Shown here: in pieces, positions 1 to 64,000 of the stretch
Layout of the letters: each line of letters begins with the position of its first letter
Numbering within the stretch: the first letter of the stretch is position 1
Source of the DNA: Podarcis cretensis
Lineage: Eukaryota
DNA: 64,000 bases
Assembly: GCA_951804945.1 (NCBI GenBank)
Contig: OX638149.1
Coordinates: forward strand, 102,486,001-102,550,000
Direction: 5' to 3'
Made by a program: the position numbers and the translations under genes
Notes under the pieces: generated by a model
Databases searched by the model: none
What the model saw: only the letters and a program-made list of their open reading frames with translations
What the model was told of the DNA's origin: nothing

Positions 1-550
1 ACATTGAATTTTGCCTTCCTTTCAATTGTGTATTCTTCAGTTTTTTTCATCAATTGCTCTGACTGTGGTATAAAAATACTCTACTATGTATCCTTCAGAT
101 TCAGTTGTCAGCAACATTCTATAAGGGAAATGTCTTTTTAAACACATTTCCGTTTTGACATAAAATTCTAGTCCACTATACAGTATACATTTTTCCTCCC
201 GCCAGATAGTTTATTCAGAACAGAGGGTATCTTACCTCAGGTTATTAGCCCTTCTGCACACTAATTTACTGAGTGAAGATGCCTTCCAAATCCATATGCA
301 TGGAGAATAAGATTTCATTGTAACAGGCACTTGTAGCAATTTACAGGCACAGTCCCTTCCAATGGCTTTGATGTAACATAATTGGTCTGACTGAAGAACC
401 CAAAGCAAGGACATTCGAGTGTTGGAGGGAGTCCTCATGATAGCTTTTACTCGCTCCTGGAGGAAGTGTGCAGGATTCCTATGAATTTCATAAAGCAGAG
501 GAAAGACAAAGATGTTTTAAATGCTTTGGTTGTATGTGTTTTTTTCAGTA

Positions 551-792
551 CAGTGGTACCTCGGGTTACATACGCTTCAGGTTGCATATGCTTCAGGTTA
601 CAGACTCTGCTAACCCAGAAATAGTGCTTCAGGTTAAGCACTTTGCTTCCGGATGAGAACAGAAATTGTGCTCCAGCGGTGCGGCAGCAGCAGGAGGCCC
701 CATTAGCTAAAGTGGTGCTTCAGGTTAAGAACAGTTTCAGGTTAAGTACAGACCTCCAGAACGAATTAAGTACTTAACCTGAGGTACCACTG
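551..792 (+). mobile_element. Tc1/mariner (Tigger/pogo-like) MITE, family A
   Basis: TIRs CAGTGGTACCTCGGGTTA / TAACCTGAGGTACCACTG, TA on both sides (549-550, 793-794), internal CTTCAGGTTA repeats; further copies at 47020 and 47582. Confidence 0.9.
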
Positions 793-1189
793 TACTGGAT
801 ACTGGCAAATTAAACACGCCCCCCCCCCCAGATGTCTCTCTTCAGTTTATACATTCAAGATAACATTCCAGTGATGCTCTGGGGCAGGTGAGGGTGCTTT
901 AGTCTGTCCATTCAGGTGATCATGGTAAAGAAAGGACAGTGAGAAGGATTCATAAGAGACACAAAGACATTCTGGATTTCTTGGTCGGTTCCAGGAGCTG
1001 GGTAACAGGTGGAGGCATATATGTTAATTGTTGCAGTTGGGTGGGAATGGAAAGGCTCAATCATGAATGATAGCAGGAAGGATGCACAACTGTCAGTTAC
1101 AATACAAAACAGCAACATCTCATTTTTCAAAGGGTACTTTGCACATCTGAGCTGCTTCTGCATGCAGTTTCCTTTGCCAACTTACACAG

Positions 1190-1290
1190 AGCTAGATCAG
1201 TCTTTCCCAGTCCTTCCTGGAGATGGTAGGGACTGAAACGGAGACCTTCTACATGCAAAACATGAGCTCTGCTACCGAGCTATAGCCCTT
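1190..1290 (-). mobile_element. Degenerate tRNA-derived SINE head (tRNA-Ala-like)
   Basis: Reverse complement agggctatagctcggtagcagagc...ttttgcatgtagaaggtctccgtttcagtccct shows decayed A/B boxes and a TGC anticodon loop. Confidence 0.55.
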
Positions 1291-2441
1291 CCTCAATGTG
1301 AATTTCTGCTCACACAACTAAATTGGTGTGATCGCTTGTGGGCTGAGCAGCACTGGACTTAATTTAGCTTCTGGTGGAACCATGTGATGGTTTCACAATG
1401 GAATGATTGCCCCCCCCCTATGAAAAAAGAGTTTGCCACCACTTCAAGTGGATAGGCTTCCTTCAGCAACCTCTGAAGGCATTCTACTCTAATTTGGGAC
1501 TCAATGCCATACAGGAAAAGTGCTGCATCACAATGTCGTGTATTTCTCAGAGACATTCTTGCAGGGCGGGGATGACTGTTACAAATATTTCCACCCCACA
1601 AAATACACTGTCCTTGGAAAGGGGATAGAGAATTTCAGCCCAGCCTTACTTAATGGTTGTTTAATAATCATTTGATCAAAGGAGAGAGCATTTGCTTATG
1701 CATTCCAGCAAAGTTGACAGATTTCAAAGGAGATCCAAAGTTTATCCTTCTGTTGTTACAACTGTGATCCACCTACCTCATTGTGGTAACTAATGTGCTG
1801 TCCATTAACTTTAAAACACCAATTATTTTTTCTGTGTTATCGGTGTAAAGAACAATTTGAAATAACCACATTAGAGTTGTTCAATAGAAAATAGATTTTT
1901 AATTTCATGTAATACTAAGGCATCTGAAAAACAACAACAAAATTCATAGGAGCCCTGTAACTTCCTTTCTTTTTATTCTAAAAAAAGCATGATGCTTAAT
2001 GTTTTTAATTAAGGGTCTCTGAAGGAACTCACAGCAAAGGACTTAAACAGAGGGGGAAAGACAAAACTTTCAAACATCAAACAGCAGTACAAAAATAAGA
2101 TTTTATATAAATGATATTATTTACATATGTGTCAAAATATAATAAAACAGAGCACCACCTTTCACAAATTCTACCTTCCAGGTTGTGCCTTTCTGATGCT
2201 TGGTTGCTATGCTGGTTGGAGGAGAAATGGCCTCTTTCTGTTCACCTCGGCTGGACAGCAGCTTCCTCAAAAGGGTTGGCACTCAGGAACTGAAACTTAC
2301 TGCCCTTTCTAACATAAAAAACAACAACAAACCATCAGCAAACAAGGAACTCATAGCGCTAGGGAAATCAATAACTCATTTTAAAGCACTACCAACCTGT
2401 TCCTAAGTGTTCAGGGCCTTACAGAAAGGCATTGTCTAAAT

Positions 2442-2720
2442 CAGGCATGTCCAACCAGTAGATTGCGATCTACCAGTAGATCTCCGGCTGATCCTGGTAG
2501 ATCGTGGGACCCTTATTGATCATGGGCTTAAATAAAGTTTACCAAAAGTTAACAAAGAAAAGTTGAAGAACTCTGGGCAATCCTCTGCAAAAAAAGGTCA
2601 ACAATTCTGGGCAATTCACACACCCCATGCACCCTCTTCCTCAAATGACAATTGGTAGATCACTGCCATTTTTTTTATACTGGGAGTAGATCGCACTCTC
2701 TTGGAAGTTTGATGTGCCTG
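2442..2720. mobile_element. hAT (Charlie-like) non-autonomous element
   Basis: TIRs CAGGCATGTCCAAC / GTTTGATGTGCCTG; 8-bp TSD GTCTAAAT (2434-2441) / GTTTAAAT (2721-2728); subterminal GTAGATC repeats. Confidence 0.85.
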
Positions 2721-3070
2721 GTTTAAATGGTACTGAGGTAATGAACTAATTGCCCATAATAGTGGCTGTTCCTTACCTCAGCTGTCCCACTGAGTAGGCA
2801 CAGCCTGATTAAAGTACTATACACCACCACTAAGTTTTTAGAAACAAACTTTGCATAGATAATTGAATTCTTAAGGTACCAACATTCATTTTTCTAGTAG
2901 TCTATCCCTCAGGAAGTGTGTGTTTCTAATTCTGATATTAGGAGTAGGCTAATACTGTATATGGAAATTTGTACTGGGGTATTCAGATGATAGTAGTTTC
3001 CCTAGCCAGTCTTTTCTGATTTTATCTGATAAAGTTTGCTGTAACTGATTCTCATTTTTTTTGTCAACAG

Positions 3071-3160
3071 AAAGCAGGGTATAAATCTGAATGGGTGGAC
3101 TTGTGTGGAGCTCACATCGAATGGACTAAAGACAAGTCTAGCAAAAAGAATGTTTTCCAG
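3071..3160 (+). CDS. ARHGAP15: Internal coding exon of Rho GTPase-activating protein 15 (PH-domain segment; equivalent to human exon 6)
   Basis: Polypyrimidine tract and acceptor (ttctcatttttttttgtcaacAG) end at 3070; donor CAG|GTAGGA at 3161. 90 nt, phase 0-0, translates KAGYKSEWVDLCGAHIEWTKDKSSKKNVFQ. This matches human ARHGAP15 KTGHKPESVDLCGAHIEWAKEKSSRKNVFQ as I recall it (23/30 identical). Too short for the ORF track. Confidence 0.93.
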
Positions 3161-3745
3161 GTAGGAGATGGTTTATTATTGCCCTATCATTATTTGGCAG
3201 TTTCATTATTAAAAACAAAGCAAAAAACTAAACAAACCAGAGTTCCTTTCCATGCATAGTATAGAGTGTGCAATGGCAATGCTTTTACTTTGTTAAGGCA
3301 ATTGGAACACGTAACATTTTATTCACTCTTTCCTGTCCCCCCCCCCCCGGCCTAAAGTGTCTTGATGATTGAATCAGCTGAAAACCCTTGAGAACCTGTT
3401 GATTTGCTGATTAATGTGCCATGTTCAATTTGTTTTTAAAAGTTGGTAGGTAATTTGTTTTGGGTTTAAGACTGGGATCCTTGACCTAGTGAACTCCTGT
3501 AAACAGAACTTTCACACGCTGCTTACATAAGCTATATTCCCAACTGAGTGGAATTTGCCTGTTTATTTTTATTATTTCTTAGGGCTTTAATGACAGGTTC
3601 ATTCCAGAGCAAAGACGGCACAGGAATGGGGAGGTAAAAAAGCAACAACTCTGAATCTCTTAGAGCCAGCTCAATCAGCTATGCATTTATTCCAAAGTCA
3701 GATAATTTTAATGAATGTAAAGAAAGTTTTATAGTGATGCTTATA

Positions 3746-3988
3746 AAGGTAAAGGTAAAGGGACCCCTGACCGTTAGGTCCAGTCGCACACAGCTCTGGG
3801 GTTGCGGTGCTCATCTTGCTTTATTGGCTGAGGGAGCCAGCGTACAGCTTCCAGGTCATGTCGCCAGCATGACTAAGCCGCTTCTGGCGAACCAGAGCAG
3901 CGCACGGAAACGCCATTTACCTTCCCGCCGGAGCAGTACCTATTTATCTACTTGCACTTTGTGCTTTCAAACTGCTAGGTTGGCAGGA
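3746..3988 (-). mobile_element. Sauria SINE, 5'-truncated
   Basis: (AAAGGT)n tail (ACCTTT on minus strand), body shared with five other copies, TSD AGTGATGCTTATA (3733-3745 / 3991-4003). Confidence 0.92.
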
Positions 3989-4547
3989 TAAGTGATGCTT
4001 ATACGCTGATGCTAAAGAAGTTGGGTTGTAGTCAACATAGTGCGAAGCAAAATGTTCTACCAGCACAATGTGCAATGAAACATTCTCCTTTTCTCTCACA
4101 CCCACTACATATGTTCTTGGCGTTCCCCCAACCCTCCAGAGCAGATGTGGAGATGGCGCAAGGTGTGGGTGGATGGAGAGTAAATCCTATTGGGCTATCA
4201 CAACTATTTAGTTGATTACTCTCCATTGATCACAAAGGTGCTGCTTTATGAGTAACAGTGATGTAGATTTCAGCCTTACAGCATCCTCCTATGCACAGAA
4301 GATTGCTGCCTCAGTTGTCAGGGCCAGCTTCAAGGGGCTGCTCCTATGAGGGTGAGCCCACTTAGGATTCCTTGACGCCTCTTCGTATACTTCCCTCATA
4401 ATTTGGCTAGATTTATGTGTAAGCACCTGCTAAAAAAAACCTAGCTTGCAAGCGTTGGGTGACGCTCCCAGCTGAGTGGTCAGCCGACTGGATTCTGTGC
4501 TGAGTGGTCGGCTGGGCTAAGTAGATGGCCATGCCCCACCCGCACCC

Positions 4548-4872
4548 AACAACAACAACAACAACAACAACATATTATTTATACCCCGCCCATCTGGCTG
4601 GGTCTCCCCAGCCACTCTGGGTGGCTCCCAACCGAATATTAAAAACACAATATAGCATTAAACATTAAAAACTTCCCTAAACAGGGCTGCCTTCAGATGT
4701 CTTTGAAAAGTAAGATAGTTGCTTATTGCCTTGACATCTGAAAGGAGGGCGTTCCACAGGGCAGGTGCCACTACCGAGAAGGCCCTCTGCCTGGTTCCCT
4801 GTAACCTCACTTCTCGCAGTGAGGGAACCGTCAGAAGGCCCTCGGAGCTGGACCTCAGTGTCCGGGCTGAAC
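4548..4872 (-). mobile_element. L2 LINE 3' end
   Basis: Minus frame RAFSVVAPALWNAL...FQRHLKAALF is the L2 ORF2 C-terminus; 3' stem-loop (tggctggg...cccagcca) and (AAC)n tail. Confidence 0.88.
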
Positions 4873-5989
4873 AGTGTCCCAGGGCTGCCATGGATTGGTT
4901 TGTTTGGAGGATGACTTAGGCGGGAACCCGTGAGCCTCCATGGCAGCATGGAAACAATCTAAAATGGCACTGCACATCTGGGGGAGAGAGGAGGCACTGC
5001 ATTGGGCTGCAACCGCCGCTTGCCAGCAAGATGGTAAGCGGCTATTTGTACCAATTTTCCCACTGGTAGAAGCAAATGGGATGCATGCCTGTTCATGGGA
5101 TGGCAGGCATTGCGTTGTTGTTGTTGTTGCTGCTGTATCATTATTCAATGCCATTGTGGTCCTCTGCCACACCTTGAAGTATTTATCAAGACCTATTGTC
5201 TTGTGAATGCTTAATTTTCTTGACAAAGGAGAACATGAAAGCAGAAAGTTGTTTGAAGCAGCTTCACAGGATCCTATGAGCACACGGTGCAATTTGCAGC
5301 TGGGTATCGTCTCCGTCTCCCTGGCAAACTGACACGTTACACTAGGTCTTCATCAGAAGAGTTGCGAATAAAAGAAGATTTATGTTCAAATCACATGCTT
5401 TAAACATTTCCGCTAAGTGCTAGTTTGCTCTTTGGTGTTGAGCCTGAAATTTAAAGCAGTGGGGATTAAAAGGATTACAACATAATCTTAAATAATCCTA
5501 AGTGTCATTTACAGAGAGATGGTTGTAATAACTAAATAAAACCATGTTAAGGGATGGCAGTGTTGTCAGTCAGCAACTGAAACTGTGTCTCCAATTGCCC
5601 TATCGTCCTCTCTCCTTTATCAACTCCAATTTTACGTTGGATAGGTACAGCTTGATGGGAGCTGCTGCTGAAGAAAGTAATGACACAACAGAGTGTTATG
5701 CAGTCAGTGCTAATATGGTTACCGAAGCATTAGTAACTAGATTAGTTTTCTAAAAATCATCTCAAGGTTCAGTGTTTCATGCTTGTGATACAACTTTCCT
5801 CTGAAACAGCTTAGCTTTTCCTCCTATTTCAGTCTTGCTGTTTGTTTCCTGCAACGTGAAAGTCAATCAGCATATTCTGAATTTAGCATTCTAATAGGAC
5901 GGTGGGGGAGAAAAGGGCTGAATATGTTTCACCTTGGCATCAATTCATTTGAAGACTATCCAAGTGTACTGGGGGATGTTGCTTACAAA

Positions 5990-6665
5990 CAGGGCTAACA
6001 CAAGATTTCAGGGGGTCCTTGGTACAGTGACACCAATGCCCACTGCCATCCCATCAACCAGAGCAGGACCTATTAATAGTCTTAGCCCTAAAGGTACTGT
6101 AAAGGTAAAGGTATCCCTGACCATTAGGTTCAGTCGTGGCCAACTCTGGGATTGCGGCGCTCATCTCGCTTTATTGACCGAGGGAGCCGGCGTACAGCTT
6201 CCAGGTCATGTGGCCAGCATGACCAAGCCGCTTCTGGCGAACCAGAGCAGCACACGGAAATGCTGTTTACCTTCCCGCTGGAGCTGTACCTATTTATCTA
6301 CTTGCACTGTGACATGCTTTCGAACTGCTAGGTTGGCAGGAAGCTGGGACCGAGCAACGGGAACTCACCCCGTCGCGGAGATTTGAACCACCAACCTTCT
6401 GATTGGCAAGTCCTAGGCTCTGTGGTTTAGACCACAGCACCACCTGTATCCCTGTAGATCTATACATTCCCTATGTTCCGGATAGTGCATACTATAGATG
6501 TATTGGGCAGAATAGTGCTGCCTTCCTAGCACTGAACTGATTTTAGAAGCTCAGCCAGGAGGATGGTGAGTGGCAGGTTGCAAGTGCAGTGCCAGTAGGG
6601 GGCTTTCTGAGCCCCTGGGACCTTCAGCCTGTGCCTGACCTGGTTGACCTCTGGTATCATGTCTG
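5990..6665. mobile_element. Old hAT-like non-autonomous element interrupted by a Sauria SINE
   Basis: Degenerate TIRs CAGGGCTAACACAAGA / TCTGGTATCATGTCTG; imperfect 8-bp TSD CTTACAAA / CCTACAAG. Confidence 0.45.
6100..6452 (-). mobile_element. Sauria SINE, near full length
   Basis: AAAGGT tail, conserved body and tRNA-like head (reverse complement GGGATACAGGTGGTGCTGTGGTCTAAACC). Confidence 0.92.
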
Positions 6666-9128
6666 CCTACAAGTTACTGCTACACTAAACATTTCTTTAG
6701 TACCAACAGTGTGATTTGCAGTGTACAGAACAATGATACAAGGCATTCCTTACCCAAGGACGATACCTTATGTTCAATCTTTTGCCTGGGAATTAGTAGC
6801 ATAAATTCTATTTATGATATATGCTGTATTGGATCCAAATGAGAGGGTTGGATCAAGAGGTGCCCTTCCATTCACAGGCCTAACCCAATATACTAGGATA
6901 CTTATTTGTATGTGAATGATAGGTGGTGTTAACGAGTTGTGTTGGTGACCATTGGCGCAATTCCCTATTTTATTTATTAATCCATTCAGGACATTTTGTT
7001 TCACTTGAGAAGATATTAGGTTATATTACATGTGTACATTGTTTTGAAGATTAGCTTTTCTGAACCTTTTCCAGCTGTGGTTGGCTGGTCAGAACTACAC
7101 ACAGTATTCCAGATTCTTCATAGAAACATAGGAAACTGCCTTATATATGGCCACAGAGCATATAGAAAGTGAGTCAGACTTGCAAGTGTTAGCTGACTCT
7201 ATTAGGCTATATATCAGAACCAAGGATTATTGATTTGGACAAGTTTACTACAGCACACTTTAAAAGCTTCTGCATAAAGAGAAGTATTGAACAAAATCTT
7301 AGGGAAACTTGTCTGTCTGTTAAAGAGGAATGCCAGGGTCATTGGCCATCGTGAAACTCTTGCATGAAGTTTATGTATGATTTACTGCTATTTATTATGG
7401 CAAAGTGGAATACTAGAGTGAAAAGTATACAAGACCAGGGGCTGTTATGCAGTTCTGTTACCTAGATGTTGAATTGTATTCCTATTAAGAGAGAAGGAAG
7501 CAATTTCAAGAGAGAGGGTGAAATCTGTATGAAATGTGCTGCAACGGCTGAGCCTTGGAATTTAAGGCACATTTATTAAGTTGCCTATATAACAACGTAA
7601 AAACCCTTGGGGCAGCGGAATCCATTGCCTGAGTAGGTTCTTCCACATGGTTTGGAGGGATAGTAATATTGCTTTTAGAAGGTGAAAGGGAATGTATTTA
7701 GAATAGAATGCATGGTATAGTAGCAAAGAGATATGCCCCAGAGAATATTCAAACTGATCAGTCAATTGAATGTTCTCTAATGACACATGAACTGCTTTAA
7801 AGTGGCTGAGTATTGCATCTTTATGTGCAGCCCAGCTGATATCAAACAACAGATGCTGAGAGCTTTAGTAGAAAAGTTATTTTAAATTTTGCATTATATC
7901 CATTTCCCATCAGTTATTGCAGTGGAGAAAGGATGAGTCCATTGCCTCCTTCTAGGTGGATGATAAGGCCCAAGAGGACTCAAACCATGGAATCTGACAG
8001 CAGGGCCCAAGCACCTTGCCTTACCCTTTACACCACTGGGACAAATCTCAGGCAAAGGGAGCTTATTTGTCTGATCTTAGTTGCTTTGCAGCACCAGTTA
8101 GAGTGGGGTACTGATGCTCATTAGCCTAGACAGACCAGATGATCTCAAAGCATAGCATCCTAACAAAGATTAGATTTGGTTCTTGCTGAATCAGAAAAAG
8201 TGGTAGCAGGTATGAATCCTAATACCAAACAATGAAGTGATTGTAGTGTGGTGCATAAAATGAGTGTTGTACATTTTCTGTGGGATTAGAAAGCCCAAGA
8301 TGATTCCAATGTCAGTTACTCTAACTAGAGACTTCTGAAAAATGCTTCCAAATCACAGCATGTTATGTGGCAGGGAATATCATTTGCATTGATCTTACTA
8401 TCTGAATCAGCCTAATAACATGGAATGCTACCTACATCAGTGCCAATTGCTACCAGGGGCATGGAGTGTTGCAATGGACATTCCTTGCAAGCTGAATATT
8501 GCTTGGGGTCAGCAATTAGTTACTCATACACACAAGTTTCTGGGTGCTGAAATGAGCCGGCATGCACAGGTTTGTTGTTTGCTTTCTCTTAGAACTATGC
8601 ACCATTTCTATTATCTCAAGGTAGGAAACTGCCTCAACCACTTCTGCCCATTTAACCAGTTTTAAGTTGCAAATGGGAAATGGCCAGAAACAAAGTTTCT
8701 CAGATATCTCCCCAGATGTTAGTGGACATGTCACTGGTCTTGCTCAAGGCACATTTTCATTTGCTTTGCACCTGAAAAACAGGACATTTGGGTCCAAAAT
8801 GCTTTTGACTTATTTAGTACATGTAAAAGCTAATGAATCCGTTCATGCCATCTGCCTGTCCATCAGGGTGACGCAAATAGAAAACTATCTGACAGCTTTA
8901 GTTAGGGTAGGATAAAAGGCAGACAAACGGCTGAAGCAATTCATCAGTTTTGAGAAATTTATGGTAATGGGGCTGGGGAATATAAAAAAAAACACATAGC
9001 AAAGGCAAATGATGTTTACTGTCCTTAAGAACCTCAACCCATCTGTGGGTAGTGGCAGTGACATTTTCCAGAACTTTTCAAAACTTTTCCCATTGACAGT
9101 GAACACAGCAGTAGAACACACTTAGAAC

Positions 9129-9332
9129 CAGGGCTGGTCCAAGACATTTTGGTGCCTGAGGTGAACCACAAAATGGTACCACAAAATGGTACCCACCAGG
9201 GAAGAAGGGGTGAGTGAAGATCTACATCAGGAGCAAGGGGGAAAGAAAGATATACACTGGGATCTGCTGCTCCCATGGATCCTGCTGCCTGAGGCAGTTA
9301 CCTCACCTTGTCTCATGGGTGGGCCAACCCTG
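9129..9332. mobile_element. hAT non-autonomous element
   Basis: Perfect 8-bp TSD CTTAGAAC (9121-9128 / 9333-9340); TIRs CAGGGCTGGTCCA / TGGGCCAACCCTG; internal 13-bp duplication ACCACAAAATGGT. Confidence 0.85.
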
Positions 9333-9885
9333 CTTAGAACCTTGATTTGCATGCATGAGAATCGCAGAATATAAAAGTAAAATATCTAAGCCACATTTTC
9401 ATGACAGGATTAATATTCCTCATTGAAAAAAGTAGAAAGGGTAATGATGGAATAAGACATTGATATCTGGGAAACAATTACTTCTTCTACACATGAAGGG
9501 TTGACTGGGCATCACTTTTGGAGATCCTCACAGTTTCTTTTGACCCACTCTGTAAACACAGTTCACAGCTGAGCTCAGAGGAAAACATTTTCATTTCAAA
9601 TCTGCCTGCGGCACAAACTCAGTGATTTTTATTTACACACACTCTCACACACATGCACACACACACACTGCAACTACTTGTGGGTGCCAGTCAGTAGATT
9701 GCGATTTGAAAAGAATATCAAGACAAAAAGTCAGTGTTTACCTATAGGCTCACTTCAATCCCACAGCCTGACAAAAGCAAGGTTACTTCCAGATGGTCAG
9801 CCTCGAACCAACCAGCCCTGTGGATTTCTTGAAGGAGAGTGTTCCACAAAGAGAATGCGAGGATGCCACAGCCCAAAAGACCCTA

Positions 9886-10020
9886 CAGGGACAGGGAATT
9901 TCTGGCACTCCAGAAGTTGTTTGATGACAGCTTCCATCATCCCTGATAATTGTTTGTTCCAGCTGAGGCACATGCTGTTTGGATACCAACATCTGCAGAG
10001 CCACAGGTTTCACATCCCTG
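9886..10020. mobile_element. URR1-like hAT MITE
   Basis: Imperfect ~29-bp TIRs CAGGGACAGGGAATTTCTGGCACTCCAGA / TCTGCAGAGCCACAGGTTTCACATCCCTG; no clear TSD. Confidence 0.6.
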
Positions 10021-10633
10021 TCCTGTTCCCATTGTATAAATTGATATAGACTATAGAAAAACTCCCCTTTTATCCACTGGTGCTAGACATATATAAACCT
10101 AGAGTATGTGGGTGGGTTTGGGTGTATAAATATATTTACAAACTTGAAGGTACCTAGTTGTGTACAAGTGTGTTTGTGTGAGAATTTGCATGTAAGAAAT
10201 TATGTGACTTGTCTTTTTCTTTGACAGCTACACTGCAGCTTTCATAGCTGCAGATGTTATTTGTCCATCAGAAAGGAAAATATTTCTTTTGAGCTTGAGG
10301 CATTTCTGTGTTGCTAAAATTAAGCCTAACAATGTTTCATGTACACATGAAGTAGTAATTCTGTCAGGGCAGAAGCACAAAAGAGCAGCAAGGCCCAAGC
10401 AACTAAATGGGTCGCAGGATAAAATCAACATTTTATTCCCTTCCATAGCAGAAAAGAAGGATGTCAGGTACCCAGCCATGTCACTTTAAGAATCTAGCGT
10501 CTCCGCTTTTTCTTAAAAAAACAAAACAAACCACGCCACTTTCCTCACATTTGAAAAGTAATTATTAATTTGCAATTTTAATGTATAATGAAGTTGAATG
10601 GCACTACCATCCTGCATTATTCATAAAACACAC

Positions 10634-10652
10634 TGCTGCCATCTGGCGGTCA
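10634..10652 (-). promoter_or_regulatory. Candidate CTCF-binding site
   Basis: Reverse complement TGACCGCCAGATGGCAGCA fits the CTCF core consensus CC(A/G)C(C/T)AG(A/G)(G/T)GGC(A/G)(C/G); lies in non-repetitive sequence. Confidence 0.5.
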
Positions 10653-12018
10653 GTAGCCATGTCATCACTTATTTTCCCTGGCAGTTTAGTTTTGCAGCTT
10701 TGAGGTTATGATCTGTAGGAAACTGGCTTTGGAAGGACATTTTTACCGAAAACTTAACAGGATTCTTAAGTTTAAAATGCTGTTAAGATTGAGGTGCAAA
10801 ACTACGTGATATTTTCCAAGGAAGGGGCTTCTCTAGTGATATTTTAGTGTAACTATAAAAATAAAATAGTACACAAAGCAGGCATGCACAGCTTGTAACC
10901 CACCAAGACAGAACAGCCCAACAGCCTTGCATTACACACAGTCTCACCTTAGGCAGCGATAGGAGACTCATCAAGTCCCCGATAAGGCAACTGTGTGTGG
11001 CTGTACTCAGCTTGGTGTATCACAGCTTGCACAAGACACACACTCTTGATATTTGATTAAAGTACACAGATGTTGGATTGAATAAATACAACCTAAATTT
11101 TTGAACATTTGAAAACAGCATGCACAGTCAAGACTTATAAAAATGGCTCTTTATTCTACAATCCTTTGTCATCCAAGAGGGATTAAATCCTTCACGGAGT
11201 TGGTGCTATTTTTATTATCAAAAGGAATTTTTACAGGTGCAACAAACATTAGTCATTTGCAGCTGGAGTTTGAAGCTGTTTTTGAAATGTATAAGGGAAT
11301 AAGCAGCTGCCAACTTGCCCTGTTTGAAATAGTTAGTAACATTAACACCTTCTCAAGCTGGTTGTTTAATGAGGTAATGTCTGATTTAATAGAGAGGGTG
11401 ACTATTGTTGAGGTTTTGTAAAGTGGTGTAGTAGTTGTTATATTTTAGAATAACCTGCAGCTATGGAAAGTGAAATAAATATCAAATGCGGCTTCAGATG
11501 TAATTAGTAAAACTTATTTTAGTGGCAATGCAATTTGGGTTACAAATACAGTACTGTCCTGCATGATGTATCATTAAAACTCTGTTGTCTGATCCAACGG
11601 TTCTTTGCAGCCTCTTTAACCTGCAAGGGCTTCTCTGTTTACCGTAAGGGTGAAGGCAGTGCTGAGTGGCCAAGGGAATGCATGTATGGAGGAGCTCTAT
11701 CCAATGGAGGGGAAAGGGGTCCATTCACACAAGGCCTCCATGAATTTCTGGATGCAGTGTTATAAGTCAAACTGCAGATTAAATGCATCTCTTGGCTTGT
11801 CTGACTAGTGTGACGTGCAACAATCACTTCCTTTTGTTTATAAACGGTGTTATGCTTACTTAGATGTACACTTTATACAGTTCTGCCCACCAACTGATCA
11901 TTAATTTATTTTTCACATATAAAATTCAGGCTGATAGATAGCAACCCACACACAAAATTCCATATAACAAAGCTCTGAACTAACTTAGAGCTTTAGTGTT
12001 TAAAGCGTTAATATTCAC

Positions 12019-12974
12019 TACTTTCAAGAATGTATAACCTGCTGTTAAAATGGAACACACAAGACGAAACGGTTAAATCGGCTATGATAAAGTGGACACA
12101 GGATATTGGGTATAATATCATGTTTGATGACTGGGAAAGGTTGTGGACCACTGGGTTGAACTTCACTGCTTGTAACGCTTTGAAGGAAAATGTAATGAAA
12201 ATGATATATAGATGGTACATGACCCCAGTTAAACTTGCCAAAATATACCACCTGTCTGATAATAAATGTTGGAAATGTAAAGAAAATGAAGGAATATTCT
12301 TTCACCTCTGGTGGACGTGCCCTAAAGTGAAGGCTTTCTGAGAAATGATATATAATGAGTTAAAAAAGGTATTTAAGTATACCTTCCTTAAGAAACCAGA
12401 GGCCTTTCTTCTGGGTATTGTCGGCCAGAGGGTGATAAAGAAGGACAGAACTTTTTTCTTGTATGCAACAACGGCAGCAAGGATACTCATCGCTAAATAT
12501 TGGAAAACCCAAGATCTACCCACACTGGAAGAATGGCAGATGCAACTGATAGACTATATGGAACTGGCTGAGATGACCGGCAGAATCCGAGACCTGGGAG
12601 AGGAGAGGGTTGAAGAAGATTGGAAGAAATTCAAGATTTACCTACAAAAATATTGTAATTTGGTTGAATGTTAATAAGGATGCTAGATCACAAAAAATTG
12701 AGCACCACTAAAATAGTTGGAATTAGGATGATAAGTGAGATTGAGGAAAATATAAATTTTTTGGAGAATTATTAATTATACTTAAACGAGCGGGACATAA
12801 GAACGCAAACAAGTTGATAAATTGCTGGCAAAAATTTATAATGATGTAAGTGGGAGTGGGAGACGTGAGGGAGTCCAAAGAAGTTATGAAACTATGTTAT
12901 GAAATACGTTACATTGTTTACTAATTTTGCATTGGTATTTAAAAATCTCAATAAAATATTATTAAAAAATAAAA
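12019..12974 (+). mobile_element. 5'-truncated L1-clade LINE (ORF2 C-terminus plus 3' UTR)
   Basis: ORFs 12030-12341 and 12345-12674 are one frame broken by a single TGA (likely from TGG); CCHC knuckle CWKC...HLWWTC; AATAAA at 12950-12955 and A-rich tail; perfect 18-bp TSD TAAAGCGTTAATATTCAC (12001-12018 / 12975-12992). Confidence 0.93.
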
Positions 12975-13875
12975 TAAAGCGTTAATATTCACATGTTTAC
13001 ATTTCAGCATGTGAAAAGGCTAGGATTGTGATCTGTAGCATTCTTGCTCGTGAGTCAGCCCTGTTGAGAATGTAGGGCAGCTTGCCTCATATGAATCACA
13101 TAATTCAGAGTGTCCAAGATGTCTAAATACAAATTGCAGTGTACCAGATATTTTTTAAACATTCCCGAAATTACATTTAAAATATCAATTCAAACAAGAG
13201 CTTTTGAAGTAAACAAAACTGATAGAATCCCTATCCCTGATGAATTGTCTATTTTAATTATAAAGAGAAACAAGAGGAACTTGAAAGGGGCGACATGTTG
13301 GTTGGATGTGCCATGGGAAGAAGCTGTGGGCATTCCAATAAGCCATACCACTAAGTGACAACACTTAAGCAGAAATGCCCTTTAAGAAGAGGTGTTGTTT
13401 TATAACTGTATGCCAGTTCCATAGAGATGAAGGAATCATATACATATTTGCACTTTCACATACCAAAACATGGCACAATTCCTTAATTTATCAGTCATGC
13501 AAATCAAGGAGCAAAGCAAAATGAATTCTACAGGAACTCACTCATAGATAATCAAATCTGACTTGTTTACATGCTTGGTTCTGGCATTTTGCTGTTCAAC
13601 CACTACATATCCTGTGAGGGAGTGGGTGGGGGGGACTTGGCTAAGCCACTTTACTCAATTTTTCTGTTTCTCTTTAGCGAGTGAGGCAGATATTTTGGTG
13701 TTGGCTGCTTGAAGAGAGCGTTGGCTGTCCTCTTTTAGAAAGGCAGCACCTCATGCTTGTGCAGAAATGTTTGCCAGATTGTGGAAAGCATTCATAGTTT
13801 TCTACTGTGAGTGGGGTCTTTTTACACAGGAAAAAATCATGCTGAGGAAAAAACATTCCAGTGAAATTCACATTT

Positions 13876-14309
13876 ACTTTTTTTAAAAAAAATAAAATAT
13901 TTATTGGTGTTTCAAAAAGTTACAAGAATAAAAAAGAAAGAAAAAGGAAAACAGAAAATACAAAATACAGAAAAAAAACCAATTAAGAACAAATCCATCA
14001 TTCCATATCTTATCTATCATTTGCTTGTTTCCTTGACCTCCTCACACCTCCCTTTTTCGTATTTTAGTTCATTTGTTGTTTCAGCAAATCCTTTCCTTCT
14101 TTGTTTTTATCTTACTAATTTATCTTAATATATTGTAACTTTACATTCTGACCTGTTAACAATCCATTTTTACTTAATCCTTTATAACATTACTGCTAAA
14201 ACCACATAGCTTCATTCCAGCATCCTTCTAACATTCCTTAATTTTACAATGTTTCTGTAGATAGACTTTAAATTTCTTCCAATCTTCTTCTACCGACTCT
14301 TCTCCCTGG
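13876..14309 (-). mobile_element. 5'-truncated L1-clade LINE (end of ORF2 plus 3' UTR)
   Basis: Minus strand encodes QGEESVEEDWKKFKVYLQKHCKIKEC-stop, homologous to the copy at 12019; TSD GAAATTCACATTT (13863-13875 / 14310-14322); AATAAA and A-rich tail. Confidence 0.88.
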
Positions 14310-14401
14310 GAAATTCACATTTCCTTAAAGCTTCAGAGAAATGTGGTGACTATAACAAGCTCTGTACAGGTTGTATCCTACAGATAGCATGTGTATATGT
14401 T

Positions 14402-14650
14402 AAGAAGAAGAAGAAGAGTTTGGATTTGATATCCCGCCTTTTACTCCCTTTAAGGAGTCTCAAAGCGGCTAACATTCTCCTTTCCCTTCCTCCCCCACAA
14501 CAAACACTCTGTGAGGTGAGTGGGGCTGAGAGACTTCAGAGAAGTGTGACTGGCCCAAGATCACCCAGCACTGCATGTGGAGGAGCGGAGACGCGAACCT
14601 GGTTCCCCAGATTACGTGACTACCACTCTTAACCACTACACCACACTGGT
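14402..14650 (-). mobile_element. tRNA-headed CORE/MIR-like SINE (Squam3-like)
   Basis: tRNA-like head (reverse complement CCAGTGTGGTGTAGTGGTTAAGAG), CORE-like ctcacagagtgtttgttgtggggg, L2-like tail and (CTT)n; copies at 20326 and 34913. Confidence 0.85.
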
Positions 14651-14796
14651 TCTGCACACAGGTTCCTGCACACATGGGGTGATCCATGGTGGCAGTGTTT
14701 CTGATGTGATAATGGGTGCCATTAGGATAAGTAAGTCAAGAAGCTGTAGCTAGAACCGGCTTGCTGCAAAAGAATATCTCTTGGGATACCTTTACA

Positions 14797-14930
14797 TAAT
14801 AGTAATAATAATAATAATAATTTATTATTTATACCCCGCCCATCTGGCTGGGCCTCCCCAGCCACTCTGGGCGGCTTCCATAGAAAGCAAAAATACAATA
14901 AAATATCACACGTTAAAAACTTCCCTGAAA
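14797..14930 (-). mobile_element. L2 LINE extreme 3' end
   Basis: Same tail as 4548-4680 (tttataccccgcccatctggctggg...cccagccactctggg) with an (AAT)n end. Confidence 0.85.
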
Positions 14931-16177
14931 TAGGCTTTCTCTATTGCCGAGAGTAATAGCTACTGAGTTCTAGAGCACTGCCAAAGTGATGCAGGTTCCA
15001 TTTATCTGGTATTTAACTCATTTTATGCCATCCTGTACTAAGAAACAGTTAGTTACCTGTTTTTCTCACTCACCAGAGAGAGAATCCACTAAAGGAGGAA
15101 GCTGGAAGTTACTTAGAAGTACATTTTGTATTTCTTATGAGGTGCCACATGAGTCTGGTACAATAATTATATGTTGCATACACCACTTTAAGGTTGCAAT
15201 CCTGTATTCACATACTTAGTAATAATTCCCATCAAACTCTGTGGGTCTTACTTCTGAGTAAATATATATAAGACGGTAAGTTAATTGTTCAAATAGCTTG
15301 ATACAGTAGTCCGTATAGCAACCCTGTAAATTAAGCTGTATTGTCGATCGCTTGAATGAGTTAACGGTAGAGGAAAATTCTGAAACTAGATCATAGCTCA
15401 AGCTATGGCATGCAGTCAGTCATATGCATGACTTTCCCCATTTTTTAAAAAAGCCAAGGGTAACTTTGGAAGCCTAAGCAGAACAGACAATGGTGGCTGG
15501 TGCTCATTGGAACTGGTAGGGTGGGAAGCAGGGAGGTCAGTGACAATCAGAGGCAGAGTCAGGGACTGTTCCAGTAATCCCTGCACACATTCAATGACTA
15601 TGTCCAGTGAGGAACAGGCCTGCTAACTAAAGCACCAACAGACCTGCTGGACGTACCCCTGGCAGTTGCCCATTCAACATTAGTAGGAAAGGAGGCCTTT
15701 GAATGTAGAGATGCATATATAGCACCATTTTGTGCGAAGTTGAATCCTGGTTGTTCAGGGTTCTTGCCTGTGTGGAAGAGCTTTGCTATATATGTATGCT
15801 CCCTTTTCCTTAAATGCCAAATATGTGGCCACTGGAGGCTACTAGACACAACCCCAGTTTCCCCACTAAAACATTCAGTCAAACAGCTGTAGTTCTCACG
15901 AACTATCTGCTTGGTTGGTTTATTTTGTCAATTAATTAGTTCAAGTGCATCTTGGTAGCATGCATAGTGCCAGCAACAAGCAATGTCAATTAAGCATACA
16001 AAGACTTTAACTGGTACAGGTGCACATCATTATCATAAAATGCAGACAAGCAGTTAACAGGAAGAGACAAGCAAGAATAGACTGGAAATTGGGAGATACT
16101 TTATGTTGAGATTTCATCAATAAGTCAGTCCCAGTCTAGGAATCAGGCAATGTCCACATTCTGTGAATGTGATGTGA

Positions 16178-16209
<32 letters not shown>

Positions 16210-19200
16210 AATATCTACACAAATGTCCATGACAGGATAGCAGATCACTTTTACAGTATGCATGAAAACACTTTGTATGAAATACACCTAAAACGCGCAC
16301 TTCAAATACAGCTTTACTTCCTTATAATTTTAGAGTGAATACTTTTGAAACTATGTAGTATTTGAGTTCATTCACTTTTTCTTATCTTCATACTGGAAAC
16401 ACTAGCTTCCTTTAGTTTTTTAAAAAATTGCCTAGTTAATTGATGTGGAAGAATACTATCACCATGACATGTGTCTCTTCACATGTATTAATCATTATCA
16501 TTTAAAAAATACATATACATCCTTAAAGTTTTATTCTGAGTTTTAAAAAACCTTCTGGAAATGCCATTGAATTGCAGATCTGATGATGATGTGTAAAAAT
16601 GGAACATGGATGCAGAAATTTCATGAAGTAGATTTTCCGCTTTGATGCTTATGTGAAAAGACATCTCAAGATGACTGAATGTTTTCATCCGCTATACAAA
16701 CCACTTCCTTCAAAAAGCAGCAGTGGTGCAATACAATTTACAACACAATCCTACACATGTCTACTTAAAAGAAATGTGTATAGGACTTCCAGGTAAACGT
16801 GTGTAGGATTGCAACTTTAGTGAATTATTTATTTCTTAAATGGTAATCACATTGTCTCACCCCCCCCCCAATTTGTCCAGAGTTTTGAGTTTATTGGATA
16901 GTATGGTTGGAAGAGGGAGCCTACTTTTGGAATGAATATGTTCAAAAGCTCCACAGCGTTGCTATAGTTCTCTCCATGGTCCTCTTGATTCTGGCTGTGG
17001 CTTCTTTGAAATTTAAACAACATTTGCAAACAGTCTTTTACATCTGTTTTATTTTCCATTTGTTCCATAACTGAAGGTATTTCTTCTGTGGCTTTACTGT
17101 CCAAATTTTATACTCACATGTGATGAAAATATCCAATAATTTGGAAGTGTGTCAGCTTCCATTTAAAGCTTCCATTCTAAGAACCGAAAGTTGAGAATGT
17201 TACATTTTGTTCTTTGTAAAAAAAAATTTGCAACGATGTCTACCATTTCATTACATTCATTAGCATCCGTGTGGCAACTTCAGCTTTAATTTTTCAGAAT
17301 CTATGGTGCTTGGAAAAAAATTAAGCTCACCAGAATGTCTTAGGTGTATATCTTTAGTGCCCTACACACATTTTGATAAATTATTAGATAATAACATTCT
17401 TTCTTGCCACTTTTGAATTCTTGCAGCTGAGGGCACAACCTGTGTATATTATTATACTGCAGCAATTGAGGGGCACTGAAGATGGAGACAGCTCCCTGCT
17501 TCATCTTCACCAGGAGCATTAAAAAAATAAGAAAGAAGCAACACCCTTAACTTTTCACTTTATGTATCAAAAATAGATTCCGTGTTGTTGAGCTCAGGAC
17601 TCCCATTGCAAATAAACAAACATAACACTCGTACATCTGCCGTGCCTAACGTAGCAAAGGCTATGAATAACTTTCACAAATAAATCTGATATTTTCTGGT
17701 GGACCATATTGCATCTTCTACTTCCTCCCCCCTTTTTTCTATATTTCGTGTGTGTTTATGAATAACTGCATCCTTTTTAATTGGTGGGCCAAGAGGGATA
17801 GTTATCCTTGGGCATCTCAGATTGGTTCAAGTATCTGGAATTGCCCCCCTTTGGCGCTGCATTTAAATGTGCTAAAAATTGCTTTGCATGAAAATATGTT
17901 CATATGCATAATTTCTCTCTCTTGCCATTGCCAACCTCCCTCTGTATATCATACCAAAAGCTGCATTCCAGATGGGGTAAGAAGGCTCTGTTGCCTCTGT
18001 ACCAAATCAAAATTTGCATCTGAGTTATATTGTATCACATGCAAAAAAAAAAAAAAAAAAAAAACCAGGACCAAGCAAGTTAAGCAAAACAAATATGAGC
18101 CCGGTCATATGAACTTGATATGATTCTTAATGATCTGTGCTTCAACAGAAGATGTTGCTTTCTGCAAAGAGATTATACCTACCCAAAGGACAATAACAGT
18201 GGTTTCTTTCCAAGATGGCCTTGGCATCAATTCACTTACGAAGTGATACTTGGTTGGTTGAAGTCTGCACTGAATGGGTTAGAATGTCCCATAGCAGAGT
18301 TAGAATGTCCCATAGCAGTGACCATGTCCATTGAAACAGGTGGAACAGATTGTAAGGAGTTGAAATAGGTGGCACTATTGCCAATGAGTGACAGAGCCAG
18401 CTAATTCTAGATTTGTCCCCATCCTCCTCTCTGCCGAGTTCTGAGACTCCTTAGTCGGAGGGGGAAAGTGGCAGTGTCATGCCCTTGGTCTGGTTGTAAT
18501 AAGAAAGCAGGCAAGTGGGGATTGGCTGAGAGCAGACTGAGGCTGGTGGTGCAGTCTCCGCGGGTGTCACATTTAGAGTGTGTAATAGTCATTGCCTAGA
18601 GGATAAATGGCAGAAAAGATTGTTGGTGCTGAGCAGTGCTGATATCCTGCAGGGATGTTCTCCAGGTTTAAAGCAATAAGGACTATTCTTTGAGTACAGT
18701 GAGATATTGAACTTCATTTGTTAGTCTTGTAGAATCAGCACTAATCCTTGTCGTGCATTTCATATTATGCGTGCACATATATTTTTCCAAGATTGCCAGG
18801 CTGCAATTTAGCCACTTGTTTAGATTCAGATTTCCCCCCCTTGACATTAATAATCCACTTATGTGACAATTGTGCAATGCCTATGATGGGGAAGATAATG
18901 TAATTTACAATCAGAGTGTATCAATGAATTAATCCCAAAATAAGGTCCTTTACGACATAACTCCAGGACTGTTTGCTTGCAAAGGCATTCTATAATCATT
19001 TTCTCATATTCCTTGGAGGTACAAATGTCACTGTCCTGTAACAACCCCTCACCCAACCACCAAAGAAGTGCCCCCTCCACATCTTCCACCCTGGCCAGCA
19101 GAAGCTAATGTGGTGACAAATCTGCTCCCTCAAGTTAGGATCGTTCTGTTATCACACCTTTCAGACCAGCAAATGTATTGTGGCTTAAGCATCCAGCTTA

Positions 19201-19249
19201 TATAACCCTGTATCTTCAGTAACATTTCTTTCAGCATCCTCAAAACTAC

Positions 19250-19393
19250 TCTGATGGTGGTGCAGTGGGACAGTGCCTCTGGCTGTTAACCAGAAGGTTG
19301 GTGGTTCAAGCCCACCCAGGGACAGCTGTGAGCAGGGAGTTGGGCTAGATGAGGCCCTTGGTGTCCATTCCAACTCTACAACTTAATGATTCT
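19250..19393 (+). mobile_element. tRNA-derived SINE with CR1-type tail
   Basis: A/B-box head (ggtgcagtggg...ggttcaagccc) followed by the CR1 3' motif ttccaactctacaac...atgattct. Confidence 0.7.
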
Positions 19394-19416
19394 TTTGAGA
19401 CAGATCACTTACACAC

Positions 19417-19419
<3 letters not shown>

Positions 19420-19455
<36 letters not shown>
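19420..19455. repeat. (TA)n microsatellite
   Basis: Directly visible. Confidence 0.97.
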
Positions 19456-19457
<2 letters not shown>

Positions 19458-20325
19458 AATACTGAGACTTGCTCTCAGATTATTCAGCTTGCTATTAGAT
19501 CTCTCTGTTAAACAAATTCAGCTTCTTCCTCTCTCACCTATCACTTTGCAAATTAAAATATGGCAAATGTGTGAGAACTATCTGCTCACCTCTGAGAAAT
19601 AAACACACTACTTTTAAAAGACTTGTGAATAGTTTCCCAAATATTTCATTCTGAGTGTTTTAATGACAAAAAAATCCAGGAAATGCCTAACTGAAGCAAG
19701 GGTGTGGTCTTACTATAATATCAAAGGTTATACTTATGCCAAAGTTCCTTAAAGATAAAATGTGTATTTGTTTTGACTGTCAAGACGTCGCCTCTCCGTG
19801 GTGATTTTTCTGTTCCAACTGAGTCAGCTCTTGGGGAAATGTACCTCTCAAACAAAAGGCCAGCAAACCAAACTACAATTAACTACCACTCATGGGAAAT
19901 TCCATAGTGGCGTGTAACAGGCATTTGAAAAATCTACACCTTCTGAGAAAGAAAAGGCAGGAAAATTCTGTCAAACAATTAATCTGATGGGTATTCCCAA
20001 GACTGGGAAAACAAGTCATCTGTCAGAAAAAATGCTGGCCCTGAGTTTATGAGAGAGTACAAATAAGAATATAATTTTGATCCTGTGCATTACTGTTCTA
20101 TTTCTTCCTGCCCTTAGTCCAGGGGTTGTGGTTTGGGAACCAAATAAGAGACTGAATCAAAGTGAAGTTGAGGAAAAGGGATTATAAAGTTTGGCAATCT
20201 TGACAAGACAGGATAAGGCAGAAATTTGTCAGATGGGACTGATTTAGTTTCAAGTCAGAACTACATTAATTTAAGGTTATTTCAGGCATTGTATCTTTTA
20301 CTTTTCAATGCAATTTGGATTTGTC

Positions 20326-20532
20326 CTCCTCCACATGCAGCTGCTGAGTGACCTTGGGCTAGTCACACTTCTTTGAAGTCTCTCAGCCCCACTCACCTCA
20401 CAGAGTGTTTGTTGTGGGGGAGGAAGGGAAAGGAGAATGTTAGCCGCTTTGAGACTCCTTAAAGGGAGTGAAAGGCGGGATATCAAATCCAAACTACTAC
20501 TACTACTACTACTACTACTATTCTTCTTCTTC
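20326..20532 (+). mobile_element. CORE/MIR-like SINE (Squam3-like), 5'-truncated
   Basis: Reverse complement of the 14402 copy; (ACT)n(TCT)n tail. Confidence 0.85.
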
Positions 20533-20764
20533 TTTTTCTTCTTGTCTACATGAGTAGCTGTCCTGAGACTGTATTTCCATAACTCACCTGGACCTCAGAT
20601 TTAAGCCCCATGTTATTCACATATAGAAAAGGGTAAAATGTGTAGAAAGGGGTTGTGGGGTCACTCCTTTGGCCCAGCTCCTCTGCATGGCTCTTCCCGC
20701 CTATTTTTTTCCGCCACCCATGTATTAGTTTGGATATTTGAGGCATGGAAACTTTTCAGTGTAG

Positions 20765-21565
20765 ACCTCTACGTGCTCTTGATGGGGCTACACTTCTTCT
20801 GAAGGAGCAGGTACATAACTTTGTGCTACTTTTGGATCCTTTGATGTCAATTGAGGCTCAAGTGGCCTTGGTGGTGCAGAATATCTTCCATCAGTTTCAG
20901 CTGGTGGCCCAGCTACACCCATATCTGGACAGGGATAACCTAACTTCTGTTGTCTATGCTTTGGTAACCTGTAGCCTGGATTACTGTGATGCATTATACA
21001 TAGGCTGCTTCTGAAGATGGTTCAGAAACTTCAGGTGATGAAGAACTGGTCATAAGGTTGCTCATTCTGGGCCAAGACGGTTTGAACATATTACAGTGAT
21101 TCTGGCATGAATGCGTTTCCTGCCAGTTAGCTTTCAGGCCCAATTCAATGTGCTGATTTTGACCTATGAAGCCTTAAATGGCTCAGTGCTACAATACCCC
21201 AAGTACCGCCACTCCCCATATCTAAGGCCCTTCTTTGTGTGCCTCCTCCATGTGAGGTCCCGAGGGTGAAAACAGGCCTTCTCTGTAGTGGCTCCACGTT
21301 GTGGCATGCACTCTCCAGAAAGGCTCACCTGGATCTTCATTATATAGTTTTAGGCTCCAGTTGAAAATATTCCTCTTCAACTAGACCTTAGGCTGATAAA
21401 TAATCTACAGCCTTTTAAATGTGTTTGGCGGGGGAGTGGAGGTGAGGCAGGGTGTTATTTTGTTTTTCTGTTTTAACTATTTATTTGTGCTTTCATCTTG
21501 TATTTTTATCTTGTGAACCACCCTGAGATATTCTGATGAAGGGTGGAATATAAATCTAATTAATA
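20765..21565 (+). mobile_element. Old L2 LINE fragment (ORF2 C-terminus to 3' end)
   Basis: LVTCSLDYCDALY matches the L2 LVTSRLDYCN motif; later ttctctgtagtggctcc (FSVVAP) and 3' end gtgaaccaccctgag...gaagggtggaatataaat. Confidence 0.85.
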
Positions 21566-24127
21566 CTAATGCTAATGCTAATAATAATCTTGGCACCCTG
21601 AAAGCACAACCTAAAGTATACTGCAATAGAACCTGCAACATCTGTTCTTAGAATGGGACAACTACTTATGGCAACTGTGTTAATCTTGAATGAAATAATA
21701 CTATTTGAATGTGTGAAGCTTGACTGCTCTGTGAAAAAGGTGAATTCCATGAGTTACTGGACATATTTATTCAGTTATTAGGAAATAGGTTGAAAATAAA
21801 ACTATACAAGTGGAGGGAGTGTTGTTGCACTGAGGCCCTGTTTGAGAGCACCCTATGTATAGGCATTTGGTTGGCCACTTGGCCTGATTCAACAGGGTTG
21901 ATCTTAGGTTGTGAAATTGCCACACTTCCCAGTGATGTGATTTCAGTGCTTTGACATGAAATGCATGTGACATTTGAAAGCAGCCCTAGGCTTTGTTCAC
22001 ACATTATCACCTGAGGGAGCAAGCCGCAGACATCTGCCCTATTCCAATACAACTCCATTTTGGGGTGAGGTGGAGAAAATGGTATAACATACACACCAGA
22101 AAAACCTGTGATGAAACACATGGAATAAATATATTTTCTGGTTTAAGTTCTTTCCTCAATAGTCCCATCTTCTGTGCAAATTACTACTAGTAGTAGTAGT
22201 ACCACTGCTCGTCCTTCACCAGCAGGTCCTAGGCAGGGCTACAGCAATCTAAAATTCAGTTAAAACAGATAACAGTCACAGGAATAAAGTGGTAATGGGT
22301 TATTGTTCTCCAAAACATTTCCTTCTAAAATTATTTGCCTACCCTGTCTACATTATGCCCCTGTCTTTGCACATAAATAACATTTTTCACAAAAGGTCTG
22401 CTGTTTGCTGACAACCACATAACCTGATGGAAAGCTAATGATGCCCAAGGAGGTTTCATTTGATGAATTCTGTTAGTATCACACATTTTTAATTTTTTCT
22501 TAAATATCTGGGTCATTTCACTGCTCTTGTATGTCTTTCTATGAGATGTTTCAAATAATTAAAATATTAGGCTAAATGATTTATTTCCCAATAAACAATC
22601 TCTTACAATATTTAGAAAAGCCCTGCCTCCCCCCCTTTTTTTTGGTAAAGTATCATTAAGTATCATTCTCTCTTCTTTTGTTTTTGAAATGTTAACTTAT
22701 TAGTAACAAAAACAATGATATCAGACATTTACTGCTTTTCCTTCCTGGAGTCTATAACTCCAGGTGCCAGTAACACAAGTTTGAAATAAGTCTCCTAATT
22801 CTAAGCTGTACAGTTAATAGAGTTATATGGGGAGTGGTAAGAGAGCAGAGACATTGATATAATAAATGTTTACTGAAACTTTATTAAGCATATACCAGGG
22901 GAGATTGTTCTGATTTCTAGGGCATTTAAGGACTTGCTTGTTCTTGTAAAACAGGAGACAGAATGAAAACAACAACCAGAATGCTAAGAAGACAGATACT
23001 TCTGAAGACAGGGGATGCATTTTAGAGTTCTGCCTTGCTAAAAGGTGTAGCAGTACTTTTTTGATTAAGTGTGCAAACATGCAAGTTGGTGCCCAGATTT
23101 CTGTAACAGCAGACGTTCTTGATAAAGGGTGGGGAAGATTGATACACTTCCCTTATTCACATGGACTGAGGAAAGACTGTTTCAAACTGAATGGAAGCAG
23201 TCTAAACCTGCACTTAATACTTCCTTGACTGGGCGTATTCCCTTGGGAGTGACCTTCATGCAGTTCTTTTAGTGTTCATGAACTCGTAGCTTTGAACCTT
23301 CAAGTTCCTCTTGTCCTTTCAAACTCCCCAGTCAGTATTCCATCTTTTTCATTTATTTTCTGGAGTCCCTATCTTAGAACTCAAAAGCCTATTTAGCATT
23401 CACATATCACTCCATATATTTTCTCTCAGTAATCCTTTCAACAACCCGGTAAGGTAACTTCGTATTAGAATTGTCAGGTTTGTGAAACTCAACTTTGTGC
23501 GTTGTGGTTGAAGCAAGGTTTGAACCTAGTGCATAGCTCAGACTCTCGTTATCTTGGTAAAGAATTTGGCTGGGCAAAGCCAACACATGAGTACACATAT
23601 ACTTGTAGTACTCATGATGAGCATCAGATACTTTGGGAATTGCATGCCCCAAAGTTCCTTGCTGATCTAATCATAACCAGAAAATCAGTTTAGTTTCTGA
23701 ACTGGAAATGGACTTCACTGGGAGCATGACACTCCATCTGTTATGCAGCCAAGCATCGGCAGCGAGGAAATAATATTGTGAGCCAGGTAAATATGAACTA
23801 AATATCAGCCACTATGTGTCCCCAGCTCTCCTGCTCAAAAAAGCCAGGAGCTCATGCCTGGGAGAGCACAAACAAACAACAGTCAGATTTTGGACCCATT
23901 TGGGTCCCTATAAACACTTTCTCATGCATATGACCTGATTAAAGCTATGTGACACTTCCAGATTGAGTAGCTAACCAGCCATTATTTGCGAATGACATCC
24001 CTTACCTCCCTTATCTTGTCCCTCTTCTGGAATGTATGAACTGCTTGGGAGAGGGGCAGAGTCGTGTCTGATTTGGGTCAGATATGAAGAAGATAAGAAA
24101 ATGTAGGAGTCTCTCCTGCTGCTTGGG

Positions 24128-24340
24128 AGATGATTGGCATCCATCTGTCTTGGGAGATAACGGAGGAATGCACCTTTGAGGGTGAGGTCAAGCTGTTGGA
24201 AAGTTGCAGCGCTTGCTGTGGCTGCAGAGACCAATGTGGGTGAGACATGTTTTATTACAGCTGTGGCATTTGAAAGCACCCAATTGTGCTGCTGCAGATA
24301 GCATTTCTACTCTCTGTGCTCCTCCTAGCGGTCATTTCTC
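24128..24340 (-). mobile_element. RTE-clade LINE 3' end
   Basis: Minus frame AFKCHSCNKTCLTHIGLCSHSKRC matches the RTE C-terminal zinc-finger motif (CxxC...IGLxSHxRxC), followed by a short 3' UTR. Confidence 0.75.
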
Positions 24341-25069
24341 CTCTCAAAAAGAGATCTCCAGCACAGGGATGGGTGTGGTGTCAGGTGCCCTGCTCACCAT
24401 AGAGCTTGGATATACTTGACTTTGAAGAGCGGACGTACCAGTACAACTTAAATTGAATACCTATCTTCTCTCCTTAATTTTAAAGGAATTTAAAATGAAC
24501 AATTAAAATTAAGCCACAGCAAATGCTACCCAAACTGACCATTGAATCTCAACTGCATTTTATGACCTTGCCCTGCTGAAGCTGTCTCAATATTTGGAAG
24601 TAACACCTTTGTTGCCACTTAGCTTTGCTCTTGAAATGAATGGATAAAAGCTGTTTTTAAAATACAAATAAATCCTAGAACTTCTAGAAGTGTGGCATGA
24701 CAGGGGTTCTGCAAGGACTGTTCTGTTTGCCCACCAAACTCAACATTTTCCTCAGTTTCTAACTTTTTCTTAGTTAGCTGTGACTAAATAAGTTATCTCA
24801 GCCCTCCAAGACCAAAGTGTTAAAGTGCAAAGCTGTCTGCAATAAACGGTTGGCTTCCTCAGTCAAGCAAGTGGTACATTAATTTTCATTGTTGCAGCAG
24901 GACTGGCTGTTCCATGGCACTCCTCATCTGTATTTCATTAAGTCACATTCTAGGATGTAACATTGCAAGTTTGGAAATGCAGAAACAGTTCAAGGATTTG
25001 ATTCTATTTGTTGTTTCAGTCCAACAGACCTTTGATCTGAAATGTTCAGATGTGCCAGGCTGTTCCACT

Positions 25070-25200
25070 TAATAATAATAATAATAATAAATTTTATTTA
25101 TATCCCGCCCTCCCCAGCCGAAGCCGGGCTCAGGGCGGCTAACAACATTAAAACAGTGTGACATTATAAAATATTATAAAAATGAATTAAAATCAAAATT
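25070..25200 (-). mobile_element. L2-type 3' tail (second subfamily)
   Basis: (AAT)n followed by tttatatcccgccctccccagccgaagccgggctcagggcggct stem-loop tail. Confidence 0.7.
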
Positions 25201-26417
25201 GATGGCACTTGAGCCACCTTTAACCATTGTCAGCATAATAATAACCCTTGTTATCAAGTTGTTTGAATTAATTCTCTCGCATTGGTAAAAGGAAGCTATA
25301 ATTTCACAATACTTAGGAAACACAGTATTCACTGCTACAGAGAATGTGCCTGTTGATTTACTAGCAACACTACATCCTAAGTACATGGTTCAGTTATTTT
25401 GTGCCATTGGCTCAGCTGAAAAATAATGAAACAATAATATAATGTGCTTATATAGGACCCCAGCATGAAGGTTTTTTGGCACTTCACAAATATAGCCCAA
25501 AACATATGGCAGCATTGCCTTCAAAATTCCTGGGCTAACAAGTTGGAAGGGAACAGGAAGAATCCCAATAACCCAAAAATGAAACAGAACTGAACTTTCA
25601 ATATGTTATATTGTAAGGGAAATATTTAAACATTAAATGTAAATACATACACCACAATTATACCTAATTGAATAGCTTGTGAGACATTCAGAAGTCTAGA
25701 GGGATAAGAATGCTCTAAAATGATATTTTGCAGGGTACTGCTGGCATTGGCCAGCATGCTGATTATACCACAAATCTGGAAAACTGGCAAATTTAGGGAA
25801 ACTTTAGATGTTCTTCCAGCTATGTGGAAGGTGCTTATCTGTATGCAGAATGTTTAAAATTGCTAACCACCTGGCCAAGTTATGTGAGTCTTTCCACAGA
25901 ATTGGCAACTCTCTACGGGGTTCCGATTCCATGGGAAAGACCTACATGAATGGCTCTCTTCCATGTGGGTGGATCATTTAATTCCCCCTGCCCCTGGCTG
26001 TATGAGAGCTGCTCATAAATAAGCAGTATTCACACAAATAAGACAAACCATCTCATAGGCAATAAGCACAATAATTTCACCTCATCCCCACCTAAAGTGT
26101 GGTGAAATCTGCCTTATGATTTGGGAGAATGATTCAAATTGCCTGGGATGAGAGAGACTTCCCTAGAGTAGTTTTATTTCTTGTATAGTCAGTCTCTTTA
26201 GCTATGCAACAGTAGGATGAAAGGGTTGTAAAATAGTTATGTCGATGTGACAATCACCTGTTCTAACCTCTCACTGAAATGGGTTGTACCACCTCAGATC
26301 ATGGTGGGGAAGGTCTCATAACTGAATGTTGCTCGATAGTAAAAATAATAATAAATAAATAAAAGGGCCCCTCATAATTTTAGTTCACCCATCAACCATG
26401 TATACATAATATGTAAC

Positions 26418-27242
26418 TGTCAGAGCTGCCCAAGGTCCCAGCTCACAGAGGACCAACGCCAGGTCGTTGTTATATACAAAAGTCTTTATTGAAGTTCAGT
26501 TTCCATTCCAAAGCCGTAGCGCGCAGCTCTACGTCTTAAACCCTAGACCGCCGAAGTTCCGTCTGAATCTCCTCCCCCCTGACACCAGTTTAAGATTTTA
26601 GCCCTGCTCCACCTCTTCCTCTGCTCTCTTCTCCTCTGGGTCCTCCTGTCCGCTGGGGCATTCCCCTTTCTGGACTCTTCTGACGCTGAGTCCCCTGACT
26701 CCTCCCCCTGCCTCCTGCGGGCTTTAGGACCCGGTTCCCAATCCTCGTTCTCTGCTGCCCTGCGCGCCTGTACTTTTGAACTTGGCTCTCGCGCCAACGC
26801 AGTGACCTTCCTCCTGACCGTTACACTGCTTCTGTCACTGCTTCCCTCTTCCGGGATGCTAGCTGGACCTGACCTCCCCTCCGTTGCCTGACTCTCCGAT
26901 GGAGGCGTGGTCAGCCCTGACTCCTCTTCTCTCCCTGCTGGGGGAGATGCTACCCCCAATACCTGGGACTCTTCCCCCCCACTATGCTCAGGTGGGGAAG
27001 CTGGTCCTGATCTCCAACTGCTGCTCTGGGAGTCCCCGCTGGCCCCTTGCTTCTGGAGTGTCCCCCTTGGGACCCCCCTTGCCCTGGCCACCGGCGCCCC
27101 CTTCTGTGAATCTTCCGATTCGCTGGAGAGGCTCATGGAATCTCTCGGGCCACTGTCATCTTCTCCTACGCTGCCCTCAGATTCTTCCCCTTCGCTCTCC
27201 ATCTCCCCTCTTCCCTGTGCTTCTGCTCCTGAGCCCCTGACA
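26418..27242 (-). mobile_element. Solo LTR (825 bp) of an LTR retrotransposon or ERV
   Basis: TG...CA ends with short inverted repeats TGTCAG / CTGACA; perfect 5-bp TSD GTAAC (26413-26417 / 27243-27247); on the minus strand a TATA-like TTTAAG (~26535-26540) then AATAAA (26485-26490); GC- and CpG-rich relative to flanks. Confidence 0.9.
26543..27202 (-). CDS. Hypothetical 219-aa ORF filling the putative U3 of the solo LTR (acidic/Ser-rich N-terminus, Arg-rich C-terminus)
   Basis: ATG at 27202 (GAGATGG context); frame is open from the first base of the LTR and ends 2 bp before the TATA-like motif. I recognise no homologue. Confidence 0.4.
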   Translation of the reverse strand: MESEGEESEGSVGEDDSGPRDSMSLSSESEDSQKGAPVARARGVPRGTLQKQGASGDSQSSSWRSGPASPPEHSGGEESQVLGVASPPAGREEESGLTTPPSESQATEGRSGPASIPEEGSSDRSSVTVRRKVTALAREPSSKVQARRAAENEDWEPGPKARRRQGEESGDSASEESRKGNAPADRRTQRRREQRKRWSRAKILNWCQGGGDSDGTSAV

Positions 27243-27268
27243 GTAACAAACAATTCTGTAATAATATA

Positions 27269-27555
27269 CAGTGGTGCCCCGCAAGATGAATGCCTCGCAA
27301 GATGAAAAACCCGCTAGACGAAAGGGTTTTTCGAGGTGCTTCGCAAGACGAATTTCCCTATGGGCTTGCTTCACAAGACGTTTTCGTCTTGCGAGTTTTT
27401 TCCCTCCCCCCCCTTTTTCTAAGCCGCTAATAGCCACTAAGCCGCTAATAGCGCTAATCCGCTAAGCTGCTAATAGGGATGCTTCGCAAGACAAAAAAAC
27501 CGCTAGATGAAGAGACTCGCGGAATGGATTATTTTCGTCTTGCGAGGCACCACTG
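27269..27555 (+). mobile_element. Tigger/pogo-like MITE, family B
   Basis: TIRs CAGTGGTGCCCCGCAAGA / TCTTGCGAGGCACCACTG, TA TSD, internal GCAAGACG/GCTAGACG and GCCGCTAA repeats. Confidence 0.9.
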
Positions 27556-28749
27556 TATCCTCAATTTTCATTTATTTTTCTTTTTTTAAAAAAGCTGAAG
27601 AATGCTAAAATTGGGGTAGAGAGTCAGCTCTACACTTTTCGTTTCCTGCTATAAATTGCTTCTCCTCTTTTTGTCCACCTGCAAGCAAAAGACTAGAAGC
27701 CCCTAATTATTCTTATTGAAATAGAAGGGACAGTGGAGTGATTTTAAGCAGACAGCTGGCAGGATTGAAAATGGCTAAGCACGTCCATGTACCCACTGCC
27801 CCACTGATCCTCATCTCAGCCTCCCACAGCTACTTTTGGATGGGGCAGGGGAGGACCAAAAAATTCATTTGGAATAATAATGGAATTTCCAGTCCTATGT
27901 AGTCATGCCCTCACTCTTGCTACCTTTTTAAACTGATAAATGCCATTAACAAGTTCTTTGTTTTTCTTCAAGTGTTAATTGATGTAAGCAAAGGCTGCAT
28001 TACACCAAAGCCCTCTGAAGCTTATTAAAATTAGAGATCTGCCAGATTATTCTATAGCAGTTTGAGAAGCAAGTGAACCATTGGATTCAGTTGTTCAAAA
28101 ATAGCATAGGCTATATATATATGTTTGTGTATGCAGTTTGTTTGTTTGTTTGTTTGTTTGTTTTCAGGGTCCAGTGGCAGCAAGGCATTGAAACAAATTT
28201 AAAACAAAACAAAAAATTCAGTACTAATGACTATACTTGAATATATTTTTCAAATTACATGGGCTGGCATATTTATGGAAGAATTAAAAATAAGAAAATA
28301 ATTTCACAATGGGCATCTTAGATGGTTGGTTTAATGATTATATTTTATTATGCTGTTGTTGGTCTGGTTGAAGTTACATGTTTTGGAATTTTAGTCTTTT
28401 TCTCATCAGTACTGTCACAAATCAAAGTATTCTGGACCTATGAGGCCATAAATGACTCAATACAGCACAATGATCTGGGTCTGAAATTGCTCTTATATGA
28501 GTGGAAGGCAATTCTTTGGAAGCAAGGAACCACCCTCCCCCCCCCCATTTCTGCAGAACCCCTCACCCCACTACAGCACCCCATGTCACAGCCCTGCATA
28601 ATTTTGATGGGTGCCCTGACCCTGAGGAACAATCTTTGGAAGGGTGCAGGAGGCTTCAGTGAAGACAAGGGGGCGATCATGTTTAATTGGACCAGACCCA
28701 ATATCAGCGCCATTTCTTCCTGTTGCGATCTCTAAAATCCAACAGAAGT

Positions 28750-28985
28750 GTGCCGTTGTGGTTAAGAGACTGCACTGCAAATCAAGAAGTCCCAGATTTG
28801 AATCCATTATCTGCCATAAGCATATCAGGTGGCTTGAAGCAAACCACTGAGCCACAGCCTGCCATCTACAATATTGGAATAATTATACTGTTCTGCCTTA
28901 ACAGGTTTGTTTTAGGGATTATAACAAGATAATGTACGTGCACTTTTCTGAAGACTCAAGTGCTGTAAAATGTTAATTATTATTT
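28750..28985 (+). mobile_element. Ancient MIR/CORE-like SINE
   Basis: tRNA-like head gtggttaagag...tttgaatcc, CORE-like caggtttgttttagggatta, L2-like tail aagtgctgtaaaatgttaattattatt. Confidence 0.65.
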
Positions 28986-29043
28986 TTTCTCATCACAATA
29001 TTCTTCCTGGGCTATGTTTGGACAGCAAGAATGCTTTCAGAAT

Positions 29044-29395
29044 ATAAGAACATAAGATGAGTCTGTTGGATTGGGCCAATGGCCCATCTAGTCCAGCATC
29101 CTGTTCTCACAGTGGCCAACTGGAGCCTGCAAAGTGGACATGAGCACAACAGCGCTCTGCTCACCTGCAGTTCCTAGCAAAGGATAATCAGAAGTATAAT
29201 GCCTCTAACAGTGGAGGTAGAACATAGTCATCATGGCTAGTAGTCATTGGTAGCCTTGTCCTCCACAGATTTGTCTAATCGTCTTTCAAAGCCATCCAAG
29301 TTGGTGGCCACCACTGCCCCATAATTTAGCTAGTCCCATATTTTAACTATGTGCTGCATGAAGAAGTACTTTCTTTTATCTCTCCTGAATCTGTT
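29044..29395 (-). mobile_element. Old CR1 3' end
   Basis: (TAAGAACA) terminal repeat, ggcccatctagtccagcatcctgttctcacagtggcca 3' UTR, and end of ORF2 (aagaagtactt). Confidence 0.8.
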
Positions 29396-31974
29396 AATAC
29401 CATTAATGCCAAGTCTTAAATATTATTTGCTAGGAGAGTTGCCAAACCTAAACCGGAGCATCTTTCAGGAGTTCTGTACATACACGCCTGCCTTTGTAGC
29501 CACTTTTTCTTAAGGGAGCGTGTGATAGCTGGAAAAGAATGGGCTGGAACAGTAATTTATAATTGAAATGGTTGCACAAAACAAAAGCGGTAGGATGTGT
29601 TCTTTATGTGGAAATGTAACCCTTGACCAAATTCACACGCTTTGTGAGAACTTGAGAATATTCACAATGCAAAGCTTGATGACTCCCCATAGCTCTACTT
29701 GTCTGTACCCCTGACCAGAATAGAAAAGCTCAATTTGGAGACGTTCTTGAAAAATGAAGTGTTGGTGTTAAGCAGTATGTCTGATGTCCCTGATTCCAAA
29801 TATAAATATACAGAGAATATGTATCTCCGTTATGGCTGTTTTGTAAGTCAGGGACTGTCTTTTGAAGGAGAATGGATGCCTTGGGGTACAGCATCAAATA
29901 ATGAAGAGCTGGCTAAAAACAAATCAACAAATGATGCATGGCTTTATTTGTGATCATGTGGCATGTTTTGTATGCATTGTGATTTCTTCCACATAACACA
30001 TTGTGTTTGTCTGAGTGATGACATCTGATGCCCTCAACCACCATTGCAAATCAAGGTTTAGGCAGACTGCTCCAGATGTGCACTGTAAGATCACTATCCT
30101 GAAGCACAATGCTCTTCTCTTCCCATCTGTAACAATATTTAACATTAACATGTCAGTACCCATTACGATGAAATTATTTCCTTTCTCATCCTCCTCATTG
30201 TCCGCAACCATCAATACTTTTTTTGTAGTTAACAAAATATGCACCATGAAAAAGTTTTCCTTCTTTAAATCATGATGTGAAAGTATATTCTACTTTAGTA
30301 GCTTCTTGTTGTTGTTGTTGTTGTTGTTGTTGTATTATGTCATTATCAGTTAAAATACTACTCATTTTTTTGTGTTAAAAAATGTATGTTGTATTTGTTT
30401 ATGCCCAATTCAAACATACTGCTGTGGTATGATGGCTGCTTTTAAATGGTTGGGACTCTGCATTGACACCTGCAACTTATGTGGATGGTTAATGTGATAA
30501 GTTCCTTAGGAAAGATGGTTCTCCTGTGGTACCTTGCATATGATCTACTCAAACCAGGTTGTTGCCAGTTGAAGTGTCACTGTGTAGCATGGATGGAACT
30601 TTTCCCCCAAAAGAAAGTGGTGATGCTTCTGCAATAAGTATACAAGAATTAAGGTACAATTGATTTTTGATTCTTCCAGAGCAGCATCACCAATAGCTAG
30701 GCTTTTCTCCCCCATCTGTTAGTACTAATAGGACTCTTGGGGCTGTTCAGTTGATATCTAAAATGTGGTTGAGATATTCTTTTTCTGTTTGTGAGGGAAA
30801 GGCCTAAAGATAATCTAATCAATGTGCAGCAAAGCAAGCTGAAGCCACTGAATTGCATATAACTTCTGATATTAACCCAATTCGGCAAACTCTATTGGGA
30901 TGTTTGTTTCTATTAGGATGGACACATTCACACAGTAGTCATGTTAGTACCCTTTTCAAGTGGAACGGAATTGCTCACATTAGTCTTATAAAGTCCCGAC
31001 TAAAAAGGGAAATGACATTTTGACCCTTCCAAAAGGATATGGCCAAAATTGACAACTTTATCAGAGAGGCAAGATGTGTGCTGATGAAACAGAGCATACA
31101 CAAAGGTTACATTTGTGCCATCAACATCAGTAGCGTTTGAAAAAGCTAATCAGCCTAATAATTCTCAACATGGATCAGTGCAAACTGAACTGTTACTTTC
31201 AACTTAGCAGTATAAAGGCAATTTAAAGAAATCAGACTTACCATCTGTTAATGCTTGACTTTCTCTATAAGCCGGGATGACATGAGAAAACGATGAAGGG
31301 AAAAAGAATCAAGCAAAATGTATATGGGACTGGTTCAAACACTGCAGGCAAGTCAGTGCAACTTGGTACACTATTAGCCATATCCATTTCAAAGAGATAA
31401 CAAAGGACTTCTTCCAATGCTTTCTGCAATCAAGACAAGGAAACTTCTGGATCTAAACATATTTTTATCTCAGCAGTATACCTTATCATTGTTTTGGGTT
31501 ATTGTCTGGAGAAGGAGAATTCCTTTGCAATCAAAAATCTTGATCTTAAAAATTCTGTTCTTCACTATGATATGGCAGTATTAGCTGCTCCTTGAAACAT
31601 CAGTTCAAAACAGATTTCAAGAAGCAACTGTGAACAAAGCAAACAAATCCCTATCAGCCAGGATTTGGCTTCATTTGTGCCCTAGCTTTAGTACTAGAGC
31701 TTAATCTTGAAATGTGTAAAGTGAGATACATTGCCTAGATATCACCTAAAGAAGAGTAGCCTCATAGCCATTTTAGCATCCTTTCCGGATTGTTTCTCCT
31801 GGGGTTTTTTTCCCTTTCTATACTGGCCTGTAGAAAAGAATCGGTCTTTCCAACAAATTAGTCCTGCTAAGATAATATAGCACAGTTGTCCTGTTAAAAG
31901 ATTTACGTGGCCAGTTAACTTTTTACAGCTAGGACTATATTATGAAAGAATCAATTGGATATTACCAGTTTTCA

Positions 31975-31978
<4 letters not shown>

Positions 31979-32026
<48 letters not shown>
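31979..32026. repeat. Compound (TC)n(TG)n microsatellite
   Basis: Directly visible. Confidence 0.97.
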
Positions 32027-33181
32027 GTGTTTGATCAGTTCACATTTTAATGTAAACCTTACCTAAATCACAACTCCTGAATCAATAGGCAAATTGCAAT
32101 GTAGCTATTTTTCAAAATGTGCACTTGAATTTTGCAATGCAATTCTTCAACCACAAAATGCATATACAGAAAGGTTTGGTCTGATCATATGCAGAACACC
32201 AATCTCTCACCATCAGTAAATGCATCTGGGACTGGAATGAGTTTTAGGCACCATGTGTTAAATAAGGCTGTCAACCTTTGAACATTATTTGTTTCACTAT
32301 ATCTAACTCATCCTTTTTCTTCACAAATGCAAGTCAACAGCACACCTATTTCTAGAGTGTTGTTGCCATTGCTGATCAAAATGTTCTGCCATAAAACTGA
32401 CCCAGTTTATTTTAAATCTCCCGAGAGGTTAGTTTGAATCTATGAGGATCCAAATCCGTAAGGCAGAAAGTCTGCCCAATCCCTTGCTGGTGAGTCAGAC
32501 TGCCTGTCTATGCTTGGCATCATAGATGGCCTGTATCAAGTCTGATGTACCTGTATGCTGTCATAGTTCCTCAGTTCATACAAGGTCATGAACAGAGAAT
32601 TTACACCTACGTTATTCCACAGTACTTGCTGCATACTGGGTCTTCTTCGTCAACTAATGTTATTGAGGCAGCAAGGAGATCAATGCAGTGTAAATGCACT
32701 AGAAAGTGCACTGGATTGGTTTTCCCAGTGCATTTGCACCCCAGTGACTTCCCAGTTGCCTTCCTACTCCCAGTAAACAGCAGCAACTCAGCTGTCAGGA
32801 GTAGACCGGTGAAATCCACTACCCCATCATGCTGTCTGCTACTGAGTATTGACCAGGAGGTCCTGTTGAACTAAATAGTGAAGAAACAGAATAAATTAGG
32901 GACCCTACATTGGACAACAATAAACCTAAAGCAGCGCTAGTTGGAGGTGAGTGTAGCAGCAGAAGGGAGCTGTAGCAGAATATAGTCAGCATTACTTGAT
33001 AATGAACTGCCAATGAAGAGTTGGGCAAAAAAGATTCCTGCATTGCAGGTATAATTACCAGACTACCCTTTCCAACTCTACAATTCTATCTGAAGTCTCA
33101 CTCATGCTAAGAACTACAATGCAGAGTGTTGGTTGACAACGTTAGTTGATGGAGAAGGCACAGCAGACAGAAAGTACTGTA

Positions 33182-33497
33182 CAGTGGTGCCTCGCAAGGC
33201 GAAAAGAATCTGTTCCGCGATTCTCTTCGTCTAGCGGTTTTTTTCGTCTTGCGAAGCAAGCCCATTGGCGGTTTAGCGGATTAGCGCTATTAGCGGCTTT
33301 TAGCGGCTTAGCGGATCAGCTGATAAGCGGCTTAGCGGCTTAGAAAAAGGGGGGGAAGGGGAAAAAACCCGCAGGAACTCGCAAGACATTTTCGTCTAGC
33401 GAAGCAAGCCCATAGGGAAATTCGTTTTGCGAAGCGCCTCCAAAATGGAAAACCCTTTCGTCTAGCGGGTTTTCCGTCTTGCGAGGCGTTCGCACTG
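33182..33497 (-). mobile_element. Tigger/pogo-like MITE, family B (inverted relative to 27269; deletion inside one TIR)
   Basis: CAGTGGTGCCTCGCAAG start, TA on both sides, TTAGCGG array; right end reads ...GCGAGGCGTTCGCACTG. Confidence 0.88.
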
Positions 33498-34584
33498 TAC
33501 TTGGATTGACTGTGCTGGTGTATTTACACCATGTTGCCCTCCCACCCTCCCCCTCACCTCTCAGTGAGCAGCAGCAGCTTAGTGGTCGAGAGGTCATGTA
33601 GCCATAAAGATAGACCTAAGATGAAATATCAGTGATGAATGGATCTGATGAGATAATAGTATCTAACACTAAAATAAAATCAATAAATGGGTATCTTAAC
33701 TCCAACCAAATCAAGTTAACATAACCATTTGGGTGAAAAGGTTACCAGAATATCGCGAAGATACGACTTGCCTCACCATGGATTTTACAGAGAAAGTGGG
33801 AGGGAATGTTGAAATTGATGGGTAAAATATTGGGGAAAGTCACTTTACAGCAGCTATTCAACCTCAGAAATGGTCAAGGAGGGGCACAGAAAGATTGGTC
33901 ACACTGTGCTGGGAAAAGTTATGTCAGCTGATATTCTGTGTTCCTCATAACTAAAAGAATCCAAATCTCCATTTTGAATAGGGTTAGCAGCACCATTCAA
34001 GAAAAAATGTCCCGATCGCTTCATAGTTAAATTTTGTAGTTCTTCTGTCTTTAGTTGACATTTAGAGAAGTTTGTAATAAAATCTGTTGACTCCTTTGTG
34101 TGTAAAGAAGGAATAGAGGAAAAGGTAGCACTACTGTGATCTGCAGTTTTGTATTCATGCCAGTGGGGCTTAATTTCATGCAACCTCTTTATACAATAAA
34201 ATCAACTCAATTCCAAGCATTCCATACATAAAAATGTGGTATATTTAAATATTTATCCTGTTAATCAGTCTATCAACAATGTCTCTTTAGGTCTTTTCAA
34301 ACAAAGTAATACCATAGTAGACGATTTAGAAATAAGAAGGGGGGGGGGGGATCACATACAAAATAAAGAGAATAAACATGAGTACCTTAAGGTAAAACCT
34401 AGTGAGGACTCCTTTATAGTTCTAAACCTGCTGGTCCGGATAATGATCAAAGGCTATGAAAGTCTCATATTCTATACTACTTAGCCATGCCTGCTTAAAA
34501 ACATCTAAGGGGAACATGCATCAGAAATGCATTTCAAGAGGTAAACCTCTGCTTAGGATTTTTATGGGTTGTTGGTTTTTTTCT

Positions 34585-35200
34585 TTCTCCCTTCTCATAA
34601 TACCAGAACCTAGGGTCACCCAATGAAACTGAATTCAGAATAGGCAAATTCGCACAGCACATAGTTATGGAATGTGGTGCTACAAGATGCCATGATTGTC
34701 ACCAACTTAAATAGATTTGGAAGTTAAATTCATGGAGGTTGAGGTTATCAATTGACACTAGCCATGATGGCGATGGCTGTATGCTACACCCTAGGATCAG
34801 AGGCAGCATGTCTCTGAATACCAGTTGCTGAGAAAGAACAGTGGGAGCAACCTGTGTGGCTCTCACAATCTGCTTGTAGGTTTCCTATTGACATCTAATT
34901 GGTCACTGTGGGAGAAGAAGAAGAAGAGGAGTTTGGATTTTTTATCCCACTTTATCACTACCCCAAGGAGTCTCAAAGCGGCTAACAATCTCTTTTCCCT
35001 TCCTCTCCCACAACAAACACTTGGTGAGATGAGTGAGGCTGAGAGACTTCAAAGCAGTGTGACTAGCCCAAGGTCACTCAGCAGCTGCGTGTGGAGGAGC
35101 AGGGAATCGAACCCAGTTCACCAGATTATGAGTCCACCGCTCTTAACCACTATACTACACTGGCTTTGATCTGATCCAGCAGTGCTCTTCTTACATTTTT
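34585..35200 (+). mobile_element. Old CR1 3' end interrupted by a SINE
   Basis: accagaacctagggtcacccaatgaaactg (TRTxGHPMKL), aaattcatggagg, 3' UTR, resuming after the SINE as tgatctgatccagcagtgctcttctta. Confidence 0.75.
34913..35165 (-). mobile_element. CORE/MIR-like SINE (Squam3-like)
   Basis: Same family as 14402; (GAA)n tail and tRNA head. Confidence 0.85.
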
Positions 35201-35429
35201 GTTGGGTATGAGAAGGTATACCATTCAGTTCAGAATTATTTCCCAAAAAACAACTAGGGTAAAATCTAAAACTCCATATACGCGGAACCTTCCGTTTCTC
35301 TTCCGTATACCTGATTCAGGGAATGCTGAATATGGTATAAGGTTGCAGGCGTGCTGCTGTACTAGTGGATAGCATTCAGGCTGGGTCTACATTGGTCTTT
35401 AAAACGTTGATCTTTAAAATATCACAGGT

Positions 35430-36461
35430 TAGTGCTGCCTTACATCTGGAAAATCCTGGACATGGCCAGGATTTGGCACCTGAAAATGGTGTCCAGGCGG
35501 AATTTTCAATTCCCGTTGTAAATGTCCACTTTCTCAGAGAACCATTCATTATCTCCCTCCCTCCCCAACCCTGAAGCCTTGCTAAGCCGAGCCATGTTGA
35601 AAGCCAAGGCACAAGGCAGGAAGTTGTGCATGAGAGGGAGCTTTGGTCTGGCTGGAAACTTTGTGAATTCTCCCTGCACCCCTCAGTTCCCAGCCAAGCG
35701 GATCCCCTGGTCATGAGGGATCCAGCCAAGAGGGCGCCCTGTGCATGCCAGCCTGTGTGTTTGTGTGCTGTGTGTGCTGTGTGTGTGTGTGTGTAAGTAA
35801 GAGAGAGAGGGAAAGAGTAGGAGGGAGGGACCCGAGAGACAGGCAGCCACCTCTCAGCACCTGATTGTCATGGCTGCTTGATCCAAGCCCCCCAGAAGAA
35901 TATCAGTAGGAGCCTGCCCCCCCTCTCTGGCTCCCTCCCCTTCCTCCCCTGGTGCACCACCTCTGCAACCCTTGTCTCCCCTCTCATTTTCCATCCCTCT
36001 CCCCCCCACTACCCTTGTTCTGCCTTTTGAGGGGCTCCCTCCAGGAAACGAGAGTATATTTGGCCCAGGGAGACCCACCTTTCCTTCAACTGATACGTAA
36101 AGATTTAATTCTCCCTCTCCCTCCTTCACCCACATCTCACTGGGCTCCCTGAGTTTCCCCCCGAAACAGGTTTTCCTCTTGCTGAAATTTCTGATGCTTG
36201 CCCTCCCTTTCTCTGCTGCTGCTTTCCCTTGCCCCCACCCCAGCCTCACACCATTGCATGGCTTTTTCAGTCCTTTGTCTCCTGCCTCCTGTCTGAACAC
36301 CGCCCCCAGCACCCTCTCGTCCTCCTCCAGATCCCCCTTCCATTCTCTCTCTTTCTCTCGTCCCCTCCCCAAGGGAAGGGAGAAGCAGCCAGGTCTCACT
36401 TTGGAAAAGAGTGCCAGGGCTGTGGGAGCATATAAGAGCCCTTGGAAATATGGCAACCTTA
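35430..36461. mobile_element. hAT-Blackjack-like non-autonomous element (1032 bp) with CT/GA-rich interior
   Basis: Perfect 8-bp TSD TCACAGGT (35422-35429 / 36462-36469); imperfect TIRs TAGTGCTGCCTTAC / ATATGGCAACCTTA of the TAGGGTTGCCA type. Confidence 0.8.
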
Positions 36462-37459
36462 TCACAGGTGTTTCCTTACCTTTAACATGCAGTTCCCCTG
36501 TTGTGGTGGCCAGTTGCTCTGCAGCACCCTCTGATGTCATATTTTAATAAGGCATTAATTAACATTATAACATTATAACCGTGAGGGTAGGTCCGCCCTC
36601 AGTCTGTAAGATTCTGAACTTGTTCATGAGGTACATGTGGTTCTGCCTTGGTGGATAGAAATTCTTCTTACCCTCCACCCCGCTCTGGAAGTAGCTTTTG
36701 TTGTTATTGCTATGTTTTTTTACACCTGGTTTTGTATGGAAGTTGCATCCCCTAGATTGGAATGTATGCATACAGAATTTCCCCAGTGTTCCGTCATAAG
36801 AGAAAACAAAAGAGCCCCTGAGTGTATGGATCACTGCATAAACATTCTCATGCACTGTTTCCCCATTTCCTTCTCAAAAAATTAATTTACAGCAAAAAGT
36901 GTTTGGTATAGAAGATGGGTAAAACATATTAGGCTCCGTCACAAAAGCATGCTTCTCTCAGACACCGCCTGTTTATGACTTCAGCATGAATCAAATCAGT
37001 TTTGTTTTCCTTGTGAAAATTAAGAGTCACCCTACAACAGTTAAAAGTGATAGTGTGGAGGTCTAAATTCTGTGACATCAAAATATTTCTTTTAACTTAT
37101 CAACAGTGTAGTGATTAAGTGTCAATCAACCTTGTTGAAGCCTTATGCATTAAGGATAGACAAATCACTGTATTTCACTTTTGCCGTTTTTAACCCATAA
37201 AACTATTCTATTCTGTTTCTACTTCAGTCTGCAATTGGTTTGAGAAATGTGGATTTTAAAAGACATATTTCTCAAAATACACATTTTTGGACACATATTG
37301 AAACATTTTTGAGTCAAGAACTGCCTTGGAACACAGGAAGTACAAAAGCTAGTAATTAACTCAGCTGTAGTCCAGACATTTAGTCTGGGTGGTACAGATC
37401 AAGCCAGTTTATACCAGAATTTAGAAAAACTTCTAAATTCAAGCATCCCAGAAGCAAAT

Positions 37460-37460
37460 T

Positions 37461-37507
<47 letters not shown>

Positions 37508-37537
37508 GATAGATAGATAGATAGATAGATAGACAGA
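37460..37537. repeat. (GATA)n microsatellite
   Basis: Directly visible. Confidence 0.97.
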
Positions 37538-37660
37538 TTTCTTATTTAGGCTGCTGAGCAGCAAGTGGATTTATGGTATATTTTTCCAATAATTGGTGTG
37601 AATGCTGTTGGTGTACTATTGAACCAGGAAAATGTGGTGAAGGAGAGAAAATGCTGTTAC

Positions 37661-38516
37661 TCATAGAATCATAGAATCATAGAGTTGGAAGAGACCATAA
37701 GGGCCATCGAGTCCAACCCCCTGCCAAGCAGGAAACACCATCAGAGCACTCCTGACATATGGTTGTCAAGCCTCTGCTTAAAGACCTCCAAAAAAGGAGA
37801 CTCCACCACACTCCTTGGCAGCAAATTCCACTGTCAAACAGCTCTTACTGTCAGGAAGTTCTTCCTAATGTTTAGGTGGAATCTTCTTTCTTGTAGTTTG
37901 GAGCCATTGCTCCGTGTCCGCTTCTCTGGAGCAGCAGAAAACAACCTTTCTCCCTCTTCTATGTGACATCCTTTTATATATTTGAGCAGGGCTATCATAT
38001 CACCCCTTAACCTCCTTTTCTCCAAGCTAAACATGCCCAGCTCCCTTAGCCGTTCCTCATAAGGCATCGTTTCCAGGCCTTTGACCGTTTTGGTTGCCCT
38101 CCTCTGGACACGTTCCAGTTTGTCAGTGTCCTTCTTGAACTGTGGTGCCCAGAACTGGACACAGTACTCCAGGTGAGGTCTGACCAGAGCAGAATACAGT
38201 GGCACTATTACTTCCCTTGATCTAGATGCTATACTCCTATTGATGCAGCCCAGAATTGCATTGGCTTTTTTAGCTGCCGCGTCACACTGTTGGCTCGTGT
38301 CAAGTTTGTGGTCAACCAAGACTCCTAGATCCTTTTCACATGTACTGTTCTCAAGCCAGGTGTCACCCATCTTGTATTTGTGCCTCTCATTTTTTTTGCC
38401 CAAGTGCAATACTTTACATTTCTCCCTGTTAAAATTCATCTTGTTTGTTTTGGCCCAGTTCTCTAATCTGTCAAGGTCGTTTTGAAGTGTGATCCTGTCC
38501 TCTGGGGTGTTAGCCA
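37661..38516 (-). mobile_element. Young 5'-truncated CR1 LINE (ORF2 C-terminal part plus 3' end)
   Basis: Minus [15 protein letters not shown]...[12 protein letters not shown]...EKDLGVLVD...[16 protein letters not shown]...LEKRRLRGD; (ATTCTATG)n terminal repeat; a single TGA at 37834-37836 (likely CpG-decayed CGA), with the frame continuing to ~37741. Confidence 0.96.
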
Positions 38517-38600
38517 GTGTTCTGATACACAATAACATACCACTACCAATGTTCTGATACACAATATCATAATACCAGTGTTCTGATACACAATAACATA
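38514..38600. repeat. Three tandem copies of a 26-bp unit at the CR1 5' junction
   Basis: CCA(G/A)TGTTCTGATACACAATA(A/T)CATA at 38514, 38546 and 38575. Confidence 0.92.
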
Positions 38601-39235
38601 ATTTGGGTGTGAAAAAAAAAAGTGTTGAGTCAAATAAAATAGCTTCGTTATTTTCATTAAGAAAACATAGACAGGAAACTGTATTTCCTGAGATAAGAGC
38701 ATGCCTTTCAGGTCATTAACTCTTGAAAGAAAGGAGGCCTGGATACTCCCTATAAAGATTTATCTCTGTGATTTCAGGGCATTCAGATGTCTTAAGCCTG
38801 AGTTTTAATCCCTTGCAGCTACCTGGCATGGTGTCACCCTTGCATGTTACTTCTAAATCTTTATTGCTTTCTACAGTTATGGTGCCATTCCCGCTGGAAT
38901 CAAGCTTACTCGCCACATTCGTTCCGACATTCTTTCACACTTCATAAGCCTCCATACCATCATTAATTAGGAGATATTTCCTCCTGAAAGTCCCCTGTAT
39001 CTCCCTGATGGTGCATGAAGAGATATATCTGCTCCACACCAAATTGCTATATGTCTCCCATTGGTCATTATCATTTTAGGACAAGCAAATTGGTTCTAAT
39101 GTCTGTGGCCATGGAAGGAGGAGCGTAGCTTCCCATACAGGAAATGTGTCTGTAACTTAAAAGCAAGAGGTGCCTAAGAACTTCTGAGTGAATATGCTTA
39201 AATGACAGTATTTTGGATTCTTCTCTAAGCCACCT

Positions 39236-39268
39236 CATACATACATACATACATACATACATACATAC
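39236..39268. repeat. (CATA)n microsatellite
   Basis: Directly visible; may be a retroelement tail. Confidence 0.95.
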
Positions 39269-40000
39269 TTTTATTTGCATACCACCTTCCCACAGTTCAA
39301 ACTGTGCTCCCAGCAGCTAATAACATGGGGGGGGGGGATACATAACTACAACATAACAAAAGTAGTCATAAACAAGAAATAAAATACACAAGCAAATGGA
39401 AATTTCCATGTGAATCATAACAAATTCTAAAACAAAGATACAAAATAAAAGAAAGATATGAAAGCCAACAGCAACAAATACCCCCAAACACCCCAGCAAT
39501 ACGTAAATCCAGTTTTATAGAAAAATATTGCTGTATTTGATATATATATTTGAAACACATAAGTGAGATATGTATGTAAGTGTATGGGTGGTACATGTAT
39601 CCCTATGTGAAATATATACAGTATGTGATTAAAAGATCAGGTTCTTACAGGGAACGTGAAAGAAATAATACATTTGTTTGTAAAGCTCCTCCTGCCCCTT
39701 TCTTTGTTAATAAATAAGAGTTTATGTTGGAGATGATTAAAACTTTTCTTTTTGCAGACGGTCTCAAGGCTTTATGCATAGGTTAAGGGCCATGTAAAAA
39801 TCTCAGCCTTCATTTTTGAAACCTCGGAGACATTTGTCTGTGTTATGTGTTTTCAGCCCCTTAGGGAGATTCTCTTCCATTTCTTTTTCTTTCTGCAGAC
39901 ATGATGGGACATTTTTCTATGTATATCTGAGTGGTATTGCTCAGAACCGTATCCATTCCATCTACCTTCAACTTCACCTGAAGGGCAAAAAATCCCTAAG

Positions 40001-40183
40001 NNNNNNNNNNNNNNNNNNNNNNNNNNNNNNNNNNNNNNNNNNNNNNNNNNNNNNNNNNNNNNNNNNNNNNNNNNNNNNNNNNNNNNNNNNNNNNNNNNNN
40101 NNNNNNNNNNNNNNNNNNNNNNNNNNNNNNNNNNNNNNNNNNNNNNNNNNNNNNNNNNNNNNNNNNNNNNNNNNNNNNNNNNN
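40001..40183. other. Assembly gap (N run)
   Basis: 183 Ns. Confidence 1.
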
Positions 40184-42131
40184 TCAAGCTAATAATCTTT
40201 GAACATAAGCCTTTGTTGCTGTTACAGGGACCTTCCAGATGTGAGTCAGAGAAACCTTTTTTTCCTTTCCCTCCCCTTCCACCTTGCACAAAACAGTGTT
40301 AAGCCTGTCACCGCTGACAGTAAGGTTCAGTGATCTGTCAACATTCACCCCCTGATAGAGACAGCGAGAGAAATCCATGGCTCTAGAGAGTTCAGTGGAG
40401 ACCAAGCAGTATGTTTGCAAAAGAGCATTTTTATATGTTTTCTTGTGACAGCAGTAGTTCAACAGAAAATAGTTGGAGTGTGCCAGCGAGAAGGTGGGGG
40501 GAGGAAGACAGTAGTAGTAAGTTAGGCTAGCATGACATGATGGATCTGGACTATGACAAACAGAATTGGAAAAAAACATCCCTGGGGACCAACTACACCA
40601 GGTTTGCTGAATTGTATTTCGTGATTTCTTACTGTGCAACAGTGCTTTTTAGTGTTAGACTGACTGGGCTTCAGAATATTTTTAAAATTGTACAAATCAA
40701 GATCCATGTAGCTTAACAATGAAAGATGTAAAAGGTTTAGGAGTTTGATGTATTGAAAGGCATTCTGTATTCCCTGGCGTAAGTATTAAATGTACACTTT
40801 GTCTGTCTGATGAATTTTAAATCTTGGTGGAAGGCAGCATGCGCTGCGGTAGTTTAGGGGGTATAAAAGCCTTGCTCAAAAGGGAGTGCATCGGCCGCAA
40901 AGTGCTCTGATTTAAAGATAGAGTTTTGCTCTCTGCCTTGCCTTGTTGTGCCTAGGCATTCCACTACCTATGAGGCTGGATTAAGCAGGGTGCTAAGGCT
41001 ACAACAAAGTAGGGCCCAAGTCCAAACAGTATGCTGTGGGGTAGTATAATTATCGAAGAAAATCCTGTAATGAACACCATGCCTGCCGTGCTTCTTGTGC
41101 CGGGTTTGTCTTACATATGCTCATGTTTTCTCTCTTTTTATAATGCAAGGGGTAAATGATTTGAGCTGCTGGGGATAATGTAAGAAGATACTGCCAGATA
41201 CTGACTTTAGGGGAAGGACTGGGGGAAATCCTGCGTTGAAGTTAGTGGGGAATTTCCTCCCCAAGCAAATACCAACCTCTGGGGGTAAATTTTTCTTAGG
41301 ATTGTAAATGGAAGGAAAAGGGTTAAAAACCCTTCCACTCCTGTTGCAGTATTGAGGATCAACCCCTCTCCCTGCTTAGGCTATTCTGATTTACCTTCTA
41401 TGTGAGGCTTCTCTTGGGCTTAACCTCTTAGCAAGTGCTTTGTCAACAGAGGGCAGCAGATCACACTTCTCTGGATGTCTCAGTTCACCTGGAGCAAAAA
41501 AACTCATTGATAACTATTTTACAGAGGAGGTTGAGAAAGCACAGAGGTTGAGAAGGCAGATTTCCAGCGCTGAAGCTGAATTCCCCAAGAGAATAGGAAT
41601 AGGGGACTCCAGGTCTGAGTCATCAGATTGGTTTGGAAGAGCCATAATTGGTTCTTCATAATAAACTATTGTGTGTTGAGGTCCTCAAGCCGCCCCAATA
41701 ACTCACACATCACACATAATTTTTGTTTAAGGTTTTTGGCATAATTTTGGCCACAACTTTATTTAAATACATAACTGTGAGTTGTTGCTTAGGCATTGGT
41801 TCCGACTATCTGTCCCCCCATCCAGGGACAGAACTGACTTCCGGATTCCAGCGGAAGCCAGTCAGGGAAAACAATATTGGGGAGAAATGAAGCTGGGCAC
41901 CAGACCCTCACCTCTCCCCGCATGCTCCCAGAGGCTTGCATGGCCCAAGCCCGATGCCAGGGACTTGGACAAAAGCATGGCAAGCCCCTGGATTCCTTTA
42001 ACGGAATTCCCTTGCAACACCAGCATTGGAGGGGCAGGCACTTTTTTAACCAATTTTTTTTTTTTAACCAATGCCTAACCGCAAACCTTACAAGTTGTCA
42101 TGATTTGCTACGCAGTAGGCAAAAAAACCAG

Positions 42132-42526
42132 GGGACGCAGGTGGCGCTGTGGGTTAAAAGCCTCAGCGCCTAGGGCTTGCCGATCGAAAGGTCGGCGGTT
42201 CGAATCCCTGCGGCGGGGTGCGCTCCCGCTGCTCGGTCCCAGCGCCTGCCAACCTAGCAGTTCGAAAGCACCTCCGGGTGCAAGTAGATAAATAGGGACC
42301 GCTTACCAGCGGGAAGGTAAACGGCGTTTCCGTGTGCGGCTCTGGCTCTGGCCAGAGCAGCGATGTCACGCTGGCCACGTGACCCGGAAGTGTCTCCGGA
42401 CAGCGCTGGCCCCTGGCCTCTTGAGTGAGATGGGCGCACAACCCCAGAGTCTGTCAAGACTGGCCCGTACGGGCAGGGGTACCTTTACCTTTACCTTTAC
42501 CTTTACCTTTACCTTTACCTTTACCT
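42132..42526 (+). mobile_element. Full-length, CpG-rich Sauria SINE (distinct subfamily)
   Basis: Head GGGACGCAGGTGGCGCTGTGGGTTAAA, B box GGTTCGAATCC, (ACCTTT)7 tail; TSD TAGGC(A)7CCA / TAGGC(A)5CCA. Confidence 0.95.
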
Positions 42527-43043
42527 TAGGCAAAAACCAAATGGCTCCAGCCAATCAGCCAAATGGACAAAATTCCTACCAGGCCCCTGCCCCAAAAGCA
42601 GGCGACCCCATGAAAGGCATAGCAAGGTCAAGTGCAAAATCCCCAGTTCAGGGAGGGTGGGTGGGTGATCCAGTGCACGCAGCAAAAGAGAAAGCCCAAA
42701 GCTGTGTGCCCAATATTTAAAACCTTTGAGCCCAACCCACAGTTTGGTAACATCGAAATCTCCCCAGAAACACAAGTAGCCAATCACAGCCTGTGGCCAT
42801 CCAAACAGATCTGCCCAGCAACAGTGGGGGGGGGCTGCTAGACCCCACTGCAACACACACTCTCTATTAAGGAGAACACGCTTTGGTAAAGTATTTATTT
42901 TATTACATTTATATCCTGTGTTTTCTCCAATGAGTTCGAGATGGTGTACACATTCTCCTTCCCATTTTATCTTCCCAACTACCCTGTTTGGTAGGTTAGG
43001 CTGAGAGGGATTGACCCAAAGAGCATATAATCTGCATCAATAT

Positions 43044-43161
43044 TAAGGTTACCAGACATCCCCGTTTCCCGGAGACAGTCCCCAGATTTACAAAATCCAT
43101 CTATTTAGTAGGAAGTTGAAAGGCGTCCCGGGATTCATTGAAAAAGAATCTGGTAACCTTA
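43044..43161. mobile_element. hAT-Blackjack-like MITE
   Basis: Perfect 13-bp TIR TAAGGTTACCAGA / TCTGGTAACCTTA; TSD ATCAATAT / ATCTATAT. Confidence 0.88.
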
Positions 43162-44929
43162 ATCTATATATGATACCTGTTTGCTCTTGTGGAGGCAGAG
43201 CATGAAATGAAGCAATACATTCTTCTCCTTAACTTTAGGTTGATGTATTAAGGCTAATTAATCTACATGGCTGTATTTTTTCATCCCCTTTAAAGTAGCG
43301 ATTTTGCAGTTCATCATCAGAAACCTGATCTGTTGCAGGCCTAACCCTTTCTTGAGAAAGCATTTGTCAAGAGAATCCACAAGGAATAACACACATTTGA
43401 GGCATTGCAAGGCTTCAAGTCATTTCCTACCCTCATCACTAACTTAAAATAGTGCTGAGCCAAAATGTGGGCTCCCCTTTTGCATTTCACCTCAGCACTC
43501 ATTTGAACTGGTAATCGTGGAAGGAGTCCATTTGGAGTTCTGCCATCCTATCACAGCATAGATTCATGGTTAACAAAATAGATTAAAAGGGAAATTAGAC
43601 TTTGACCACTTTGCTTTGAGTTTTCCACTTTCTACAGAGGGCACCATTTGGGGCCTGTAATGTTGTGCCTGCATGATGGGATCGCTGATATATTTCTGAA
43701 TGCACTACACAGTCAGAGACTTATTAGAAGCATAAAGTTGCTTTTCCTTCCATGACCCTCACAGTTTAAATCTAAAAAGGTCAACCAAGAGATTTTAAAT
43801 AATTCTCCAGTCTGAGAGGGGGATATCCTAGTGCCGCTGCCAATTGATTTGACTCATGCTATCAGTCATGGTGCTGCCAATCATGTTGCTGATACTTGTC
43901 AGGTTTGTCGTGCTGCCAAGCACCAGGTCTAAAATTGACAAGGGATGTATAAAGTCATTGAGGCTCTAAGTCACGTATGGTTTGTGTGGTGGAACAAATA
44001 CTTCTGCTAGAATTTTAAAGGGGGGGGGGGTTTCATATTCATGTTTCACTATTTGTAGTCTGAATCAGTATTTCGATTAGATTGTTGTATTGAGTCACAC
44101 ACTTCAATACTAAGAGAAATATAATTACCCCTGTTTAAAAAAGCATTGTCCCCAAAATGCATATATTTCAAAAAAGACTTTTGCCACTTGTTGAGAAATA
44201 ATATAGTCTAGATATGAGGGTCAAACTACTCCAGTATGCAGAGTTTAAACAGCTTCCAGGGTTAATTGTTTTTCCCCCCTGTTTGAAAGGTTTATAATAA
44301 TACATGCTTTAGGTAAATTGCAACTATTCATATCTCCTATTGAATATAAATTTGTTCATTGAAGCTTCATTGAAAAGTGGCATAGGACAGTACACTCATT
44401 TATGCAAAACAGATGCTGCTAAATGGAAAACTTCCATAAAACAATGAAGAGTCTTGTAGCATCTTAGGAACCAGTCCTAAGCCTGCCACCCTGCTTGGCA
44501 GAGCCTTACAGAACAGCAGGGCCATCTCCACATCCCCAACATTGCTTCGCATGGAAGCCAGGGCAGAAGCTGCAGAACAGGCTCTGACAGCAGTGGGGCT
44601 GGAACCTAGATTCAGTGGATCCTGGTCTAGCTCAGCCTCACTTCCACCTGCCTGCACATTCAGCAGGCAGAAGCTCCATGCCAGTTTCAGCTGATTCACA
44701 TATATTACCATTTTTTTGTATAAACTGCAAATGCAATAAAATGTTGCATTACAAAAAGGACTTGCATAAGTGGCATTTGGGTGCCTTTAAAATGTCTGTT
44801 ATGCCCGCAGGAATTCATACAACTCATGGCACAAAGAGCTAAGTATCAATAGGCTGCTAAATTGTCCTTCCCAGATGCATAAGTGAGGGAAACAAGACAC
44901 TGTATTCTTACTGTATGGGATATAACTCA

Positions 44930-45290
44930 GTTACCTGATCTGCATCAGGTGGCATTCCCTTTGAAGAAACAAATTCATAGTCCGGGAGTACTCCTTGAGC
45001 CATTATTGTCATAGGAGGCTCAAGTGGCCTTGGTAGCTAAGAGTGTTTTTTGTTTCATTTTCGTTTTTGCTTTTACAGTTTCAACTGATAACCAGCTTGA
45101 GACATTCCTGGGTAGTGATAGATTTGCAACAATGGTTCATGCCTTGGTAACCTCATAACTGGATTACTGCAATGTGCACTATGTGGGGCTGCCCTTAAGT
45201 TTGGTCTCGAAGGTGCAGCCAGTGCAGAATGCAGCAGTCTGGCTCATGACCCTGGTTGTCTTCCAGCAACACATAACACTTGTGGCCCTC
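44930..45290 (+). mobile_element. Old L2 ORF2 fragment
   Basis: gccttggtaacctcataactggattactgcaatg (LVTSxLDYCN) and VQNAAVWL; homologous to the 20765 region. Confidence 0.8.
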
Positions 45291-47019
45291 CAGATGGTGT
45301 TGAACACTACTAAAATACACAAACCAAATGGAAACAAGAAAACAAGCTTTATATAAATACACCAGAACTGGAAACAAGTATAAAAGCAATAAAAACAAGT
45401 AAAACAAATGTAACTAAATAATGTATTCGGATAGGCTTGCTGAAACACGTTTATAGCAAATTTCTGGAGTCTGGTGACTCTGTTGAGGATGCCAACACCA
45501 AGGATAACTATGGAAGATCAGGGTTTGCTTGCATGTGGGGAGAGTCTCTGCAAATGCAGAATGCTCCCCATTGCAAAAGATTGCTGCAAATGTGCAAAGA
45601 GCCCTTGTGTGTCTCCAGAGGGGCGGGTGCATGAGGCAGAGCCAAACACAAGCCTCTACTTGTGTTTCCCTCTCCAGGCAATAATGCCTGAAGATGCCTT
45701 TTGAGATCATCAGTTGAGATAATTGAAATGCCTACTGAACAATTTCTATTTTCATCTACCTGTTGCTATCATCTGGTCCAGAACATACATTATAGGAAAT
45801 CATATTTCTGATTAGTTACAACACTGTCAAGTCTTAAACATCTAACAATAGTAAAGAGATTGCTGACATTTATACAGAACTTCTCTTTTCATTATAGCGT
45901 CGTAAAATATATACTACAAGATCGTTGGACCGTTGTTGGTTTTATATTTGTAAGCCATTTTGAGCAACTCTTTGTGGAGGAGAAAAGTGATTTTTCTTTT
46001 GTGTGTGTGTGTTATATAATTTCCTGAACCCTTGGGAAGTAACTTTATCATTACAGTGAGCATCCTGTTGTTTAAAAACACAAAACTACTCATATATTAC
46101 AAAGTGGCAAGATTCTGTCAATCAAGCAAAACCAGTTGGCACCATAATGCCTGATACAATATATGTTCAAAATAGGTACACAGTACATTTATTGTACTGT
46201 TCTTCGGAGATACCTAGATTGAATTTCTCCCCAGGCAGCTATTTCAGAAGCTACAAGCTATTTTATTCAGACACCTGTTTCCTTTCATTGTCTGATAACT
46301 TAAGCTTATTGGGCCAGCCCATGTGAAAAGATAAGGCTGGACTGCTACAGTTTTGTTTATAAGGGCACACTTAGTCATGCACTTAAAGATTGGTCAAAGG
46401 AATTTAGCAGCGTTAACCATGTGGATGGGATGATGCAGCTGCTTTTATCGTGAACTTAGATTACTGTCAGTTTGAGTTTCTGGCACAGTGTTGTGTTCTC
46501 TCGTTGCTTTGCTATAATGAATTTCTTTTCCTTGGAAAGCAGCTGCACATCTGGGACAGTTGGCAACACACAAAATGGACACTCAGCTGGGGATTCTTAA
46601 TTATGCCTAAGGAAGGCTAATTCCTGATTTCCCTTTCGCCAGAATCTTGTGTATATTCTGCTGCTGTTTCATATTTTTAGAGCAGGTTATGTACATGTTC
46701 TTATTCATTACTGATTGATGTGTTGTCTCTCCCTCTCTCCCTCTTTTTCTTTCTTTCTATGTTTGTGTGTGTGACATTGGTACAACCATACCACTCCTTG
46801 CGTGGCTTTCCACATTAGCTACATAGAGGAAAAAACCTGCACTCAAGTGATACCATAGAACTGTTTAATCTACATTCAGTTCAATGTATACAAGTGTTTT
46901 TGAATAAAATATCAAAATGGCTGCTCACACCCAGCATAGTTACTTTCCAAAACACTGTTGTTGTTTTGTTTTTAAATTATACCCTCTTCATTTATTGAAA
47001 TTCCTTTCAAAACCATATA

Positions 47020-47245
47020 CAGTGGTACCTCAGGTTACATACGCTTCAGGTTACAGACTCTGCTAACCGAGAAATAGTGCTTCAGGTTAAGAACTTTGCT
47101 TCAGGAAGAGAACAGAAATTGTGCTCCGGCGGCGCGGTGGCAGCAGGAGGCCCCATTAGCTAAAGTGGTGCTTCAGGTTAAGAACAGTTTCAGGTTAAGA
47201 ACGGAACTCCGGAACGAATTAAGTACTTAACCTGAGGTACCACTG
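47020..47245 (+). mobile_element. Tigger/pogo-like MITE, family A
   Basis: TIRs CAGTGGTACCTCAGGTTA / TAACCTGAGGTACCACTG, TA TSD. Confidence 0.92.
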
Positions 47246-47581
47246 TAGAACTCTCTTACTTGACCTATATTTTTCCTGTGTGTACCAGTTAGTACCCAGG
47301 TGGAGACTGAAAGGCGGAATACAGCTCCCATAGTAGTAGCAACACAGTGGGAATTTAGACATGTTATTGTTGAATATGTGGTCCTCACACCATGTTATGG
47401 GCAGTTTCCCTTGCCTTGTGACATGGGCGGGGAAGAGACATTGCACTTTGAGAACAATTCTGAAGTTCTTTGGGCTCACAAAATTAGTGTTACACCTCCT
47501 AGGATATTGACTCTAGTGGATGAACTAACCAGAGCTTTTGGGGGTCCTTTCTGCCAAGCAACTAAGAACCTGTTCAGATTA

Positions 47582-47782
47582 CAGTGGTACCTCTGGTTAC
47601 ATACTTAATTTGTTCCGGAGGTCCGTTCTTAACCTGAAACACCACTTTAGCTAATGGGGCCTCCCACTGCCGCCACGCCGCCGGAGCATGATTTCTGTTC
47701 TCATCCTGAAGTACACCCGAGGTAGTATTTCTGGGTTAGCGGAGTCTGTAACCTGAAGCATATGCAACCCGAGGTTCCATTG
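47582..47782 (-). mobile_element. Tigger/pogo-like MITE, family A (inverted, internally shorter)
   Basis: Reverse complement of the 47020 copy; TA on both sides. Confidence 0.9.
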
Positions 47783-47810
47783 TAGTCCAGTAACTTTCAG
47801 TTTGCCAATG

Positions 47811-48200
47811 CAATGGACCCTCTAGATATGTACCGCTCTGGATATGTAATGTTTGGGTTATGAACACGGCAAACCCGGAAGTATACACTTGTGTGCACTT
47901 TCCCCACTTGTGTGCGCAGAAGCACTTAATTGCACTACGTGCATGTACAGAAGTGGCGCCTCTGCCTACGGACTTTTCAGGTTGTGGACGTACCCCCCAG
48001 AACGAATTTACCGTATTTTTCCGTGTATAAGACTAGGTTTCTTCCCCTACAAAATAATGTCAAAAATTAGGGGGCGTCTTATCACGGATACATCTCCCCC
48101 CATTTTCTTAAAATGGGGGCGTCTTATACATGGGGCGTCTTATACATGGGGCGTCTTATAGATGGAAAAATACGGTAATTCGTATCCAGAGGGTTCACTG
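47811..48200. mobile_element. Tigger-like MITE, family C, carrying a nested MITE
   Basis: TIRs CAATGGACCCTCTAGATATG / CGTATCCAGAGGGTTCACTG; right TA intact, left reads TG. Confidence 0.8.
48011..48175. mobile_element. Tc2/pogo-like MITE nested in the family C MITE
   Basis: TIRs CCGTATTTTTCCGTGTATAAGAC / GTCTTATAGATGGAAAAATACGG, TA TSD, four GGGGCGTCTTAT subterminal repeats. Confidence 0.9.
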
Positions 48201-51064
48201 TACCGATATCCAGTGGTGGGACCATCAGGAACATGCCACCTGTGGTGATGTGTCAAAAGCTCACTTTGGCAGAATTCAGGATAGGGTGTCAGCAATGCAC
48301 ACTGCAGACTGACAAAGTGAATATCCACATAAATGTAGGGATGGCCAAGATGGTGCCCTCCGGACGTTGTTAAACTCCAGCTACCATCATTCTTGACAAT
48401 ATGGTTTTTATCAGTCCATAATACTTCTTTCTATAGTACTTGAATTTATTATTTGAAGCTTCTCTAATGCTGCAATCCTATACACAACTTCTGAACTCAA
48501 TGTGGCTTACTTCTGAGTAGACATGCATAGGTTTTCACTGTTGGTATCCTAGCAAATGTAAGTGAACAGTTCACGGCATATGGAAAATCAAGAAAAAGTA
48601 TGCAAACGCTATATATATATATATATTTAATCTTCCCTCTTAGTTCACTGCATTATTGTACTGTTTGAGCTGCTATTAAAAACAGCACATTTATGACTAC
48701 ATTTTTTAAAAGAAAACAAAAAAAAAACCCCTAGCCTTGTTTATTCCTAGGTTGTTTCATCAATAAAATCTGACATTTCTGCACGAAAGATGTTATGCTA
48801 TAGGAATTAACTCTTAGTCAATTGTAAATAATTGTATTATGCTGGAATGTTATCACCAAGATTAGAAATCATTTCCTGTGGAATCATGTTCTTGCTTCCT
48901 CAGCACTGTTCCAATCGAAGGGAATTTGAATGAGGTGGATCTCATTATGAACATAAAGTAGATGAAGCTTGAATAATTTTTATATTTATTTCCCATAGAT
49001 GGCCATTCCATTTCTTATCCTGTCTATCCAAATCTTATAAAATAAATTGTTCTAATCCATTCTATGGAGAGAAGCAATGAATTTGTTTTTGCCGAAGCAA
49101 AGTAGCTGTATATATGCATAAAAAAATTGTTAACACAGTTATTTATACAAAGAAGTGGAGCTCCCTTACCTTTGATTTCATTTACATACTTCATTTGCCT
49201 TCTGACAAGTTCTTCTTTTTCCTCTTTTATTTATGTGCCAAAAATATGTCTTTTCAGATAAGTCAACCAAACCTTTAATGTATTGTATATTTTAAAACTA
49301 CATAAAATGCATTCACTCGATTTCCCCCCTGTCCCACAAGCATTTGTTAAAGGTGATGCTATATCAAGATTAGACATATTTTACCACTGATAACAGTATA
49401 ATGGCATTGTATTTCTTAAATATTATGAACAAATAGATGTGTTCTATTTTAAAGTCTAATCTGACATTTACACTGAATTATCAAGCATTAAAAAAGAAAC
49501 TTTATCACCAGAAAGTTAAAAATGTTGGCAGCCTGTCTTTTATAAATATAGACGTTGGAGCCCACTCCCTGAGAAAGAATTTGACCAATTTATTTTAAGT
49601 GCACAAAAGATGTCAACAACCTAGCTGTGTTTCTGTTCAAACATGGAGAACATTCTCAGTTTCCCATAGGTAGTTCTTAGGTTGTAACTCATGTCATTCA
49701 TCAGTGAAGGAAAAAGAGGCAGGATGTTGATATAATAGGGTCAAGCTCTGGAAATGCAAGTTTAACTCTTGCTTTCCCTCAGCAGCTCTTAGTTAACCAA
49801 AACATGGGTTTAATTTGCATAGCTCATCACTAAAGTATTAAACTCATTAAATAAATTAGGCAGAAGAGCTGAATTTACTTCTCTCAAACAGTTATTTTAG
49901 ATGATTAAGTATTATCCCTTCATATTTGTAAAAGCTCAAAAGGAGAAATTGCCTTTCTAGTTTGGACAACATGCACTGGTAGACCTTCATAAATCCCCTG
50001 CTGGATTGGTAATGGCGAGAGCAATGGGTGGGGGGTGGGCAGGGGCTACTGCCCTTGGTTGCAAAATCCACAGCCTGAGGATGAGTGTGTTGTTACTGTT
50101 GTTGTATCAGTAAGCACACATGCAGCTCTCCTCAGATCATTGGAACTGTCAGTTTTCAATTGGAAGCTGATGCAATTTCACACATGCACACACACACACA
50201 GGTTTGAGCTGACTCCTTGCATATAATATAAGATGGCTGCTATAGATTTGTTTTTTTCAATATGTAAGAGCCACGATGTGGAATTCCCTTGAATAGTAGG
50301 TGCAGACAGTTGACAGAAGGGAAGGAACAGGAAAAGTTAGAACAGATGGACCCAAATTTTATAATACATTTTTAGGTTCTGTTTTCCTCTGCTAGATGTA
50401 GCTATGCCTTCTTTATAGCTGCATCACAATAGCTACTCAGCTTCACATAATTTTTAACAGCCAAAGTCCTTCCAGAAAGTGTTTTCCTCATTCACTTCCT
50501 ACTGATGAGTCATTTGGCAATTATCGTTTATCTATACCTGAGAAGTTCTGATTTGGCAGTACCTAAAAGACATCCTCTAGCCATAGAAAGTGTCTGTTGG
50601 AAGCAACACTCCTGGGGCAGAACAGAAACATAGCACTGCCACACTGAGGGTGCTGGCTTCATTTTTACTCAGTACCACTTGGGTGACAGTACTAAAATCT
50701 TGGAGCACTGAGCATTTGTTCTCAGAGGGAATCACGGAGAGACAGTAGTTTGTCTTTTGGGGATTGCCAAACTTGCATTCTCCTATTAGATAACTATCTA
50801 AATCCCAGCAGTGAAGAAGTGTGCAAAGAAAGATGGTCACGTGGGCCCTACTGGATTTCAAATTATTTTGTTTGTGTCTTGAAGAAATCTCCCCCTAAGG
50901 AATCTAAGCTTTCTTTGCCCTTTACCGTAATGGTGAAGTAAGCCTCTCTAGGATGGCGAGAGCAGTTGTTCAGGGTGGTATGACATTCTCCCTGATCTCT
51001 TTCTGACATGTATGCCTTTATCTTGCCAGAGGACAGAATGCAAGTGCATCCCTTGAGAAAGTTT

Positions 51065-51260
51065 TAAAAAGAATTGCTTTATTTGGCCAGATCAAGATCA
51101 AGTTCTTCATAGCAGTGATCACCCCAGATGCCTCTAGAAAGCTCACAAGCAGAGCATGATGGTTAAAGGCATATCCTGCCATCATTTTTTGTCACCTATA
51201 CCTTGCATTCAGAGTTTATCTACCTCCGAATATGGATGTTTAGCTGTCAAGGCTAATACA
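51065..51260 (-). mobile_element. Decayed CR1 3' UTR
   Basis: ccagatgcctctagaaagctcacaagcagagcatga resembles the 29044 and 61311 copies. Confidence 0.55.
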
Positions 51261-51459
51261 TGATGATACAAACATTTTAAGTGTGCCCCTCTGATCTAGA
51301 GGTAGAGCTTTCCTTTTACTTTTTAAGAAGGAAGCCATTTCTTGCACTATTTAAATTTCAATTATAAAACTGTGTTTCAGGTCCACAAGGCTTGGACTGT
51401 ACACTTTTTTTAACGTATGGCGATCTGCATTATGAAGTTTCTGAAGATACAAAAGAAAA

Positions 51460-51760
51460 NNNNNNNNNNNNNNNNNNNNNNNNNNNNNNNNNNNNNNNNN
51501 NNNNNNNNNNNNNNNNNNNNNNNNNNNNNNNNNNNNNNNNNNNNNNNNNNNNNNNNNNNNNNNNNNNNNNNNNNNNNNNNNNNNNNNNNNNNNNNNNNNN
51601 NNNNNNNNNNNNNNNNNNNNNNNNNNNNNNNNNNNNNNNNNNNNNNNNNNNNNNNNNNNNNNNNNNNNNNNNNNNNNNNNNNNNNNNNNNNNNNNNNNNN
51701 NNNNNNNNNNNNNNNNNNNNNNNNNNNNNNNNNNNNNNNNNNNNNNNNNNNNNNNNNNNN
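51460..51760. other. Assembly gap (N run)
   Basis: 301 Ns. Confidence 1.
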
Positions 51761-52544
51761 ATGAGAAATTCACTTTCCAACAAAAGGCTTTCTGTGTGAA
51801 ATTGCCGTGGCTAACAAATCAGTAATACTAACTTCATATAAAAATAGCTCACCATGTAATCTTAAATGTGCTTAACCTTACTTAAAGAACCAAGAGAAGC
51901 GAACTTAGCAGCTCTCTGACTAGAGGGCGATTGTACAGAAAGTCTATGTTGGCAGGGTCTTTAAATAATGAAGAAATGTTTAGTTTAACTCTTGAATTAG
52001 CCTGCTGAGTCAGTATTTTCTTTGTGGCATCAAACATGGCGCAATGGTGCACTTTGGTACAGCAAGGGATTAACTACTACCCACTTTTCTTTAAGTAACT
52101 CCAGGGGGATACATTTGTTTTTCAGTGTGTGTCAATTGGTTCTGTTTACAGGTACAGAATGAATAAGACCACAAAAGAGACAAAGTACTTCTAAAATGTT
52201 ATCACCCTACAACATAAAGGGACTACCTTCATGTTGCATACCCCTTTATGTCACCTTGATCTTACATACGCTGTGAACTGTCACTTTCAAAGGGGGCGAA
52301 CTGCAAATTGTGGTGTTGAAGTACAACCGCAGAAACTGACAGGAAAATAATTCCATCATGCGTCATTGGAAGAGTGTTGACTTCATGCTTTCTCTCTTTT
52401 ACCTCCCAGGAAAACACAAACATATACGCCTCTATTTCTGAAAATAGATTATTACTTGAGTTATTGTAAAATGGAGGGCCTGAGCTGAAGTTCAGAATCA
52501 GTGGATAGCCTTTCTGCAATGGGACTACCGTATGTATAGACCAG

Positions 52545-52881
52545 TAAAGGTAAAGGTACCTCTGACTGTTAGGTCCAGTCGTGGCCGACTCTGGGGTTGT
52601 GGCACTCATCTTGCTTTACAGGCCGAGGGAGCCAGAGTTTGTCTGCAGACAGTTTTTCCGGGTCATGTGGCCAGCTGACTAAGCCGCTCCTGGCGAACCA
52701 GAGCAGCGCACAGAAACGCCGTTTAGCTTCCCGCCGGAGCGGTACCTATCTATCTACTTGCACTTTGATGTGCTTTCGAACTGCTAGGTTGTCAGGAGCA
52801 GGGACCAAACAATGGGAGCTCACCATGTCGTGGGGGTTTGAACCACCGACCTTTCGATCGGCAAGCCCTAGGCTCAGTGGT
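52545..52881 (-). mobile_element. Sauria SINE (head slightly truncated)
   Basis: AAAGGT tail, conserved body, B-box region. Confidence 0.92.
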
Positions 52882-53208
52882 AATAGAGTCCTGAACTGAT
52901 AGACTGAGTTTTACTACTGCAGGAAGCATCCGGAGGGGAAAATGTTGTTGTGCTCAGATCTTGCTTGTGGTTTTACAACAGGCATATGGTTGACCACTGT
53001 GATAACAGGTTACTGGACTACATGGACCACTGGTATGATCCTGTAGGTTCTTACTATGTTTTATGTTTTTACAGGAAGGAAAATGAGTTTTTGAATATTT
53101 TCATATCTGGATTTGATACGTATCTGATTTAAGCCAGAAGTTCCTAAAAGCAAGGGCACTTTGCAGAAATAAAAGGGCAAGAGTGCTTATGTAATAGTTA
53201 TTGGCATC

Positions 53209-53298
53209 TAAGGTTGCAATCCTAACTCTATTTACCTGGGAGTAAGCCCCATTGACTTAGTGGACTTCTGAGTAGACACCGTTAGGATTGCAATGTTA
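53209..53298. mobile_element. Short palindromic MITE (PIF/Harbinger, Chompy-like); representative of several copies
   Basis: Perfect 13-bp inverted repeat TTGCAATCCTAAC / GTTAGGATTGCAA between TAA and TTA; related copies near 15190, 16746, 48470, 56760, 58850 and 60040. Confidence 0.7.
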
Positions 53299-56177
53299 GT
53301 CAGTGGAAGAATTCACCTAGTGTGCCCTCTTATTTCTGCATGAGAATTTATATCACAAACTTTCAGGCCTACTTTCAGTCCCATTCAGTTCTAATTCCTA
53401 CTCAGTTTGCAGGTACTAAACACCTGAAAGTATCAATGGGAATGCAAGAAACAGCCGGACTTTCTTGTTTCTGCACAGGCTGATCATACCCTCCACCCTA
53501 TGTGTGATTGACAACAACCTGAAGGGGGCATCTTCGTTGTACACAGGGTTTTGTCCTCTGGGATGGAAATTCAAGGTCAATCATAGGACAACTGAACACC
53601 CAGACAGGGGTAGTTTTAAGTGGGAAGCAGCTAAAAGGCTGAGATTGTTTTACATTGCCCACATTCTGACCAAACCTGGGATACTGGGCCTAATTTTATC
53701 TCAAATGTATTTAAGAGTCATTCATTAAATTCAAAATAGTAATCAGGGTAATTAATCTGATACTGGTGTCCTTGGTTGCAAATGACTTTGTTTCCTTACA
53801 TTTATTTTATACCTACATTACTATATTTTCCTATGGAGTTACTTTAGTTTAACAAATTTAACCTGCTTGTTCAATTTGCCTCCTTGCTAGTTTGCTTTAT
53901 AAAATTTTTTTTTCAGCAATCTTGCTGGGGATTCTTGCAGAACATTTTAGACAGCCTCTTTTGGCATGGGTGCCCATATATATTCTATTTTTGTAGTGTT
54001 CATCTAGCATCATATATTTGTGCCATTTACTTTGCTTCTTCCGAAATAAAAAAAATAAAATAAAGTGTTAGAAACCCCAAACTTTACTTTGAAAGCATTG
54101 TAATAAAAATATGACAGTTGGCAAAAGTTTGGATGCAAACCTTTTATTTCTCAATTTTTTTAAAGATCACAATACTGTAAAATGTATCAAAGGCGGGAGA
54201 AGCTAACCAAAGAGAATACAACATTAACTTAGTTGTAGCTGGAAGTGTGGAAATGCCCTTTAATCTTTATAATTATGGGAGAGATTATTATGGAAATGTG
54301 GTCCATGCTGCTTAGAACCATGTTGTTGTTAAATGAAGAAGAAAAGTATACTTGGGTCCAAAGAGGCTTGGATGGAACTATGTTCACCCAGTGAGCCTTT
54401 CCCACTCCTTCTTCACTGCAACTCCCAGTGTCTCCCAAAACTGTTTATAACGGTTGGGAAACTCTCTGGAATGGCATGGAATAGGGTGTGGGAGGAGGAC
54501 AGAAGAAAAGAGAAGAAAAGAGAAGGCACTTCAATAAGATCAGCAATGCCTTCTACTTGGGAAGAGCAAGTATTTGGACTTGTCATTGTGCATTGCAGCC
54601 TTAGGGCAATTACAGGTTGCTCGCCTTTGTATGTTTTAAAATTGTTGCTTGTTTCAAAAAAGAGTTCCAGCCAAAGAGAATTATGTTCCCCTGCATTTAA
54701 TGGGGCTCTTTCCCAGATGCATATGTATATGATTGCAACCCATTAGTGATTTAGTGGTGAGCTATATTAAACTGTGGCCCGCAAAGTTCTCTTAAGTTAG
54801 AGAAGAACTTGCTGAAGAAGCATATGGAATTGTAAAATGTTATTTTCTGATGTATAAGCCTGACACCTGGAGGAGTCTAGAGTACTGCCTACAAACCCCA
54901 GCAGGGCAGATTGAATCTTATATTGCAGGATCCACAGACAATGACTCCAGCCTCCAGATGGTAGATTCTGCTTATTGGCTAAGCCTCTCTATCTGTCTGG
55001 TCATCAGTTGGCACAGACAACAGTATGCCAATTATATCACCTCGGAAACATATAGCAGTCTATTAATCATGTATACTTTGAAATGTACATTAACTCATAA
55101 TTTCTGAAACTGGGCAATATCTTTGTCAATGGCATTATACATCCATAAATATCTTCCAATGAGAAGGAAAGTTTTTTTTAATGGCCTGCTTATTATGTGG
55201 ATGGAAACAGTAAGAGACAGTTGGTGTAGAAAATTAATGAACTAGAGTTTCATGGCTGGGTTTCACTCCAACCTACCTTATGTTACCAGTTAAATGAGTT
55301 TGGGCACCTCACCGTCAGTCCTTAGGAGGTTTTTATGCATTTTACCAAATGTACAACAGAGCATATTATAGTTAAAGCACTAGTTCCCCCCCATACACAT
55401 TTATAATTTGGGTTTTCATTACAAGAGACATTGCTTTAAAAAGGATTTCAAAGTAATACCACAAGTTCATACCGCCCAAGAACATACATGCACAAATATT
55501 ATTACTTGTATATCAAGTGAGAATGATAAAATGTTCACCATTTCTCTTACAAAAACCCATTCTTAGTTGCTCCTGTTTGTGTTGCTGTCAGCATAAACCT
55601 TTATAGATAACATTATCAAATATAGGAAGTTATAGTCTTCCGAATATTTCAAATGTTCCTGAGGACATTCATATAAATGTATGATTTATGTATATACATA
55701 AATGTCTAGCTGCTAACTGAAGTGACTTGCAAGAGGTATATTTTTTACATCTTACCTGTATTTTGTCTACTGTGGAGCACAAGGAAGTATCCTTTTATTT
55801 GCAGAAAAGGTTAGTTTGCTTGGGCTTCATAAAAGTTCCCACCTGTATTCAAACCCCCCTAACAAATTGTACTTTGCTGTCTCCAACTGTTGGCTGCGAC
55901 ACCTTCTGATTTATTTATTTGTTTATAACCTGGAATTGATATTTTTGGTGGCTTTTGCTTTTGGTTGTCAGCTTAACCTGTGAGTCACATTGAGAGCCTG
56001 CAATGTGGTAATGTGTCATACAGGGCGCTAACAAGGTGTTGTATTTAGAATACAGGACGAGGACCAGGACATAAAGTTTCAAATCCCCAATCAACCATGA
56101 TTCCACCGGGGCACCTTGTACCAGTTGCTGTGTATTTTAGCCTAATCTAGCTCACAAGGTTGTTGTGAGAGTAAGGA

Positions 56178-56557
56178 GGGACGTGGGTGGCACTGTGGTC
56201 TAAGCCACTGAGCCCCTTGGGCTTACTGATTGGAAGGTCGGTGGTTTGAATTCGCATGACAGGGTGCGCTCCTGTTGCTCTGTTCCAGCTTCTGCCAACC
56301 TAGCAGTTTGAAAGCACGCCAGTGCAAGTGGGTAATGGGGTACCGCTGTGGTGGGAAGGTAAACGGTGTTTCCATGCGCTCAGGTTTCCGTCATGGTGTT
56401 CCGTTGCACCAGAAGTGGTTTAGTCATGCTGGCCACATGACCCAGAAAGCTGTCTTTGTACAAACACCGGTTCCCTCGGCCTGAAGTGAGATGAGCGCTG
56501 CACCCCTAGTCGCCTTTGACTGGATTTAACTGTCTAGGGGTCCTTTACCTTACCTTT
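56178..56557 (+). mobile_element. Sauria SINE inserted into an older CORE/MIR-like SINE (~56040-56645)
   Basis: Head GGGACGTGGGTGGCACTGTGG, ACCTT(T) tail, TSD TTGTGAGAGTAA (56163-56174 / 56556-56567) lying in the CORE motif ctcacaaggttgttgtgag. Confidence 0.9.
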
Positions 56558-58070
56558 GTGAGAGTAAAATATCAGGGTAGAGAATCCTGTGCATAGCGCT
56601 GATTGCTGAGTTTTAAAATATATGGGATGAATGGTAGATAAATACATATATTAAACAGCCCATTTTGCTGTACATTACATGGCCAGAGAAACATTCATAG
56701 CATTCAACACATAGGAAATGACATTTTCAGCAATGAAATGACATGGCAAAAAAGGCAGAAGTTGTATACATGCTTATCTTGATGTAAGTGCTGTTGAACT
56801 CTATGGCACTTACTTCTGAGTTGATGTGTATAGGATTGTGTTGTTAGAACGAAAGGAATTTATTACAACTGAGAACTAAAATACTCCATTATAAGTTTTT
56901 TTATTTACTAAAAATAGTACATCAAGATATAAGGGAGACAATATGCAGAAATATAAAAATCACTATACACCTTCACATCTCTTTAGTTTGCATAGATAAA
57001 TGTTCACACACACATATACGCATGTGTATGAATATATCTATAATCAGTGAAATGTTCCTTGATTTTCCACTTAAAATATCTGCCAGTGCATTGTATATAC
57101 ATGAGTTGTTAAACCATTTAGGGCTCCACCAAAGTAGCAGGGCATTAGATTTTCACCCATCCATCTGAAAACAATTAGGAGAAAATGCCACTTATCTTAA
57201 ATATTATTTGTCAGATTTTCTTCATCCAACTAGGTAAATACAGATTTGCTGACATTTTGATGTACTATCATCAATCCATGGCAAACCTAAGTGACTGGGC
57301 TTTGGCCCGTGAATAGCTTTTGTTTCTCTGTGACATTAAAATGTTTTAAAACATATGATAATAATGAATATTCAGAATTAGTCATTCTTCACTGTGTGCA
57401 CAGTAGGTCATATGTCATAAGATCATGAGAATATTTATGGTACAATCAAGAGGTTTATAACTGCCTTGCAATAGAATTTTGCACACAGTATCTGCTGTGT
57501 ATGTGCTTGAAAGCAAATTTGCTATTTCATCCAGAACAATTATTTTTAGACAGTATAATAGACAAATACTTTCAAAGCAGCATATTTCAACTTTTTAGCA
57601 ATATCCTCAACACCTGTCTTTAAACGATGGTTCCACTACATGTCTCCAATTAATCTGAAGCACTCAACAAAAGCACACATGGATTACAATGTAACTGTAG
57701 GATTACATAAATTACAAAGCAAAAATTGAATGCTTTGCAATGGGTATTGATTATTCCTCTAATTACTCATTTCCTTTCTGTTTTCTTTGAAGCGTCATTG
57801 GTTTCATATCATACAGCATTACACAGCCAATGTAGACAGCCTGGGACAAACTTTTTTTACGTCCTAAATTGAAAATATGATCTTATATTGACTCTGTACT
57901 TTGTGACAGGTAGTTTTATTTTTCAAATTTATTTCCCTATCCTGAAAAAAGAATTAGCCAGCAGAAATCAGAGAAATCTTTGTGCAACAGATGTGATTTC
58001 TTCCTTACACCACAAGTTAGTCTGCACATCTTAATTCAGCCAAAATTTAATTTTATTAAACCTTTTGGAA

Positions 58071-58222
58071 TAGAATCATAGAATTGTAGAGTTGGAAGGG
58101 ACCATGAGGATCATCTAGTCCAACTCCCTGCAATGCAGGAATATGCAGCTGTCCCATATGGGGATCAAACCTGCTACCTTGGTGTTATCAGCACAATGCT
58201 CTAACCAACTGAGCCATCTGGG
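58071..58222 (-). mobile_element. tRNA-derived SINE with CR1-type tail
   Basis: tagaatcatagaattgtagagttggaaggg CR1 tail joined to a tRNA-like head (reverse complement gatggctcagttggttagagc...ggtttgatccc). Confidence 0.8.
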
Positions 58223-58372
58223 CTGACATCCTTATCCTTCTGGTAAGGCTAAGGGGACCTTCAACTGGGAACAACATTGCTTGGATTTCCCTGTCCTGAG
58301 AATTGTGATGGGAAATGGATAATTTGCTGCTGTATTAATGATGGCTCTTCTTTTTTTCCTCCATTCATGGTG

Positions 58373-58477
58373 CTCAGTGGCCCCAATGCTTTGTTCTATC
58401 TTGTCTAAGAAATAGAAGCACTCAGTGGACCCAATGCTTTATTCTATCTTGTCTAAGAAATAGAAATAGAAATAGAA
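58373..58477. repeat. 48-bp tandem duplication plus (AATAGA)n
   Basis: CTCAGTGG(C/A)CCCAATGCTTT(G/A)TTCTATCTTGTCTAAGAAATAGAA at 58373 and 58421. Confidence 0.92.
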
Positions 58478-59511
58478 AAGGTAGTCATATTATTCACATC
58501 TACATTAGAAGATCTTGCTCCAGTTTTTGAGGGCTTTGAATATCAAAGGGTATTTGAAGTGTTCTCTCCTCTCTCCCCCATCTCTGTCATTGTCTCCTGT
58601 AGAATCAACTGCAGTACAACCACAAGTATCTGATTCACCCATAGGATAGCCAAAACACTGATATAATCATAACTTCCAATAAAAATGGTGCTTCCTGAAA
58701 AAAATAAAAAACCTCACACTGGTACGTAGTGGCAGATAGAAGGGAGATAAGTAGGGATTTTATACAACAGCTGCTTGGCTGCCTTTTCCCCCTTTCTCTA
58801 GTTTTATGAACATAAGTAATACCTCTTTTACTTGCAGATTAGTTGCAATTAAGGCTCAAACTCTATGGCACGTTATTTGGGAGTAAATCTCACTTAGCTC
58901 AGTGGAAGTTTCTTCTGATTAGTGTTGTTATAAATTATGCCTTGGATCCATCCTATTAGGTTTCTGGAAATGGAAGTGCTCTTCTCATTTGCAAATGGAA
59001 CTGGGATCCAATGAAGGATCCAGTCACTGGAAGGGGAGAAGCTATGCTATCTAATTCCCCTTTCAACCTACACCCCCCCTTCACCACTTTTCATGCTGCT
59101 ATGGAGGATTATTCAATTCTCTGGGGAGATTTTTTAGGAGCCACAATGGTCTGAAAAGGAAATGGTGAATCAGAAAGAGTCCCCTCCTCTCCTTCAACTG
59201 GCAGGAGCATCACACGAGCAAAACTCAGCTCTAAGTGTTCCTGCTTCCAATGAACTTATCTTTTTCTCAATGAAAACAAACAAACTTCTTTTAGAGGGAT
59301 CAGAACAACATTAACGTTTAGTTGCACGAATTATAGACACCAAATGTTGAAATGTGTTTTATTCTCGTAGTGAACACTTTAGTATCTAAGGGTTCTTTTA
59401 CACAAAATTGCAAAAATCGAATAGGTAGGCATCTGGCAAGTATGGAAGGCAAATGCATTGCTAGTAAACACATTATTATAATGGTGTGCTCTATTTGAAA
59501 AGTGCATAGAG

Positions 59512-59833
59512 CAGAGGTCAGCAAACCTTTTCAGCAGGGAGCCGGTCCACTGTCCCTTAGACCTTGTGGGGGGCCAGACTATATTTTTTGGGGGGCGGAT
59601 GAATGAATTCCTATGCTCCACAAATAACCCAGAGATACATTTTAAATAAAAGCACACATTCTACTCATGTAAAAACACCAGGCAGGCCCCACAAATAACC
59701 CAGAGATGCATTTTAAATAAAATGACACATTCTACTCATGTAAAAACACGCTGATTCCCGGACCGTCTGCGGGCCGGATTTAGAAGGCGATTGGGCTAGA
59801 TCCGCCCCCCGGGCCTTAGTTTGCCTACCCATG
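59512..59833. mobile_element. hAT (Charlie-like) non-autonomous element with an internal tandem duplication
   Basis: Perfect 8-bp TSD GCATAGAG (59504-59511 / 59834-59841); TIRs CAGAGGTCAGCAAAC / GTTTGCCTACCCATG; GGGCCGG subterminal motifs. Confidence 0.9.
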
Positions 59834-61310
59834 GCATAGAGCATACATTTGGTTTTCTGGATAAATACCTAGGGTATCAGCCTGCCAAAGTTAAGTCTTT
59901 AATTCCCATTCATTTTAATGGCAGAGTTAAGCATGTGCTTAAAGTTACCCTATTAGAATAAGTGAAACAGCTTTGATGGGACTTAACTGATTCCATAGAC
60001 ATCCTACTGAAAGTACAGGCGTGAACTAGAGAATTGCATTTGGTGCAACTCTAAGCTTGTTTACTTAGAAGTAAGTACTCCTAAATTCAGCGAGACTTAT
60101 TCTTTAGATTGCAGCCTTATATCAGGAAAATGTCATTGTCCTAGCCATAAATCATTCAGTTATAGAAACCTAACATTTATTGCTAAAAGTTCAGTCATGT
60201 GATAACATTTCATAGGCTGTCATCATGCTAGCATGAGAATCAAACATTACCAGCACCTGAACCTTTGTCCAGCTGAATCGCTGCATACTAGACTGAAGGA
60301 GAGGAAGGGCAGAGGAGCAGCAAGGTCAGGGTGGTGCAAACACGCTGTCAGGAGTGCTAAACTGGCTTCACCAGCACATTTGCACCATGCTGACCTTGCC
60401 ATGCCCCTTCTCTCACCATGTGCTGCAGTGACTCAGGCACACGAGGGTCTGGTGAGCAGTGCAGCCCCACCATGCCATCCACCATTGATAACACATAGTG
60501 CAATCTAAAGAGGTGAGCACCTTATAAAAACCCAGCGCATGCCATTTTAGGCACATGCTTTTGCCATTTCAGCCTAACTCTTAGATTGGGGTGTGAGCAG
60601 CTGTGGATATCATGTAGCTGTTATATTACACTGTTTTGCTAGCATTTAGGATAATCATATATTTTTCATAGATCTTTAAAAACAGCAAAAACCATCACCA
60701 AGAACTTTAAGGATCATGGCTTGTTGTAATAAAGGCAATCAGAATCTTTCAACTGCCAGATTGTGGGGATCTGAATATTTCTTATAATGTCAAGGGGGTT
60801 AACATGTTTTTTTTTTCCCTGGAGTCTGACCTCATGTTTGAATTGTGATTCTAATGTTAATCATTGTAGGACACAGTTTCACACCTCATAAATTCAGTCA
60901 GTGCTTAAGTAAACGGAAGATTCACAAATGCTTACATCACCTTGTATTCTCTCTCTTCCTCCTTCCATTCCTCCTCCCTTCTCTTCTTCTTTTCAAAGTT
61001 ATGTCCTTGGTTTTATAAAACTGCCATGCAGAGCAGTCTGCCAGAAAGCTCTAAAAATAATAGCACAGACACTAGCATCAACAAATTGGCTACTTTGCTT
61101 TCAGTGATTCTGATGTTCAAATGCGAAGGTTTCTGGATCCAAATGCTGGAGGCGTTCTTTGAATATGTTAGCCCAGTTTACATGGATAATAAAGAAATGG
61201 AAGATAACAGAGCTTTAGAAACTTTTCAAAATAATAATAATAAAAATCACTATCAACTTTAAATTAAACCAGCTGCAAGCATGTATTTGGGCTCAGCAAA
61301 CATTTGACAT

Positions 61311-61560
61311 TAAGAACATAATTGCCTTTCAGGATCAAGATCTAGTCCAATATTTTATTTCCCAAAGTGACTAGCCAAATGCCTTTGGAAGCTCACAAGC
61401 AGGGCATGAGGATAATGGCCAAGTTGCCAGTCACCAATATTTGGCATTTAGACATGTTTCAACCTCTGTGCATAGAAGTTATGCTCAGAACTATCTCGGC
61501 AAATTGTCAGGCCTGTTTTGCATGAATTTGTCTAAAGCCATTTAAGCTAGTGGCATCATA
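61311..61560 (-). mobile_element. Decayed CR1 3' end
   Basis: taagaacataa terminal repeat, atctagtcca, aagctcacaagcagggcatga, catgaatttgtctaa. Confidence 0.7.
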
Positions 61561-61851
61561 TTCCATTCCAGCCATACGTTGATTAGGTGTTGTGGGTAGG
61601 TGTGGGTGTAGAAGTGTACAAGTCTTTGACTTCAGATATACAGAAATATGAAATAACAGAACACACACACTTTTATATTTTAATCTAGTATCCGGAATAT
61701 GCCAAAATTAATTGCATTTATAAATAGTTTCTGCTTGATGTAATAAAATGTTTAGAAAGTTTAATCTGTCCAATTTTCCATGGTTCTCCCATACTAAATT
61801 CTTATATATCATGAATTCAGAGACTTTTTGACTCTCTTTGCTGTCCCCTGG

Positions 61852-62041
61852 CAGAGGTGGATTTAGGGCAGTGCGACCAGTTCCGCTGTACTAGGTGCCA
61901 AGCCTAGGGAGCACCGCAGGGCATTGCAACTATGGTGCGTAGTGAATTGATCAGAAAAGAAGCTGAGAGGCATGGATGGGTGCCATATTTTGGCCTCGCA
62001 CAGGGTGCCACTGAAATTTGAAAGATCAAAGTCTGCTCCTG
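61852..62041. mobile_element. hAT (Tip100-like) MITE
   Basis: Imperfect TIRs CAGAGGTGGATTT / AAGTCTGCTCCTG; flanking direct repeat CCCCTGG. Confidence 0.65.
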
Positions 62042-62172
62042 CCCCTGGCTGGGCTCAGAGGTGCCTCTTAACATTTTAAGCAATATTTTTTAGAAAAATC
62101 CTGCATTGATATTTCCAGTCATCCTTCCATTGGAAGCCCAAGATCCATTGAAGGAACTTTAGGATGAATAAA

Positions 62173-62494
62173 AAAGGTAATGGGACCCCTGACCGTTAGG
62201 TCCAGTCGTGGACGACTCTGGGGTTGCGGCGCTCATCTCGCTTTACTGGCTGAGGGAGCCAGTGTACAGCTTCCGGGTCATGTGGCCAGCATGACTAAGC
62301 CGCTTCTGGCGAACCAGAGCAGAACACGGAAACACTCCCCGCCAGAGCAGTACCTATTTATCTACTTGCACTTTGAGGTGCTTTCGAACTGCTAGGTTGG
62401 CAGGAACAGGGACTGAGCAATGGGAGCTCACCCCATCACGGGGATTCGAACCGCCGACCTTCTGATCGGCAATCCCTAGGCTCAGTGGTTTAGA
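62173..62494 (-). mobile_element. Sauria SINE (head slightly truncated)
   Basis: Same body as the 3746, 6100 and 52545 copies; B box (reverse complement GGTTCGAATCC). Confidence 0.92.
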
Positions 62495-62618
62495 TACACT
62501 CAGGGAATTGTGGAGTAAAAGAAATTTCCTTTTTCCTAAAAAATGATGACACTCACTTAAAGCCATTCCCAAGCAACTTGCAAACTATTCAACTGATCCA
62601 AATACTACTCAAAAAGTA

Positions 62619-62792
62619 ATACCTAACATACCTAACACTGTTTGACGAACCCTATACCAAATTTGGTAACTGACACCTTGTATTTGAAAGCAAATACTCA
62701 TTTTATACCTAACATACCTAACACTGTTTGACGAACCCTATACCAAATTTGGTAACTGACACCTTGTATTTGAAAGCAAATACTCATTTTAT
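62619..62792. repeat. Perfect 86-bp tandem duplication of unique sequence
   Basis: ACCTAACATACCTAACACTG...AAATACTCATTTTAT identical at 62621 and 62707. Confidence 0.96.
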
Positions 62793-64000
62793 GGCCAACT
62801 AAGACATAAATTGAGATCTTTGGTGCACTTACTTGAAAGCAACATAGTTCAGGACATTTTGGTGACCAAGGCACAGAATCCATATGGCACATAAAATTAT
62901 GGTATTATAACAATCTAAACAATAGACCACTTGCGACCCTTTCATAGTACTCCAAAGTCTCCCACTTGAGGAAGATCACCTTATGCTGTCTTAATAGGGA
63001 GAGACAGCCTTGTTAGAAAGCAAACTCCAGTGAAATCAATGCTAATTGCATTAGTCAGAGAACTGCAATGTTTCCTCCTTAATTTTAAAGGTATTTAGCC
63101 CCTTACTAAGCTATCTACAGTATGACCTTTTCATAAAATCAGCTTCAAAGTTCTTTTTTGTAGTTTCTCCAAACTTCCTACACTTTGCATCAAAAGTGAT
63201 AAAACACAAATGTCAAACTTTATTAGTTCTGTTATCACCAGGCATTATTCTATTTCTTTTTCCCTTTCTGCTTCATTGTATGTATGCTAAGATCTGGAAT
63301 ATTTCCAGTCATTCTCACTATCATTTAGTCCTTAAAACCCAGAACAGACATTTAAACTGAGGAAAGCAGGGGAGAGAATCCATGCACTCACAACACATTT
63401 TGCCTGCAGATGCAGAGGCAACAGAGTCTGAAGATGAATTCTTGTAGTTTTCAACCGATGGTATCCATGTGATAGACTCAGTATAATTAAATAAGGGGGA
63501 AAATATAGCATCTTGGGTATTCCTTTGTGAGTAAAAGATTGAGCTACAGAGAGAGAGAAAAGTCCACAAGTGATTAGCAGCTGATTTTTATGAGAATTTT
63601 TCTACACCTCTAATTTGATCCCCCCCACCCCATATCTGTAATGAGTGCAGTGATGTTTGTTGCTTCAGTTTCATCCCAGCATCATTCCCCGTGTCATTAC
63701 CATATGTATGCTCAGTGGTTTGCTGAACTTAAAACACCAAAGAGCTTGTAAAAATGTGGCTCTTATGGCATCACAGATAGCAGGGTTTTTTTGGTATTAG
63801 ATTTCTGTGAACCTTAACGCTGCCATTTCCATATCTCAAGGCTGTTTCATGCAAATGTTGGATCTAGGTAGTGCCACAAACAAGCCAGCGTAATATATCA
63901 GTAACTTTGTTTTGGAGGAAAAGAAAAGAAAAGAAAGACTTTTGAACATACAGGAAATATTAGTACATCAAACGCAGTGAAAGACAAGGTAGTTTAACTT

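Follow-up and report, generated by a model that had tools for sequence, protein, structure and literature searches.

The open frame of a Podarcis solo LTR as the C-terminal end of a chromovirus Pol

In the 64,000-bp stretch of Podarcis cretensis DNA analysed here (the window), positions 26418..27242 of the minus strand are occupied by a solo LTR of 825 bp with TG..CA ends, flanked by perfect 5-bp target-site duplications GTAAC (26413..26417 and 27243..27247) and assigned to subfamily A of a Tf1/sushi-type chromovirus. One minus-strand frame is open from LTR base 2 to a TAG at 26545-26543, giving 232 codons, or 219 residues if counted from an ATG at 27202. The question raised by this locus is what a frame covering most of an LTR encodes. 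A preliminary description had proposed an accessory gene of the Rev/Nef/Sag type, and its account of the element ends, the duplication and the frame proved accurate: the 14 stop triplets in the ORF span fall eight and six into the other two frames with none in frame, and four S/T-P repeats and an Arg-rich end are present.

By itself the open frame of the window copy is weak evidence, being only mildly unusual against shuffles. Shuffling the LTR 3000 times with dinucleotides preserved gave a frame of at least 232 codons (any of six frames) 43 times, and 3000 mononucleotide shuffles gave one 126 times; T accounts for 112 of the 825 bases and U3 is purine-rich. A Pfam search with the 219-residue ORF alone matched no family, and a tandem-repeat search did not find a long DNA array underlying the S/T-P repeats. 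The 40 best LTR matches in the genome are all about 99% identical, and the LTR family of the window is, as judged from its copies, large and young. Among 30 LTR copies fetched, 28 have a target-site duplication and 25 keep the frame open, while the exact 14-letter LTR-end pattern of subfamilies A-D occurs 5361 times genome-wide.

One of the two fetched copies without a target-site duplication (L008) carries a polypurine tract and an integrase upstream of the LTR. Full elements encode gag (Retrotrans_gag, Ty3_capsid, CCHC) overlapping pol, and neither Pfam nor the element maps show an env gene. The pol domains are PR, RT, RNase H, H2C2, rve and SH3_Tf2-1 (Pfam on P0003/P0004), the last match (E 2e-14) corresponding to a GPY/F (SH3-like) module after the integrase core. 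Beyond this module, family G harbors a chromodomain matching Pfam Chromo (E 4e-10). The equivalent region of the window's family and of its sister family E lies below Pfam detection; it is 50% identical to G over 56 residues, and a profile search with the chromodomain retrieves HP1/CBX structures. This post-SH3 region of A-E is best described as a degenerate chromodomain, with Arg at the position of the aromatic-cage Trp. By its domain content and priming mode the element is classified as an env-less Ty3/Gypsy chromovirus of the self-priming Tf1/sushi type, which settles the choice between Gypsy, BEL and ERV left by the preliminary description in favor of the first. In a tree built without Sushi-ichi or Tf1 references, A-E and F/G group together (100/100), next to elements from amphisbaenians and frogs, the closest named database relatives being from the vertebrates Rhineura and Ranitomeya (support 90/84); A-E and F/G are 69% identical in RT and 60% in the integrase core. 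The gag/pol overlap measures 187 nt (L064:3560-3746 and L252:2341-2527) and contains a GGGAAAC heptamer, a likely -1 frameshift site.

The open frame of the LTR is continuous with pol. In the natural copy L064 a pol frame of 1591 codons passes the chromodomain, an acidic stretch of about 150 codons and the polypurine tract, then crosses the entire U3 and ends at the same stop as in the window. Unbroken pol frames ending in the 3' LTR comprise 1591 codons in subfamily B, 1556 in E and 1351 in G, and the automatically annotated Podarcis muralis proteins P0006, P0019 and P0020 have the same pol-into-LTR layout. From chromodomain to stop all 30 E copies examined have a single unbroken frame. Among 30 older copies of A/B/C, 7 are unbroken, 5 are in frame with a stop, 13 are frameshifted and 5 are unscorable, the respective numbers for 30 F/G copies being 6, 5, 15 and 4. 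The chromodomain-plus-tail region spans 250-445 residues and ends inside the LTR, which contributes from 100 codons (G) up to 232 (A). Anatomically, then, the LTR frame is almost certainly the C-terminal end of Pol in a Tf1/sushi-type chromovirus. In the window, 26543..27241 (minus strand) represents the last 232 codons of pol plus the TAG and the distal part of a likely integrase tail, predicted to be disordered; this assignment is based on the pol of L064, which reaches the same frame and stop, and on the database Pol P0006, which ends at the equivalent residue.

The ORF occurs in every LTR because it is U3, which is copied into both LTRs. Each solo LTR thus carries a headless piece of the tail that its own promoter would not transcribe. 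An accessory gene of the Rev/Nef/Sag type is refuted by the continuity with pol in an element without env. The ATG favored as its start (27200..27202, minus strand) is an internal Met codon, present in A-D and absent in E and in P0006, and the LTR frame of G has no Met at all. The accompanying suggestion that translation might begin upstream in the internal region was correct, as the frame runs in from pol. A P4-ATPase gene model of Podarcis muralis (P0022, UniRef A0A670JKR6) ends in the LTR-encoded C-terminus of family G; this ending would be either a gene-prediction artefact or the exonisation of a solo LTR.

The LTR also harbors an 11-nt self-primer (26554..26564, minus strand; LTR positions 679-689) complementary to the primer-binding site (PBS) of full elements, which is likewise 11 nt long and begins 2 nt past the 5' LTR. 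In the Tf1 model, the RNA starts at the first base of the primer. By this model the transcription start and the U3/R border are predicted at the first base of the self-primer, window position 26564. The predicted start precedes the TAG by 19 nt, so that the frame would cover all of U3 and end in R. The TTTAA 2 bp past the TAG and the AATAAA at 26490 were correctly placed by the preliminary description, the latter being a polyadenylation signal in R (26485..26490, minus strand); its U3/TATA layout was not confirmed, since with the predicted start before the TAG the TATA-like motif would lie in R. A better placed candidate is the TATA-like CTTAAA at 26589..26594 (minus strand), at -30 of the predicted start and overlapping the ILN codons, with a putative promoter function. 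Expression of the protein from the LTR's own promoter would be at odds with the same geometry, the predicted start site of a solo LTR lying 3' of nearly the whole frame. The stop codon is found 18-22 nt past the self-primer in every family examined, and in full elements it falls about 19-22 nt into the predicted R.

Self-primer and PBS pair at 10 or 11 of 11 positions in 47 of 48 LTR-leader junctions, and they covary between families with compensatory variants in at least five versions. In a predicted R-U5-PBS fold the self-primer pair is outermost, with a stability no better than that of shuffles (z -0.18), and the case for self-priming rests on the covariation for this reason. Self-priming marks the Tf1/sushi chromoviruses (PMC6317226). 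The sequence TGTCAGGGG at window 26584-26576 (LTR 659), 20 nt before the predicted start, repeats the first nine bases of the LTR.

Selection on the LTR frame was assessed across subfamilies. In four subfamilies 8-17% apart the frame is open in 34/47, 23/32, 27/36 and 27/30 copies. The corresponding counts in small groups are 3/4, 0/3, 0/1 and 0/1, a fifth group consisting of one E copy missed by the filter. It is open as well in the sister family E, about 35% diverged, and in distant families. Subfamily-fixed indels within the frame are all multiples of three (-3, -39, -63, +3 and one +3/-3 pair), while three fixed indels after the stop are 1 bp each. Rare indels within the frame are multiples of three in 4 of 27 cases, and a +1 in a run of G, present in 7 copies, is never fixed. 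Net dN/dS ranges from 0.33 (CI 0.24-0.47) to 0.44 (0.32-0.61), below 1. The other forward frames give 0.87-1.53, and the reverse frame that shares the codon register follows the coding frame with 0.41-0.49. In four parts of the frame the ratio is 0.18-0.66, below 1 in each. Between B and E the LTR part yields 0.32-0.51 at dS 0.8-1.2, values biased downward by the protein-guided alignment at this distance, and RT-RH yields 0.04-0.07; this comparison across a greater distance is the firmer one. The probability that a frame without selection remains open over 0.3-0.4 changes per site is about 0.001-0.005.

Other values speak against selection. Within groups pN/pS amounts to 0.42-0.53, with N/S of 0.78 for private and 0.36-0.73 for fixed changes; Fisher contrasts of fixed against private changes gave p<0.05 in 1 of 7 cases, and pooled independent pairs gave p 0.09-0.27. 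The checks on openness, indels and dN/dS named in the preliminary description favor a coding frame, and its view of the frame as coding, selected and basic at its end is supported. By these comparisons, the LTR frame is a real coding region, loosely constrained and under moderate selection. Loose constraint fits a disordered tail, which is expected to evolve in this way.

What is conserved in the tail is short. Common to A-E and F/G are an FxGF in an acidic/Ser context after the chromodomain, a D-V-R at the LTR start and an end motif consisting of an Arg-rich run followed by (I/V/L)LxW, predicted as a short helix (26585..26647, minus strand). The acidic-then-basic order of charges is kept across clades. 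No gap is needed to align the end motif of A-E with that of F/G, the Arg codons differing between the clades, and together with FxGF it recurs in a third family (P0028). In each clade the LxW codons keep a set distance of 22-24 nt to the self-primer that follows them, which ties the frame to the promoter geometry, and part of the end-motif conservation may reflect constraint on promoter DNA. AlphaFold models the last 60 residues with low confidence (pLDDT 58). FxGF is located upstream of the LTR in all lacertid families, once in A-E and mostly twice in F/G. The motif recalls the TND-interacting motifs (TIMs) that bind LEDGF/HRP2, which need FxGF, an acidic linker of 8-16 residues and a helix (PMC9987994); downstream of the FxGF of A-E no obvious helix is seen by eye.

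The four degenerate S/T-P repeats (26852..27007, minus strand) are variable, partly deleted in some subfamilies by in-frame losses of 39 and 63 bp, and absent in F/G. Both they and TPPSE are dispensable across families. The earlier ideas about TPPSE as an FBXW7-type degron and about the four repeats were rejected, neither being conserved: they are partly or wholly lost in subfamily D, in E and in F/G. In a profile search of 1.84 billion representatives, tail features occur in 6 of the best 150 matches, 3 of them from Podarcis muralis, the remaining ones among these 150 being chromodomain only or low-complexity; in the frog match no tail of this kind was found.

As to function, the LTR frame is rather likely to be the far end of a long integrase tail, predicted to be disordered, that would serve nuclear import and the tethering to chromatin for integration. 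An import or targeting role of the tail, argued by analogy, stands evenly balanced. After protease processing the tail would stay on the integrase. Its Arg-rich end could be a nuclear localization signal and bind nucleosomes or nucleic acids; the acidic FxGF motif and the degenerate chromodomain, which lie upstream, could serve to contact host factors, in the manner of Ty1 integrase and of plant CRM elements. Divergence of the tail could then retarget a family, for which the sister family E would offer a natural test case. For the window's own families, 0 of 154 sampled LTRs lie in telomere repeats, and solo copies are dispersed without a sharp target.

The foremost rival reading sees the tail mainly as a spacer, with the frame kept open to reach the short terminal motif or to place the stop near the polyadenylation site and with most residues free. 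The tolerated deletions of 39 and 63 bp, the range of the LTR part from 100 to 232 codons, a tail dN/dS 5-10 times that of RT-RH and the near-constant distance of the stop from the self-primer all agree with it. We nevertheless regard it as unlikely: dN/dS is below 1 in all four frame parts, the acidic-then-basic order and FxGF are preserved across clades, and a short pol 3' UTR would presumably not protect the RNA from decay, because most ribosomes terminate at gag, about 4.6 kb upstream.

Considerably less probable is that, besides its place in Pol, the tail is produced separately, as an accessory protein, through splicing of a subgenomic RNA, a reading close to that of the preliminary description. 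The donor-like GTAAGT for this lies directly after the 5' LTR, and the acceptor-like site, with an in-frame Met behind it, lies about where the chromodomain ends. GTAAG does follow the 5' LTR in A-E, but these letters largely belong to the self-priming PBS, and F/G have GC, not GT. A pyrimidine-tract AG is found in two A/B copies 489 nt 5' of the LTR, just before the Met in 'HRPMPA'; in E this acceptor was not found, the sole match being at -352, F/G are without the Met, and the ATG inside the LTR is not conserved either. Contigs from four presumed-RNA runs cover 26-30 of 30 bins of the full element, and a GT-AG joint from the 5' LTR end is absent among the 15 of 16 joints displayed, contigs being unable to show starts, strand or absence. 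That the frame is a by-product of a purine-rich, T-poor U3 and of promoter constraint, devoid of any protein role, is hardly credible and largely refuted, for although 1.4-4% of shuffles yield such a frame and the LxW codons overlap the -30 element, fixed indels are exclusively multiples of three, dN/dS is frame-specific, the frame is open across dS near 1 and its register relative to pol is identical in all families.

The proposed integrase tail can be viewed against the insertion pattern of family E, whose LTR has 784 bp. Family E is very young. Of its 30 best copies 16 are situated in TTAGGG arrays and 14 elsewhere. Across the genome, telomere repeats follow 223 of 733 right ends of E LTRs, compared with 2 of 5361 for A-D, about half of the 733 being 5' LTRs and unable to score. 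The fetched ends of C1, C3, C7 (both), C8, C10, C11, C12, C13 and C19 consist of runs of mostly full-length E in both orientations, separated by telomere-repeat tracts of about 0.1-5 kb. Such arrays of near-identical E elements account for tens of kb at many chromosome ends and in several unplaced contigs; example end arrays in genome G000 are L240, L254-L258 (C3:1-60000), L243 and L259-L265. E elements also occur in interstitial arrays, at C2:4.62-4.65 Mb and at C3:121.8-121.9 Mb.

Within a single E element both LTRs carry the same private variants, while neighbouring elements differ, which is what separate retrotranspositions would produce, and each telomeric copy looks to have integrated separately. 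The target duplication in telomeric E is GTTAG/CTAAC in nearly all cases (one junction has TTAGG), which is the only positive phase of six under the A-D target profile (2.34 bits). Telomere repeats at E LTR edges are also present in contigs of runs X19 and X21, possibly the assembly's own source. Pure age as the cause of the bias is weakened: of equally young G copies, 0 of 18 lie within 60 kb of a chromosome end, and in interstitial arrays at least 12 E ends (among the first 100 listed) contrast with 2 D-type ends genome-wide. The E bias probably reflects real targeting, to which selection, access to telomere chromatin or later recombination may add, the visible insertions being fixed ones.

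Between B and E, identity is 91% in RT, 86% in the integrase core, 76% in the chromodomain and 50-56% in the tail (pre-LTR spacer 56%). The tail is thereby a suspect as the source of the bias, unproven as such; instead of its LTR part, the chromodomain, the pre-LTR spacer, the core integrase or Gag could carry it. That the tail is a retargetable address label, evolved independently of plant CRM and in E retuned to telomeric chromatin, is a tentative proposal that we consider rather doubtful.

The nearest structural parallel is found in plants. The pol of CRM group A reaches into the 3' LTR, where it codes for an integrase C-terminus with the centromere-targeting CR motif (PMC3059260, PMC3605345); in CRM this motif replaces the chromodomain (PMC6317226). 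The lizard elements share with CRM group A (CRM, Beetle; CHDCR) the status of a Ty3/Gypsy chromovirus and a pol running into the 3' LTR. Extension into the LTR is also seen in some Beta Bingo elements. They differ in a vertebrate host, a self-priming PBS instead of tRNA-Met, a chromodomain retained upstream of the polypurine tract and a frame spanning all of U3 into R; the likeness is one of layout. Given self-priming and the retained chromodomain they are not members of CRM. With the Tf1/sushi V-clade (Sushi-ichi, Amn) they have the domain order, GPY/SH3, chromodomain and self-priming in common, and differ from it in the 250-445-residue chromodomain-plus-tail ending in the LTR. The U3 of fish Sushi is described as T-rich in PMC3601003, unlike the purine-rich, coding U3 of the lizard elements.

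Ty1/Ty5 integrases likewise have a long disordered C-terminus with short motifs, in a Copia element whose tail is not LTR-encoded, the comparison being one of layout. For Ty1, a disordered C-terminal half of IN and a targeting domain swappable between elements are reported in PMC8487063 and PMC7459421. In interrupting telomere arrays at chromosome ends in a fixed phase, E resembles TRAS/SART (Bombyx), MoTeR, FoTeR and Ty5. MoTeR is of the non-LTR class, and Ty5 is directed to silent chromatin close to telomeres and not to the repeat itself. FoTeR too is a non-LTR element. E, in contrast, is a vertebrate LTR element, uses an integrase and inserts elsewhere too. TRAS/SART are non-LTR telomere-repeat elements (PMC4700185).

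The viral genes invoked at the outset are similar in one respect each. The coding sequences of HIV nef and MMTV sag overlap U3, and HIV Rev has an Arg-rich run; the lizard frame has coding over U3 and such a run, but belongs to an element without env, has no conserved start of its own and is fused in frame to pol. A literature search yielded neither a lizard or other vertebrate chromovirus whose pol traverses U3 nor an LTR element situated in the telomere arrays of a vertebrate; subscription papers, supplements and Repbase/Dfam, where the layout may be described, lay outside the search in both cases. The available portions of PMC3601003 and PMC13700897 mention neither the layout nor an LTR element in telomere arrays.

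On the Pol reading, thousands of 'ORF-bearing solo LTRs' in lacertid genomes become headless integrase-tail pieces, and a vertebrate parallel to the plant CR motif emerges in which promoter, self-primer and protein end would share the same 60 bases. The clade provides a natural comparison between families with an RT/integrase core 86-91% and a tail about 50% identical and with telomere-repeat insertion differing some 800-fold. Should the tail be responsible for this difference, it would represent a compact module for telomere targeting and open a new approach to site choice by LTR elements. E, if the pattern holds true, would be an LTR retrotransposon colonising vertebrate TTAGGG arrays and constituting much of the chromosome ends, and its arrays matter for measuring telomere length, for assembly and for the evolution of chromosome ends in lizards.

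Several further observations were made. Targeting of centromere satellite by A-D was considered and is unsupported at C1:1-310 kb, where nested elements, a 46-bp satellite and telomere tracts (15 stretches) are found. The segment C1:1-260000 (L268-L281) is a dense nest of A-D and E with the 46-bp satellite, internal telomere tracts and 29 A-D LTR ends. Copies with internal sequence are enriched near chromosome ends (16 of 40 within 1 Mb), and at the start of C2 (L286, C2:1-10000) a D-type LTR is inserted in a satellite with a TRF period of 500 bp. In the window itself, a 287-bp MITE with CAGTGGTGCC terminal inverted repeats and TA flanks, presumably Tc1/mariner-like, occupies 27269-27555, 21 bp from the target-site duplication of the LTR. 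A 292-codon open stretch at 37834-38712 (minus strand) resembles the reverse-transcriptase 3' end of CR1-type LINEs.
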